Origin: Selaginella moellendorffii
Taxonomy: Eukaryota > Plantae > Lycopodiophyta
Assembly: GCF_000143415.4 (NCBI RefSeq)
Contig: NW_003314348.1
Span: 748,062 to 812,061, forward strand
Direction of reading: 5' to 3'
DNA: 64,000 bases
Notes under the pieces: generated by a model
Told to the model about the DNA's origin: nothing
Database searches by the model: none
What the model saw: only the letters and a program-made list of their open reading frames with translations
Program-made: the position numbers and the translations under genes
Part shown: positions 1-64,000 of the stretch, in pieces
Layout of the letters: each line of letters begins with the position of its first letter
Position numbering within the stretch: the first letter of the stretch is position 1

Positions 1-1847
1 CAGGAAAGTCGTAGCTTCCAGCATTATCAATTGCTGCACAATATAATCTCGTTAGCTAAACAAAAAATGCTCCAAAACTTGTAAGCACGGACCTCGCGTG
101 TAAGATCTTCGTCCCTTTCTACGCGCTCCAACGCTTGCAATATCTGGAAAAGAAAAAAAGAGAGAAGGAATCATCAAAAGAAAGGAAGTCGCGAACGAAC
201 CTCAGCTAATCCCCCGGCCATTAGGCGGGGACGATGGTGATCCCACTCGAGCTCCTGTGACGGTATAGCCATGAAGCCTTCACTGAGAGCCGAAAGGTCC
301 CTTCTTCCCACGGCTAACGCTGGGTGTCTAAATGTCTGTGAGCTTTCAAACGGAGGTGGGGGTCTCATTTCTGGTGCTTCCATGAGCGAACTCGGAACCT
401 GTGGTGGAGACATGGTTCGTCCGTGAGTGAAAAACGCCGCACGCCCATTGTAACCGTGCAACTGCCTTGCGTCACTTATAGGAGGGTGCCGTGCGCCCAG
501 TGTAGGCAGATAGTTTGCAACTCCACGTCGAATGGCAGGACCACGGTTGCTCCCAGTTGTGAACGTACCATTCTCTAAGCATGCCATGCTGACACTTCTG
601 ATCCTGCTCTCCGCCTGTTCCCTTGGAGAAGCACTGGCAGTCATGCTTCTGCCGGAGCTTACTCTGGCAATCCTTCTCGACAGACCCTGTCCACCAATGC
701 TAGAACTTCCACCGTGAAGCCTTGCTGCTCTGCTACCTCCCGAGAAAGCCATCGCGGCACCGGGATCCCGTGGGTTAGATCCACCCGAAAATGTCAGATG
801 ACCGTGACTTGGAGCTCCATCTGGACCCGGCGAGTAGTCGAGCAGCGCATTCCTCCTGATACGAAACGAGTCAGGGCCAGGAGGAAACGTCCTCCGAACA
901 GCTCTTGGATACACTTGTGAGGGGTGCATGCTGATGCTGCCAGCGTTGCCACTCGTGCCACTGAGCCCCGCAAAATCTGGCATCCTGGAACTCGTGAACA
1001 GCGAGGCCCCCAGAGTCGAGTCCAGAGCATCGGATGAGAGCCTTGTTTTCTGAGGCCGGGGGCCTTCCATGAGTGCTGCAGACCTCGACGAAGATGCACC
1101 ACCCGATGGAGGCGGTAGCATAAACGCTGGCCTCTGCGAGAGATCCACACCCTGGTGACCAGCCCCAACACCATCCTGGATGTGCCTCATGCTCAAGCCG
1201 TCCTGGAAGCCAGAAGCCGACGGGATGTTGCAACTCTTTCGTTTGCACGAGGAACCTCTAGAAGAACTATTACCTGTTACGGTGGCCGGATTGTAACTTG
1301 GAGCTCCCATCTGCATGGTAGCGGCGACCGCATCCGGCTGAGCAAATGCCCCCGACGATGCTGCCTCATCCCTGCCCGGACCAACCTCCGATCCCTCCAA
1401 GTCGAGATCGTCAAACATGTTGGAGAAGGTGGCGTTCTCTTCCAAGTTCATACAGTCGTGGAAGATGTCGATATCTCCATCCGTAACACCACAGGGCCCC
1501 GATGCCGACATCTCCAAATTCCCACTACTCCGGTGGATTACTTGGCTCGCCCCTCGAGGACCACCCCGGCTATGGCTGACGCATCCCCCTCCTATCCGTG
1601 TGCCAGTGGCGAACGATGATCTTCCCGACCCACTATTAAATGGTAAATGATCCATGCTTGGAGGGGCCGGGAGTAACGACAGACCCGGTATGTCCGTGTC
1701 GAAAGCACCGTCTGGATTGGAGCGCGAGCCTGCCAAGGACGAGAATTCTGAAAGCCCCAACCTGGTAGCTAAGGCTCTCCGGTCCGCCTGAGCTTCCTCG
1801 GCGCTCCTCCATCGCCCCGACATGGAATTTTGCCGCATCCTTTGCAT
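1..1847 (-). CDS. MBR/RHG1-like RING-H2 E3 ubiquitin ligase, 5' part (RING exons lie beyond the left edge)
   Basis: Long low-complexity exon (201-1847) ending ...LMAGGLAE at a GT donor. Short exons then read ILQALERVERDEDLTRE and QLIMLEATTFL, the motif that precedes 'RDMRLD..MSYEELLAL' and the RING in this family. The RING itself is not in the window and the start codon is uncertain. Confidence 0.65.
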
Positions 1848-2372
1848 CACCGTCGCTCGCTCACTCGCTCGCCGCGAATCAAGACCTGGAAGTGGCAAAT
1901 CCAACGAAAATATAACTGACAAATACCAGAGAGGGGAGGATTTCTCTCACCGATGGACGTGCATTGGAAGAATGCGGTGCCCGGCGCCGGAGATTTCACG
2001 CTGGATCCATGGAAATAGCGCCCGTGACAGACGCGAGACCCGAAATTCCCAAACCCCAATCCCGGCTGTGAGAGCGTGGCGCGCGATCTCTAGCACCCGG
2101 CCAGAGCCGATTCACTCGCAAGCGCTGGGGGAGCGCATCGATCCCGCCGCTCCGGGCGTCCCAGGCACCAGTGGAAACCCTACAAGGGCCACGAACAACA
2201 AATGAAGAAACGAAGGTGACCAATGCAAGCCAGATGTTTCTAGCGGGGCCTATGACATGCTGTCAGGGGAAGTCGCGTGGAGGCCACCTGGGCGCCATGT
2301 CAGGTCATTATTCGCTGAGGTGGAATAATAATAATACAAATACTTTTATACTCTTTTTTGTAACGCCGACAT

Positions 2373-3912
2373 TTAAGCACCGGGCGGCAGCCTGGGAACC
2401 AGCACAGCCAAGTTGATGTCCTCGTTCTCGTATTTTTGGATGAACGGATGCTTCTACAAACCATCAGAATAAAATGTTAGATCTCGAGAAGAGCGATCGG
2501 AAAATTTTTACCAGCAACTCGGCAGCGGTCATTCGATCCTTCGGTTCCTTCTGGATGCTGCGAAAATTCATCGAAGAGAATCTAAGCTCCAAAACATCCA
2601 ACTGGAAAAAAAAATTGGAGGTTTTCAAGACATACCACGCAGATATGAGCGAGCAAAACTCGGCCGAGAACATCTCTGGCGACGCAACGGGTGCTGGTTG
2701 CTCCACAATCGTCTCGAGCAGCTCGTAGAAGTTCAAGTATCCATTCTCCTGGCCCGGAGGCAAGTATGGGAACCGTCCAGTCGCGCATTCCAGCAGCGTC
2801 AAGCCCAAGCTCCAAATATCGCTCTCGAAGCCATAAGCGCCCCCACTGATCCTCTCAGGCTGCTCGAAGATTCAAGCGATGAGTTTCTGTCTCTCGAGAA
2901 ACAAAGAAAGAAAACTTGAAACTTACCGACATGTAGGTGTATGTTCCAACGAAAGTGTCTCGTTGTCCCATGGAGTTTGCCAAGACGGCACTTACACCGA
3001 AGTCTGTGATCTTCACCTCGCCTTTGTGATTCACGAGAAGGTTTGATGGCTTGATATCCCTGTGGATGATACGACGGTCAAGGTGCAAATACACCAGACC
3101 CTTGAGCACCTGAAACAAAAAAAGAGAAAAGTTTGAAGCTCGGAGATCAAAGTATTTCGAGTTACCTGCTTGCAAATGGCTGCCAAATACGGCTCGGGAA
3201 GAGCATTCACTTCTTTGATCACATCCAGAAGCGAGCCTCCGTCCATGTACTCGAAAACAATGGAAATGACTCCGTTGTTGTAGAAGGCCTCGTAGCAAAC
3301 TACAACGTAGGGGCATTGCGAGGACTGGTTGATCTTAATCTCCTGAACGATTTGTTTTCGCATAGTCTCTTGGATGTTCATTTGGATCGCCTGAAACTTC
3401 AAAAACTATGAGCAAAGAACTCCTAAAAGGACTCGCGAGTACCTTTAGTGCGAAGACTTGTCCAGTCCATTTGTGACGAACAAGCTGCACAACTCCACTG
3501 CTGCCTTTTCCAATCACCTTGACAGCTTCCAAGTCTGTGAGAGCAATTTGGCCATCCACAGGCTGTGGTTACAGCAGAAAAACCGAAAGGAAAAAAATAA
3601 AAAGAAGAGGAGGGTTCATTGCAAGCTTTAGCTCGAGTTTTCTCTTTTGTTTCAAGTGTGGCTTACGCTGGTCGTGGGCTCCTGAGTGACAACTCGCAAA
3701 CCATCCCGGTTGAGGAGAATGTCCCCATCTTGAAATGTGCCACTCGCGGTCCTACCGCAGCAAATCCAAGACTTAGAGAAACCCGAAGAACTCGAATCTC
3801 TCTCGATCTAGCCTCTCTCGCCAGGAAGAACTTACAGGAAATCCGAGATGTTTGTGTCCTGCCTGGGAACGGCAACCCTGAGAGCCCTCCTGTTACTGGC
3901 GAATCCGCGCAT
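2373..3912 (-). CDS. MKK6: Group A MAP kinase kinase (MKK6/NQK1-like), multi-exon
   Basis: Spliced protein [44 protein letters not shown]...[17 protein letters not shown]...[45 protein letters not shown] (S-x5-T activation loop). Stop at 2373-2375. Confidence 0.92.
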
Positions 3913-3975
3913 GCTCGCTGCTCCTCCGCCCTCCCCAGCTAGGGCGTCACTCGTGAGAAATTTTCAAAAGAATTT

Positions 3976-4080
3976 TCCAGCTCAGCACGTCAATCCTGTC
4001 CGTCATTTAAGTCGAGCTGAACTGGAAAGCTGCGTGGAATGCTGACGTGGCCCTAAACGGATATCCAGCTCAGCACGTCA
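3976..4080. promoter_or_regulatory. Bidirectional promoter region with a 17-bp direct repeat containing ACGT boxes
   Basis: TCCAGCTCAGCACGTCA at 3976-3992 and 4064-4080, plus TGACGTGG at 4043-4050, between divergent ATGs at 3912 and 4418. Confidence 0.45.
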
Positions 4081-4417
4081 GCGTTTTGCACGTTTCTTCC
4101 CGTCGGGCCCGTCAACTTGTCGCAAAAACAATTGTCTGAGGCTAGACCGGGAGAGATGCATGTACTGTCGTGGCCTGTGCCTCCACACCAAATTAGGGCT
4201 CCTCGAGCTCGCCTAGGGTTCTTCTTGGCGCTCCGCGGCTTGGAGAGCGGCGACATCGGTGTCAAGCGCCTCATCCAGCGCCCGCATTCTCAATAGCCGG
4301 TGAGTAGCTATCCGACGCGAATCTGCCGCTAGAACAGCGCATTCCAGACGAGAAATCCAATCCGGAAGGGGTATGCAACGATGCGGCTCCGCTTGAGCAG
4401 CGGCATCGATTCTCAGT

Positions 4418-7400
4418 ATGCTGGGATCCTTCCGCAGATTTGAAGCCGGCAATGATGGCAGTGGCCGCTTTGGCGTCGGGATTCTTGGCAAGGCAGAGAT
4501 TAGCGACGACGTAGTCGAACGAGCTCCCCTTTTAGGTGCTGTTGAGAGCGGGCGAGTCAGTGTAGAAGATCATGCCTCCTGGACTAGGAGATTCCAAGAA
4601 ATCGCCATCTCCATTGGAGCTACCAATAGATCATCAGCTGATAGAGGAGGAACTTTGATCAGTGATTCAAGCCAGCAGCATGATGGGGGAAGGATACTTC
4701 CACTTCCTCGACAGTCGAGTGGAGGGAGCTTCACAGAGAGTCTTCGCTCGACTGACTTTCCACCACTCACGCTATCTCCGCCCCGGACACTCGACTCAAA
4801 CGATTGTATATCGCTGGAGAAAGCTGGAGAACCGTGTGGAAGCTGGATGCAGCAGGCAGAAACGGGCTATAACTTACAAATGGCGCTAGTGCTTCGGATG
4901 ATGGCTGATGTAGAGGAGATTCCATTCTCAACTCAAGTTCGTGTGGTTCCTCCAAATCCCGCCGTCTTCACGAGCCATAGATTCTGGGTAAGCTTCTCTC
5001 GAACTTTAAGTGATGTGATTCTTATAGTCCTTCGCTTGACTCAGGTTCACGGAAGTCTGGGATATAGCGATAGGATCGACGATGGTTTCTACTATGTGCA
5101 TGGAATAGATCCATACGTGTGGGCGATGTGCACTGATGTGGATGACAAAGGGCGGATGCCAACTCTGGACGCTCTTCGTGCAGTCGACATTTCTCAGGTT
5201 TCGTTGGAAGCTGTTTACATCGATAGAAGCTGCGACTCTTCTCTGTGCGAACATGAGAAGGCCGCTGTCGCAATTGGCTATGAATGCAGCAATGCTTCCG
5301 AGCTGCCGGAACGCCTTGGGAAGTTTGTGAGTAACGTCATGGGGTAAGGATTAGTTTTCAAACATTCAGCGCAACGAAAGTGATTGTTTTTGCAGTGGCA
5401 AAGCATCAAATGGCGAAGGAGAACTTATCTCTCACTGGATAACGAGGAGTAGAAAGCTTAAGGATGCCTTGCATAGTGCCGTCATTCCCATTGGCACTGT
5501 CCGGATTGGACTTTGCTGGCACCGTGCCCTTCTCTACAAGGTTATTGCTCTAGAAGTTCTTTTTTTTTCTCTTCTGGAAATCTTTGCTCTTTCAGTTTTT
5601 GGCAGATAGCATAGGCCTACCTTGTCGAATTGCTCGTGGCTGTAAGTACTGCGGTCTGGACAAAGGAGCGTCTTGTCTGGTGCTTTGTGGCACAGAAAGG
5701 TTAAGAAGTCTTCCGATTCACATATTTTTGACGTTGCGTGTACATACAGGGAGTATTTTGTCGACTTGATTGGTTCTCCTGGAGAGCTACATGAATGGTC
5801 TTCGTTTCTCAATTCTTACTCGATACCAGTGACGTCACCGTTACGGCTTCCCGATTTTAGATCCTCGACTCTAACTGACGATGATCGAACTTGGAATATG
5901 GCTTCAGACTTCGAAGCATCTCAGATATCTGATAATCGAGGTAATACGCAAAATGAAAAACGTTATTCTCAGGCATGTTATAACAGATGGGAAAGTGGCA
6001 TGTTCAGCGGACCAGTCTCATCTGTATAATAGCAGTTCCACCGGAAGTAGCAACAAAAATAGTAATGGCGATTTGCATTTCCTGGATCGTAATCAGCATG
6101 GTACCTTGCCTTCGCAACACGCTGAATCCTTTAGCCGAACTGACACTTTCAGCGAGTGGGAGATACCCTGGGAAGAACTTGTTTTGAAAGAACGACTAGG
6201 CGGAGGTAACCATTTACATTATGTTGATGGAACTGACATGCTCCTTTTCCTTCAGGGTCCTTTGGCACTGTGCACTTGGCAGATTGGCAAGGAACGGTAC
6301 AAAAATTTCTATCCCATTGGATTGTTAGCTGAACTATGGTTGTTATAGGATGTCGCTGTTAAGATCCTGCTAGATCAAGATGCAACGCAAGAATTGCTGT
6401 CAGAGCTGACTAGGGAGGTGAGCATTTTTTATCTCTTTGGGACACCCTTCCAGTAACCAAACTTTACAGATTGTCATCTTACGAAGGCTACGCCATCCGA
6501 ATATTGTTCTCTTTATGGGTGCCGTGACGAAATCTCCACATCTTTCGATTGTCACTGAGTATCTCCCCAGGTGGGTGGTGCAACTGGAATTATCTGGTCC
6601 TTATAATGTCACGATACAGGGGCGCGCTATTTCGACTACTGCATACTCCGAAGGCAAGGGAAATCTTGGACGAAAAGAGGCGGCTGCGCATGGCACTTGA
6701 TGTGGTATGGCAAAAGTAATGATTGTCGTGTATCAATCCATGTTCTGTTCAGGCTAGAGGTGTAAATTATCTTCACAGAAGCAAGCCTGCGATTGTCCAT
6801 CGTGATTTGAAGTCACCCAACCTTCTTGTGGACAAATATCTAACAGTGAAGGTTAGTGATGGCTGAAGTATCGCGAGAGTATTGACGTTTCGGTATGGAA
6901 CTCCAGGTGTGCGATTTTGGTCTTTCAAGATTCAAGTCTAAAACGTTTCTGTCATCTCAGACTGGCGCTGGCACGGTAAAAGCTTGTGTTCGCTGGCGCC
7001 ACTGATATGTTTCTCCTTTTTTGTGGAATCACCAGCCAGAATGGATGGCCCCGGAAGTGCTTCGTGACGAGCCTTCCAAGGAGAAGTCCGACGTGTACAG
7101 CTTTGGTGTTGTTCTATGGGAGCTTGTAACTCTACAAAAGCCTTGGACAGGACTCACTGCTATGCAGGTATGTGTTGTAGATAAAAAAAATTGTCTCTTT
7201 TCTTTCTTTGATCAAGACGAGCTATCTCTTTTCAGGTAGTAGCGGCCGTAGCGTTTAATGGCCGGAGGCTACAAATCCCCAGTAATGTGAACCCCAAGAT
7301 GCGAGCTCTGATCGAGTCTTGCTGGGCAAAGTAAGCTCTCTTTCTCGCTGTTTTCTCGAAACTTTCTTCTCTTCACTACGTTTTTTGTTCCAGCGATCCA

Positions 7401-7478
7401 GAACTACGACCTTCGTTCGCCAGCATCATCGATGCACTCAAGAAATTCCAAGAGCCACTCTTCCTCGAAGAGAGTTAA
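4418..7478 (+). CDS. CTR1: CTR1/EDR1-like Raf-type (B3) MAPKKK, multi-exon
   Basis: N-terminal EDR1/CN domain ([46 protein letters not shown]). Kinase domain [39 protein letters not shown]. Stop at 7476-7478. Confidence 0.88.
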
Positions 7479-7485
7479 ATACAGG

Positions 7486-7487
<2 letters not shown>

Positions 7488-7521
<34 letters not shown>
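7488..7521. repeat. (CT)n microsatellite
   Basis: Perfect CT dinucleotide run between the CTR1-like stop and the PTPA start. Confidence 0.95.
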
Positions 7522-7529
<8 letters not shown>

Positions 7530-7619
7530 GTAAAGAAATGAAGCGCGAAATCTAGCGGCTTCGATTTTGCCACATTTCTTCTCCTTGATCGCATTTTAGG
7601 GCAAGTGGAGTCGGGGGCG

Positions 7620-8693
7620 ATGGGCGATGGATGGTATGGCGGCACGCCGCCATGGCCGCAGCAGCAGCCGCCACCCTCGATGTTGGGTCCCCGGATGACC
7701 CCGGCATCGATCGCGCCGGTGCCCAAATCCTGCGCCATCGAGCGAATCCCTCTTCCCCACGCATTCCAGCGCCCCAGGAAGCGCATCACGTCTCCGGCGG
7801 ACCTGGAGAAGCTCCACGCTTCGCCGGCGGGGCGCGAGTTCCTAGGGTTCGTGGTGGCGCTCAGCGAGGCGATCATCGGCCACAAGCTCTCGGATCCGTG
7901 CGTAGAATCCCCCGCGACGGCGGCGCTGGTGGAGATTTTGGGCACGATGAGCCGCTGGGTGGACGACATCCCGCCCGCGACCCAGGCGGTGAGGTATGGC
8001 AATCCGGCATACAGGGAGTGGCACGCGCGGCTCGAGCAGGAAAGCCCGGGCTTGATCGCATCGCTGATCCCTCCGGAATTGCTAGAACAGGGGAGAGGAG
8101 GGGGCTCCAGCAGCGGGATGGCTCCAGTGATCCAGGAGCTCTTCCCGTATCTGGAGGATAGCTTCGGGAACGCGACGAGGATCGACTATGGCACCGGGCA
8201 CGAGGCGAATTTCGCGGCCTTCCTGCTGTGCCTGGCGAAGATCGGAGTGTTCTCGCGCGAGGACTACCAGGCGCTCGTCTCGCGCGTGTTCGTGCGCTAC
8301 CTGGATCTCATGAGGAAGCTCCAGACCACGTACTGGATGGAGCCGGCGGGATCGCACGGGGTGTGGGGGCTGGACGACTACCACTTCTTGCCGTTCATCT
8401 TTGGCGCCGCGCAGCTCGTCAATCACAAGCACATGAGGCCCAAGTCGATCCACAACCAGGACATCCTGGACAACTTCTCGGGCGAGTTCTTGTACCTGGG
8501 CTGCGTGAGGTTTGTCAAGCAGGTGAAGAAGGGCCCCCTGGCGGAGCACTCGCCCATGATCGATGATATCAGCGGGGTGGCGAGCTGGGCTAAGGTTCAC
8601 AGTGGGATGCTCAAGATGTACAGGGCGGAGGTGCTGGACAAGGTTCCCATTATGCAACACTTCCTGTTTGGATCGCTTATTGCTTTCGACTAA
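7620..8693 (+). CDS. PTPA: Serine/threonine phosphatase 2A activator (PTPA), intronless
   Basis: RYGNPAYREW, SFGNATRIDYGTGHE, MEPAGSHGVWGLDDYHFLPF, EHSPM, MYRAEVLDKVPIMQHFLFGSL. The exact start ATG (7620/7680/7696) is uncertain. Confidence 0.93.
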   Translation: MGDGWYGGTPPWPQQQPPPSMLGPRMTPASIAPVPKSCAIERIPLPHAFQRPRKRITSPADLEKLHASPAGREFLGFVVALSEAIIGHKLSDPCVESPATAALVEILGTMSRWVDDIPPATQAVRYGNPAYREWHARLEQESPGLIASLIPPELLEQGRGGGSSSGMAPVIQELFPYLEDSFGNATRIDYGTGHEANFAAFLLCLAKIGVFSREDYQALVSRVFVRYLDLMRKLQTTYWMEPAGSHGVWGLDDYHFLPFIFGAAQLVNHKHMRPKSIHNQDILDNFSGEFLYLGCVRFVKQVKKGPLAEHSPMIDDISGVASWAKVHSGMLKMYRAEVLDKVPIMQHFLFGSLIAFD

Positions 8694-9344
8694 AATTAAA
8701 ATGTTGTTTAAATCTTTAAAAAGACAAAAGGGAAACAGGAAAAAGATTAATAAACAATACTTAACCTACCCTAACACAAAAAGAATATTTCTAAATATTC
8801 TTAAACCCTAGTCAGATGTGTGTTACTTGGAGATTGTAGCATCATGGCAGGGGATTTGGTAACATGGACAATTGTTATAGAGGATATCAAAGATATCCTC
8901 CACCTTATCAAATGTTATTTTATAGTTAGCAAATATAGTAGAGGGGAATTTTGAAAGTAAAAATAGACCTGTCCAATGAGTGACTCAGCAGAGTGTATTT
9001 AATGACGTGTTTGACCGCGTGGCTTTTCCAAACTTGCCAAGTGGCCTGTCCTCTGCCGCCCGATTCTGAGGGATCCAGTAACTCGGTCTGCGTCGCAAGT
9101 TTCGCCGAAGCACGCCAGTTTTTGTCATGTTGGAAGGGAGAGAGGCCGCTCTACCAAATCAGGATCGTAGCAATCCGCCTTCCTGCGTAGTAGTAGCGGC
9201 GCCGCCGCCGGCCAATGGCTCTTAGATTCGCCGCTTGGAAGTCTAGCAGCTTTTGGATTGATGAGCCGTCGCAATGGCGCGGGGGTGTAGGGAATCCGCA
9301 ATTGGGCTTTTGGGCATAGAGTTTGAGGAAGATTAAGCTAGGCC

Positions 9345-12050
9345 ATGGATGATGGAGGAGGAGGAGGAGGATTAAAAGTAGCAGTGGGGATCAAGAGCAG
9401 CAAGCGCAGCATTGGAGCTCTGAGATGGGCTTTCGACAACGCCGTGAGTGCCGGAGATGAGATATATCTTGTGCACGTCCAGCATCCAATCCGATATGTT
9501 CCAACTCCAGGCAAGTTTGGACGCACAGTGGCCACTTTTTTTTTGCCCCCGAGTTTTATGGAGGTGTGTTGTCTTGTTTGTAGTGGGCAATCTCGCTGTT
9601 GCGCAGCTATCGCCGGAGAAAGTAGCTCAATACGCCAAGACAGTGCAGGACAAGATTAATGCATTTGTGGAGGTTTTCAAGAGCTTGTGCGACGCTCATC
9701 AGGTTTTTTTTTCCTTTTTGTTCTTCCCAAATTCGTTTGCATGCAAGCTTGGATTTTTACGTTCTTGTTCCAGATCAAACCAAACTACGTCCAAGTCGAG
9801 AATGATTCCGTCCAAAAGGGCCTTTTGAAGTCCATCCATGCACTGGAAATCCAAAAGCTTGTTCTAGGAAGCGCTGGACGCACTGGCCTCACACGGTAAA
9901 AAAAATGTAGAACAAACCTTCGCAAAACTTACAGGATCGTGTTCTTCTTCTCCTCCTCCAGGAAGCTCTCTGGCCCAGGAACCGGAGAATACGTCGCCGC
10001 TCGAGCGCCAAGCTTTTGCTCCGTCTGTGTGATCGCCAAGGACAAGCTCCTCCCGATCAAAGCTCTGGACGATTCCCGGTCGATCTCGTCCGCCTCTTCG
10101 CGAACCTCCGACTCGGAGCGATCGTCGAGCTCGTCCTCCCAAGGTAGCGTTTTGCCTTCGTTCTTGCGGAAGCGTAGAGCGAGAAACGTGTCTTTGGATC
10201 TAGCAGACTTGGACTCTCATCCGCCTGCCCGTTTGCATGGTTTGCCAGAAGGCCTTGGACAGATGTGGAACGTCGGCTTCCTCTCGCGCTTTCTCTCCTC
10301 CGGATCCCCCACCACCCGGCAGCAAGCTGTTCTAGCGTCCAGTCCTCCTCCGGAGAATGCTCCGCTCGACGAGATAAGTGGCGCCCGGGTCTTTGCTTCT
10401 CCGTTTCGTGATCGAACAGGCGCGTCCTCGGAAGAGATTGAGATTGTGGAGCTCGGTGACGGTGCTGCTAGTGGAAGGATGGCGCTGATCAGCCACAAGT
10501 TGGGAGGAAGCAGCAAGTCTGGGAGTAGGAGTTCTTCCAGTTCCGGTCCCAAGTCGGTGGTGAATGGGGGAGCTTTAACAAAGCTTGGCAGGTCCGAGAG
10601 CTCGTGCAGTTCTGGTATCGAATCATCTGGAACGGAAGATTACAGGCCATTACATGATAAAGTCACAGTTACCTCGAAGGCCGCTCTTGATGTCGAAGAA
10701 AAAGAAACGATGTCCAGGGACATGGCGAAGCTCGAAGTTGATAGCTCCAGCACTGCCGACCGAGAGGATGACTCCCTTGAAGGACCTTCCATGCCAGCTC
10801 CGCGAACACGGAGGAAATCCCTCCAAGAACTGTCGCTGCTGTCTCAAAGGACGTTCAAGGAGTACGAGTACGCCGAACTCGAGGCAGCCACCAAGAACTT
10901 TTCTTTGGATCTCAAACTGGGAGAAGGAGGCTACGGCCTCGTCTTCAAAGGAAAGCTCCATGGCAGAGACGTAGCCATCAAAGTGTTGAAGAAGGAAGGC
11001 TTCCAAAGGACGCAGGAATTCCAGCACGAGGTGGAGCTGCTGGGGAGGATTCAACATCCACACATGGTGGTTCTGCTCGGTTGCTGCTCCCACAGAGGCT
11101 GTCTCGTCTACGAGTTCATGGCAAACGGGAGTCTGGATGACATGCTCTTCTGTAAGAACGGAACTCCCCCACTGCCGTGGTATGCGAGGTTTCGAATAGC
11201 AGCCGAGGTAGCATCAGCGTTGTACTTCCTTCACAACCTCGGACCAGAGCCAGTAGTTCACAGGGACCTGAAGCCAGCAAACATTCTTCTCGACCATAAC
11301 AACGTGAGCAAAGTTGGCGACGTCGGTCTCGCAAAGCTGGTTCCAGAAAGACTGGCCGCAATCAACAGTACGTACTTCAGGGACACCACACCTGTCGGAA
11401 CCTTCGCTTATATCGACCCGGAGTACCAGAGAACCGGGCTGTTCGGTCCAAAGTCGGATGTCTACGCGCTTGGAATTGTTATCCTCCAGCTGCTAACGGG
11501 AAGGGGACCTGTTGGAGTTCATGCCATCGTTGAAGAAGCTATAGAGTGTGGGAACTTTAGCAGTGTCCTGGACCCGAGTGCTGGAGATTGGCCGGTTGGA
11601 AAAGCCGAAGAAGTTGCCTGCTTGGCTCTGCAGTGTGCTGAGATGAGGCGGCGGCAAAGACCGATGCTCGAGACTGTTCTTCCGATGCTGGATGGTGCCA
11701 GGAACTATGCCGAGAATTGTGCTGCGATACATGCCACCAACAGAGCTCTCGCCGGGGATCCGAAAGCCGTGCCACCGTCCATCTTCCTGTGTCCCATTTT
11801 TCGGGTAAAGCTTGCTTTCTTTCCCGGATCGTCTGCTGATATTTCCGTTTTGTATTCTTGGCAGGAAGTAATGCAGGAGCCTGTGGTGGCCGCTGATGGA
11901 TACACATACGAGTACGAAGCGATTAGGCAGTGGTTTCAAGCTCACGATACATCACCTTTGACAAATCTGAGGCTGGAGCACAAGCAACTCACGCCCCACC
12001 ATGCTTTGAATAAGCTGATTACTGAGTGGAAGACGAGGGCCAAGGTCTAG
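9345..12050 (+). CDS. U-box domain receptor-like cytoplasmic kinase (PUB33/34/35-type: USP-like N-terminus, kinase, U-box)
   Basis: N-terminal VAVGIKSSKRSIGALRWA (USP-like). Kinase LGEGGYG, HRDLKPANILLD, GDVGLAKL, GTFAYIDPEY. U-box PPSIFLCPI..EVMQEPVVAADGYTYEYEAIRQWF..TSPLTNL. Confidence 0.9.
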
Positions 12051-12104
12051 AGCCGTGACGTTCTTTCCTAAGGACGATCCCGTTTTGTGAAGGTATGTAC
12101 AAAT

Positions 12105-13042
12105 TCATGCGTAGTCTCCTAGTCGAGCACCGGCTACCATCCAGCAGTCTTTATAAGGACCATTGACGACCTGCGATGGTTATATTCATTTGTTAAGAAA
12201 TGAGACATCAATCCAAAGAGCATTACTCGTTGCAGAGAAAACGTGAATGCCGCTGTCCTTGTCTCTCCGGATGTTGTCTTGAATCTCACTTCAATAGCTT
12301 GAACAGCTCTTCTCTCACCTCGAAACACCATAGGAGAAAGCACCTGACATTCAAGTTCCACAGAAGTAAAGAATTATAAACGACATAATAAAAGGATTTT
12401 ACCTTCCAGTCGAGGCAATTCACCATTGTGACATAGCTGGAGTACTTGAAAGACTCTATAAACTCTTGACAAGTCAGTACCCTTGCTGAGGCATCCCAAG
12501 CTCTAGCTCTTGGCTGGAAAGAATTTTGAGAACTTGTCATAGACAGCACGAACTCTACCTTGTCATCCGGAATTTCGTCGTATTGATAAGGCAATGGCCT
12601 CATCGCGAAATCGAAAGCCGTCTTGATCCCACTGTCTTCCTCAGGCCAGTCATTCCGCATCAACGCATCCATCTAGAACCTCCCATTCATCGCAAATTTC
12701 GTGAGCAGAGAAAGGCGGCAGCACCTGAGCTTTCACCACGGTACTTGGCGGCATCAGCGGCGTCGGCTTGCGATTCTCCAGCGGCCACGAATGGCCCGAC
12801 GTGTTCACGAAGCGCATGAAATCGGACGCCAGATTGTCCTTCCCTGCTGTGCGCGCCATCGAAAATGCCCTGAGAAAGGAAATACCAATCCGATCAATCT
12901 TACCAGGCATTGCGAGCGCCAGAACGACGGGATTTCGACGAGTTCCTGCCGAAATATCCACCCGGTGCCTGAGAACCGATGGAGCTCGTGGAAATCCCGT
13001 GGAGAGAGACGCAAGCGCGCCATCGCCAAGAGCTCTCCCCAT
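12105..13042 (-). CDS. Uncharacterised protein with a transit-peptide-like N-terminus (possibly DUF4864/NTF2-like)
   Basis: Exons splice to ...PTPLMPPSTVVKAQ-MDALMRNDWPEEDSGIKTAFDFA...FTFSLQR-VVNGPYKDCWMVAGARLGDYA*. It resembles a conserved algal/plant plastid family (PxxVVxAQLxAL.NDxP..D.G; GxxKxCWM). The family label is from memory. Confidence 0.6.
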
Positions 13043-13148
13043 ATCCACAAGAGATGGGACAAATAGGGTTTATGGTATGAGTTCCTATAGTTGGAAAGTA
13101 TCGTTAGAGCCCTAAAAACAGAGGGTTTACTATACTCGGAAAGTGCCG

Positions 13149-13937
13149 TTATGACATGTTTACGAAAACAGGTTCCACGTAAGTGACAAAGCATATGGCC
13201 GCTAGGGCAGTCCCAAAGCCTTGTTCTACCTCGCTCTCTTGGATCATGAAATCCTCTTCGAAAACTTCGTAGTCCTCTTGATCGAATCGCCGCTTGAAAA
13301 TGCCCTCCAGATCCTTCTGAAGGATTCTCCTGGCCTCCGATTCTCTGGCGTGGCCACTGTATTCCGCCGCATAGCCACCGATCACTGCGTTGTCTCGCTT
13401 TCTTCGAATCTGTGGATCCAAAGTTTTCAATGGGATCGAAGTTCCTGGAGAAAGGAGAGTGATTTCTTGCCTGAATTCGGGCAACTCCAGCCGTGATTCT
13501 GTCTCCCTTGACACCATTCATACTCGCCATGATCGCTTCCATCACCGCTCCATGCCGGAAGAATGGCTTTGCTTCATGGAACTCGATCTTGGAGGATTCC
13601 GGAGGGATCACTGATGAGTACTGCGTGATGTTGAAATCCATGATCCCTGGAAGAACGCGTGTAAGCAACAATCCAATCGAAAGAGGGAAAGCATACCAGC
13701 CGATTCCAACGCTAGATCATACGATCCAGTCTCCCAGGGATCGGCGCCATCGCCAGCATCAGTCTGGCCAAAGCCCTTCACCATGAAGTAATGCTTGGGA
13801 ATCCGCGAGCCAAACAAAACCCCGTGCCCGCCGGCGACCAGCTCCATGAAATTCAGCTTCATCGCCTCCTCCCTCGAATGCGCGTGCCGCAATCCCAAGT
13901 TCTTGGGCAGCGGCTGGACATTGTGCTTGGAATCCAT
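13149..13937 (-). CDS. Pyruvoyl-dependent arginine decarboxylase-like proenzyme (PvlArgDC, AaxB/PdaD family), 3 coding exons, 225 aa
   Basis: Exons 13937-13697, 13646-13471 and 13409-13149 join in frame: GSRIPKHYFMVKGFGQTD..DPWETGSYDLALESAGIMDFNITQY-SS-VIPPE..FFRHGAVMEAIMA..IGGYAAEYSG..FGTALAAICF. Self-cleavage Ser-Ser motif and the AEY glutamate are present. Confidence 0.88.
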
Positions 13938-14145
13938 CGATTCCAGCCCCTGCTGCGCCAACAATTCACACACAAATCTCCTCGCAGAAGAATCTGCAAG
14001 AGAGAAAGCAAATCGATCGATCCAACCTCGCGGAAGAATCAACAAGAGCAAGGCAAATCAATCGATCCCAAAACCCCCAAACGTTCCTCGTTTAAATAAT
14101 CTCTCTCCCTCTCTCTCTCCAACAAGTGTCCACTGGACAACAGGA

Positions 14146-14155
14146 GCCACGTGTC
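14146..14155. promoter_or_regulatory. G-box/ABRE upstream of the PvlArgDC-like gene
   Basis: GCCACGTGTC (ACACGTGGC on minus), about 50 bp upstream of a minus-strand TATA-like TTATTTAAA (14091-14099). Confidence 0.4.
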
Positions 14156-14170
14156 AAACAATGCGCTGAG

Positions 14171-16051
14171 TCAGCAACCATCAATGGAGTGAATATTCGT
14201 GTTAGCCAGGAGGACATATGCCGCGCCATCGTCTGGATGGAGATCTAAAGCTCCAATCGCTGCCCTAGCGCCGCGCTCGCGATCGCGGTAGCTCCGGGAA
14301 GCGCCCAGCAAGCATCGCCACTCCAGGACATTGGGAACAAAGGGCATGCTCGCGATCAGCTCCTCGGCCTCGTCTAGATGCCCAGCGCGGCACAGCAGAT
14401 CGACAACGCAGGTGTAATGCGGCTTCCTCGCGCCCAGATTGAAATCCATCGCCATCGACACGAAGATCGATCGGCACAGCGCGAGCTTCCCGGCGTGGAC
14501 GCAAGCCAGCAGCGCGAACGAGAAGCAAATCTCGTCGGGGCGGACGAGCGCTTTCATCGCATCGAAGCTCTCTAGGGTTTGAGCGTAGTGGCCGTTCTGG
14601 GCGTGGACGACGACGATCGCTGCCCACGCGATCGTGTCGGGCTCTGGTATTCGATCGAAAGTCCGCTTCGCGAGGTCGAGGTCGCCGCTCTGCGCATAGC
14701 CGACGAGCATCGCCGTCCAGGAGACGACGCTTCGCTCCGGCATGGAATCCAGGAGAGCTTTGCTCGTTTCTATTTGCCCTAATTGGGCATTTGCAGCAAT
14801 AAGAGTGTTCCAAGAGATTAAATTGTGCTGTGGCATTGTGAGAAAGATCCAGTGGGCGTTCTCTACTTGACAACTTTGTGAATATGCTGCTAGCATGGCG
14901 TTCCACGACACTAGGTTTTTCATGGGCATGAAATCAAACAAGTGTTTAGCCTTTACCAAATGCCCGTTTTGGGCATATGCTGAGATCATGGCTGTGGAGC
15001 TAATAACATTCTTCTCCGGAAGAGATTCATAGAGATTCTCGGCATTTTCTAGGTCATCGTCTTGGGAGTAGGCAGTTATCATAGCGGTGGCAGAGACTAG
15101 GTTTTGCTCCGGCATTCGATCGAAGAGTCGCTGGCACTCGCCACGATGCCCGCTCTGGGCGTATGATACGAGCATCGCATTCCAGGAAATTAGGGTTCTA
15201 TGTGGCATTCGAGCAAATATTTCCGAGGCCTCGGCCAGATTCCCGCTCTGGCCGTAGGCAACGATCATCGCGGTCTGGGAGATCACGTCGTGCTCCGGCA
15301 TGGAATCGAAGGCGTCCTTGGCCAGATCGAGCTTTCCCTCGTTCGCGTAGCCCGAGAGCATCGCATTCCACGAGACGAGGTTTCTTTCTTCCATGGCGTC
15401 AAATATTTGCTTCGCCCTCTCGATCTGGCCGTTCTGCGCGTAGGCCGCGAGAATCGCTGTCCTGGAGATGAGATTCGGCTCTGGAATGCTGTCGAAGAGC
15501 TGGATCGCTTGCGCCAGATCTCCCTCCTGCGAGAATTCGGCCAGGAGTGCCGTTGTTGACACCGAATCCCACTCCGGCATTTCATCAAAGAGCTGCTTGG
15601 CTCGATCCAGACGAGCGTTCTGAGCCAGCGTCGCGACCACCGCCGTCCACGACACGAGATCTCTCAGCGGCATCGCGTCGAAAATTCTCATTGCCTCCTC
15701 CGGATTGCCGTCCCTCCCGATCGCGGTGATGAGCGTGTTCCACGACACAACGTTCTTGGAGGGGAATCTCGAGAAGAAAGCCCTGGCGTCGTCGATCCGG
15801 CCGTGGTGCGCGTAGGCCGCGAGCATCGCGTTCCAGGCAGCGAGATTCCGGAGGGGCATTTCGTCGAAGAGATTCTTGGCACTGACGACATCGCCCATCC
15901 GGGCGTAAGCCGTGATCATGAACACCCATGAGAATGAGTCCTTGATCTGGATTCGATCGAAGACCCGTCGCGCCTGGTGGAGATCTCCCCTCTTTCCCAG
16001 CAGCTCGATCAGCTTATTGCTCGCGAAGGTGTCGTGGGAACTATTGCTCAT
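14171..16051 (-). CDS. PLS/E-class pentatricopeptide repeat protein (no DYW), intronless
   Basis: Many ~31-aa repeats (FD.MP..N.VSW.AM..AYAQ.G), then ACVHAG..HYTCVVDLLCRAG..MPF.P...W..LLGA (E domain). The protein stops before any DYW domain. Confidence 0.93.
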   Translation of the reverse strand: MSNSSHDTFASNKLIELLGKRGDLHQARRVFDRIQIKDSFSWVFMITAYARMGDVVSAKNLFDEMPLRNLAAWNAMLAAYAHHGRIDDARAFFSRFPSKNVVSWNTLITAIGRDGNPEEAMRIFDAMPLRDLVSWTAVVATLAQNARLDRAKQLFDEMPEWDSVSTTALLAEFSQEGDLAQAIQLFDSIPEPNLISRTAILAAYAQNGQIERAKQIFDAMEERNLVSWNAMLSGYANEGKLDLAKDAFDSMPEHDVISQTAMIVAYGQSGNLAEASEIFARMPHRTLISWNAMLVSYAQSGHRGECQRLFDRMPEQNLVSATAMITAYSQDDDLENAENLYESLPEKNVISSTAMISAYAQNGHLVKAKHLFDFMPMKNLVSWNAMLAAYSQSCQVENAHWIFLTMPQHNLISWNTLIAANAQLGQIETSKALLDSMPERSVVSWTAMLVGYAQSGDLDLAKRTFDRIPEPDTIAWAAIVVVHAQNGHYAQTLESFDAMKALVRPDEICFSFALLACVHAGKLALCRSIFVSMAMDFNLGARKPHYTCVVDLLCRAGHLDEAEELIASMPFVPNVLEWRCLLGASRSYRDRERGARAAIGALDLHPDDGAAYVLLANTNIHSIDGC

Positions 16052-16131
16052 CTATGAATTAGGGTTCCTCATTTTGTGTAAACAGGGGGGACCCTAGGCC
16101 TGGCGCCCAGCTAAGATTGGATCGATCGACA

Positions 16132-19100
16132 ATGCCGTCCGCCAGTGGCGGCAAGAGATCTGCTGCGAAATCTGGAGTCTCGTTGTCTATCAAAGACTTC
16201 CAGGTACGCTGGATTGGATTGTAGGCTTTGTTGAGCGACTTGGATCTAATCCAGGGGGACTTCTCCTTCGATGCGTTCTTCAACAATCTCGTCGGCGACA
16301 TACTGAAAGTGGAAGACGGTGAAAAGCCGCCGCCTCAAGAGGATGCTGCTTCGAATGGCCAGAAGCTCGTGAAGCCTGCGTTTGCCGAGGCAAATGCGCT
16401 GCTTGCTCGATTTAAGGAGGCGCGAAAGCAGCTCCTTGAGCTTGGACTCCAGGTGATTCATGTCGTAAGAGACGCTTTGATCTAACAAGTTATTTTGAAT
16501 GTAGGCGGATGCGCAGCTTGAGAAAGTGAAGAAAGAAGTAAGCGCGGAGGATATCAGGCATAGAACAAAGCTCTCCGAGGTGAGTGTTTGCGTGGTCTAA
16601 TCTTATTTTCCCGTTCTCAATCCACTCTCGTTTTCTGGTAGCTCGAAAAAGGAGTTCATGGCCTGTTTGATAGCTTCAGTAAGCTGGATAATCGGATTTC
16701 GGGTGTTGGACAAACGGCAGCACGAATTGGTGACCACTTGCAGGTTGAGTCTTTCGGCCCTTCAGTCGAGTGAATTTGATGTGTAAATTGTTGTTCCAGA
16801 GTGCAGATGCACAACGGGAGACGGCTACTCAGACAATTGAGCTGATAAAAGTGCGTGAATTTTGTGGTCATTACAATCGTGTGATGTTCTTCTCTACAGT
16901 ACTTGATGGAGTTCAATACAAAGTCCGGTGACTTGATGGGACTGTCTCCACTCTTCTCAGACGACAACCGTGTTGCTGAGGCGGCAGCTATAGCTCAAAA
17001 ACTTCGTAAGTATTTCATTAAGCTCTAGTCATCGTTTTTATAATGAGATTTTTTTTGTATTAGGTGCTCTCGCCGAAGAAGACATTGGAGGAACTGGCTC
17101 TGGTGCCACGGGCACCACCGTCAAAGGGACTGCAAATGCGAACCCCGGCCTAGAAGTTGCCGTGGCAAACCTTCAGGAGTATTGTAATGGTATGCCTTTC
17201 ATATTTCTTGGAAATAATTCTTACTTTGCTCCATATTTTAGAACTTGAGAACCGCCTTCTTGATCGGTTTGACGCTGCCTCGCAGAAGAAGGAGCTATCT
17301 ACCATGGGCGAATGTGCAAAAATATTGTCGCAGGTTCGTTATTTTTCTTTTTCCTGATGTCGTTTTCAATCGTTTTTTATCTGTAGTTTAATAGAGGCGC
17401 CAGAGCAATGCAACGCTATGTTGCCTCGCGTCCTATGTTTTTAGATGTCGAGGTAATGAATGAAGACACAAGAACTGTGCTTGGGGATCAAACCACAGAC
17501 ACTGCAGCGCCTGGGTCGCCACAACCTGTTGCAGATACGGCAACAATAATTCGTGGGTTGGGAAAGCTTTACAAGGAAATTACAGGTATATAACTTTTCC
17601 TTCTAAAATGTTTTTATTTATGTGTTCCTCTTAGATACGGTTCGGAGAGAATCTGCAACGGTCTCTGCTGTTTTCCCATCGCCGGATGCAGTCATGTCAA
17701 TCCTTGTACAGGTAAGTGTTTTGTTCTTCTGGAGAGATAGCAATTGAAGTTGTGCAGAGAGTTATGGAGCAAAGAGTATTTGCTATCCTAGATAAGCTCC
17801 TTGTCAAACCCAACCTTGCAAGTACGGCTCTGATAGAAGAGGGCGGCCTTCTTCAGGTAAGGTAATTAAATATACTTTATACGTCGTTATTGTGTTTTGA
17901 TGTGTTACGTTGTTCCATAGCATCTGAAACTGTTGGCGGCCACTTATGAAAAGACTCAAGCTTTTGCAAAAGATCTTCGGGCTCTAGGTTGTGGCGAGCT
18001 GGACGTTGAAGGTACGGCTCATTAAGGCTCATGCTTCAGAACTTGTGTTTAATGACTCTACTGTTGCAGTTCTTGCGGAATCTCTCTTCACTAGTCATAG
18101 GGATGACTATATCGAACTTGAACAGGCATCGCTTTCTCAAATGTTTGAAGCGAAGGTAATCATTTATTTTATATCTCCGCCATTATATAAGTTTCAACAG
18201 ATGGCCGAGGTCAGGGCAGCGTTACCTCCACCTCCAGACATTGGTCCTCGTGGAAGCAAAATGGCTGCTTTTCAAAACTTTTCGCAACCATCTTTGACAA
18301 CTGAAGTTGTAACTGAATTTGTGCGTTGGAACGAAGAAGCTGTTCTTCGGTGCAGCCTGCTAACGGGAGCTCAGGTTTAAGGTTTCCTCCCTATGTGGAT
18401 GGTTTATTGAATTATTTTCCTTACATCAGCCTGGATCTCTAGCATCGAACGTGAGAGCGATTTTTACGTGCCTACTGGAGCAAGTAAGCCTGTGAAGCTA
18501 CAGTTTACGTGCCTTGAGTCTTGACTTATCAATGTTATTTGTAGGTAAATCACTATATTACTGCGGCCTTAGAACGTGGTCAAGACGCTCTCCGAGAAGC
18601 CGCAGCATTGAGAGAACGTTTCGCTATTGGAACTGCAGTTAGCCGTCGGGTTGCAGCTGCTGCTGCTTCAGCGGTTAGTTCTTCCAGTATTTCTCGTTTC
18701 TTTTTTATTTACATCATCATGTTTAGGCCGAGGCTGCTGCAAACGCCGGTGAGATTAGTGTCAGCTCTTTCATGACCACCGTGCAAAGGGCTACGACTAA
18801 TGTCGCCATTGTTCAGCAGGTATGTGCGGCTTACACATTTATGCTCGAAACTACGATGCGTGCCTTTGCAGTATTTTGTGAACACGATCGCTCGGATTCT
18901 TCTTCCGGTCGATGGGGCACATGCCGCGTGCTGTGAGGAAATAGCAACATCCATGTCACATGCTGAGGATGCTGTATTGAAGGGCTTGCAGCTTTGTATG
19001 GACTCCATGATAGCTGAGGTATGCTTCGTTTGTTGAAAACTCCACTTAGTACGTTTCCTTGAAGGCGGAACGCCTACTGGCTTTGGAACAAAAAGTGCAT

Positions 19101-19831
19101 GATTATCAGCCTTCGGATGATGGAAGTCTACCGGACCATCGGCCGACTAACGCCTGCACACGGTAACCCTTCTTCTCCAAATTCATAGTACTGGATTAAG
19201 TGCGTGTCGCTGCAGAGTGGTAGCGTTCTTGTCTCGGATGCTGGATTCCACCAACACAGCTTTGGATGTTTCGAACAGACAAGTCTTTGTGACTGAGCTG
19301 GTATGGTTCTCTACTCATTTTCATACACGCATAACACGACATTTCAGGGATGCCGTCTATACAAATCGCTTATCACTCACTGGCAAAGGTTCACATTTAG
19401 TCCAAGGTGAAACAAGTAAATTTTCAACATCTCGGTTCTCATTTTGCCATGTTACAGTGGCGGCCTCAGATTGAAACGTGACGTTACCGAGTTTGCTGAG
19501 TTCGTTCGCAGTTTCAAGGCTCCCACAGTAGACGAGAAGTTTGAACTCTTGGGAACGTAAGTTTTGACGTTTCTGATATGTTTGTTTTTATTTCAGATTG
19601 TATCCCTTTTCCAGGATGGTTAACATTTTCATCGTCGCACCGGAGAGCCTGAAAACACTAGTTGACGGGAGTTTGCGCAACGCTAGCAAGGATGCGATTC
19701 GGTATTTAAATACCTCTGTGCTTTTTGTGCGTATCATTTCTTTCCAAATTTCCTGCAGATTCATACAACTTCGAGAAGATTATAAGTCCGCGAAGCTATC
19801 TAACATTGTTAACCAGCTTGCAATCAGTTGA
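16132..19831 (+). CDS. SEC10: Exocyst complex component SEC10, multi-exon
   Basis: DFQGDFSFDAFF, LDNRISGVGQTAARIGDHLQ, YLMEFN, LENRLLDRFD, MQRYVASRPMFLDVEVMN, DHRPTNACT, GGLRLKRDVTE, FIQLREDYKSAKL. Confidence 0.93.
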
Positions 19832-20068
19832 TCATCTCAAAGAGTGGCTTTGACTTGAAGGTTTTTGTAGCTGTGCTTTCAACTTCATATGATCGAGCTG
19901 GCTTTATTGGTTTGCCACTAGCTTTCTGTAACAGAGTTGAGATATTTCTTTTGGTATCGAACAAGTCTTATCAATGAAATCTTACCAACAAGCAAGTAGA
20001 CTGAAGATGCTTTTTCACCTTCCGCTATTCCTGGGAAGATGATATACCAACGAGTGGTGGTACTTCTT

Positions 20069-22131
20069 TTAAGCTCTTTCTTTCAGCCTGCCTTGTAGCC
20101 TTTCGTTCGCCTCTTCGAGATTGAGGCACTGATAGCGGTCATCGCCACGCTGTTGAGTTAAAGAGATTAACAAAGGCACTAGATGATTACTGTGTTACCT
20201 CGTCTAATAACTCGAAAGCTCTCAACTTGTCCAAAGCGTCGTCATATTCGAATTCGCATCTCTCTTGAAACTCTCTTTCCATCAGATAGTTACAATGCAA
20301 CGCAAACTCCTGACATAGACGAGTAAAGAAATCATTTCAGTGGACGACTATAGCTGTATACCTGTTTTGTGGCCGTCCCTAGCACAAGCAACACAAAGTA
20401 TCCCACGATAGTTTCCATTGTCTGCGCAAATGAAAAGCTCGTCAATAACAAGAGAGAGCGTATGGAAATTTTAACGCAGTACTTCCTGGTTGGTTACGTT
20501 CGTGCACAAGTGTAGCAGGGTACCAAGGTGGCTGTCGCTTTGCTTGTCGTAAATTGACTTGGAGATGAGCCTGTGGTACTCCAGAACATTGATATGAAAC
20601 CTGGATTGTTTCCACATTAGCTCGAAAGATGGCCAAACTCAGAGAGACTTACGTGAAATACACCTTGAAGCAGTATCCAACAAAAGCTGCAAGGATGGTG
20701 AAGGCGAGTGGTACAAAGGAAGAGTGGCCTTTCTTAAAGGCTTCCCAAAACCCAGCCTGGTAAGTGCCGAATTTAATAACGTTTGGAGGAAAAAAAAAAA
20801 TTGTTTGAAAGCAATACCACTCCTGTGACACCCGAAAAGATGAGCTTTATCCATTCAGACCAGCTCAGGCGCGGTGATTTCTTCTCGGGCTGTACGAAGA
20901 GGTTATGAAAATAGATCCATCACACGGTTTTAGTTTACCAGGACAAGCTCCAAATCAGCCATTGGTACGTCTTTGAATTGCTTGATGTGAATACCGCGAG
21001 GATCATCGCGTGTTCTGCTTATGGCATTAGAAGCGAAGCTTTGACTAGAGGGAATTGCGTTTGTTACCTGTAGATGACAATTACCTGGCTAAAAGTTGGT
21101 TCTTGAAGCTCCACCTTTTGAAAGAAATGCTTGATTCTACAAATACCGCTGCTTCTCTGTTAGGCTTTTAACATGGAAAGCTTACCGCACGTCTCCTACA
21201 TGAATACGCTCCATCTCCATAAATCTATCGTCAGGTTTTGGTTCTTCATGCATGAAATTTTCTTCCTCGCCAATACTTTAATAAAAGCGAGTTAAAAAGT
21301 GAAAAGAAGATAAACATTTACCAAAGTCTAAGAATCATCTTCCAAAAACTTTTCTGAATCTCCTCAACTTTGGCCAGCATATAGTAGCCTTGTGCAGTGT
21401 CACACCCAATGCCTCTCCTGTAAATCAAGCACTGGACTTTGGAATTATAACGAGTTCCTATTCAACATTTGTGACTTACCCTGTTCTCAAAAAGCTGTTC
21501 GTCGCCTGCCTCGGTAACTCTAGGGTACTTCTTCAGGAGCTTGTCATCAAGCTAAAGATGTATGTTCTTTAGTAAACCAAAGTTTGAAATAACCACGTTA
21601 CTCTATCCTTGTTGAGTTTGACATCAAGACGAAGAACGTATTTGCTCGAAGTAGCAATCTTCCATTCTTTCTTTTTAAGAACTTTGAAATTGCTCTTTGT
21701 CATTATCTGTAAAAAGAGGTAAAAACGCGAAATCACTACTGACAATTCAGCGTGCCTCACGGTGAAACATCTCGAGAAACCTCGTCTCGTCGGTCGAAGA
21801 AGGTTCCCTGTCTTGAGTTTTGTGCGGATCAAACAAATGTTGAAGCTCCTGCATTAAGTTTTGTTAAGAAAAGAAAGACGAAGATTACTTGCCATTAGCT
21901 CCTCGAACAGGTCGTGATACTTAGCACGCACACAAGCCTCAATCCTGGCGCACAAAGCCTTGAACAGGCCCCTGTCCGCATCCGTCGCTGTAGGAAAGTG
22001 GCAACGTCACGAAGAGAAAATATACACCAGAACTTACAGAACAAGGTAGTGAGGACTTTGACAAGCTTTGGCTTGGATGTCAAAATGACGGGCTCCCGCT
22101 CGATCCTGATCATATTTCTCTTCTGCTCCAT
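20069..22131 (-). CDS. DUF3754 / TMEM143-family protein, multi-exon
   Basis: MEQKRNMIRIEREPVI..KPKLV; LCARIEACVRAKYHDLFEELMELQHLFDP; IMTKSNFKVL; RRGIG; IKQFKDVPMADLELV; CEFEYDDALDKL. These follow the plant DUF3754 motifs in order. Confidence 0.8.
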
Positions 22132-22574
22132 TCTCCCCTGATAGCGACCCAGAAGATTTGAGCGTCCAAGTTGAAATAGCTGCTCCTTTCCTGATGCAAG
22201 CAAAGTATCAATCAATACTTACATAAAGAAATACACTCACCATCCTTGGCCGCTACGGTAGAATCGGGCTAAACACGTTTGCTCTCTGACAAAAAGGAAA
22301 ACATTACAGCTGACCGCCGACATATGGTAGCTGAATACAAACCATCTGCGAAACAGTATGGCCGTATCCGATATGGAAGATGGAATTAACATGTCAAAGG
22401 TCCCACGATTGTAGCAGAGAAAGAGACCACCGGCCAGCGAATTCAACTGGAAACTATGTTCTCTCGTAGGCCTGAAAACTAGAGAGATACATTTGACAAA
22501 TCCAAACGTAAGCATAACAGGCATCAGTTTCTCAGGCTTTTGACTCGGAAGTTCTGAGAATTTCTTGTCTCAGG

Positions 22575-24416
22575 ATGTCAAAAGGAACATCAAGTATTAC
22601 TTACCCGGTAGGAGGAGAAATTGAGTTTGTCTGTGCTTCTCAAAGCCACCAACGAAGGCCTAGTGCCACAAGAATCAGCAATGTTAGTCTAGAAGACATT
22701 ACGAGCACGCTGCTAAAGACTGAACAAGTTGCTGCTGAATGGTTGCAACTAGTAGCAAAAGTATTTTGGAAAGGAGGTTCTACGTTTGATGCATGGCTGA
22801 ATGCATCCTCGGCTCAGGTAACTGGGTTTTCACAGTCTTCTACTCTCTCAAACCACTCTTACTTCAGATTGCTCAAGTATTGCTAACCTTTCCATACTCG
22901 TTTGCACAAATGGGCCTCGCCTCTGGAATGGCATTCATGCTTTTGTATGGACTTTTAGGATGCTGGTCTTCCTACACAATGACATGCCTATATGCCGACT
23001 ATCGAAAGCTAAAAGAGATGCAAAACGTCACTTTTGAGCATCATACCATTCAGGTGAAATCCTCAAGAAAATCTATAAGAATGTAGTCCTAGGTGGTGCT
23101 AATGGATGAGAAGGTACCAGTGGTATGAGGTGCTGGACGGTCTTCTAGGCCCCTGGTGGAAAGCAGCAGGACTTATATTCAATGGCGCTCTCCTTTTCTG
23201 CACAGCAACCATTCAACTCATAGCCTGTGGAAGGTATCAAAAAAGAGTTCAAAATGATAAGTTCTTACCGCAGTGGAGTTTCAGCACAGTGTACTACATT
23301 GGCGATGATCTGGACAAGCGTTCTTGGACATTGATTTTTGGTGCCTGTTGCTCGTTGAGCATTCTCATCCCCACTGCACACAACTATAGAATGTGGTCCT
23401 TTGCAGGAATTATCATGACGACTTACACGGCATGGTATTTAGCTCTGGCTTCCCTATCCATAAAAAGAGTAAGCTCTCGGAAGTTTTTCAACAAACTCAA
23501 AGCACACCTCTTTAGGAACCATCTGTGACACACCATGGACCCGTAAGCACCGAGGAATATTTCACAGGAGCAACGAACTTCCTATACGCATTCGGAGGTC
23601 ACGCAGTTACAATGTGAGTTGAAAGAAAAAACAAAGAAAAGAGCTTACAATTGTTTGAAACCAGAGAAATCATGGATGCGATGTGGGAGCCCAAGAAGTT
23701 TAAGAGCGTGTACGTCTACGCCATTGCCTACGTACTTTTGATCCTTTTGATCCCGTCCGCGGTGACAGTCTACTTGAGATTCGGTGACAAAATGCTGATA
23801 AATCCCAACGCTTTCGCTGTGCTGCCAAAGACAAAGTTTAGAGACGCGGCCGTGATTCTCATGGTTATCCACCAGGTGAGTAAAAGTGAAAGGAATAATC
23901 AGAGTTCTTCATTCTTACTTCTTTGAAGTTTATCGAGTTTGGACTCCTCGCGATCCCCATCTATATCATCTGGGAAAAATTTCTAGGAGTCCATCACAAG
24001 CAGTGTTACATCATGAAAGTGATAGCCAGAGTACCTGTGATACTGGGAATTTGGTTCGTGGCTCTCATGATTCCTTTCTTCGGCCCAATCAACTCCATAG
24101 TCGGATCGTTCCTCACGAGCTCTAGCATTTATATTTTGCCCTGCGCAGCACACATTACGTACTATGGGATGCGAGCATCGAGAAGCGTGAGTAGAAATCC
24201 CCGAAATACCTGAAATTCCTGACGGTCGTGATGATACAGGGCTCCGCCGAGCCGCATTCTTGGATCGGCGCCTACTACTTGAACCTCGGCACGATCGCGT
24301 GGGTGCTGATCGTCGGCGTGGGATTTGGCGCCTGGGCGAGCATCCAAAACATGAAGAAAGAGATCGATACCTTTGGCTTGTTCGCCAAATGTTACCAATG
24401 TGACCAAGAACCCTAA
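22575..24416 (+). CDS. LAX: AUX1/LAX-family auxin influx carrier (divergent)
   Basis: WKGGSTFDAW, AQVLLTFPYSF, IQWYEVLDGLLG, IQLIAC, LDKRSW..IFGACC, HNYRMWSF, YFTGATNFLYAFGGHAVT.EIMDAMWEP, PFFGPINS, IDTFGLFAKCYQC. Confidence 0.92.
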
Positions 24417-24441
24417 AATTTAAATTTCATTCTGAAGAACC

Positions 24442-25860
24442 CTAGTCGCCCACCGCGGAGATTCTCGCCATTCGCTTTCTCCAGCGGACAATTATGAGCG
24501 CGATCAGCACCGACACGGCGATGATCACCGAGAAGGCGCCAATGGCTGTGTTGGCAACGATTCTCAGGGCCTTGGCGGATCGGCGCCCGGGAGGTAGGGC
24601 TCCGCCGGACGTTTTGATCTTGAGGAACATCGACGACGCATATCCTTGGCGCAGGGGCGTCACCGCGACGGTGTAGAGCGTAGTGACGTGGTAGCAGGCG
24701 CTGTCATGGATCCCAACCTGGAAGAACGCCGCAATGCAGCTACAATTCAAGAGGCAGGATTCCTTGCAAGCATTGGGAGAGAGCTGTGGAATCCCTTGCA
24801 TGAATTCCAGCGGCTGATAATCGTAGCCGGGGGCTTCGACGAGCTCGTGGCTGCCGCTGCTGTTGCATCGATCATCCGTCAACGACATTTCCCCCGGGAG
24901 AGAGCATCCTCCCAGCGGATTCGTCCGATCGATTGGCTCCAGCTGGAGCGATGGATCGAAGTCGAGGCAAGCACAGGTACTTTGTCGAAGCACGCCATAC
25001 TTTCCACATTCTCCAATGCCATTGATAGGAACGGGTTCGCTTTTCTTGTAGCTGTTCCAGAATCGCACAGTACCGTCATAGTGGAGCTTGAGGAACTTCC
25101 CAAACTGGAGGCAAAATGGCGCGGTGATTTTCTTGGTTGCTACCACGGACTCCATCCTGTTATATGCTACAAGATAGCAGCTCTCGATCATCAGGTACGC
25201 TATGTCGTGGCTTCCCAGGTCCCAGACCGCGTAAGTTTGCTCTGTGCCAGGAGCTCGAGCGCGGCCAACGAGACCCCGAGGCTGGAGCTCGAGAAAAAAG
25301 CTCCCTTGGCTCCTGTTTGTGTAAGAGACACTGGAGACGAGCTTGCTTCCCGGCACGAACTTTTGTTTCGGAAGCAACAAGTCCGTGGGGTGGTCGAAGC
25401 TCTGCCAGATGATCTCGCCCCCGCTGCCGAGGAGGACGAGGTTTCCGGTGTCGAGGACCTCCATAGCCACAACTCCTCGGCCCGAGGTGCCGGAGGACCA
25501 CACCTGGATGGGGCCTTGGCTCAGGACTAAGTTACCATCTTCTCCAAACGCGAGAGTGGCGTTGGCGGAGAGTGGGAAGTCTCGGTTGGCCTGCCAGACG
25601 CTGACGACGGTGTCCGACGAGATTGTGCACTCTACATCCGGGATGAGGGGGATGGAGATGGACAAGTAATAGATTGGAGAGGTGGAGCAAGCTCGCGTGA
25701 ATCCCAGCGCGTGGTTCGTGTCAACGTTGAGAAGCATGAAGTCCGGCTCAATACCTGACTCAAGCGTCCATTCTGTGTTGACAGGAGCCGTGCTTATAGC
25801 AGCAAAGACAGTGGTGCGATCAAGGAGAACGAGGAAGATCATTAAAGGCAGCACCACCAT
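24442..25860 (-). CDS. S-domain/EP1-like membrane protein: signal peptide, bulb-type lectin, PAN/apple, TM; no kinase
   Basis: VWQANRDFP, DGNLVL, LDTGNLVL, WQSFDHPTDLLLP.Q, CKESCLLNCSCIAAFF, C-terminal hydrophobic helix followed by RWRKR. Intronless. Confidence 0.88.
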   Translation of the reverse strand: MVVLPLMIFLVLLDRTTVFAAISTAPVNTEWTLESGIEPDFMLLNVDTNHALGFTRACSTSPIYYLSISIPLIPDVECTISSDTVVSVWQANRDFPLSANATLAFGEDGNLVLSQGPIQVWSSGTSGRGVVAMEVLDTGNLVLLGSGGEIIWQSFDHPTDLLLPKQKFVPGSKLVSSVSYTNRSQGSFFLELQPRGLVGRARAPGTEQTYAVWDLGSHDIAYLMIESCYLVAYNRMESVVATKKITAPFCLQFGKFLKLHYDGTVRFWNSYKKSEPVPINGIGECGKYGVLRQSTCACLDFDPSLQLEPIDRTNPLGGCSLPGEMSLTDDRCNSSGSHELVEAPGYDYQPLEFMQGIPQLSPNACKESCLLNCSCIAAFFQVGIHDSACYHVTTLYTVAVTPLRQGYASSMFLKIKTSGGALPPGRRSAKALRIVANTAIGAFSVIIAVSVLIALIIVRWRKRMARISAVGD

Positions 25861-26122
25861 AGCCAGAGCACGCGGGATGGAAGAAAGTTTGGAAAGAACA
25901 AGGATAAAGGCATTGGGGAGTCTGAAAGACGATCACAGGTGGGCTTTTTGTATTTTTACTGAAGCTTCACGCGTTGATTCACTAGGACGAGAACACCAAA
26001 GATTAAATGCTGGACTGATCATTGATAGAGGTAATGAAACAAACTCCTCTATCTCGGGGATCACTAAGTTTTTGGGGCTGTTTTAAATCTATTTGGGCCT
26101 AAGGTTTAGGGCTAGGGCTAGA

Positions 26123-27308
26123 ATGGCGATCATCCGGGAGGAGAGCAGCGAGGAATCGGACCCCGGTGGCAGCACGGGCAATGGCGCGATTGTGGATAGA
26201 TTCTCGCGGGCGAAAGTAATCGCCATCGCCGCTGGAGCAAGGCTGCTCTTCTACCCGACGCTGGCGTACAATGTCCTGCGCAACAGCATGGAGGACGAAT
26301 TCCGCTGGTGGGATCAAGTGGACGAGGTGAGATTGAGGTCTTGGGCCGAATTTCTGAGGTTTCCTGCCACAGTTCTTGCTTCTGGGCGCGGTGCCCTTTC
26401 GCAGCGATGTGATTTTGCTCAAATCGGCGGGCGTGAGGGGCGTTGTGACGCTCAACGAACCCTTTGAGACCCTCGTCGACTCATCCTTCTACCAGGTTAG
26501 CTTCTAGTGGAAAATTACTTAGCTTCCCCTAAAGGAGTATTCTCTCTTCTAGGAGCATGGTATCAGTCATTGTGTAATTCCAACGCGGGATTATTACTTT
26601 GCTCCGACTGTTAAAGACATTCGGCGAGCTGTGAACTTCATCCATGGTAAGTTTCTTTCTTTTTGCCCCTCTCCTTTGTTTTTTTCTTGGTCTTTATTTT
26701 GTGTTTTTTCAGAGCATGCGCTTCGAGATGAGACAACCTATGTTCACTGTAAAGCCGGTCGCGGGCGAAGTACAACAGTAGCGCTATGCTACTTGGTAAG
26801 CTTATCTTCTAGTATATTTCCTTTTCGTGATCGATTTTCTGCGTGATTCTAGATGGAACACCGAGGATTGAATCCCATCGACGCTTTCAGCTACATCCGT
26901 GCTCGGCGCCCGAGAGTTTTGCTGGCTTCAGCACAGTGGGAGGTATGAGAACTTCCGATTCATTCTTTTGTTTGCTCACCAACGTTTTCCCATCTCCAGG
27001 CTGTGTACGAATACAGACACAAGTATTGCTCGCGACCGCTGCTAGCAAACGCTGGATCCGGCAGCTGCAGCAGTAGCGACGATCTAAAGTCATCCCTGCC
27101 GTGCCTGTGCATTTACTGCACCGAGGAGCCGGTGATGATCACCGCCACGGATCTTGCGGACTACCGCGAGAAGCCCCGATGGATGTTGTGGAAGAACTTG
27201 GGGCTTGTTCTATCGTATCTTCTACGCATGGAGAAGATGGAGGCCATGGAAATGGCGTGCAAGCCGGCGCAAGACTTTGGCAGCTCCATCCAGCTAACGG
27301 CGTACTGA
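26123..27308 (+). CDS. PTPMT1/DSP8-like dual-specificity (phosphatidylglycerophosphate) phosphatase
   Basis: ARLLFYPTLAYNV, FRWWDQVDE, LLGAVPF, VVTLNEPFE, IPTRDY, YVHCKAGRGRSTT. Confidence 0.9.
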
Positions 27309-27434
27309 CCAAAACAACAAATGTAAAGGTTTGTATTCTGTATATAAAAAAGAAAGACAAGTACGGAAGGCATATCCATGGGTATAATCATGTAAATATA
27401 AGTACGGTAATCAAACAATCACAAAATTTGAAGT

Positions 27435-29437
27435 TCAGCTTAGGGTGAAAGTGGCGTTCTTCATGCCCCATAGCGCGATGGAGGCGCCGATCGGGGCGCT
27501 GCCGTTGTTGAAGAGGAAGAGGCGCGGCGAGCCGCTGGTAGGGTACACGCGGGAGGTAATGCAGGTCCGTCCGCCTTGAAAGAATGTCTCGATGATCGAG
27601 TGATCTACCTGTGGAGCACGCAGTCAGTGAAATTCAGGCCTTTCTTTCGGGTCTTACAATCACTCGCATCGTGAGCTGCTGCTCTGTGCTGGTAACGTTC
27701 ACGAATCCTCCGTATGCTGTTTTTGTGACATTTGGCTGTAGCGACGATCTAGAGGAAATGTTTTGGTTTGATCTCTGGGAATTTGGGGATGGATTACCTT
27801 CGAATGTCGCTGCAAGCAAGGGGCTTCCAGCCCGACTTCGATCTCAGCAACGCGAAGTAGATCGCAGTGTGTTCTTGGAGATAATCCGAGGCTAGAACCA
27901 TTAGTCCAAATGGTCCAATTGCTTCTCTTGATGCGGTGGTACGACCAAGGCATGAGGTTTGTCCGTCTTCCATGATGCTGTCGAGGGTGACTAGTTTGTG
28001 ATTTCTTACAGTGAAGGTGACCTCGATGTCCAGCTAAAACAACGCACGAGAAGCTGAAAGAAATGAAGAGAAAACAGGAGGAACACTAAAAGGTTGAGCC
28101 TAGGAACCTGAAACTTCTTTCTGCCGCTATGTATCTCCTGCAACGCGCCACCTTGAAGCTTGCGGTAAGCCTGTGAATGGTAGTCCCGTCGACGCAGTTT
28201 ATACACTTCGGCTAGTGGCCACTGTCTAACTCCATTTTGGTGTGTTTCATCCAGCCAGATTTGTCTCGGGAGTGCCTGACACAACTTCAGATCAACAAGA
28301 GGTTCTCACAAACAGTTTCTTCCACATACCTGGACGCCGGCCCAGCCTTTGGCTATGTCAGCCTCAACGCTGTCTTTCTCGGTGACCCATCCCCAAAGTA
28401 CGCGTCTCTGCTTCTCAGGGTCGTAGAACGTCTTGGAAGCGTAGAAGACGCCGTAATCGTAAACGAGGCCTATTCCAGTGTCCAGCTCCGGGACATTGGG
28501 TATGAACTTATCGGCCGCAGCATCGTAAGTTCCTACAGCGTAAGCATCTTGTCTGGTATTATCCAAGCTGACTTTGAGTACGTGTTTAACTCCAGAGCCT
28601 CTGACTGAATCCTCCAAGCCTTTTGTTCCGAAGGATGAAACGGGATAGAAATCCGGGCACTCCCACATCCCGGTTCCAGCAACTTCATGGAGCGGATTGT
28701 CCACCAAGTCCCAGTGAACAAAGTCTTTACTGGTGTACAGGATTGCAGCTCCGGTGGCATTCTTCTTTGCTCCCACCAGGATTCTCCAAAGCCCGTCGGC
28801 ACCAATCCAGGCCGTGGTTGGATCTCTGAAGTCTACTGTTCGCACGCCGGAGGGTGGTGGAAAGATGATCGGGTTCCGCTCCAGTTTCTTCCAGGTTCTA
28901 ACCAGCGGATCCGAGATGTTTGCAGGCACAGCCTCGTTCTGCGACTGATCTAAGTTGAGCGCAGAGCCCGTGTAGAGAATGACCGGCACTCCCTTGACGA
29001 AGGTGATGGAGCCAGAGAAGGCACCGTTTTGGTCGTAAGGCTTGTCTCTTTGGAGAGCCAGGTCGAGGAAGCTCCAGTTGATGAGGTCCTTGGAGACTGC
29101 GTGTCCCCAGCTGATGTTTCCAAATACTGGCGCGGTGGGATTGTACTGGAAGAAGAGGTGATACAATCCTTTGTAGAGCATCGGTCCTGGCTTAAGTCCA
29201 TGAGGTAACGATCTTTTCTTTCTATCATTTTCTTACCATTGGGATCTTTTGGGACAGGAAAGAGGAAGAAGAACATACACATACAAGGGTGGCTTTTACT
29301 TGAGTGACTCTAGAAGTTATAATTTTACCATTCATCCAGTTCTTGATGGGTTGGAAGTGGAATGCAGGGCGTAAGTCATCCCCCACAGACGATCCTGCAA
29401 GCGATAAGATGATTATTATCAGAAGCATAGCCGGCAT
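27435..29437 (-). CDS. GH32 acid (cell-wall-type) invertase/beta-fructofuranosidase with a 9-nt mini-exon
   Basis: Signal peptide, [16 protein letters not shown] (mini-exon 29237-29245), [43 protein letters not shown]. Confidence 0.93.
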
Positions 29438-29499
29438 TTGAAAGGCAAGGTTGGTGCAACCATCTTTTTTAGCTTAATCGGGTAAATCAAATTCGGGAG

Positions 29500-29509
29500 A
29501 AAAATAAAA
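29500..29509 (-). terminator. Putative Pol III oligo-T terminator of tRNA-Pro
   Basis: TTTTATTTTT on the minus strand, about 20 nt after the discriminator base. Confidence 0.55.
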
Positions 29510-29529
29510 GCTGGACATCTTTTTCTTCG

Positions 29530-29603
29530 TAGGGATGACAGGATTCGAACCTGCGGCCGTTTGTACCCAAAACAAACGCGCTACCGAGCTGCGCTACATC
29601 CCT
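29530..29603 (-). tRNA. trnP-UGG: tRNA-Pro(UGG), chloroplast-type sequence in nuclear context
   Basis: AGGGATG TA GCGC AGCTCGGTA GCGC G TTTGT TT-TGG-GT ACAAA CGGCC GCAGG TTCGAAT CCTGT CATCCCT A (74 nt) folds as a complete cloverleaf. It closely matches plastid trnP-UGG as I recall it and not plant cytosolic tRNA-Pro (GGGCGTTTGGTCTAG...). Confidence 0.92.
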
Positions 29604-30199
29604 GGCCGCAATTTCCAGTGCCGGAATGCTGCCCCAGGCGAACTTGCATGTTAGCAAAACAGTTTTGAAACTCTTGACAGGTTCTTTCCGGCTCTTTGTC
29701 AAGCAGCTTTCAAATCCTTCGAAAAAGATAGGGAAAGTGAAAGTAAAATAAAATAGAATATTTACTTATGGTCATGGCCCATAAAACTTAATATTCATTA
29801 GTCTAAGTATTTGTTTTGGAGTGTTACCTCAAGGATTTGGAAATGTTGTGTGCTGTGCTTGTGTTGTTGCTGATTTCAAGGACGAAGGCTGCCACCTCTC
29901 TGGCCACGGGCAGGGCATAAACTTCACCGACAGTAGCCAAATTTCCACTGGTAAGAAAATTGTTACGGTCTTTCAAATGACATGTTAGGGTTTTAAATAT
30001 ATCATCTATTATTTAATGATATCCTATCCTAAATTTCTGCTTATACTTTTAGCAAGATTGTGGTGGAAAATGCTACCGAACTCTTGCTTGAGCAGTTGGA
30101 TTCATGCTGGGGCACCGAATAGTGGATTGAATTTAAAAGGTAAAAAAGCTAAAATGAAATGCTTGAAACACTAAAAGATAAGGAGATTTAGGAGAGTAA

Positions 30200-31840
30200 T
30201 TAAACATGAGCCCTGTGGCAGAAGGTATAATTAGTACCATCTAATGTGAAGGAATGCAGGGCAATTGTCATGTTCAACAGTCTCCATTTTCCTCGTAGTA
30301 GACTTGGCAAAGTCTGTCCTCCAAAGGAGTAAGTGGTTTGAGCCATTCTCCAACTGTTGAATATAGGTGGTGTCCTCCTGCTTGATAGGTAGTTAGGATC
30401 CTTTGAGTGCTTTTGTCCTAAAGGCCAGTGTAGCTGGATGACAATTTCCCGTGTTGTGTTACTGTTTGTAGGTACTATTGGAAGGCAGTACTGGTTGGCT
30501 GTTTGAAAAGTGAATTCCATCCATTCTGCAGACACTTCGGTAATGTGTGAGGAGTAGATAATTGAGATCCATTCCTAGATCATGTTGTTCACGCAAACAT
30601 GATGTTTTTCCTAAACCCATTTATAAATCCTTGCTGTTTAGATCCAATTTTCTTGGAAGATCATATACCCCAGAGACTTATACCTCATTCCTTTATCTGT
30701 GTTAGAGATAATCTCTTGTATCCAATCTGTCTTGTGAGGTTGACCACCAACCCTCTAGAATCTCAAGTTGTCTTTGAAACAAAGAGCAAGTGGATGTGAG
30801 GGGTAAGAGATCATTCACATACAGAAAGTATTGATATAGGCTAGCCATTTGTATCACTGAAAGATGGTGGTCAGTGAATAATGTTTCAATACATGCTGTG
30901 TGGTACTTCGCAAGTGGAGAGGAGTTCAACGGAGCGGGTCCGGAGGGGGCGATGGGAGAGAGGACTTTGGAAAGCGATGGGAACGAGCTATGGGACAAAA
31001 TCAGTCCATTAATATATAGTCTCAGAAGAGTTGGCGAAAGTAGACAAACTTGCTTAACTCTTATGGTGATCAGAATAAGTTCTTATCCAGCAAATGACTT
31101 CATAAAGTGCCAAAAGTGCCTGGATTATACTTAATGGTGTCTCTATAACCTTCAAGTGATCCTGTAAACTTTGTCTAATCGCTAAACAATCATAGGTGTA
31201 TTTAGGCCTGAAACCCGCTTGATTTTTCAACAATACGGGCAAATATTTAAAACCACTATGGTGTGGTGGTTTTTAGGAAGCATCTCATCACCACTTTTAT
31301 AGATTGGAATGATGCAGTTTACTGTCCACTTTTTTGGGAAGCCATTGCAGAGAACATCACCTAAGATTTGAGCAAGTATCGTTGCTAGGAGGTGTTGATC
31401 ACAAGCTTGAAGTAATTCCATATCAACAGCCTTCCAAAATATGCTATATGCTTTGTTTGGGGTTGCCATACATTCTCGTTTTTTACGCTTGCATATTGGT
31501 GAGCTGCTTTGGCATCGGGTGCTTCAGATTGGGCCCTTTGCCTTTTGAATTGTATTCCATTGCTGGCGTTCATTATTCCACCATGGGGAGTTGGGGATGC
31601 GGAATGGGGAATGAGCTGCTGTGGTGAGGACTTTTATCAAGAGATCAGCATAGTTGTCAATTGGTACCATAAGTCCCTCAATTGTTCTGCATAGAGACTT
31701 CGCCGTTCTGCAATGATCTTGTATCTGATAGATGTGGGGAGCTGTTCATGAGCTGTAGTAGCTGGAGGAATTGTCGACGTCAATCCCAGAGGGCAGTGAT
31801 CCGCAATCTCCAGATCCACTTGGATTGATTGAAGATCCAC
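30200..31840 (-). mobile_element. Degenerate non-LTR (LINE) retrotransposon reverse-transcriptase remnant
   Basis: Frame-broken pieces FPKKWTVNCIIPIYKSGD..PKNHHTI, NQAGFRPKY, FLYVNDLL match LINE RT motifs. Boundaries are approximate. Confidence 0.7.
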
Positions 31841-32312
31841 TTTGTTTGAGGAGATTGTAGCCTAGTAATAGTGCCTAGTACCACGACTAGTGCGGCAAGT
31901 GAAACCCCCTGGGTGAGGCCAGTGCCGTGTTCCATTTAGAATACTGTGGTGCAGGTATCGAGTAATTGTTTCCCTGCGGTCTTGGTCGTGTCATCCTGGG
32001 CAATTGTGGTAACAAAAGAGTTCTTCATTGTAGAGAGTGGCTTGCAAGGATGCAGTAAGTACGAGATGCAGTAGATAACGACACCGGAGGAGGATTCTTC
32101 AGAAAGGCCATATCCTTTTTTCAGTATTTGTTTCTTTCTTTTCTTCGGGTTTTTTTCTTTTAAAATTTCTGATGGGCGACTCTATCACTCTAGATGGAGT
32201 CCACTCAATGCAAGTTGGGAGTAAAGTCTCGCCTATCAATTTAGCATTAGTTCATCTTCCATAGCCACACGGCTGGCCCTTCCCTGGCCACACATTTTAC
32301 CATTGCGGAGAA

Positions 32313-32315
<3 letters not shown>

Positions 32316-32355
<40 letters not shown>
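32316..32355. repeat. (GA)n microsatellite in the COI1-like 5' region
   Basis: Perfect GA run. Confidence 0.95.
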
Positions 32356-32359
<4 letters not shown>

Positions 32360-32434
32360 AGTAAAAAACAGAGAGAGAGAGGATCTTACGTACCACGACA
32401 TCTTCTCCTTCCTTCCCGGTTAGAAGTGTTAGCG

Positions 32435-34502
32435 ATGGAGGAGCGAAGCAGTAACAAGAAGAAGAAGAAGAGCGCAGTGCTGTGGCTGTGCGATGAGCTG
32501 CTGGAGAGAATCCTCGCGCTTATCGCCGATCCCTGCGACCGCGCGGCGGTCTCCGAGGTGAATCGGCAGTGGTACCGGGTGGAGGCGAGGACGCGATCGA
32601 GATTGGTGGTCAAGTGCTCGTACGCAGTGCATCCATGGCGGCTGGCCCAGCGATTTACCGGCCTCGCCAGCGTGACCATCAAGGGGCGGCCACGGATCTA
32701 CGACTGGGGCTTGCTCGGGGACGACTGGGGCGGCACCGCCGACGCCTGGATCCGCGTCCTCGTCGCCTGCTGCCCCTCTCTCGCCGCCATCCACCTCCGC
32801 CGCTTCGACGTCCCCGACTCCGCCATCGCCGCCATTGCCACCGCCGCGTTTGCGAGCTCGCTGCAGGTGCTCAAGCTCGACCGCTGCTCGGGCTTCTCCA
32901 CCCGGGGCCTCCTCGAGATCGCGCGCCACTGCAAGTGAGTCAAGCAAGCGATCATCTCTCTCTCAACGTTGTGTTCTATCTATATGATCCAGGAACCTCA
33001 GAGTTTTGAGCTTGGACGAGAGCATCGTGGATGGTGGCGGCGAGCAGTGGCTGCGAGCTCTGGCCGACACCGCCACCAAGCTCGAGGTGCTCAGCTTTAG
33101 CCTGACGGGGATCGAGGTCCGGGGCCTGGACGATGTGGCGGCGATTGTGAGCAGGAACAAGCGACTCGCCTCTCTTCGGCTTGACGAAGTTCGCACCACC
33201 AATGACGCCATTTCCAGGGCGCGGGGGATCCTTTGCGATGCTGCATCGCTCCAGGAGATGCTGCTGCTCTATCGCTCCCTGGATGAGAGCAGCATCATCG
33301 AGAAGCTGGAGCTGCCCAAGACGGTCACTTCCCTCGCCGGGGATATCAGCATTCCTCTCGATTCCGGGCTCGCCTTCCGGCTGCTCAAGCTCGACTTGAT
33401 GCTCACCACCCTCGATAGCTCGCAGCTCTCGCTTCTCCACCAGACTTTCCAAGCGTGTCCCAACCTGGAAGAACTCAAGGTAATGAGACTTTCCGTAGCT
33501 TGGATCTTACTCTCTTCTTTCGCTCACTATCTCTCAGAGTTTGAACAAACCAGCCATTTGCTTTCTAAGTTCTTCCAATGTTTTCCAAAGTTCTCATCCA
33601 GTCACTAGCTAGCGCAAGTTGTTATCTCTCGACAGACACATTCCTTAGCTTGGACACCATCAACAGATCATGAAGTTCTTTTCGAAAGTTCACCCTCCCC
33701 CGATCCTTCTATAGATCCATCGAAAGTTCTCAATCGACTGAAGAGTACATTGCTCCTTTCCCAGGTGAGGAACAGCATCGGGGACGAGGGAGTCGAGGCC
33801 ATCGCTAAGCACTGTCGGAAGCTCAAGCGCATCCGAATCGAGAACCTCGAGGACAACCATCACTCAGTCTCGCAGCACGGCCTCATCGCGCTCGCCTCCA
33901 GCTGCGCACACCTCCGCACAGTAGCCATCTACGCCTCAGACGTGAGCAACGCAGCATTTGCCGCTTTTGGCATTTGCTGCCGGGACCTCTACGACTTCCG
34001 GATCGCGGTGCTCGACTCCCCGACCCCGCTCACCGATACCCCGCTCGACGCCGGCGTCAAATCCCTCCTCCAGGGCTGCCGGGGCCTCCGCAAGCTCGCG
34101 CTCTACCTCAAGCGCGGCGGCCTCTCGGATCACGGCCTGGCAGAGATGGGGGTGCTCGCGGCCAATCTCAAGTGGCTGCTCCTGGGCTGCGCGGGCTACT
34201 CGGACGCCGGATTCGTGGGCCTCGCGGCCGGGTGCGCGAGGCTGACCAAGCTGGAGCTCCGGCACTGCCCGTTTAGCGAGGCCGGCATGGCGGCCGGGGT
34301 GGCGCGGATGGAGCGGCTGAGGTACGTGTGGAGCCAGGGGTACCGCGAAGTGGACGCCAGAGATTTACTGGCGCTGGGGCCGGCGTGGAACATCGAGTAC
34401 ATGCCGTCCCGCGATGCCGCTGTGACACAGTTCGTAGCATATCGGTCGCTGCTTGGGCCCCGGAGGGATTGCCCGCCTCGCGTCATGCAACTGGTTGGCT
34501 AA
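32435..34502 (+). CDS. COI1: COI1-like F-box/LRR jasmonate receptor homolog (exons 32435-32934, 32993-33479, 33765-34502; 574 aa)
   Basis: F-box; KGRPR; DWGG; LKLDRCSGFSTRGL; KLKRIRIE; VAIYASDV.N; DFRI; PLDAGV.SLL.GC..LRKLALYLKRGGLSD.GL; KLELRHC.FSE; WSQGY; WNIEY; SL.G.R.DCP. Conserved COI1/TIR1 three-exon layout. Confidence 0.88.
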
Positions 34503-36486
34503 GCGGAATTTTTAATTTTTTTAATAAATTTTTTTATTGCGGTGAGGTGGAGATCTACGATTGTCCGCATGTGTCTCGAAAGTTTGAAAAGAAGACACAC
34601 CTATGGATAAAAAATTGAAACAAAGACCGTAAATTATCCATAGAATTTGTTGTATTCATTCATTCGATTTTGTTTACATGGTCTCGCAGTGCCCGCCAAG
34701 GATTTGAATAAGCTGCCGGAATGATATTTGCAGCTTTATGTAAATGTACTTAATATTTTTGCTCTTTCTGAGTGCACGTCCAAATTTAGTAATTCGTATT
34801 TAGTTTAGGTCTAAGTTTTGCTCAGCTGACAAGAAACTGCCGCTTACAGACTGCCACGGCTGCATATGTAGAAAGACAACACGTATTGTTCTTATCTCTT
34901 CTCTCTTTTCTTCTTTTTGTTGCTTGTTTGTAGGGTGGATGACAATTCAATGGCATGCATTCATGTATGCATAACTCATGGATGAGGACAGGTCAAGGCT
35001 TTTACATTACTTCTAAATAAGCCTTATAATACTCTTTGTAGCAGATGGATCTTATTAATACAATTACAATATAGGAGTATTTTTAGTGATGTTATTTATC
35101 CTTGTTTATCCAAAGGTTCGAAAGACAGTTTATATTCTTAATATTGTCAATCAAGTTGTTCGTAACAAATGGCACTAAAAATGAAGATGATGAAACGTTT
35201 GTAGTATCCTAAACAGGTTCCTAAACCTTATAAAATGGTGTTCAAGTCTATTTTAAGTTAGCTAGCTAGTTAATTGCTAGTTGTTGTACTTCATGCTTGT
35301 TGTCCCTCTCCCTAAGGACCTAATCCATGGTTTGAATTTTTGGGAAGCTAAGCAACACCACTTGATCTTACTTATGTGGCATTGTTACTTATATGGCCTG
35401 ATCTTGGTTGGATTGAATGTCATATCATGAACAGTCATGATCAAAACCTTTAATTTTATAGTGGAAATTCAAGTGGAGATTCTGGAGCTCCCCCTTAGAT
35501 CTATGGCACAATCAATTATAGCTTGCATTGTCACCCTTCTATAGTTCCACATTTGTACGTATGTAGCTCATATTCTGGCATGCAGTAGTGGTACCTTAAG
35601 AAGCTTCATCTGTTGATTCTTGGCAAGGGGCAAAAGTATCATACAATAGTATAACATAGGGGTAAAGAGATTAAAATTTTATTTGCTAGTAATTTTTATA
35701 ACTATTGTATCATACAATTGTGAGAGCTAAAAAACAATTTAGTAAATAAACAAAATTTTGCAACTAATTTAGTTATGATCATCACAAAATTAATTCAGAA
35801 AGTTTTAAAATGTTTTATCACTATATCATACTTTTGTCTTCTTGCTATCTAGATTGTGTTTGGTCCATTCTCACAATTCCTTTGATGATTCCTCTATGGT
35901 TGAATGTACGTGATGGTCATCTTTCAAGCAAACATCTCAGATTCCAGGAAGAGGAATGGAACCCTCCAAACTTACAGTTCATGCTCTATAAAGTTTAGTT
36001 GTGTCCAAAAAGAGCTGTGACCATTGTGTACAATGCAATAGTAGTGTTTGTTTTGTCTTCCAATAATTGCATTGCTATGGCAATCTGACTGGAAGCTATG
36101 ATGTTGAAATCAGCAGCCACTGCATAGGCCCCACACATTTGCACTACTTTCACGCAGTCTTTGACACCTTTTGTCCATGTCCATCGTCTCAAAGATAAAT
36201 TGCCAAATTTCCTTGCATTCCATAAGCTTGCAAGTTGTTGGAACCAGCAGCAAAAGCAAGTATAGGTATAAGCCGGAAAGCTGATTTAAGGATAATTGTT
36301 CTCCTTTGATATCAGTTCCAGTGCTTCAATATAATCTGTGTGGATTCCGGTTTGATGACTTAGGATCACAAACATGTTTATGAAGCAGCTTAAACTGAAA
36401 CCAAGCTTTCGAACACAAGCTTTTGCATTCATTTTTTCTTTGTTTTATTGAAACAATCAGTTTTTAGTCTATTTAGTTATCCTCCT

Positions 36487-38894
36487 CTAGACTGTGGTGT
36501 AGCGAATCTTATCCATCTTCCACACAGCCAAGTGTGTTGCCTTGACTGGAAGACTTCCATTGTTGAACACGAACATATGAGCGTTGTTGTCACTCCCGAG
36601 AAGAGGATAGGATCGAGCAGTGATGCATGTCCGGCCGCCTTGAGCAAACGTTTCGACGATGGAATGATCCACCTGAGCCAAAAGTTTTTAGCATATTGTC
36701 TCGAGGAACTCTTCACCGACTTACCAAGATTCTCATTGTCAAAGCCTGACGATTCTTGTAGCTCGAGAGGCTTACTAGTCCACCGTAGACGCCTTTTGTA
36801 GCATCGGATGCCAGGGAAGAGCTGCAAGCACAAACAAGTTTTAAGAAGATTCGATGATTTTACAAGAGAACGAGAACCAACCTTGTGAGATCGTTGCAAA
36901 CCATAGTTTTCCAGGAACCTTTGAACTTGAGGAACTTAAAGAACACGGAAGTTCTCTCGCGTAGATCCTCCGACGCAAGGACGTGGACTCCGAACGGGCC
37001 GATTATCTGCTCGGCCTCTGGAAAGCTGCCATTGCAGTATATGAGGGTGTTGTTTGGAATTCCCTCGACTCTGGACGATTCAAAGTTAAATTCATCGTTC
37101 TCATCGTTGGCGTGAGCCTTTGGGATTTGAAAAGTCACCTCGATATCGAGCTGCAAGGACAAAGAAAGCCATTCAGCTTGGAAAGAGAAAGAGAGAACAA
37201 GTGTGTGGTACCTGCGATCCTTGAGAGCCATTTACTTTGAAAACTTCTCCCTGCTTCAAGAGCAAATCTGTATGACGAATTGGATGCTTTCTTAGAGAAT
37301 TGATCTCTGGCACGGGCCACTGCCGAAGGGAATGCTGGTTTTCGTCGAGCCATACAACTCTGGGAATTGCCTGTTCACAAGGACGACGAATTCTCAGCTA
37401 AAGCTTTGAAACGAAGCTAGCACACAAGCACAAAGGAGAACGCAGCGAGAACAACAAATGCGTGAATGAAAAACACTAAGCATGCAGTGAAGCCAAGGAA
37501 ACGATCGAAACAAATGAAGACCAAATGCTTAAGTAACCTTAAGTAACGCATACGTACCTGGACAGAAGCCCATCCCTTGCGAATGTCCGACGTGGGCTTG
37601 TCGGCCTCGTTGATCCATCCCAGCAAAACTCTCCTCTTCTTGTGAGGATCATAGAACGACTTGGACGCGTAGTAAATCCCATAGTCATAGCGCAGCGCCG
37701 TTCCAATATCGAGCGCCTCGAAGCTGGGCAAGAACTTCTCCGACGCCGGGTCGTAATCGCCCACCACATACGTGTCAAATCGCGTCTCATCCAGGCTGAC
37801 CTTGATCACGAACTTCTGGATCGCATTCTCCTCGCCAAGATAGTTCTCCGAGCCCTGCTGGCCATGGACCGCAACCGGGAAGAAATCCGGGCACTCCCAC
37901 ATCCCCGTCCCATTCACCGCGTGGAGCGATTCATCCAGGAGCTCCCATTTCGCGAAATCCTTGCTGCGGTACTGCAGGATGATCCCTGTGTCGTTGGCGC
38001 GATACTTGGATCCCACTGCAGTGCGCCATAGCCCATCTTGCCCAATCCACGCCGTCGTCGGGTCCCGGAAATCGCTGGTATTGATCCCCGGCGGCGGCAC
38101 CGCGAAAGGATTCTCCGCGTCGACTTTGATCCATTCGCGCAGTAGCGGATCGGAGGAGTTCTTGGGCACAGCCTGGTCGAAATCAAAGAAGAAATGTCGA
38201 GCTCAAGAACCCTAGAAACGGAGGACATGGGAGGAGAAGACCTTGTTTTGGACTTGCGTGGAGGAATTCGTCCATCCAGTGTAGAGAAGAATGGGCTCGC
38301 CATTGACGATCGTCGCGGATCCCGACCACACGCCCTTGATGTCATACCATCGATCTGGCACGAGAGCTAGCTCCTTCACGTACTTCCAGTGGATTAGATC
38401 CGTGGAGACGGCGTGGCCCCAAGTGATGTTCCCCCACACGGCAGCGTAGGGGTTCCATTGATAGAAGAGATGATACACGCCTTTGTAAAACAGGGGACCT
38501 GGAAGAGCGGGGCAAAGAAACGCGTCAATCCATCGATTCCCGCTGCTGTCTCGATCGAAACTTGGGACAGAGGCTCACCATTTGGATCTGATCCAGGCCA
38601 CCGATGCGCAGACGAGGATTCGGGCGAGATTCGGATTAGATTTCAGGATAAAAACGAAGATAAAAACAGAGCTCTTATTTTTTAAATACCGTTCATCCAG
38701 TTCTTCACTGGCTGGAAGTGGAATCCCGTGCGCTGCCATTCCCAATCGAGATCGTTCCTCTGTGAATCCGGGGATTGATCGATCGCCGCGAGCGTCTGCA
38801 CGTCGTATCGATCGGGGAGGGACAGAATCGAAGGGAGAAGGGCGAAGAACAGCAAGGAAAAGGAGAACAAGGAGGAGGAGGGAAGAGGAGCCAT
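36487..38894 (-). CDS. Second GH32 acid invertase with a 9-nt mini-exon
   Basis: Signal peptide, [18 protein letters not shown] (mini-exon 38579-38587), [45 protein letters not shown]. Confidence 0.93.
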
Positions 38895-39075
38895 GGGCGC
38901 GAGGGAAAGAACAAGTGAAGATTGCGGTCCTTAAAACACCTCCATTGCTGAAATTAGAGGCCCTCTTTTTCCTCGCGCGCATCGAAGTCAGCACTTCCGG
39001 CGAAAAAAAGCTCTGGTCCCCGTTCGATGCCCAGAATATCCGCTTCCGAGATTTGGCGCCAGGGAAGAAACGCGG

Positions 39076-39092
39076 ACGTGGCGACACGTGTC
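39076..39092. promoter_or_regulatory. Tandem ABRE/G-box pair upstream of the second invertase
   Basis: ACGTGGC (39076-39082) abutting the palindrome GACACGTGTC (39083-39092), about 180 bp upstream of the ATG. Confidence 0.45.
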
Positions 39093-39693
39093 AAGGGCGA
39101 TGATCCGTGTTATGACCAGTGTGTGTTCGTGGTACTTTGAAAGCGGAAAAAAATTTCCCAACTACTTTTTTTTCCAGGAACGTTGTCTGGATGTCTGGAG
39201 CCGACTGCAAAAAACAATGCGCAAGAAATTCGAGGGAGTGAAACGTTTTAATTTTGTTTGGCGCTGAGCTGCGCAAAATGCCGAGATTTTGCTGCCACGA
39301 CAATGAATGAGTTTGTATGTTTTGAACGAAGGAATCAAAGGCACGAGCTCAACAGTCAACAGGTCACGATCTCAGCGATGGAAAATGGATGAAACTGCAA
39401 AGGTTTACTTTGTCAATACTTACTCGAGTCGTTCGTCTTGACTCGATCAATCAAAGACCTCTTTCTCTTCTCCTGCCCCCGTGACAAGCAAAAATATGGA
39501 AGTGTACCTCACTTCTTTGTGAAGAAACGTTTGTTTTCATCCCTCCAGGGTGTTTTCGAGGTGGAGCCTGCTCGTGCTCCATGTTTTTCCAAATCCAGAA
39601 ATCGTGGTTTGCATCATCTTCCAGATTTCTAGCTCTTCGCAATGCTGAGTCGCATCCATAGAGATTGCGTGAAGAAAAAACCATTATACCAAG

Positions 39694-41643
39694 TCAGAGC
39701 GTCGCGGAATAACTGCAGAAACGAACAAGCAATCCGTCAGTCAGAACGTTTCGAAGCTCTGAAACATACCTTTTCGCTGTCGACAACAAGACGTATGGAG
39801 CTGCGTCGTTTGGATCCAGCGTGCTCGCATTCCCCGCGGCGCTCTCCACAAGCTTCTCGGCATCACGCTGGACGTTGGAAACCCCCAGCAGCGCGTTCCA
39901 GCTCGTAGAGTCGGGCAGAAACGGCATGGTGTCAATGAGATCAACCGCGTCCTTGAGCTGCCCCGATCGCCCAAGCATGTCCACCATGCACCTGTAGTGC
40001 TCCGAGCTCGGCCGCAAGCCATGGTCGCTAACCATGCTGCTAAAGCACTCCAAGCCTTTGGCAACCAAGCCCGCGTGGGCACACGCCGTGAGGATGCACA
40101 GCATCGTTCCCTCGTAAGGCCGAGTCCCTTCCAAGGCCATCACCTTGAGCAGCTCAAACGCGTCGACGCAGTGGCCATTCTGAGCGTAGGCGGAGATCAT
40201 CGTGTCCCAGGCGATCGCGTCACGGTATGGGACTTGATCAAACATCTCCTGGGCTTCGAAGACCCGGCCGTTTTGCACGAAGGACGCCATCATCGCCGTC
40301 CACGAGATGAGGCACCAGTGAGAAAGCTTGAAGAACACGTCCCGCGCGTCTTGGATATACCCGTTTCGAGCATAGGCCGTGAAGAGCGTCGTCCATGACA
40401 CCTGTGTTCTCTGCGGCATTGCATCGAACAAGCTCCGGCACTGCTCCAAATCTTCTCTAGAGTTGTGCGCAGCCAGCATGGTGTTCCAGGAGATCACGTT
40501 TCTGCACGGCATCCTCTCGAACACGAGCTTTGCTAGATCCAAGTCTCTGTTTTGGACGAGCCCCTGAACCATTCCCGTCCAGACTATGACATGCTTCCCG
40601 GGCATCTGGTGGAACAAGCTCTTGGCCGTCTCCAAATCGCCAGCCACCATTGCTGCATGGATCAGTGACGGCCAAGACGAGTCATCCGTGCTTGGAATCC
40701 TGGAAAACACCTCCGTCGCCTCCTTCAAGCAGCCGAGCTGAGCGAAGCCTGCAATGATCGAGTTCCAGCACAGGACACTTCTCTCTGGCACCCAGTCGAA
40801 GAGCTTCTTCGCGTCGAGCATCTGACCGAATTGGGCATACGCTGTGATCATCACGTTCCACGCCACGCGATTGTGCTTCGCCATCCTCTTCACAAATTTC
40901 TTTGCCTTCGTGAAATCCCCGCTCGCTGCGTAAGCGTGTAGCATTGTCGTCCACGAGACTGGATCTCTTTCGCCCATGATCTCGAAGAAATGCTGCGCGT
41001 CTCGCAAATTCCCTTCCCGGGAATACCCGAAGATCATCACGTTCCAGGAGACCAAGCTCTTCTGCCGCATTCGATTGAAGAGATTCCTTGCCGCTAGCAT
41101 CCGCCCGCTGCGCGCGTAGGCCGAGAGCATCGAATTCACCGACACGACGCTCCACTTCGCCATATGCTGGAGCACAGCGCTCGCCTCCTCAAGAAACCCT
41201 CCCTGGGCATAAGCCGCGATCAAAATATTCCAAGAGATCACATCCCTCCTGTCGATCGCGTCGAAGACCTGCTTCGCCGATGCGGCGCTGCCGCACTTCC
41301 CATACATCCCCACAATGTGATCCGAGAGATACTTCGATCGCGAGTACCTGCTGTCGAGAACCTGTGCTTGGATCGCTCTCCCCAGCTCCAGATCCCCGGA
41401 AAGCCCCGAGGATCGGAGAACCGATGCGTAATCCCGCGGCTGGAGCGACTCCTCGATCTCCTTGGCCCTGGCCGCCGCCTGGATTCGCCGATCTTCCAGC
41501 ACGGTGGCCGCTAGCGCCCCCCATGGATTGGGACTAGGAAATGTGAGAACTAGCCAATGGAGATAGCGATCGGGCAGCGGCGTCAAGACGTTCTTGTCGA
41601 TTTGCCGCTGTAGCTTGCGAAGAACTAGGTCACGAAGTTTCAT
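39694..41643 (-). CDS. PLS/E-class pentatricopeptide repeat protein (no DYW), intronless
   Basis: MYGKCGS...VISWN repeats; ACAHAGLV..G; HYRCMVDMLGRSGQL; MPFLPD..SWNALLG; APYVLLS. Confidence 0.92.
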   Translation of the reverse strand: MKLRDLVLRKLQRQIDKNVLTPLPDRYLHWLVLTFPSPNPWGALAATVLEDRRIQAAARAKEIEESLQPRDYASVLRSSGLSGDLELGRAIQAQVLDSRYSRSKYLSDHIVGMYGKCGSAASAKQVFDAIDRRDVISWNILIAAYAQGGFLEEASAVLQHMAKWSVVSVNSMLSAYARSGRMLAARNLFNRMRQKSLVSWNVMIFGYSREGNLRDAQHFFEIMGERDPVSWTTMLHAYAASGDFTKAKKFVKRMAKHNRVAWNVMITAYAQFGQMLDAKKLFDWVPERSVLCWNSIIAGFAQLGCLKEATEVFSRIPSTDDSSWPSLIHAAMVAGDLETAKSLFHQMPGKHVIVWTGMVQGLVQNRDLDLAKLVFERMPCRNVISWNTMLAAHNSREDLEQCRSLFDAMPQRTQVSWTTLFTAYARNGYIQDARDVFFKLSHWCLISWTAMMASFVQNGRVFEAQEMFDQVPYRDAIAWDTMISAYAQNGHCVDAFELLKVMALEGTRPYEGTMLCILTACAHAGLVAKGLECFSSMVSDHGLRPSSEHYRCMVDMLGRSGQLKDAVDLIDTMPFLPDSTSWNALLGVSNVQRDAEKLVESAAGNASTLDPNDAAPYVLLSTAKRYVSELRNVLTDGLLVRFCSYSATL

Positions 41644-41813
41644 CAAGAGAAGGAGGGGTATATAATAGATACTCTAAGTATATTCTTGCTCATAATAGTA
41701 ACTAATATTAATTAATCAGTATTAAGGAAAAGCGCGGATTGGATAGATTCCACGTGTTGTTCTTTCCTTCTTTAACCAACCGTTCGTTTGCCCGGGAGCC
41801 CTAAAGCGCGGCG

Positions 41814-44800
41814 ATGGCGCTGGGCGGCCTGGGCAGCGAGGTAGCGTCGCATTCGCTGTGTAGATCGATATTCTCAGGGATTTTGCTGATAGATATTCTC
41901 CTCGCGATCCAGCTGAAAATGATCGACAAGGAGGTTCTGGGGGGGATTATTGTGTGGCTGTTCTTGTTCCTTCGATTCGAGGTGAAATAGCGGGTTTGAT
42001 AGCTTCATCGCGATGGCGGGGAATGATCTTGGTGGTAGACGAGCGCACCCAGCACGATCAGTGAGCCGGCTGCGCAGCACGCTTCTTCTAAGGAGAAGCG
42101 TTCACAGGAACCAGAAATTCGTGGCTATACACGAGGAGATGTCCGAGTGCTCGAGCGCTGAGGAGGAATCGGATGAATCGGTTGGATCCGGGGGGGAGGA
42201 TATGCCTACTCCAGATTCTGTGGAGCCGAGAGGATTTAAATCCACACCACAGTTCCAGGCCAGAGAATCGGACTCGACTTTATCATCAAAGACGTCGGCC
42301 GACACTTGCGGTGACGAGCCGAGCACGAGTAGGCACAAAAAACCTTCGAGTTTTCACGGGATAGATATGGCCAAGGGCTCTGATGACGATGACGACGAAG
42401 AATCGGACGAGGAGGAGGCAGTGATCGATGCGGTGCTTGCGTTCCAAAGGTGGCGACAGCACAACCTTAAAGTATGGACGCTCTACGCTTTTCTATGTGA
42501 GCGAGATTTCTTTTAAGTCTGAAACTGGATGGCTTATGTGAACAGCGATCGTTCAGTCACGAGCTCAAGAAGGTTTTGGAGGAGGCTCGCCGTGACGAGG
42601 CTTCTCTCACGTCCATGCAACGTGAGCTCATGAAGAAAGACGTTAACCTTGTGAGGGCACAGGCGGAGACTGCACAACTTCGAGCACATATCTCGGCCAT
42701 AGAGGACGCAGTGCAGTCTAGTAGCTACGTAAGTTTGTCTTCCTTTTGTGTCTTTTTATTTCATGACCAAGTCTTACTTCTCTCAGAATGAAGAAGCGAA
42801 AAAAGAGGTTCAGAAAGCTCAAGAGAGAGCACTTGCAGCAGAGGAGGAGGTGCACCGACGGGATAGAGAGATTAATCGTTTGAGGCAGCGGCTCAAGTGT
42901 ATAGAAAGCGAGAAGACACGGGTAGATGAGAACTTGAAAGCCAATCTGGCAATGCTACAGCAAGACAAAGTTGGGGTGCTTAAAGAGAATCGCATCATAC
43001 TTGACCAGGTAAATGCTTTTTACGTAGATTTTGCTCGTCTTGTAATCTTTTTGTTCTGGTGTTTTTCAGCTTGCACGCAAAGATCAAGAGCTAACGCACA
43101 AGCTGGATGACATTAAAAAGCTTCAAGCAACAATCGCATCTATGGCAGATTATTATAACCAGTATAAGACGGAGCATGAAGCAGCATATGCATCCCTACA
43201 AGATAAGCTTGCACAGGAAGGAGATGCAAAAGCTACAATGAAGGTCAGTTTTTGTCTTTAACGATTTTCAATCGGTTGTTAAGAAACTTTGCATGCCAGA
43301 GAGAAGCGGAGGATTTGACAAGGAAATGCGAGTTGCTTGAGAAAGAAAAAGAATGCCTAAATGTTCAGGTCGAGAAAATGCTTGAGAAGATGAATTCGGC
43401 AACTTTGCACGACAGTGTAAGCGATGTTTCCAAATGCTCGCAAGTCTGTGACATAAGATTCTGTGTGTCAGGCACAGTGCTCTTCAGAGTCTCAATCAAG
43501 GACGTCTGAAGCCATTGCAGCTGGTATTCTTGAACACCTACGAATACTGACGAACCACATGATAAAACTGGAGGCTTCTTTTGGCAGACACACTAGAGGG
43601 CCGGGGTTGTACAGTTCTTTGCACAAGATCGACGTTAACTTGGAGCTAGCGTTGAAGTCTTTTAGACGTAGCAGTGGTAAGGCCGGGGGTATTGGAGGGA
43701 AGCTTCAGCAGCTTCCGGAAATACAGGAGCGGCCACAGCCACGGGACGAGGATTCATCGGCAAGATCTCATTGCGTGCTGAATCAGACAGTTCAAACAGA
43801 TGGCGAGCTGTCCAAGTTTCTGGAATGGCTTGATAAGCCGGAGGAGAAGTATCTGTGCGTCAGAGATGCGAAGACACAGACATCAGGTGCAGGATCATCA
43901 CAGTTGCAGCTGTGTTCTCGGAGCGGAGTAGAAGAAGAGGCTAGATGGCTTGCATGGAAGTGGAGGTGGCTAAGTACGGCTTTAAAAGCAAAGCTCCTCT
44001 CCAAGCAGCTGAGATATTCAAGACCGGCGACCACCGGTAAGGTCCAGGCGCACGGTGGCAAGTCGTGCTTGAAGGATAGGCAGGGCAGCATCCTGGGAAC
44101 GATGGAAAGGGAGCTCAGAGTAGTGATGGGAGAGAGCATCGTTCGGATGTTCCTTCAACTCTGGAGAACGTATCGGAGGAGTCCAAAGGCCGAAAGAAAG
44201 GCTCTGTCCAAGGACTTGCCTTTGGACAAGGTGGTGGCGGTGTTTCCCTGGTGGATACGGAGGGTGGGAGAGAAGAGACGCTTGGAACGCTCGTTCTGCC
44301 AATGGTACTACTTGGCTTCCTGTTCAGTGAAGAGGCAAAGCTACCACATGGAGGAGTTTTACTTTCATCCGCACTCCTGCTATTCACGTCCCTCGGCGGC
44401 GGATGAGTATCTTTCAGTGAGGCGGAAGGTACCGAAATTCAAGTACCAGGACAACAGCTCGGACGGAAATGCTCCTCAACAAGGACTGGTCGTTCGGAAA
44501 AAGGAGCTTGACGTGGAGAGAGGCGGCCTTGATCTGGCTAAACCCGACAAGCGACAACTCATGTTAACATCTACACACTACACAGGATCAACTTTTACTG
44601 CTCGAGCTTTACGAACTCTACAGGTATGTGGACAACAACACTGTGCTATTGCCGGCCATTTTCGCTTAAAAAATGAAAGCTCATTCTTTGCTTGCAGGTG
44701 TCCCTCCAACAAGAGTTCCAAGACCTCCAGCAGCTACTGGCCAAGGAAATGGAAGCAAGCCAGGTAACATAGAGCACTCTATATGTTTTCACTTTAGTTT

Positions 44801-45391
44801 GACCGTGGCAAAAACACGTCACAGGTGTCGACTGGGCACCTCGACAACGAGAAGTCCACCCAGAGGAGGCGTATGACGTTCCTGTGGGAAGTTTGCAACA
44901 ATCTGGCCAACGCTCTCATGGACGCGCACAAGCAACTCGTGTCGCTGGACCGGGAGTTCAGCCTGCGCGTGTGCAATTACCTGGAGGTCTCGGCCAACTC
45001 AAACTGCGAGCCAAAGCAGGCGCCACAGAACAGCCCGCGCGGGATGAGAGGCGGCGGTGGTGGCGGCCCAGCAAAGAGCCCGACGTCGAGAGGCTTGCGA
45101 CCGACCGATCCAGTGCTGAGGTTCACGGACGATTATCCGGGAGCGCGAGCAGCCGAGAGGAAGGGCCGTCACTACGCTTCCCATGGCTGCGTGAGCGTGA
45201 GCACGACGAGGAAGCCGGGCGGATCGTCGTCGTCGAGGAAGAAGGCATGCATTGCTTCGCAGTGTGCGGCTATCTTGCAGTCCGAGGCGAGGAGGTATGG
45301 GCAGGATACGTTTGACAAAGGAACCATGGTGCAGGAGGAGTTTGTTCTGTCACCGCGTTTCACTGCGAGGAGACCACCTTGGACAAGATGA
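41814..45391 (+). CDS. Uncharacterised multi-exon coiled-coil protein
   Basis: Chain of + ORFs separated by short GT..AG introns: acidic N-terminus, heptad-rich E/K/Q middle exons, low-complexity C-terminus. Start (41814 or later) and exon joins are uncertain. Confidence 0.55.
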
Positions 45392-46799
45392 TGTTGTAAT
45401 TTAACTACTTTGATTTAAAAATCTTAATTTAAATCTAATACTATAAAACCACCACTTTGTTTTCTAAAGGGATTATGAATGGGAAAATGGATGGGAGGCG
45501 ACACATTATTGTTATTACTAGTTGCTAGCAATTTAAGTGTTGATTTCTAACAGCAACAACATTTCACTTCTTATGATATAGATAATAGGTCTTAGGGGTT
45601 TGATCTCATGGATAGTGGTGCTATGTTCATCTTATAAGTTCTGATTGTCTAGGGAAAAACATTTAAATTTCTTTGCAGATAACATACTCCTTTACAGCGT
45701 GTAGACACCCATTTGAAGCACATTTGTGAAGTTTGGCACAGGAAATATGGCATAAGTGACACCATGCAATTGGAAGCGCATCAACAATGCATACAGATGT
45801 TAAGGAATTCTATGATGCTACTAAGGAAAGACTACATCATCAATACATCAAGTGGCCCTCACTAGCAGTGGAGTTAAAAATATCCACATGTTGTTGGTAC
45901 TATCATTGCTTTAGCTACAAATGCTCAAGATCACTTCAATATACTGGTTTTATTTATGATTTTGCATCCACAGAGAAGCTTATTTGGGGTTACGAAGTTG
46001 GATGGGCAAGAAGTTTGCATAACTCAAACGTTTTTAACAACCTGCTAACTGAGACATCAAATCTGGCTTGCTTGGCCCAAGCTGGTTCGTGGTAGGGGTG
46101 CCTATTTCTTGCCGTTAGTTATTTTTAAAACATAGCAACAAGGACATGTTCTATAGTTTGGAGTTTTGGCTTTAAATTCAGATGTATTACTGATAAAAGA
46201 AAGGGCTTATATTTGTACAATTTTTGTTCAATAAAGAGGTGTTATTTAGTTTTTAATCTTTGGACAACTAGAAATCAACTGGCACAAAATTAAATGAGCA
46301 TGCAATAAATGTTATAGCACATCACTTGGTTTAAGGGCCTTGACAGGAGAATAGTTGCATCTTATTACCAACAGATATTGCACTCTTGAATTGAGCACTT
46401 TGGCATGATAGCTCACATATCACAATTGAGATGATGCAATTTCGCAAATTAGGGTGGAAACACTATCCATGACATTAGGCCATATCACTTGTGTATAATA
46501 TATAGGTATCATTCGAAAGTGGAGTCTCTTTCATGGTCCAATTGAGGAAACGTCTAACTCATTCAATTGACTTTTTTGTTTTACATATCCCAGGCTGGTT
46601 TAATTTCCAGCTGTCATGTCAACTCTTCCTCTAATCATGGATAGATAAATAGATAGATAACTAGATGTTTTGAGTCACCCCTGGTTAGACATGAGACTAT
46701 ACTAACTTTTCATTAATTTTATCCTCACACTTACTATATCTCTCTAAATGTTAAGTTCATTGTGTCAATTAAGGTGTTCTTCCATGGCTTTGAGAGCAT

Positions 46800-47560
46800 C
46801 TGAAAATGTCACAAGATTGCAAGGTGGGTGAAAGTTGAGTGTGGGGAAGTAAAGGTGTTGTTCTAGATATGTCAAACACTGGTAGATCACATGTCAGAGA
46901 TCTTTTTCAAGCCGGCAAAGTAGGCAGTCTCAATGCTCTCATGGAGTTAATGGTGACTTGAGCCAACTTGTCACAATATGTTCTGTAGCATAGGAAAATT
47001 CTACATGCGTTGGGACTGATGAAATGGTATAGTGGGAGTCCAGGTTGATGTGTAGCAAGTATTCTTGGAAAAGTGGTTTTGCATCAGCTTTTGCAAGCAA
47101 TCCTTTGAGAGCAAACTCAACCCATGCAAGAGGGACTGGTTGAATGAGGAGCACTTCCAAGTGAATTCCCATGCTGTTTAGTCCACCATCCAGTTTGGAG
47201 TTTGTTGGTGATGGAGTTGGCAATCACAATAACCACACATCGATCCGTAGTCTCATGTCTGGTTGTGAGAATAAATTGCATTGTTTCTTTCCAGGCTTAG
47301 ATCTCCACTAGGACTAGTCCTATCTCCATGCAAAAGATTCCATAAGGTGTCTTTTCCCATGTCCAAAAGTCATGATATCTCTAGCTGTGCTCAACATATT
47401 GCTAAAATGCATGGTCCCCATACTTCACATCCATATGTTGTGACCCACATATTGAAGTGTTGTTTCCTCGCAACCCAGCTATAGAGAGAGGCATTGTGTA
47501 GCAAGTGGAGAAGGACCACCTCCCCTTGTCATTACACAGCCAATGAAAAGCTATCTCCAC
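46800..47560 (-). mobile_element. Degenerate LINE 3' remnant
   Basis: Minus-strand VTTYGCEVWGP (~47413-47445) and CLLCRLEKDL*HVIYQC (~46877-46926), typical of LINE ORF2 post-RT and C-terminal CCHC regions. In-frame stops are present. Confidence 0.6.
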
Positions 47561-48016
47561 CAGAAGTTGTTACAAGACATTCTTTTGACAATCTTAATTA
47601 GGCTTTGCAATTTAGATGAGCCTTCTGCTAATCTTGTGTATGAACTTGGTGTATATTAATACCATGCTTACAAAGTGAAATGATATAGTTTGCATCAGAA
47701 ATGCCAGTAATAACAACATTAGAAACCAATCTATGTTTGAGTTTTAGAATATTAGTTGGGATTCAGTGATGAAACCTCCAAGGTTCCTCGAAGATCCTTT
47801 AGACAGTGTAGTACTCGTTTCTTTAGGATACAGGTTTAATGCCGGGTCTTTCATAGCAGCTAAGATATTTGCTTATCTTTTGTTTTCTTATTCTCGCAAT
47901 GCTGGCCAAAGAGAAGATCCCCACCTCATGCTCCTCGTAAAAAGAAGTTCAAAGATTCTCTTCCCAGGCCAAAAGCTTGGTCAAAAAGTTAAAAAGAGGA
48001 CAAAACAAACTAAAAG

Positions 48017-48087
48017 TGCACTGCCCGGGAATCGAACCCGGGTCTGTACCGTGGCAGGGTACTATTCTACCACTAGACCAGCAGTGC
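48017..48087 (-). tRNA. tRNA-Gly(GCC), cytosolic type
   Basis: GCACTGC TGGTCTAGTGGTAGAATAGTACCCT-GCC-ACGGTACAGACCCGGGTTCGATTCCCGG GCAGTGC A (71 nt), followed by TTTT. Confidence 0.95.
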
Positions 48088-49035
48088 CCCACACACGTGG
48101 AGTGAGTCCGAGTTTGAACACTAGTGTTAAGAAGCCAAGAAAATAAATGAAAAAATCAGAATCCAAACTCAGCAAGTAAAAGAATACAGGAAAAAAGAAA
48201 AGATGTTTGCGTAAGCGTAAGCGCGGGATTTGTTTTCTTGTTGTTGCTTGCCAGCTTTTGCCGAGATTCCTTCCTTGTAACAATGCATGATCGATTTTAA
48301 AGGAATACAGGATGGAAGTATACGTAGACACGTTGGGTCGCAAAACATATATATTATATAATTAAATCTTTTTGTGCCCAACTGAGAAGCGTCTCTAGGG
48401 CTTCTTGTGGAGCACGTGTGGGAGGGTGTGTAAAACGTTTTCTGGAATTTTGGAAAAGGGAAAGAAATTCCGTAATTCCCAGCTCTTTAATTTTTTAGTT
48501 TAAAAATATGGCCGCAAAAGGTAACGCGGGGATGGCTTATAAAAAGCCCTGGAGAGAATGAGACCTCTGACCAAAGGAAAGGGTTGTAAATTTCTCCTCG
48601 TCTCTCTCTCTCTAGTTCACTTACAAGCTGTTTGTTTGGACGTACGAACAAACAAAAAGAAAGGATCGCCACAGTGGGTGGTGGTGGATCGATCGAGTTG
48701 AAGGGGCAATTCCAGTCCAGAGGAGCCAATTGATCGCGACAGACGATCCAAAAATCCCGCGTTTACTCGCTTCGAAAGGAGAGCGACGAAGATCATCGCG
48801 TTAAGGGCGCCCAAGAGAAAAGGAGAAGGAAAAGAAATAAAAAGAGGAGAGGAGAGTGAAGAGCCCAAGAACAGGGGAGAATCACACGCGCGCGCGCGCT
48901 TTCTCTCTCTGTGATCTGGTCTTGAGCCTATTTCCGGGCCCTGCGAGAGGAATCTTCACAGATTTCTTGTCCTCCACTCCCCTGGCGGCGCCGATTTCTT
49001 CCTCCTCGCGATCCTCCTCATCTCCGCCAATTCGA

Positions 49036-50616
49036 ATGGAAGAAAACTCCCCCAAATACTCCACTCCAGGCCCGGTTTCGTTCCCAGCTCCATCGGTGGT
49101 GATCATCGGCGCAGGCATTGCCGGCATTGCCGCGGCGCGGGCGCTCCAAGACCGCGGCATCGAGGTAACGCTCCTGGAATCCAGCGCCCGGATTGGCGGG
49201 CGGATCCACACCGACAAAAGCTCTCTTACCACCGCCGGCGGTACCGCGGTGCCCGTCGACATGGGCGCGTCGTGGATCCACGGCGCCACCCCGGGCCACA
49301 ATCCCATCGCCACCGCGGCGCTGGACGTCCTTCAGCTCGCCACGCACCAGACCGCCGGGGAGGGATCGCTGCTCTACGACCACGACGTGCAGCGCGGCTT
49401 CGCGCTCTACACCCGCGACGGCGTACGGATACCACGCGACACGGTACGGCAGTTTGAGTCATGGCTTAGGGCAGCCGTGGAGGCCGAGCGGCGCGACGCG
49501 CGGTACGAATCCGACGCTAGCCTCGAGGACACGATCAACAGAATGGTGGCCGAGCACAAGCTCCAGGGCAGCGTCGACGAGGAGATTCTGGGCTTCTACG
49601 TGTGCAGGATAGAGGGCTGGTTTGCCGCCGATTCGTCACGAATCTCCCCGAAGAGCTGGATCGAGGAAGAGTTTCACGAGGGCGGGCATTTGCTGGTTTC
49701 CAAGGGCTACTCGCAGCTGGTCGAGTCCTTGGCCCGCGGCATCGACATCCGGCTAGAACACCGAGCTGTCCGGGTCACGCAGCAAATGCCCTGTCTGGGC
49801 ATTTGCAGCAAACCCCACGTCCAGGTATCATGCAAGAATGGGTTTGAGATTCGTGCCGACGCGGCGATCGTAGCGGTGCCACTGGGGATCCTCCAAAGCA
49901 ATGTAATCGATTTCCAACCCGAGCTCCCCGAGTGGAAGCGCGAGGCCATCTCAAGCCTCGAGGTCGGCCACCAGAACAAGATCGCGCTGCTTTTCGAGTC
50001 GCTGTTTTGGGACGAGGACGCCGAGTTCCTGGGCTGCGCCACCGCCGCGCCGCGCGGCTGCAGCTACTTCCTCAGCCTCTACCCGACGCTACGCCGCGCG
50101 GTTCTCGTCTACATGCCCGTTGGCGAGCTCTCCAGGCGCATCGAGCGGATGGGCGATGAGGAAGCGACCGCTTTTGCCATGGAGAAGGTGCGAGCGATGC
50201 TCCCCGGGGCCCCGGACCCGGTGTCGTCGCTCATCTCGAGGTGGTCGCTGGACGAGAACTTCCTGTGCTGCTACAGCAACGATCCGTCCCCAAACGGGTC
50301 GGATCTCTTCGAGAGGATGGCGATGCCGGCGTCGGAGCTGCTCTACTTTGCTGGCGAGGCGAGCAGCCCCGACTTCTCGGGGACGGTGCACGGCGCGTAC
50401 GAGAGCGGCGTCGCGGCGGCCGAGCAAATAGTGGAGTCCCTGTCGAGGAGGCGGAGGAGCCAGCGGCCGGAGGAACAGCAGCCGCCACCATCACTGCCGC
50501 TGGCATCATTGAAAAGCGGCGGCTTGAGTCGGCCAGTTGTCTCTAGCTGCAACTTTGCTGCCCATCTCCTGTCCCTGGACGCTGCAAACGCTACATTGAC
50601 ACAGGTGATGCATTGA
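49036..50616 (+). CDS. PAO: Flavin-dependent polyamine oxidase (PAO2/3/4-like); coding body intronless, possible upstream mini-exon at 48508-48520
   Basis: VVIIGAGIAGIAAA (FAD), RIGGRIHTD, PVDMGASWIHG, LYDHD, EGWFAAD, GGHLLV.KGY, NKIALLF, LYFAGEA, GTVHGAYESG. Confidence 0.88.
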   Translation: MEENSPKYSTPGPVSFPAPSVVIIGAGIAGIAAARALQDRGIEVTLLESSARIGGRIHTDKSSLTTAGGTAVPVDMGASWIHGATPGHNPIATAALDVLQLATHQTAGEGSLLYDHDVQRGFALYTRDGVRIPRDTVRQFESWLRAAVEAERRDARYESDASLEDTINRMVAEHKLQGSVDEEILGFYVCRIEGWFAADSSRISPKSWIEEEFHEGGHLLVSKGYSQLVESLARGIDIRLEHRAVRVTQQMPCLGICSKPHVQVSCKNGFEIRADAAIVAVPLGILQSNVIDFQPELPEWKREAISSLEVGHQNKIALLFESLFWDEDAEFLGCATAAPRGCSYFLSLYPTLRRAVLVYMPVGELSRRIERMGDEEATAFAMEKVRAMLPGAPDPVSSLISRWSLDENFLCCYSNDPSPNGSDLFERMAMPASELLYFAGEASSPDFSGTVHGAYESGVAAAEQIVESLSRRRRSQRPEEQQPPPSLPLASLKSGGLSRPVVSSCNFAAHLLSLDAANATLTQVMH

Positions 50617-50892
50617 CTTTGGAAAGAAAACGTTAAGAAGATAATTGAAAAGCAAGCACCTCTCTTGACAACTCCAAATCAGAAATGAATACCTGTCGAG
50701 CTTTTTCTACTTTCTCAAGGGGTCCCCTCCTCCTCTCTATCCTTTTGCTTTTAACGAAGAATCTTAGATAAAAACTGTTGTGCTAGTTCATACCCTGCAG
50801 ATCATGATCACGCGTGTGTCAGCTGCAAAGGGCAACGAATCTACGTAAACACACTAAAGAGAGGTGTGGAATGGAAATGGAAAGATCGCGAG

Positions 50893-52567
50893 TTACCTGG
50901 TTCCCGCAAAATTTCCTTTTGTTACCGCTGCAAGCTCTTCGATCAGTCTCCTCTCGTCGCTGCTGAGACGTTTCGGGATCTCCACTTGGACGCGAACTAG
51001 CTGATCGCCCCTCAAGGTTGGCTTGCCGAGGATCGGGACGCCCTTCTTGGACATGACGAGGGTGGTGCCCGGTTGAGTCCCCGGAGGTATTCTCAGATCA
51101 ACGGGGCCGTCCACGGTGGGAACTTTGATGGTCGTACCGAGGATGGCGTCGATGTACGAGACCTTTGCCGAGATAACAATGTTGTTCCCTTCACGCTTCA
51201 GCTCCGCGTCCGATCGGACTTTGATAAACACGTACAGATCGCCTGGAGGACCGTTGTTCTTGCCTGCGTTTCCTTCCGACCGCACACGGAGCCTGCTGCC
51301 CGAGTCCACTCCTGCTGGAACTTTGAGATTTATCCGCTTCGATTTCCTGACTCTGCCGTCGCCGGAGCACGTACTGCAAGGTGTGGACGTTTGGCCAGTT
51401 CCCCCGCAGGAAGGACAGGTCGAGACTTGTCTAAACATCCCCAGGGGTGTTTGAGCCGTGGAGACCACCTGTCCTTGGCCACCACACTGGCTACAGTTCA
51501 CAGGTGTTGTCCCCGGCTTGGCCCCGCTGCCATTACACGTAGCACATGACTCGAGGCGAACTGTTTCGATTTCCTTGTCGGTGCCAAAGACCGCCTCTTT
51601 GAACTCCAATTGCAAATCGTATCTCTCGTCGTCACCCTGCATTGGCCGGTTCCGAGCTTGCCGACCTCCCATACCCCCCATGCCACCACCCATACCACCA
51701 AAAAACGCTTCAAAGAGATCAAATGGATTCGAAAAGCCCTGAGCAAAGCAAGCAAGGAGTAAGGAAAATAACACCAAAGTTCAAAGACTTACTGCTCCAG
51801 CTCCAGCTCCTTTCAAACCAGCTTCACCATATTTATCGTAGATGGATCGTTTATCATCATCAGACAGAACCTATCCCACCAAAAAGCATCTTAGACAAAG
51901 CCCATCACCAAAGCAAAAAATGTGAGCTTACCTCGTACGCATTACTGATCTCTTTAAACTTTTTGTCTGCATCTGGTTCTCTGGTACACAAATCCAAGTG
52001 TTTAGAACCCCCACAGGAGCAATGTAGAACACTCACTTGTTTACATCCGGATGGAACTGCCGTGCGAGCTTCCTGTAAGCTGCTCCAAACAAATGCCTAA
52101 ATCAAGCGTACTGTTCTTAACTCCTTAAGAGAAAATTGGATAGCCCCGACTTACCGGTTTTGATCTCCGCCTTGCTAGCAGTCTTTGGCACGCCAAGAAT
52201 GTCGTAGTACTCCTGCGAAATCCCAGAAGCAATCAAAAGATGAAAGGAGATCGAAGTAGAAAATATTACATTTTCTGCTCGAGCTATGAGCCGCTTGCGA
52301 CGACACTGCCGTGATTGCAGTGGCTTGCGCACACTGAAAGGCATCGTGGAAAGGATTCCATTGCAGGAGAAGCTCAATCCACAGGCATCCTTCCTGAGGG
52401 ATTATCGCGAATAAGAAACAAGCAAACAGAGAGCTCTCTTACTTATAAGAAGGAAACGAGCATGACGCCGCTCCAATCGAGCCGGCGAATCCTTGCTGCG
52501 CGGAGATGGCGCTGCTGCTCCTCTGCTGCGCCGGGAATCGCCCAGCCGTGGCTGCCGCGGCCGCCAT
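50893..52567 (-). CDS. Type A DnaJ chaperone, plastid-type (DJA5/6-like)
   Basis: Ala/Ser-rich N-terminus, J domain ([15 protein letters not shown]), G/F region, four CxxCxGxG repeats, C-terminal domain ([17 protein letters not shown]). Confidence 0.92.
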
Positions 52568-52701
52568 TGCGAGCTTGCCCTCGTTCCTCTCCTTCCGCAA
52601 ACCCTAGAAAATTCCAGAATAGAATGTTCCAGGCAGTGGAGATTTTTATTTTTCTCGTTTGACCCTTAGGGTTTTAGCTAGGGTTTATCTGATTAGCGCC
52701 C

Positions 52702-52740
52702 GCCACGTCGCGCAATGCATGGGCGATCTCGAGCATGCAT
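52702..52740 (+). promoter_or_regulatory. ABRE + two RY/Sph elements upstream of the legumin-like gene
   Basis: GCCACGT (52702-52708), ATGCATG (52715-52721) and CATGCAT (52734-52740), 80-120 bp upstream of the ATG at 52823. Confidence 0.55.
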
Positions 52741-52822
52741 TCGTCCCGGCTCCAAATAAATTCCCCTCCTCGATCGATTCTTTCTCATCCTGCCTCCCAG
52801 TGCTCTCCTTCTCGATCAAGCA

Positions 52823-54793
52823 ATGGCGATTGGAATGAAGATTCTCCTCTTGCTCCTGGTGATCAATGCCGCGGCGTTTGCGCGCCGCGAGGATGAGCAG
52901 CAGCGGCACGAGCATCGTCGGCAGCGCGAGCGCCACCAGCGGATGTTCGAGGATTTGAAGCCCCAGGAGCCCCGCGTGGAGCTGGAATCCGATGGGGGCA
53001 AGCTCGAGGTGTGGGGCGGGCGTGGATCGGGCGTGTTTGAGGACGCCAATGTCGCTGCGTGTAGGACGACTCTCAAGCGCCGCGGCCTCTGGCTCCCTTC
53101 CTACATCGATGCTCCCTCAATGCAGCTCGTTACTCGAGGTAAACGTCGAGACTATCTTCTTGATGGTTCGATCTTCCTTTCATAAATTTTTCTTTCCTTG
53201 CCGTCCTTAATCCCTGGAGTTCCAATCGTGGTGACAGTAAATTTTTTGTTTTTTCTTTTGATCTCTCTCTTCTTGATCAGCTCCTTGTTCTTCAATGCGT
53301 TGTTCTTCCTTGTTCTTATAGACGGCAATTTTTCCTTAACCAAATGTGTTCTTCAATGCAGGAGGTGGAAGAGTTGGAGTTATCAGCTCTCGTGGCGATC
53401 GTCGTAGTCAAGAAACCACCTTCAAAGTTGAGAAGGGTGATGTCGTTGCAGTCCCGCAGGGAGTGGTCGTCTGGTGGTACAACGATCAAGACCGAGATCT
53501 AGAGATCGTTGGACTTGCCGACGTTACCGAGAGCACTCGTCCCGCGAGCCTTCGGGTAAATTTCATCCATATTTCCTTTCCATTCATGATCTTTGCTTGC
53601 GTTTCTTTGCAGGCTTTTCACTTGGCTGGAGGAAAGCAAGAAGGTCAGCAGCGCAAGGAGGAAGAGCGAAGGAGGGGTCGCGAGGAGGAAGAGGACCAGC
53701 GAAGGAGAGGCCGCGAGGAGGAAGAGGAGCAGCGCCGCCAGCGTCGCGAGGACCAGCGCCGCGAGGATCAGCGTCGGGAGGATCAACGTGGTGAACGGAG
53801 CGAGCAGTCTGGATATGGAGCTGTCATCCACGGATTCAGCACCGAGGTTCTCTCTCGCGCTTGGCAGATGGACAAGAGCACTGTCAAGGAGTTGCTTCAA
53901 AGCCAGAGCGAGATGGGAATCATCCGACTCGACAAGGACATCACTTTCCCAGACCAGGAAGAGCGAGACAACACCTTCTACCAGAACTTCATCTATCGTT
54001 TTGGCAAAACGAATCCCGACATTCGTGTCCGAGATGGTGGTGAGCTCCGCGAGCTGAACAGCTACAAGCTTCCGGTTCTCAAGCAGCTCGGACTTGGAAT
54101 GGAATGCGTGCAGCTCGAACAGGTACCAAAAGATTCTCATTTGTCTTCGCGATCTTCATGTATCTTTTGTGTTTCAGGACGCTATGGTTTCTCCGAACTG
54201 GTTCCGTGCTCATCAGATCCTCTACGTTATGGAAGGACGTGGAAAGATCGAGGCTGTGTCTAACGATGGGGAGAGGGCTCTCGATACCGATCTTGAGAAG
54301 GGATCCCTCGTTGTCATCCCGGCTTTCTTCCCGTCGACGAAGATTGCTGGAAGCGAAGGATTTCACTACGTCTCTTTCCTCACCACGGACAAGTGAGCAT
54401 TTCTTTCGCTTTGTTTCTCCAGCTTCTAATGCTTCCATGAATGATCTCAGGCCGATGATCTCCTACATGTCTGGAAGGAACTCCGTCTACCAGGGCATTC
54501 CTCTGCGTGTTCTCTCTCGCATCTTAAACGTGGACGAGGAGCGCGCTAAGCAGGTCCAGCGCGCTCACGAGAGGGAATCCGTCATCTTTCCCTCCGAGTC
54601 TTCGGCTGCGCGCCGCCGCGACGGGCAGCGAGATCCTCGCCGTCGAGAAGACGAGAAGCGGCGCCACGAGGAAGAGGACGAGTCTCGCCGCCGCCAGCGT
54701 GAGGAGAAACGTCGCGAGGAAGAAGAGGAGGATCGTCGCCGCAAGAGAGAGAGCGAGGATGAGTCCAAGCGTCGTGGTGCGTGGGCTCTGTAG
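52823..54793 (+). CDS. Secreted 11S legumin-like bicupin storage protein with E/R/Q-rich inserts
   Basis: Signal peptide; GLWLPSYIDAP; GDVVAVPQGVVVWWYND; FHLAGG; GFSTEVLSRAW; GGELRELNSYKLPVL; AMVSPNW..AH; SYMSGRNSV. Charged RREDQ/REEEE repeats. Confidence 0.85.
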
Positions 54794-57700
54794 ATAAAAT
54801 GGTGGCCGCTTGTGTGTAGATAAGCCTCTGTGCAGTTGTTGCGAAGAATAAATATATAAACAGAGCGTGTTTGTGTGATTTTCACTTGGTTGTCAGTTTG
54901 GTCTGGTTGTCTAAAAATTGCTGTTGCCAAGCTGAGATTCATAATAGTAACTAAGATTTAGTATGATTTAGATAAGAATGTCAGACACATACTTGACGCT
55001 GCCATAGATCCTGATCCTGACGCCTTCCAGTGATAGATGCTTTAGTAAAGAATATACCTAGAATAGCAAAGTATATTTTAAAATATTCTTTAATTCGGAA
55101 GACCAGATACTGGCTTTTGATCCGCGAGAAGAGATCCAGAGTCACTCTTACTTCACTGCAGCATGATCGAAGTCCACAAAACCAAGTCGTCCTAGCTCTT
55201 GAGCGCCATACTATCGAAAGCTCTTCCCTTCTCCTTGACTGGCTTGGATGCAAGTATCATAAAGCTGATCCTATCGATGTCCCTGAGAGAAGTGCGTATT
55301 CATGGTAAGCTCCATAAGTTGGAATTGATATGTTGGTTGGCCAGGCTGCTAGAATATCAACGCCTGGAGCAGCGATATCGGGCTACAAACAATCGCTCAT
55401 GTAAGTCATGGATGAAACAATGCTTTGCTTTCTAAGTCCACTCCACATCAAATCAATCCATCCCGAATGGAGGCCCGCAGCACTAAAATCTGCACCAGGT
55501 AGCTCATCAAACAATTGCCAAAGATATGCTCATCACCAATTCAATGTAGCAAGCACCAGGGATAACACAAATGCCACAATATCAAGACCAGAAACTATCC
55601 CATCCAATCCATTTGGCTTTGGCTCCAGCCCTAAAAGCAGTTGATCCAGGACTTATGTTTAATGGTTGAGAATTAAGTATATTCTTTATATCTAAAGCAA
55701 ATCAAAAACTATAATTATATGTTTTGACAGTAAAAGTGATTATTATTTCCAGGTGTGAGTGCATGGAATATAGAAATAGAATACAGAAATATACATATTA
55801 ATTAACCCAAAATCTCTAATTTATATATAAGAGTGAGTGGTTCAAATAGAAATATTTCAGTTGTTACATATGCATAATTTCTAAAGGATTGGCCCATTAA
55901 ATATTTGTAAGTTCATGAGTTTAAACTTCCCAAACCTAATATTATTCAAATCTAAAAACTAAATATTTCAAAACCCTTAATCAACTTGATAAAAGGGTGC
56001 ACTTTTATTTATAAGCCCTTTTATAAAATATAAAAATGGAAATATGGAAATGTGCATATTAAATAGCCTAAAGCCATTAGCTTATATATAGAAGTGAGTG
56101 GTTTAGATTGAAACTAATTTAACAGTTATCAAAATCCCACTATATTAATATTAATATACATCATTGTAACCATACCTTTAGACTTCACATATGGATATAG
56201 ATTTAAATCTAAATCATCAAAATAAATATAACCATTATTTATTTTATATATTCTATTAGTATATGTTTAACTTTGCCAACTATACCATGAATCTTTTGTT
56301 ATAAATTCTTCTTTTTCTCTAACTTAAAACTTAATAAAGTTAATTAAAATATCTTTAAGATCTTAGTAAGTTTTTAATTATATTAAAATTATCATTTAAT
56401 GTTTCTCTCCAAATAATAGAATTTCCATATATATTACAGCTTTGTAGATCATTTATCATATCTCGTTTCTAATTAACTAAAAACATTATTTATATAAAAA
56501 ATCAGATATATACATACTTGGTTTAAGTTGAATAAATTTCCTGGCAAGAATCTAATTTTAAATATTCATTTTAAATTATAAATAGTCAAATTTCTTTTTC
56601 TACGTTTCCAATGAAATCAAATCAAAATAAATAAATTAAATCTCTCTTAAATTTTAGAAAACCCTATATTCTAAGCATAATATTGAATTTTACACAAAAA
56701 TGAATAAATTCTATATTTAGTTAAGACTTTATTCTTATAGATTCACTTCATCAACTTTATTTTCCATTTTTACCTTTAATGCATTCCTCCTCACTAGAAA
56801 ACCTCTTAGTGTTCTTGTGGCCATAGTGGCTCCTTCTGTTGTTTGACTTCTTTATTCTTCCCAAGCTTCTGTATGCTTTGTTTTGCTAGAAATCTCCTAA
56901 CAAATTAATTTGTATTTTCATTTTGGAAATCTCTTTAGAAATTGCTTTTTTATTTTTTGTTATGTGCTTGTATTATTCCAACATTGTTCCATTATTATTC
57001 CAACAATATTATATCAATTTTAATTCATCATTTTAAATGTGAAATGGATTTCTTTTAGGCCAATTAATTAATAAGTGATATTTGGCCAATTGCACTTTAT
57101 AGGATTTTGACATTTTACTTTGCTAAAAAGCCTTTGCTGCTTTTGTACAATTCATCCCAATTGATCGACCCTATATAAGAAATAAAAATGGAAAGCCCTT
57201 TATAAGAAATAAGAATGGAAAGAGAATGAAGCAAATTAACTATGACATAGTAATGGTTACTCTTTTTATGGAAGCTTTGGCATTATACCTCCTTTTCAAA
57301 TTTTCTTTTTTGCAGTTTAAAATCATTTAGGAACAGTATACTAATTAAGGTTCTTGAAGCTTTGTGGGCATATTCAACTTTGCCATAATTAAAACTAGGC
57401 AAATGAGAAGAGTAGGAAGCCCTCCAAAGGAGAGGCCTTTGAAAATAATTAAGAGAAACCATTGGGGTGGGGGGTTTATGTTAGAGTTGCTATCTTTGAA
57501 CAAAAATTTGGACAAAAAGAAGTTGGTCATACATATCTGATTTACAAAAGATCATGATGTCCATAAGTGGTTCAACCCTAGTTTCTTAAATTTTAGACAT
57601 TATAGCATGGTTTAGGCACTTATAAATATTTTATAAAATCATATTTTTTTGTCTTTTATATCTTATCAAAGTTTTACAATGAAATCAGTTCAATGGGAAC

Positions 57701-58539
57701 TGAACAGCATATTGGCACTGGCCCATGCCCTAAAATTGGCTCCTGTTGGCTATGGTACTTGTCATGGCCTTAGCTGCATACTAGTGTTGGCCCTAGCCAT
57801 GGCCATTGGTGCTGGCTGTAATGGCATAGGAGAAGTGAGAATTAATGGTAGAAACTATTATATATTCTTATATATTTCATTCAAATTTTGATTGTTGGTA
57901 ATGACTCTAAAATGGAAAAAATATATAATGAAAAAAAGAAGAATTATTTTTTAGTTGATAAAGTGAAACGGTTTTGTAAAGTCAAACCCCAATTAATATA
58001 CCTATTCCTATATCCCAAGAACTCATAATGGCTTTCAAAAAGGTCATAAGTTTACCTCTTAAAAAGAGTTTTATATCTAATTTATTTTAAAAATGAAAAA
58101 GGGGTATAATTATGTCCAGATATAAAACAACTTAAGAAAATTTACTATCTATAAACATTATGTTAGAAGCTAAAGAGCCGTTGACTCTAGTCCTACTCCC
58201 TCGCGGCCCGGCTTAAGAAGTTTCATATCTTCATCCAGTTGTCGTATTCAGACTTAGGGTTAGGGTAAAAGTGGCGGGAAAAAGCCCTAGGGTTTAAAGC
58301 CATAGCAATGGCTGGTGGAGCGAGAATCATCCATATTCAAGATGGCAATTGCTTTACTTCAACAGTATCATTCAAATGGCAAAATCATTCAAGGTAAGGT
58401 TGTTGTTTGCAAAAGTGGTGAAAAACCCTCTATTCCTGAGTCATGTGACAATTGTGAAATTGTCCAAGGCAGACTGGCAAGAGGTATGAGACAACACCAC
58501 TCCCAGCTTCACACTCACTCGCTGCAGGTACCAAGGCAC

Positions 58540-58775
58540 AGAGGGTGGTGCCCAGAAAGGGCAAACCACAGATGGGCATGGCTATAGTCAGAGTGTAACG
58601 GATGGCAATGGGGGGCATGCTGCCCAGGATGGGCAAGGTGTAAGGGATGGCAATGGCCAGGACGGCAATGGAAGTGAAGGCCAGGATGAGAACGGTGGCC
58701 AGAACAGTGGCCAAGATGAGGGTGGAGGCAGGAGTGAAGAGAGTGAAGAAATTGAAGAAGAAGAAGAAGAAGAGG
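58540..58775. repeat. Degenerate ATGGCA/GGCCA-type low-complexity repeat ending in (GAA)n
   Basis: Recurrent ATGGCA/ATGGCC/GTGGCC units, then a GAAGAA run. A similar complementary tract lies at ~57710-57830. Confidence 0.45.
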
Positions 58776-60299
58776 ATCATGGAGCTGGTGAGCTTGAAGT
58801 GGTAGTGGTGTTTCGGGACTTGCATTGTCGGCGTCCATGGTGATCCGCTTTAAGATCGAGAATGGTTGGGATGCAATGGAGATGAGCGTTGTACTCAAAG
58901 GCAGCTTTGAGACATCTGGGAGGTGTATCGCAAATGACGACCGAGTTGGTGTCCTTCATGACGACCTTTTGATGGAGTTTGGTGTCGGAGATTCTACTGC
59001 TACGGCAACACTGTTGGACACAATGGTGTTTCATGACACTCATGATAAATCTGTGACGAGTATATCCTCGACTGCGACAAGCAATGATCGCTTGCTAGGC
59101 ATGCGAATGCAAGGTGGTTATTTGCGGCTAGGGGCATCTGGGGCTCTAGAAGGAAGAGCTGAGTTCAAGGCCTCCACTGTCTCGACAGAGGCTGCTGAAT
59201 CAAGCTCCTCTATTAAACTGGCTGGTATTGCTAATACCACATTTAGCGTGCATGAGGTGTCCCAGAAGCTGAGTGGGAAAATGGCCTTTGTGGCGAATCA
59301 CAAAAGGCTAGCTCTGTCAGCATGCGTTGGTATGCCATGGTCTGCCCTTACTACAACAAAGGTTGGAGAGTACTTTGACGAAGAACTTGGCATGGGATGG
59401 CCCGCTGAAGTCGGAGGAAAGGGAACATATATGCTCTGGGGAGGAGGCATATATCTTTATTCCTTTGGCATGGAGAGAAGTGTAGCTGAATGCTCCGATT
59501 CGATAGTCTCTGGAAAACAGAGATACAATGCTATCGTCATGGTTAATCATGATATCAAGTGGGATGGCGACTGAGCAGCATGTCAGGAAAGTTGTCTGTG
59601 CGTCTCTTTGGTTCTTACATTGAGGTTTTTTTAGGCAGGTGGTCGGCACTGAGCGAGAAAGCTGGCTCTTTTGGTGTTGGAGGCGACGACGAAGAGGGTG
59701 GTTGGAGAGAGTGAAAGATCACCTGAGAGAGATTTAGAGTGAGCTTTAGCTGCCCTTGAATTTCGGTTGTTTTGTAATGGCTCAAAGAACTTTTGTACCT
59801 TTCTTTGCAAACGCTTGAAACGCGTGTCGAGGACACACCTATACCAGAGAAAAGCTTTCGTCAAAGAAACATCTTGTCACACAGCTTTGACTGTCGGAAA
59901 GTCTCGACTTCTCCTTCCAGATAGCGTTGCCTCAAGAGGTTGAGCCCCTTGATGCCGCATACCCCAAACACTTCGAAGTCGGACTGTACGTGCTGGACCA
60001 TCATCTCCCCCAGGCCCGCCGAGAGCATACGATCCTCTACTTCCTGTTCACTGGCTTCAGCGATCGCAATGAGAATGTCCATCGCACTGCTTCCCACAAA
60101 GTTCCGTGCAGTCTTTGAAGAAGGATCCAGCAGTTTAACCAGGCCACCGCACCGACGCCAAGACCTTCACCATGCTCGAGCTTGATCCCGCGAGAAGCAT
60201 CCACAGTTGCGTCCACGAGAGCGACGCACAGCGTGCTACTCACCCGCGACCCGTGCCTGCCGAGGTGGCAGTACTCATCAGGGTGGCACGGCGTCGCTG

Positions 60300-60611
60300 A
60301 TGTGGAAGGGCTTGCAGCCACGGCGGCATGACCGCCAAGGCCGTGGAGTTCTTCGTCTCGATGATCCACAACTACCAAATTGGCGACCACTGCTCTTGCA
60401 TGGCGAATCTCCTCGGACGGAAGGATTCATTCGCAAGATGCCGTTTCAAGCTGCAGCGTCGGTGTGGATGACGCTGCTGGGAGCTTGTAGAACTCGAACG
60501 AAGGAGGCCAGTGATCAGGTATCCGATATCAACCCCGAGCACGCACAGAGTTATATAGTGCTTCTCCAATGTCTACGCAGAGAACTAAACAAGAACGAAG
60601 GAGTTGCTTAG
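60300..60611 (+). pseudogene. PPR (E-domain) gene fragment
   Basis: ACSHGGMTAKAVEFFVSMIHNY and, in another frame, FIRKMPFQAAASVWMTLLGACRT..INPEHAQSYIVL. Frameshifted, with no upstream repeat array. Confidence 0.7.
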
Positions 60612-60819
60612 CTCAGTGAGAAACTATAAGAAGTACCTGTCATGAGTTTTGATTACTGTGGAGCGTCATAGGCTCGTTTGCCCATTGCGGGCGTATGCAC
60701 TGAGCAGATTCATCCAGAGGAGTGTTTCATCTTGAGGTCCCGAATCTGCCATACAATTGCATCGGAGAAAAGGGCAGGAATTTAAAGAGGAGGAACGAAG
60801 GTTAGGTTATCGTTCCGAA

Positions 60820-61794
60820 ATGAGGCTTTTGGGGCAACGACCAGTGGATAGTCATGAACGAGCAGCGGAGATTGCTGTACAATCGCTCAACATACTCAAA
60901 GGCATGTCGGTCAAGGCGCCAGATCCTGGGCGGCTGGATGAGTGCCTCACATGTTTGGCGTTTAGTTCATGGCAAGGGATGTCGAAGCAGGAAATCTTGG
61001 GCACGCTGCTGCGTTTAGGGGTAACAGTCGATTACTTAGCTTCGAAGCACAGGGTTCTTCTGAGCAGGCTGACTGAAAGGCCAGTGGAGAAGCCGCTCCC
61101 CTCAGTCGATGATCACAAGCGACGCCGCAGCTTGCAGCAAGCTAAGCAGGAGAAGCAGCAGCTGCTGAGTTTCTACAAGCTGCTGGATGCATGGAAGCCC
61201 AGCCGCTGGAGCAGGAGTAGTCACCGCCTGAAGAAAGCCTACTCAAGCCTGATGGATGAGGCTAAGCCTCAGGCTGAGGCAGCCATGCGGAAGAAGTGCC
61301 GTGGCCTGCTGTTGGAGAGGAGCAGTGGCAATGACTTCTTCATCTTCAACAACCTGTTCATGAGCTGCTCGATGAGGGGATTCCAGATGCTGGCGATCCA
61401 ACTGACAATGAATAGTCAGTACCTACATGCGCTCAAGAGAAAGGCGAGCAGTAGCAGCAGCAGCCTGGCCTTACTCCTCGAGTTCTTGTCGCGCTTCCTT
61501 GAGCTCATGTTGGGAGGAATCCTGTTACGGATGAGGGACCTGCGCCTCGTGTTCATACACTGGTGCGCCGTGTTGCTGGAGGAAGTGGAGGTTGCCGAGT
61601 CCAACATTTGCTGGAAGCACCTCATCGAGCTCTCCACCACGCTTCTCAGCGAGGACGAGGAGAAGCTGTTGCAGCTCCTCTGCAAAACCTGCCGCCCCAC
61701 CAATCACCTCCTCCACGGCATGCGGGTTGCTAGGAAGAACACCAACGCGGAAATTAGATCACACGGCCCGAATATTGTGAATGTTTTGTATTAA
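60820..61794 (+). CDS. Uncharacterised intronless ORF (lineage-specific, predicted helical)
   Basis: ~325-codon ORF with GC-rich codon usage like the neighbouring genes. No recognised motif. Confidence 0.4.
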   Translation: MRLLGQRPVDSHERAAEIAVQSLNILKGMSVKAPDPGRLDECLTCLAFSSWQGMSKQEILGTLLRLGVTVDYLASKHRVLLSRLTERPVEKPLPSVDDHKRRRSLQQAKQEKQQLLSFYKLLDAWKPSRWSRSSHRLKKAYSSLMDEAKPQAEAAMRKKCRGLLLERSSGNDFFIFNNLFMSCSMRGFQMLAIQLTMNSQYLHALKRKASSSSSSLALLLEFLSRFLELMLGGILLRMRDLRLVFIHWCAVLLEEVEVAESNICWKHLIELSTTLLSEDEEKLLQLLCKTCRPTNHLLHGMRVARKNTNAEIRSHGPNIVNVLY

Positions 61795-64000
61795 ATTTAA
61801 CAATACATTGGATTATATTGAATTGTGTTACCAGGAGTCTGGATGATTTGTCTTTGGAGTAGTCACTTTAATAATAACCATCAATTGCATGGAAAATTCC
61901 TGACTCACATGGGTGTAATCTGCGCTCTAGTTCTTTGTATGGAAGAACATACGGAATTGGGCAACATCCTCCACAAACCTAATGACATTTTACCTGCAAA
62001 AATCCACCCAGCAGGTACTTTACATATGAATTAGGAAAGACTAACCTCACTAGTGTGGCAAGGGAATAGGGAATAGAAAACATTGGGTAGAATTTATTAT
62101 AGGAGATGGCCATCTTGTAGATGCAGGAAGTGTTTTCTCCCGATGAGCACCTGCAGTGTGAGCTGTGTGATCTATCCTGGTTCTTGTAAAATAAAGCTAC
62201 GTAGAAATGAATCAAATATAGAGCTGGAAGGCTGACATAGCTTCTGCCTCTTAGTAAAGAATATTCTATTAGAATATATATTATTGCTTAATTGATTGAT
62301 CTTAAAAAATGCTAAGAATACTCTTATGTAATAAATTAAAATTGTGAGGTCCTAAGTGTATGGCTATGATGCTATATATTAATATTAAATTAGTTTCAAA
62401 CTAGGTTTTTGGGTTTATTGATATACTTATTTCTATATTTAATTTCCATATTCCATGCATTCATATTATAGAGGTGATGGGTAATTTTGATTATCCTTGA
62501 GGAGTGCTTAGATTTGGGATTTTGGTTTAGATTTAAATTTTGCATTGTTTAAATCTCTTTTTCCTTATAATTTTTTAAATTTTTTCTCTTTTACTTCTTC
62601 CTTTTCATTCATCTTTATAGTAGAGTTACAATTTCTTCCTTTTTTAACTTTGGAGTAACAATTAGTGTAATTATTCGATGCTATGTGGTTGTAATTAAAC
62701 AATCAAACTCAAATGATAGTACCATTCATGACATATGATATAATTTATTGCCAATCTTTGTGTCTAGTTGGAGTTCTTCTATAAGAATTCTAAAGATAAT
62801 GTGTATCAGTAGTTCAATCAATTTACAGTGATTATCACATATCATTTTTTAGATGATGTTGGTGTTTATGTGAGTTTCCCATGTATTTTTAAGGGACAAC
62901 ATTGTAATGGTACAATAGTTTAAATGCAATCACTTATGCAGATTGGAATATTCTTCCAGATATTTTTAAATGCATATTTAGACATATCAATGATTGTGTT
63001 GATGCCTTTTAATAATTACATTATTTTAATTAAAAGCCATTTTAACTTAGTGATGCAATTTGGTGCTTGATTTTGAAGCTTTTTGTTTCATGCAAAGCCA
63101 AATATGTCAGAATGGATCAAATTAGGAATGTTATGGTGAATATTTTGTCAAAATTTTGTAAAACTTGTGTATGCACTTATTTTAGCCACTTTTGATAATA
63201 TATGAGATGTTGCCTCTTCTACTTTTCGATATATGTCTTTTAACTCCATTTCACATGGGAGATGGTTTTGTTCTAATGGAGGTTCTAATGGATGTGGTTG
63301 TGGCCTTGATATCCACTATTAGGCATCTAATGAAGTTGATCATATTTATCAATGTTGGTATTTTCTAAATTGATAACTTGTATTTCTTAGGTGGAGTATT
63401 AGGTGTAACATATGTAATTTTCACTCTTTATCCTATGCTGATTTATCATTACCATAGAATAACCACAAAATAAAACTTAAACTCTTTATGTGCCACATGT
63501 TATATACTATATGTCTAAAGATAATGGAACATGTCTAAAGACAGTGGAACGAAATTTAAATTTTAAAACTTTAAGCCACTGAATGAAGGAATAGAGCTAA
63601 ATTCTAAAACTTACACTTAAGGAGCGAATGAATTAGAGCACAAAACAACTCCTTAAACATTCAGCCCAAAGAACAAAGAAATAGAAACATAGAACGACAT
63701 TGAAACAATTTTAAAGCTTTTAGCCTCCCAATGCCAAAATCAACACACAAAATCAAGCCAAATAAAGTATAATGTTATTTCAGCATACCAGTGAAAGATA
63801 AATGATAAATAGTTAATTATTTATTGATGGCAAACATATATGAATAAGAGTCAATAAGAATGATTTACTTTGGTATGCTTATGTTTTGCCAAAGAAGCCA
63901 AAGAGACCTTTGATAGCTTTGACGGCATTCTCATTGAATATAGGCTCGTCATACTTGTCAATCAACGCTTTAAATTCCGGTGATGCTCTCAAGCTTGCCA

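Follow-up and report, generated by a model that had tools for sequence, protein, structure and literature searches.

In textbook accounts, plant polyamine synthesis proceeds via PLP-dependent arginine and ornithine decarboxylases, and the characterised land-plant route from arginine is a PLP-dependent arginine decarboxylase of the alanine-racemase fold. A different enzyme family, the pyruvoyl-dependent decarboxylases of Pfam PF01862 (PvlArgDC), consists, as far as its characterised members are known to us, of arginine decarboxylases only. Two of the closest described systems are found in this family: i) PdaD of Methanocaldococcus jannaschii (PDB 1mt1, 1n13, 1n2m, 2qqc and 2qqd), which carries a Ser-Ser cleavage site, and ii) AaxB of Chlamydia, which belongs to a longer type of member (~190-205 aa), is cleaved at Thr-Ser and serves the acid-dependent arginine:agmatine exchange system aaxABC.

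Here we analysed LOC112341617 of Selaginella moellendorffii, a minus-strand gene in a 64,000-nucleotide stretch of genomic DNA (the window, to whose first letter all coordinates refer). Its product shares with PdaD the Pfam family, the fold (target TM 0.84), the Ser-Ser site and the catalytic Asn and Glu at aligned positions; on the other hand, the two are 22-24% identical, the plant protein falls under the TIGR00286 equivalog cut-off, and it has a conserved N-terminal segment of 45 aa, extra loops (e.g., DPWETG) and a spliced nuclear gene. With AaxB it shares the longer member type and conserved sequence blocks (the Thr-Ser site of AaxB also occurs in many relatives of the plant protein), but the plant gene has no porin or antiporter partner, and AaxB-like sequences, assigned without a taxon label, fall in another clade. 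From the canonical plant arginine decarboxylase, which presumably catalyses the same reaction (arginine to agmatine), it differs by an unrelated fold and cofactor.

Full-text literature searches turned up no study of a PF01862 protein from plants or algae, in agreement with an earlier reading of this DNA, made from its letters alone (the sequence-only reading), which knew of no characterised land-plant member. Two candidate precedents were set aside: the “prokaryotic ADC” of a duckweed paper is PLP-dependent, and the enzymes of a virosphere paper are AdoMetDC-derived. Some orthologs are auto-named “arginine decarboxylase” in databases. Because both the chemistry and the family itself are familiar and some orthologs already carry such labels, the finding is an extension of a known kind: the gene is real, expressed and ancient, encodes a green-lineage member of an established enzyme family, and is apparently lacking in seed plants.

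Structure and transcription of the Selaginella gene

Scripted exon joining, with both strands read, produced three minus-strand exons that splice into 678 nt and encode 225 aa; this product was letter-for-letter identical to P0001, the NCBI entry [quoted passage not shown]. The three-exon, 225-aa model with PvlArgDC motif order in the sequence-only reading was therefore correct, with every motif it quoted present, and its central claim, that a vascular plant carries a pyruvoyl-type decarboxylase gene of PF01862 interrupted by spliceosomal introns, was borne out.

The transcribed region, delimited by contig ends in four runs, spans 13126..14058 on the minus strand (~822 nt after splicing). It opens with a 5’ UTR of 121 nt (13938..14058) that contains no ATG, the first ATG of the transcript being that at 13937. 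The coding part of exon 1 (13697..13937) supplies residues 1-80 and the first base of Gly81, i.e., a 45-aa pre-domain segment followed by the start of the PvlArgDC domain (PF01862 positions 1-28). Intron 1 (13647..13696; 50 nt, GT-AG, phase 1) is joined from 13645/6 to 13696/7 in the four runs. Exon 2 (13471..13646; 176 nt, PF01862 positions 30-85, 48.7 bits) holds, as located by sequence and alignment, Asn86 (13632-13630), the putative self-cleavage site Ser91/Ser92 and the FFRHGAVMEAIMA block; the two serine codons, already placed at 13612-13617 by the sequence-only reading, are indeed there and read TCA TCA (13617-13612). Intron 2 (13410..13470; 61 nt, GC-AG, phase 0) is joined from 13409 to 13471 in the four runs. 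Exon 3 (13149..13409) consists of coding sequence at 13409-13152 and the stop codon TAA at 13151-13149, covers PF01862 positions 92-161, and encodes the C-terminal strands as well as the IGGYAAEY block, where Glu155 (13364-13362) aligns with archaeal Glu109. A short 3’ UTR follows (13126..13148), with contigs ending at 13126 in runs X1, X2 and X9 and at 13136 in X5. An alternative donor for intron 2, the GT at 13485 (an in-frame intron of 76 nt, leaving 220 aa), was rejected on two grounds: all four runs join 13471 to 13409, and the GVGR.Q residues that it would remove are kept by orthologs.

The RNA evidence came from contigs of four public runs, presumed to be RNA (X1, X2, X5 and X9, from four different studies), which were aligned to positions 12800-14300. 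Both splice joints were present in all four, thus confirming a spliced transcript of the gene, and in X9 a single 822-nt contig ran from 13126 to 14058 with introns 1 and 2 both removed. The joint of intron 2 reads CT..GC on the plus strand, i.e., GC..AG on the gene strand. Contigs stopped at 14053-14058 on the 5’ side and at ~13126 on the 3’ side; in X2 Illumina adapter directly followed 14053, suggesting a transcript 5’ end near ~14053. Depth was zero in intron 1, at 13055-13105 and, in X1, X2 and X9, upstream of ~14075. Such zero-depth stretches, together with the spliced joints of this gene and of its neighbour, indicate that the runs are RNA rather than DNA.

Intron 2 was also found unspliced, in contigs that span 13383/13394-13500 in X1, X2 and X5 and occur in two allelic versions, while X9 yielded no unspliced intron 2 contig; retention of intron 1 had no contig coverage in any of the four runs. 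Both forms of intron 2 thus exist, in a ratio on which contig depths are not a reliable guide. When intron 2 is retained, the frame changes after Gln139 and the product lacks Glu155. Because such a product would be inactive, retention could represent regulated unproductive splicing. The GC donor, a detail missing from the sequence-only reading, is a peculiarity of Selaginella, since the moss and fern orthologs use GT at that site.

The setting of the gene is that of ordinary plant nuclear DNA, not of a contaminant: a 626-aa PPR protein is encoded upstream on the same strand (14171-16051), a protein kinase plus U-box gene lies on the other side (9939-12050, plus strand), and GC content is uniform over the region. 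Directly downstream is a small spliced gene (12286-13051, minus strand; a 57-nt GT-AG intron at 12847-12903), without a Pfam match and with transcription seen in X1 and X5, two of the four runs.

Family membership and predicted catalysis

Searched against Pfam, the whole protein matched PF01862 from end to end (113.5 bits, E 1.2e-32, cut-off 22.7; profile positions 1-161 of 161), as the family assignment from the letters had led us to expect. Moreover, each exon matched the profile on its own and in colinear order (1-28, 30-85 and 92-161), which rules out a chance pattern of open reading frames. Among solved structures the sole sequence matches were two M. jannaschii entries, 1n2m (E 7e-5) and 2qqd (E 3.5e-4). 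In these alignments Ser91-Ser92 matched Ser52 and Ser53 (S53A in 1n2m), Asn86 matched Asn47 (N47A in 2qqd), Glu155 matched Glu109 (E109Q in 2qqc), and Asp74 matched Asp35, which we take to be the guanidinium ligand of the archaeal enzyme. Asn86, Ser92 and Glu155 were invariant across 55 homologs and Asp74 nearly so; in the Selaginella gene the reading frame is intact and the catalytic residues are all kept. An AlphaFold model computed with 55 homologs (pLDDT 92.7, pTM 0.86) was matched by Foldseek to 1n2m_A (E 2e-13, target TM 0.84, rmsd 3.1), the next fold, that of pyruvoyl histidine decarboxylase, being far weaker.

The intact site and catalytic residues agree with the two chains, of 91 and 134 aa, that had been predicted from the letters. 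By homology with the M. jannaschii enzyme, we infer that the 225-aa proenzyme would cleave itself between Ser91 and Ser92, aided by Asn86, into a beta chain of 91 aa and an alpha chain of 134 aa; Ser92, at the start of the alpha chain, would become the pyruvoyl group. Arginine would then be bound through its alpha-amino group, as a Schiff base with the pyruvoyl carbonyl, which would act as the electron sink for loss of CO2, with Glu155 as the putative proton donor.

The curated functional models gave a different picture: neither NCBIfam equivalog cut-off for arginine decarboxylase was reached (58.2 against 106.95 for TIGR00286; 49.6 against 207 for NF009064), and a Sorangium homolog likewise stayed under them. 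By these scores the protein is a family member that lies beyond the curated groups from which the functional name derives.

Green-lineage homologs and the origin of the gene

Homologs were sought among 5.8 billion proteins and by cluster look-up, the profile search covering the best 120 of 412 matches. They were found in liverworts (Marchantia, Riccia and Calypogeia), mosses (Sphagnum and Ceratodon), a fern (Adiantum nelumboides), streptophyte algae (Spirogloea and Chlorokybus) and trebouxiophytes (Botryococcus, Coccomyxa and Myrmecia bisecta). These green homologs are 49-71% identical to the Selaginella protein; for the moss Ceratodon the identity is 67-70% over about 200-216 aligned columns. 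A separate search with the 58-aa exon 2 (63 proteins) had as its top match P0095 (1314 aa), which was dismissed as a likely repeat artefact of 20 short repeated matches. No seed-plant homolog, and no Vitis protein, was present among all 75 matches of one protein search. On the other hand, a table of differentially expressed genes labels grapevine VIT_09s0002g02030 as “pyruvoyl-dependent arginine decarboxylase” (PMC5895676); the label may be spurious or may denote a distant seed-plant relative, and because of it loss from seed plants is not proven.

Exact spliced translation was used to map four annotated orthologs to their genomes. Both introns of Selaginella, and no others, recur in Ceratodon and Adiantum at identical position and phase: a phase 1 intron between the Ala and the Gly of AG-I, and a phase 0 intron behind the Gln of R.Q. 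The three species also agree in the length of exon 2 (176 nt). Both domain introns are lost in Marchantia, and Coccomyxa has six introns at different positions. Introns common to a moss, a lycophyte and a fern place the gene in the land-plant ancestor and rule out a recent transfer.

The phylogeny was examined in a careful maximum-likelihood tree of 55 rows and 218 columns (LG+C20+F+G4), from which near-duplicate or very long-branch rows (P0075, P0111, P0144, P0138, P0106, P0122 and P0133) and truncated rows (P0029, P0055, P0127 and P0131) were omitted. Green-lineage sequences, including 5-7 metatranscriptome rows that carry no organism label, formed one clade (support 97/91). Within it land plants were also one clade (99/91), and the zygnematophyte Spirogloea was their sister (87/81), as in the accepted species tree. 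The liverwort sequence P0010 from Calypogeia fissa fell with the mosses (100/97), apart from Marchantia and Riccia; a paralog, assembly contamination or a transfer could each account for this.

These data bear on the view that the gene is a recent bacterial acquisition of Selaginella, an assembly contaminant or a decaying pseudogene. The family is mostly prokaryotic and the NCBI product name is “uncharacterized”, yet the spliceosomal introns are removed in RNA, plant genes stand on both flanks, the intron positions are common to moss and fern, the branching of the green clade, with Spirogloea beside land plants, is broadly that of the species, and the frame is intact with all catalytic residues kept. 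We take these points as refuting this view and give it almost no weight. Of the three origins offered by the sequence-only reading (horizontal transfer, endosymbiotic transfer, or retention from algae with loss in seed plants), the last fits the green-lineage clade, the common intron positions and the lack of a seed-plant match, while transfer in its recent form is ruled out. The ancestor shared by green algae and land plants would then already have had the gene, with vertical inheritance since; its two introns would have been fixed before mosses, lycophytes and ferns diverged, and the gene would have been lost, apparently, in seed plants.

Among the matches listed, the prokaryotic relatives at 41-55% identity were Sorangium, Dethiosulfatarculus/Desulfarculaceae, Ignavibacteriae, Omnitrophota, Methanothrix and assorted MAGs. 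A group of Sorangium and Saccharothrix was the sister of the green clade in the 55-row tree (98/91). In a 64-row quick tree the Sorangium group fell within the same 27-row clade (support 99), while in a 111-row quick tree it was placed elsewhere, so that its placement is unstable between trees. The Sorangium rows themselves (P0035, L009, L022, L026 and L028-L030) sit on a long stem. These myxobacterial (Myxococcota) homologs, at 47-51% identity, resemble the plant protein in sequence and in their position beside the green clade, but differ from it by a Cys-Ser-Ser site motif and by having neither introns nor polyamine neighbours. Their proximity to the green clade in two of the three trees hints at a transfer between myxobacteria and the green lineage, in either direction.

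A chlamydial donor, whether at the establishment of the plastid or through a later transfer, was weighed separately, the sequence-only reading having judged two sequence blocks closest to the chlamydial subfamily. The HGAV.E.IMA and IGG.AAEY blocks do occur in AaxB-like sequences such as P0146, which the Atlas places beside a cluster auto-named AaxB; but bacterial, archaeal and viral members of the long-form subfamily carry them widely as well. In the 55-row tree the AaxB-like set (P0146, P0099, P0105 and P0120, assigned by Atlas features and sequence motifs rather than by a taxon label) fell in a different clade from the green sequences (100/99), together with signal-peptide forms, and the proposed closeness to the chlamydial subfamily was thus not upheld. 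Moreover, aaxABC was gained by the ancestor of Chlamydiaceae, via transfer, after its split from Parachlamydiaceae (PMC2720952), and a gain that late argues against an old chlamydial gift to plants. On these data, with the AaxB-like set standing in for chlamydial sequences, a chlamydial donor is very unlikely. On the contig of P0146 an agmatine deiminase gene and a polyamine-type ABC transporter gene adjoin the decarboxylase gene; aaxA and aaxC were not found there. The genome contig scan used narrow peptide patterns, which exclude chlamydial AaxB.

Other parts of the family were observed in passing. PF01862 homologs occur on viral contigs (IMG/VR, L040-L053), including giant-virus MAGs and one contig of 436 kb, and Atlas clusters of 54-66 members are labelled 89-100% Nucleocytoviricota; a viral link was discarded, as neither the IMG/VR nor the giant-virus homologs came out as the sister of the green clade. 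Four sequences (P0104, P0105, P0107 and P0115) are long forms of 286-479 aa; in these an unrelated N-terminal stretch of 130-330 aa, in some cases with a membrane segment, precedes the decarboxylase domain.

Localisation, substrate and implications

The N-terminal 45 residues of the Selaginella protein, which precede the Pfam domain, are modelled at pLDDT 79-89 and conserved with bryophyte orthologs from about residue 9. The sequence-only reading had allowed that this extension might be a targeting signal. This part was not supported: the 45 residues are not transit-peptide-like and the transcript offers no upstream ATG. With no ATG in the 121-nt 5’ UTR, translation starts at Met1 and the protein lacks a transit peptide; it is probably cytosolic. 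Elsewhere in the green clade, moss and liverwort proteins have Ser/Thr-rich, acid-poor N-terminal extensions of ~100-190 aa that look like transit peptides for organelle targeting, while the leaders are Ala/Arg-rich in streptophyte algae, Lys/Glu-rich in trebouxiophytes and missing in Selaginella. Judged by N-terminal composition, localisation probably varies across the clade. The Marchantia model (L036/P0005, 373 aa) has a single intron, situated in the N-terminal extension, and none in the domain; Met82 (MAAATAVVG...) looks like the true start of its transit peptide, so that the model may be over-extended.

Our preferred reading is that LOC112341617 is probably a functional nuclear gene for a PvlArgDC-family decarboxylase, most likely an arginine decarboxylase that yields agmatine, and that it is ancient, vertically inherited and apparently lost in seed plants. 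A related possibility keeps the fold and the self-processing but assigns another substrate (ornithine, lysine, histidine or a modified amino acid) or another role, such as pH or stress homeostasis. Several lines of evidence point that way: i) the scores stay under both NCBIfam arginine-decarboxylase equivalog cut-offs; ii) the green clade stands apart from the solved archaeal enzyme (22-24% identity); iii) the closest prokaryotic relatives lack polyamine neighbours and often have signal peptides; iv) land plants already own a PLP-dependent arginine decarboxylase. Regarding the third, no polyamine genes were found near the closest named relatives (Sorangium, Dethiosulfatarculus, Methanothrix and an Acidobacteriota MAG). 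Against a different substrate or role stand the characterised members of PF01862, all arginine decarboxylases to our knowledge, the nearly invariant Asp74 aligned with Asp35, and the one AaxB-like relative that is linked to agmatine deiminase. On balance we regard a different substrate or role as unlikely.

Many of the closest prokaryotic relatives (L001-L030) begin with a clear signal peptide, among them those from Methanothrix, Omnitrophota, Dethiosulfatarculus and MAGs of Acidobacteriota and Actinomycetes. For PF01862 an exported subfamily is an unusual picture, and it suggests that the role of the subfamily may differ from cytoplasmic polyamine synthesis.

More speculatively, and with considerable doubt, we propose that the green-lineage PF01862 proteins form an old, uncharacterised eukaryotic subfamily whose role goes beyond duplicating the PLP-dependent arginine decarboxylase. 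Possible roles include an organelle-targeted source of agmatine in bryophytes, the sole arginine decarboxylase of some trebouxiophytes, or action on another substrate. In Selaginella, retention of intron 2, with its weak GC-AG borders, may serve to tune the output of the enzyme. The preferred reading, an arginine decarboxylase of ancient green-lineage descent, is easy to test, given the small size of the protein and the genetic tractability of Marchantia.

A second decarboxylase, structurally unrelated to the first and making its own cofactor, would add an unstudied step to polyamine and agmatine metabolism in non-seed plants. From green algae to ferns the gene has persisted over several hundred million years, yet it is apparently missing from seed plants; it offers a clean case of an ancient gene gain followed by lineage-specific loss.

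Follow-up and report, generated by a model that had tools for sequence, protein, structure and literature searches.

A plastid-type tRNA-Pro(UGG) gene in the nuclear genome of Selaginella moellendorffii, probably orthologous to a plastid-like tRNA-Pro gene of S. kraussiana

Plastids were for a long time believed not to pass an RNA gene to the nucleus in functional form and to take the RNA back by import. [quoted passage not shown] 2024, PNAS, PMC11573648). These genes stem from a plastid trnP-UGG that moved to the nucleus, was lost from the plastome and was triplicated, and a phylogeny groups them with plastid trnP (PMC11573648). In S. kraussiana every plike tRNA-Pro is expressed, and plastid enrichment is seen for the plike species only; besides a T stretch the genes have A and B boxes, and a CAA is found upstream of two of the three (PMC11573648). 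Every known plastome encodes trnP-UGG, with Selaginella species as the exception, and Selaginella mitochondria encode no tRNAs (PMC11573648); the plastome of Isoetes retains trnP-UGG. The nearest parallel outside the genus is offered by the cytosolic tRNAs imported into plant mitochondria, for which a nucleus-encoded tRNA likewise compensates for a lost organellar gene. Those tRNAs are of eukaryotic origin, whereas plike tRNA-Pro has an organellar ancestry and is imported back, and the import target shown in the sister species S. kraussiana is the plastid rather than the mitochondrion. S. moellendorffii is unmentioned in the main text of PMC11573648, and we found no later literature describing plike tRNA-Pro genes in this species, whose tRNA genes are annotated in PlantRNA 2.0.

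We analysed a 64,000-nt stretch of S. moellendorffii DNA, here called the window, in which an initial annotation had described an intact 74-nt cloverleaf with plastid trnP identity, including A1-U72 and A73, and had named no strand. ARAGORN called a minus-strand tRNA-Pro(tgg) at 29529-29603, Rfam RF00005 matched 29530-29603 with 67.3 bits (E 1.7e-12; gathering score 29), and 21 of 21 cloverleaf pairs are of standard type, so that this description was confirmed. Read on the minus strand, the gene begins with AGGGATGTAGCGCAGC and ends with CATCCCTA, which gives the A1-U72 pair and discriminator A73 as annotated. The gene and its anticodon are placed as follows.

29530-29603, minus strand: tRNA-Pro(UGG) gene, 74 nt, plastid type (A1-U72, A73), from ARAGORN, Rfam RF00005 and the cloverleaf check
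29567-29569, minus strand: anticodon UGG of the tRNA-Pro (sequential positions 35-37), from ARAGORN and the sequence

CCA is not encoded in the gene, because the next base after it is C. When evaluated directly, the cloverleaf has an energy of -22.0 kcal/mol; minimum-free-energy folding returned a non-cloverleaf fold (z -1.77), a result that is usual for tRNAs and hence uninformative. A single occurrence of the gene’s 3’ part was found in the window, against 0 expected by chance.

Metagenome and prokaryote-genome collections were scanned for the 25-nt 5’ core of the gene, and at least 228 tRNA-Pro genes were extracted; ancestry was judged against four plastid copies and the bacterial-type tRNA-Pro copies among the matches listed. 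As the 25-nt core is common in bacteria, it is no mark of a plastid on its own. The best matches among those listed were the plastid trnP-UGG copies in contigs L014, L086, L033 and L081, to which the gene is identical at 65-68 of 74 positions (88-92%). Three of these four copies have trnW-CCA 135-180 nt downstream of trnP, and L086 also has rps18, rpl33, psaJ, petG, petL and psbE, plastid gene neighbours that identify it as a fragment of a seed-plant plastome. Two features separate the plastid copies from the others: a starting A with an ending U72-A73, and the anticodon arm TTTGT / UGG loop / ACAAA, each seen only in the same four copies among the matches listed (n=228). Since the best matches, A1-U72 and the anticodon arm all point to the plastid copies, the plastid origin proposed by the initial annotation is supported by the comparison.

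An origin from a bacterial or mitochondrial gene would explain why the 25-nt core and the 3’ part (GCAGG TTCGAAT CCTGT CATCCC) are widespread in bacteria, and why the best bacterial copy among the matches listed still reaches 64/74. That copy, however, has C1-G72, as do all of the at least 220 bacterial-type copies listed; none of about 220 bacterial relatives among the matches listed combines A1-U72 with the anticodon arm, and the S. kraussiana genes are placed with plastid trnP (PMC11573648). We regard such an origin as extremely improbable.

The surroundings of the gene are those of a nuclear chromosome. When the whole window was compared with the four plastid contigs by blastn and tblastx, the match was confined to 29529-29604, and ARAGORN found no trnW in the window; its two tRNA genes there are tRNA-Pro(tgg) and tRNA-Gly(gcc), both on the minus strand. 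Because plastid similarity ends at 29529-29604 and trnW is missing, the tRNA-Pro(UGG) gene is not a recent NUPT, which agrees with what had been annotated. It shares with ordinary NUPTs that carry tRNA genes (PlantRNA 2.0) the presence of plastid-derived DNA in a nuclear chromosome. Ordinary NUPTs, in contrast, are usually still flanked by colinear plastid DNA and are considered not to be expressed, whereas in the window nothing but the gene remains, and loss of the plastome copy has been reported for Selaginella (PMC11573648). The neighbouring genes used as landmarks are these.

28306-29181, minus strand: open reading frame of exon 3 of a GH32 gene (Pfam Glyco_hydro_32N, 3e-82)
29187-29236, minus strand: GH32 intron, read from the sequence
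29237-29245, minus strand: 9-nt GH32 mini-exon, DPN of the NDPNG motif, read from the sequence
29246-29328, minus strand: GH32 intron, read from the sequence
29329-29437, minus strand: first coding exon of the GH32 (invertase-type) gene, ATG at 29437, read from the sequence
32303-34502, plus strand: TIR1/AFB-like auxin-receptor F-box gene over several open reading frames, from its domains (F-box_5, Transp_inhibit, LRR)
48017-48087 (ARAGORN 48016-48087), minus strand: eukaryote-type tRNA-Gly(GCC), 18 kb away (Rfam 58.8 bits)

Intron-containing nuclear genes thus lie within 100 nt of the tRNA-Pro(UGG) gene on one side and 2.7 kb away on the other; the GH32 ATG, on the strand of the tRNA, follows its 3’ end after 93 nt. 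With a GH32 gene that has spliceosomal introns, the F-box gene and, 18 kb away, a eukaryote-type tRNA-Gly as neighbours, the nuclear location assumed at the outset is supported: the gene sits in the nuclear genome. Misassembly of organelle DNA into a nuclear scaffold has in its favour the plastid-like sequence itself and nothing more. Set against it are the intron-containing genes at these distances, a plastid similarity of 75 nt only, and independent sequencing runs (X25 and X28, below) that join the tRNA to the window’s own flanks; its probability is practically negligible.

A few further observations concern the neighbours themselves. Plant acid invertase genes characteristically have a 9-nt mini-exon between introns, and this plant-type mini-exon is present here in a lycophyte. 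Homologues of the protein encoded by the neighbouring GH32 exon are at best 55-60% identical and come from many plants, with no close orthologue among them for a synteny test. The sequence of the tRNA-Gly(GCC) gene is presumably of the usual plant nuclear type; it has TTTT two bases past its 3’ end and, like tRNA-Pro(UGG), no obvious upstream TATA box, and should be useful as an internal Pol III reference for this genome. The window also holds, at 24442-25860 on the minus strand, a 472-aa single-exon B-lectin (EP1-like glycoprotein) gene. Among the named relatives the closest, at 57%, is an S. moellendorffii paralogue; angiosperm proteins come next, at about 30%.

We then asked what distinguishes the nuclear copy from plastid trnP-UGG of land plants. 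Both share A1-U72, A73, the D stem, the anticodon arm and the acceptor stem; the window gene differs in being nuclear, in having no trnW, psaJ or petG neighbours, and at seven sequential positions when the plastid copy in L086/L033 is taken as reference.

Position 18, D loop: plastid T, window C
Positions 45, 46 and 48, variable loop: plastid ATGTC, window CGGCC
Positions 50 and 52, T stem 5’ side: plastid ACGGG, window GCAGG
Position 58, T loop: plastid TTCAAAT, window TTCGAAT

The window’s T stem, GCAGG/CCTGT, occurs in 14 of 14 Cyanobacteriota tRNA-Pro(UGG) genes among the matches listed; because all 14 share this state, the two T-stem differences are taken to be ancestral and to have been changed later in seed-plant plastids. 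We accordingly rejected the idea that they arose as compensatory changes after transfer. Plastid T loops do read TTCAAAT, as had been noted, in all four plastid copies compared. The T-loop G (G57), by comparison, is found in 6 of the 14 Cyanobacteriota genes among the matches listed, and the bacterial-type copies listed include at least 117 with TTCGAAT and at least 102 with TTCAAAT. With the G present in 6/14 Cyanobacteriota and in about half of the bacterial relatives, its reading as an adaptation to Pol III was likewise rejected. The remaining four changes are derived, all of them AT to GC and all in loops. Selaginella plastomes have a GC content of 51-55%, and the four changes fit either a GC-rich Selaginella plastome before transfer or later drift. 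The differences do keep the stems paired, as the initial annotation said (21/21 pairs), but they are no sign of adaptation after transfer, since the T-stem states are ancestral (14/14).

How much constraint this pattern implies bears on a further alternative, in which the gene is the inert remnant of an old NUPT, intact by chance, with no useful transcription and no role. When seven random substitutions were simulated, all 21 pairs were kept in 1.3% of trials, and when the universal bases and anticodon of tRNA-Pro(UGG) also had to be spared, in 0.1%. These low frequencies speak against chance survival, as does the contrast between flanks without any plastid similarity and 74 nt that keep 88-92% identity and 21/21 pairs. 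In favour of an inert remnant, two of the seven differences are ancestral and four are loop changes, such that the intactness needs little constraint after transfer. As part of the divergence arose under constraint in plastids, the simulation is only modest evidence of nuclear constraint.

The gene and its trailer contain the following candidate signals for transcription by Pol III.

29584-29596, minus strand: A-box-like TAGCGCAGCTCGG, tRNA positions 8-19, a candidate internal promoter element, read from the sequence
29541-29551, minus strand: B-box-like GGTTCGAATCC, in the T arm, read from the sequence
29506-29509, minus strand: T4 run at +21 to +24 from the tRNA, a candidate Pol III terminator, read from the sequence
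29500-29504, minus strand: T5 run at +26 to +30 from the tRNA, a candidate Pol III terminator, read from the sequence

The A-box-like sequence and the oligo-T that had been annotated are thus both in place, at 29584-29596 and 29500-29509. The role given to the A box follows the established layout of Pol III type-2 promoters, and bacterial-type tRNAs have A and B boxes within the conserved D and T arms. The supposedly perfect B-box is present at 29541-29551, but it loses its value as a sign of adaptation, G57 being common in bacteria; GGTTCGAATCC is compatible with Pol III use and is no proof of adaptation. The T runs 3’ of the gene would act as terminators, to judge from their sequence and position, the first of them at +21 lying farther out than that of the tRNA-Gly neighbour (+2). 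On reading the upstream sequence we found no TATA-like element, and no CAA lies at -1 to -10, the nearest being at -41 to -43. The lack of a canonical upstream TATA or CAA would also suit an inert remnant. In having no CAA within -10, the window gene is like one of the three published S. kraussiana genes.

Weak upstream Pol III motifs are also what one would expect if the tRNA, with or without a Pol III promoter of its own, were released by RNase P and RNase Z cleavage of a Pol II transcript that begins upstream and reads through into the GH32 mRNA. The tRNA and GH32 are read in the same direction, with 93 nt between the tRNA and the GH32 ATG, and contigs from RNA-like runs reach 34-43 nt upstream of the tRNA and continue downstream. 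Against such a co-transcript stand the internal A and B boxes and the T runs. Moreover, the contigs cannot show strand or transcript ends, and the one that appears spliced is not GH32 mRNA, since its GT..AG is on the plus strand and the introns of GH32 are still in it. Release of the tRNA from a GH32 transcript is therefore very improbable. As a side possibility, the position 93 nt upstream of the invertase gene might couple the output of the tRNA to a Pol II transcript.

The contigs just mentioned come from sequencing runs. Sampled words of the tRNA-Pro(UGG) gene occur in many runs, of organism A and of the differently labelled organisms B, H and I; four runs were aligned to window positions 28800-30400, all as assembled contigs, and none of the runs with these words is recorded as RNA. 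A contig of 1107 nt from X25 (organism A) aligns colinearly to 28800-29202 and 29256-29637 and links the tRNA with the nuclear DNA around it. Missing from this contig are 53 nt (29205-29257) bounded by GT..AG on the plus strand, and both GH32 introns are retained; it looks like either a spliced antisense RNA that spans the tRNA and the 5’ exons of GH32 or an allele with 53 bp deleted. Because of the plus-strand GT..AG and the retained introns, this contig is evidence neither of GH32 mRNA nor of tRNA expression. A 53-bp deletion allele, if the gap is one, would remove the GH32 mini-exon. A contig of low depth (2.4) in X28 joins 29479 to 29531 and skips 51 nt, which include the trailer with both T runs; this gap has non-canonical GG..GT ends and the contig then continues into sequence unlike the window, and it may be a second haplotype or an assembly artefact.

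Related copies of the tRNA were also seen. A second X25 contig carries the tRNA with seven differences, one of which changes the wobble base from T to A (plus-strand 29569); given this wobble change, it represents a paralogue with the anticodon AGG. Beyond the window locus and this one paralogue, the organism A runs contained no further contig at least 90% identical to the tRNA, which weakly favours the loss of trnP from the plastome of this species. Contigs of X30 (organism H) and X31 (organism I) carry the tRNA with 0-1 differences followed by unrelated flanks. A 658-nt contig of X31 (depth 886), matched at window positions 29524-29604, holds two plastid-type tRNA-Pro copies in tandem, 57 nt apart, with 1 and 7 differences from the window gene; they are probably an AGG/CGG-type pair and are strongly represented in the run. 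In three of the four foreign trailers (X30/X31) a T4-T5 run lies within 7-11 nt, and one upstream flank among the X30/X31 contigs has a TATA-like ATATAAAAA. Going by the different organism labels only, these copies would be conserved across species.

No CCA end was seen on tRNA-Pro among the contigs over the four runs, which carry genomic flanks. The lack of a CCA-ended mature tRNA among them is the last of the points that favour an inert remnant. Two more weigh against it: copies with 0-1 differences and unrelated flanks are present in runs labelled as other organisms, and the gene family is demonstrably functional in S. kraussiana (PMC11573648). Taking these with the flanks and the simulation, we consider an inert remnant improbable.

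Placed beside the S. kraussiana plike genes, the window gene is alike in being nuclear, in its trnP-UGG ancestry, in belonging to the same genus, in its A and B boxes and its downstream T stretch, and, it seems, in having a paralogue with a changed anticodon, the AGG-type copy in organism A run X25. It differs in the species, S. moellendorffii, and is probably the orthologue there of an S. kraussiana plike gene.

The explanation that we favour, and consider likely, is that this is a nuclear plike tRNA-Pro(UGG) gene that arose by plastid-to-nucleus transfer and whose product is transcribed by Pol III, processed and imported into the plastid. On this account, plastid trnP-UGG would have been copied to the nucleus long ago, and the plastid flanks would have gone, leaving the 74-nt gene alone. 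Its internal A and B boxes would direct transcription by Pol III, which would stop at the T runs 21-30 nt downstream; the transcript ends would be processed and CCA added. The tRNA would then be imported into a chloroplast that would have no trnP in its genome, and might possibly be used in the cytosol and in the tRNA-less mitochondria as well. The account starts from what we observed directly at this locus (an intact gene, its plastid ancestry, a nuclear context, no plastid flanks, and near-identical copies elsewhere with unrelated flanks), while transcription, processing and import would follow by analogy with S. kraussiana. Functional transfer with re-import had already been suggested for this gene; of the reasons then given, the plastid ancestry, the nuclear location and the missing plastid flanks stand, whereas the arguments from stem and B-box adaptation fall away. 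By that analogy, transfer and re-import are plausible for the tRNA-Pro(UGG) gene.

It is doubtful, by comparison, that the UGG copy is a conserved founder of the plike family across Selaginella that serves cytosol, plastid and mitochondrion at once. If that were true, all the translation systems of the cell would draw on one prokaryote-type tRNA that an organellar-type ProRS charges.

The idea of transfer and re-import is already published for the genus (PMC11573648), and the window gene is a further example of it rather than a discovery; it adds no new principle. A UGG member in a second Selaginella species suggests, in turn, that the transfer predates the split of the two species. Finally, S. 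moellendorffii is a genome-model species with better genetic resources, in which import determinants and recognition by the synthetase may be tested.
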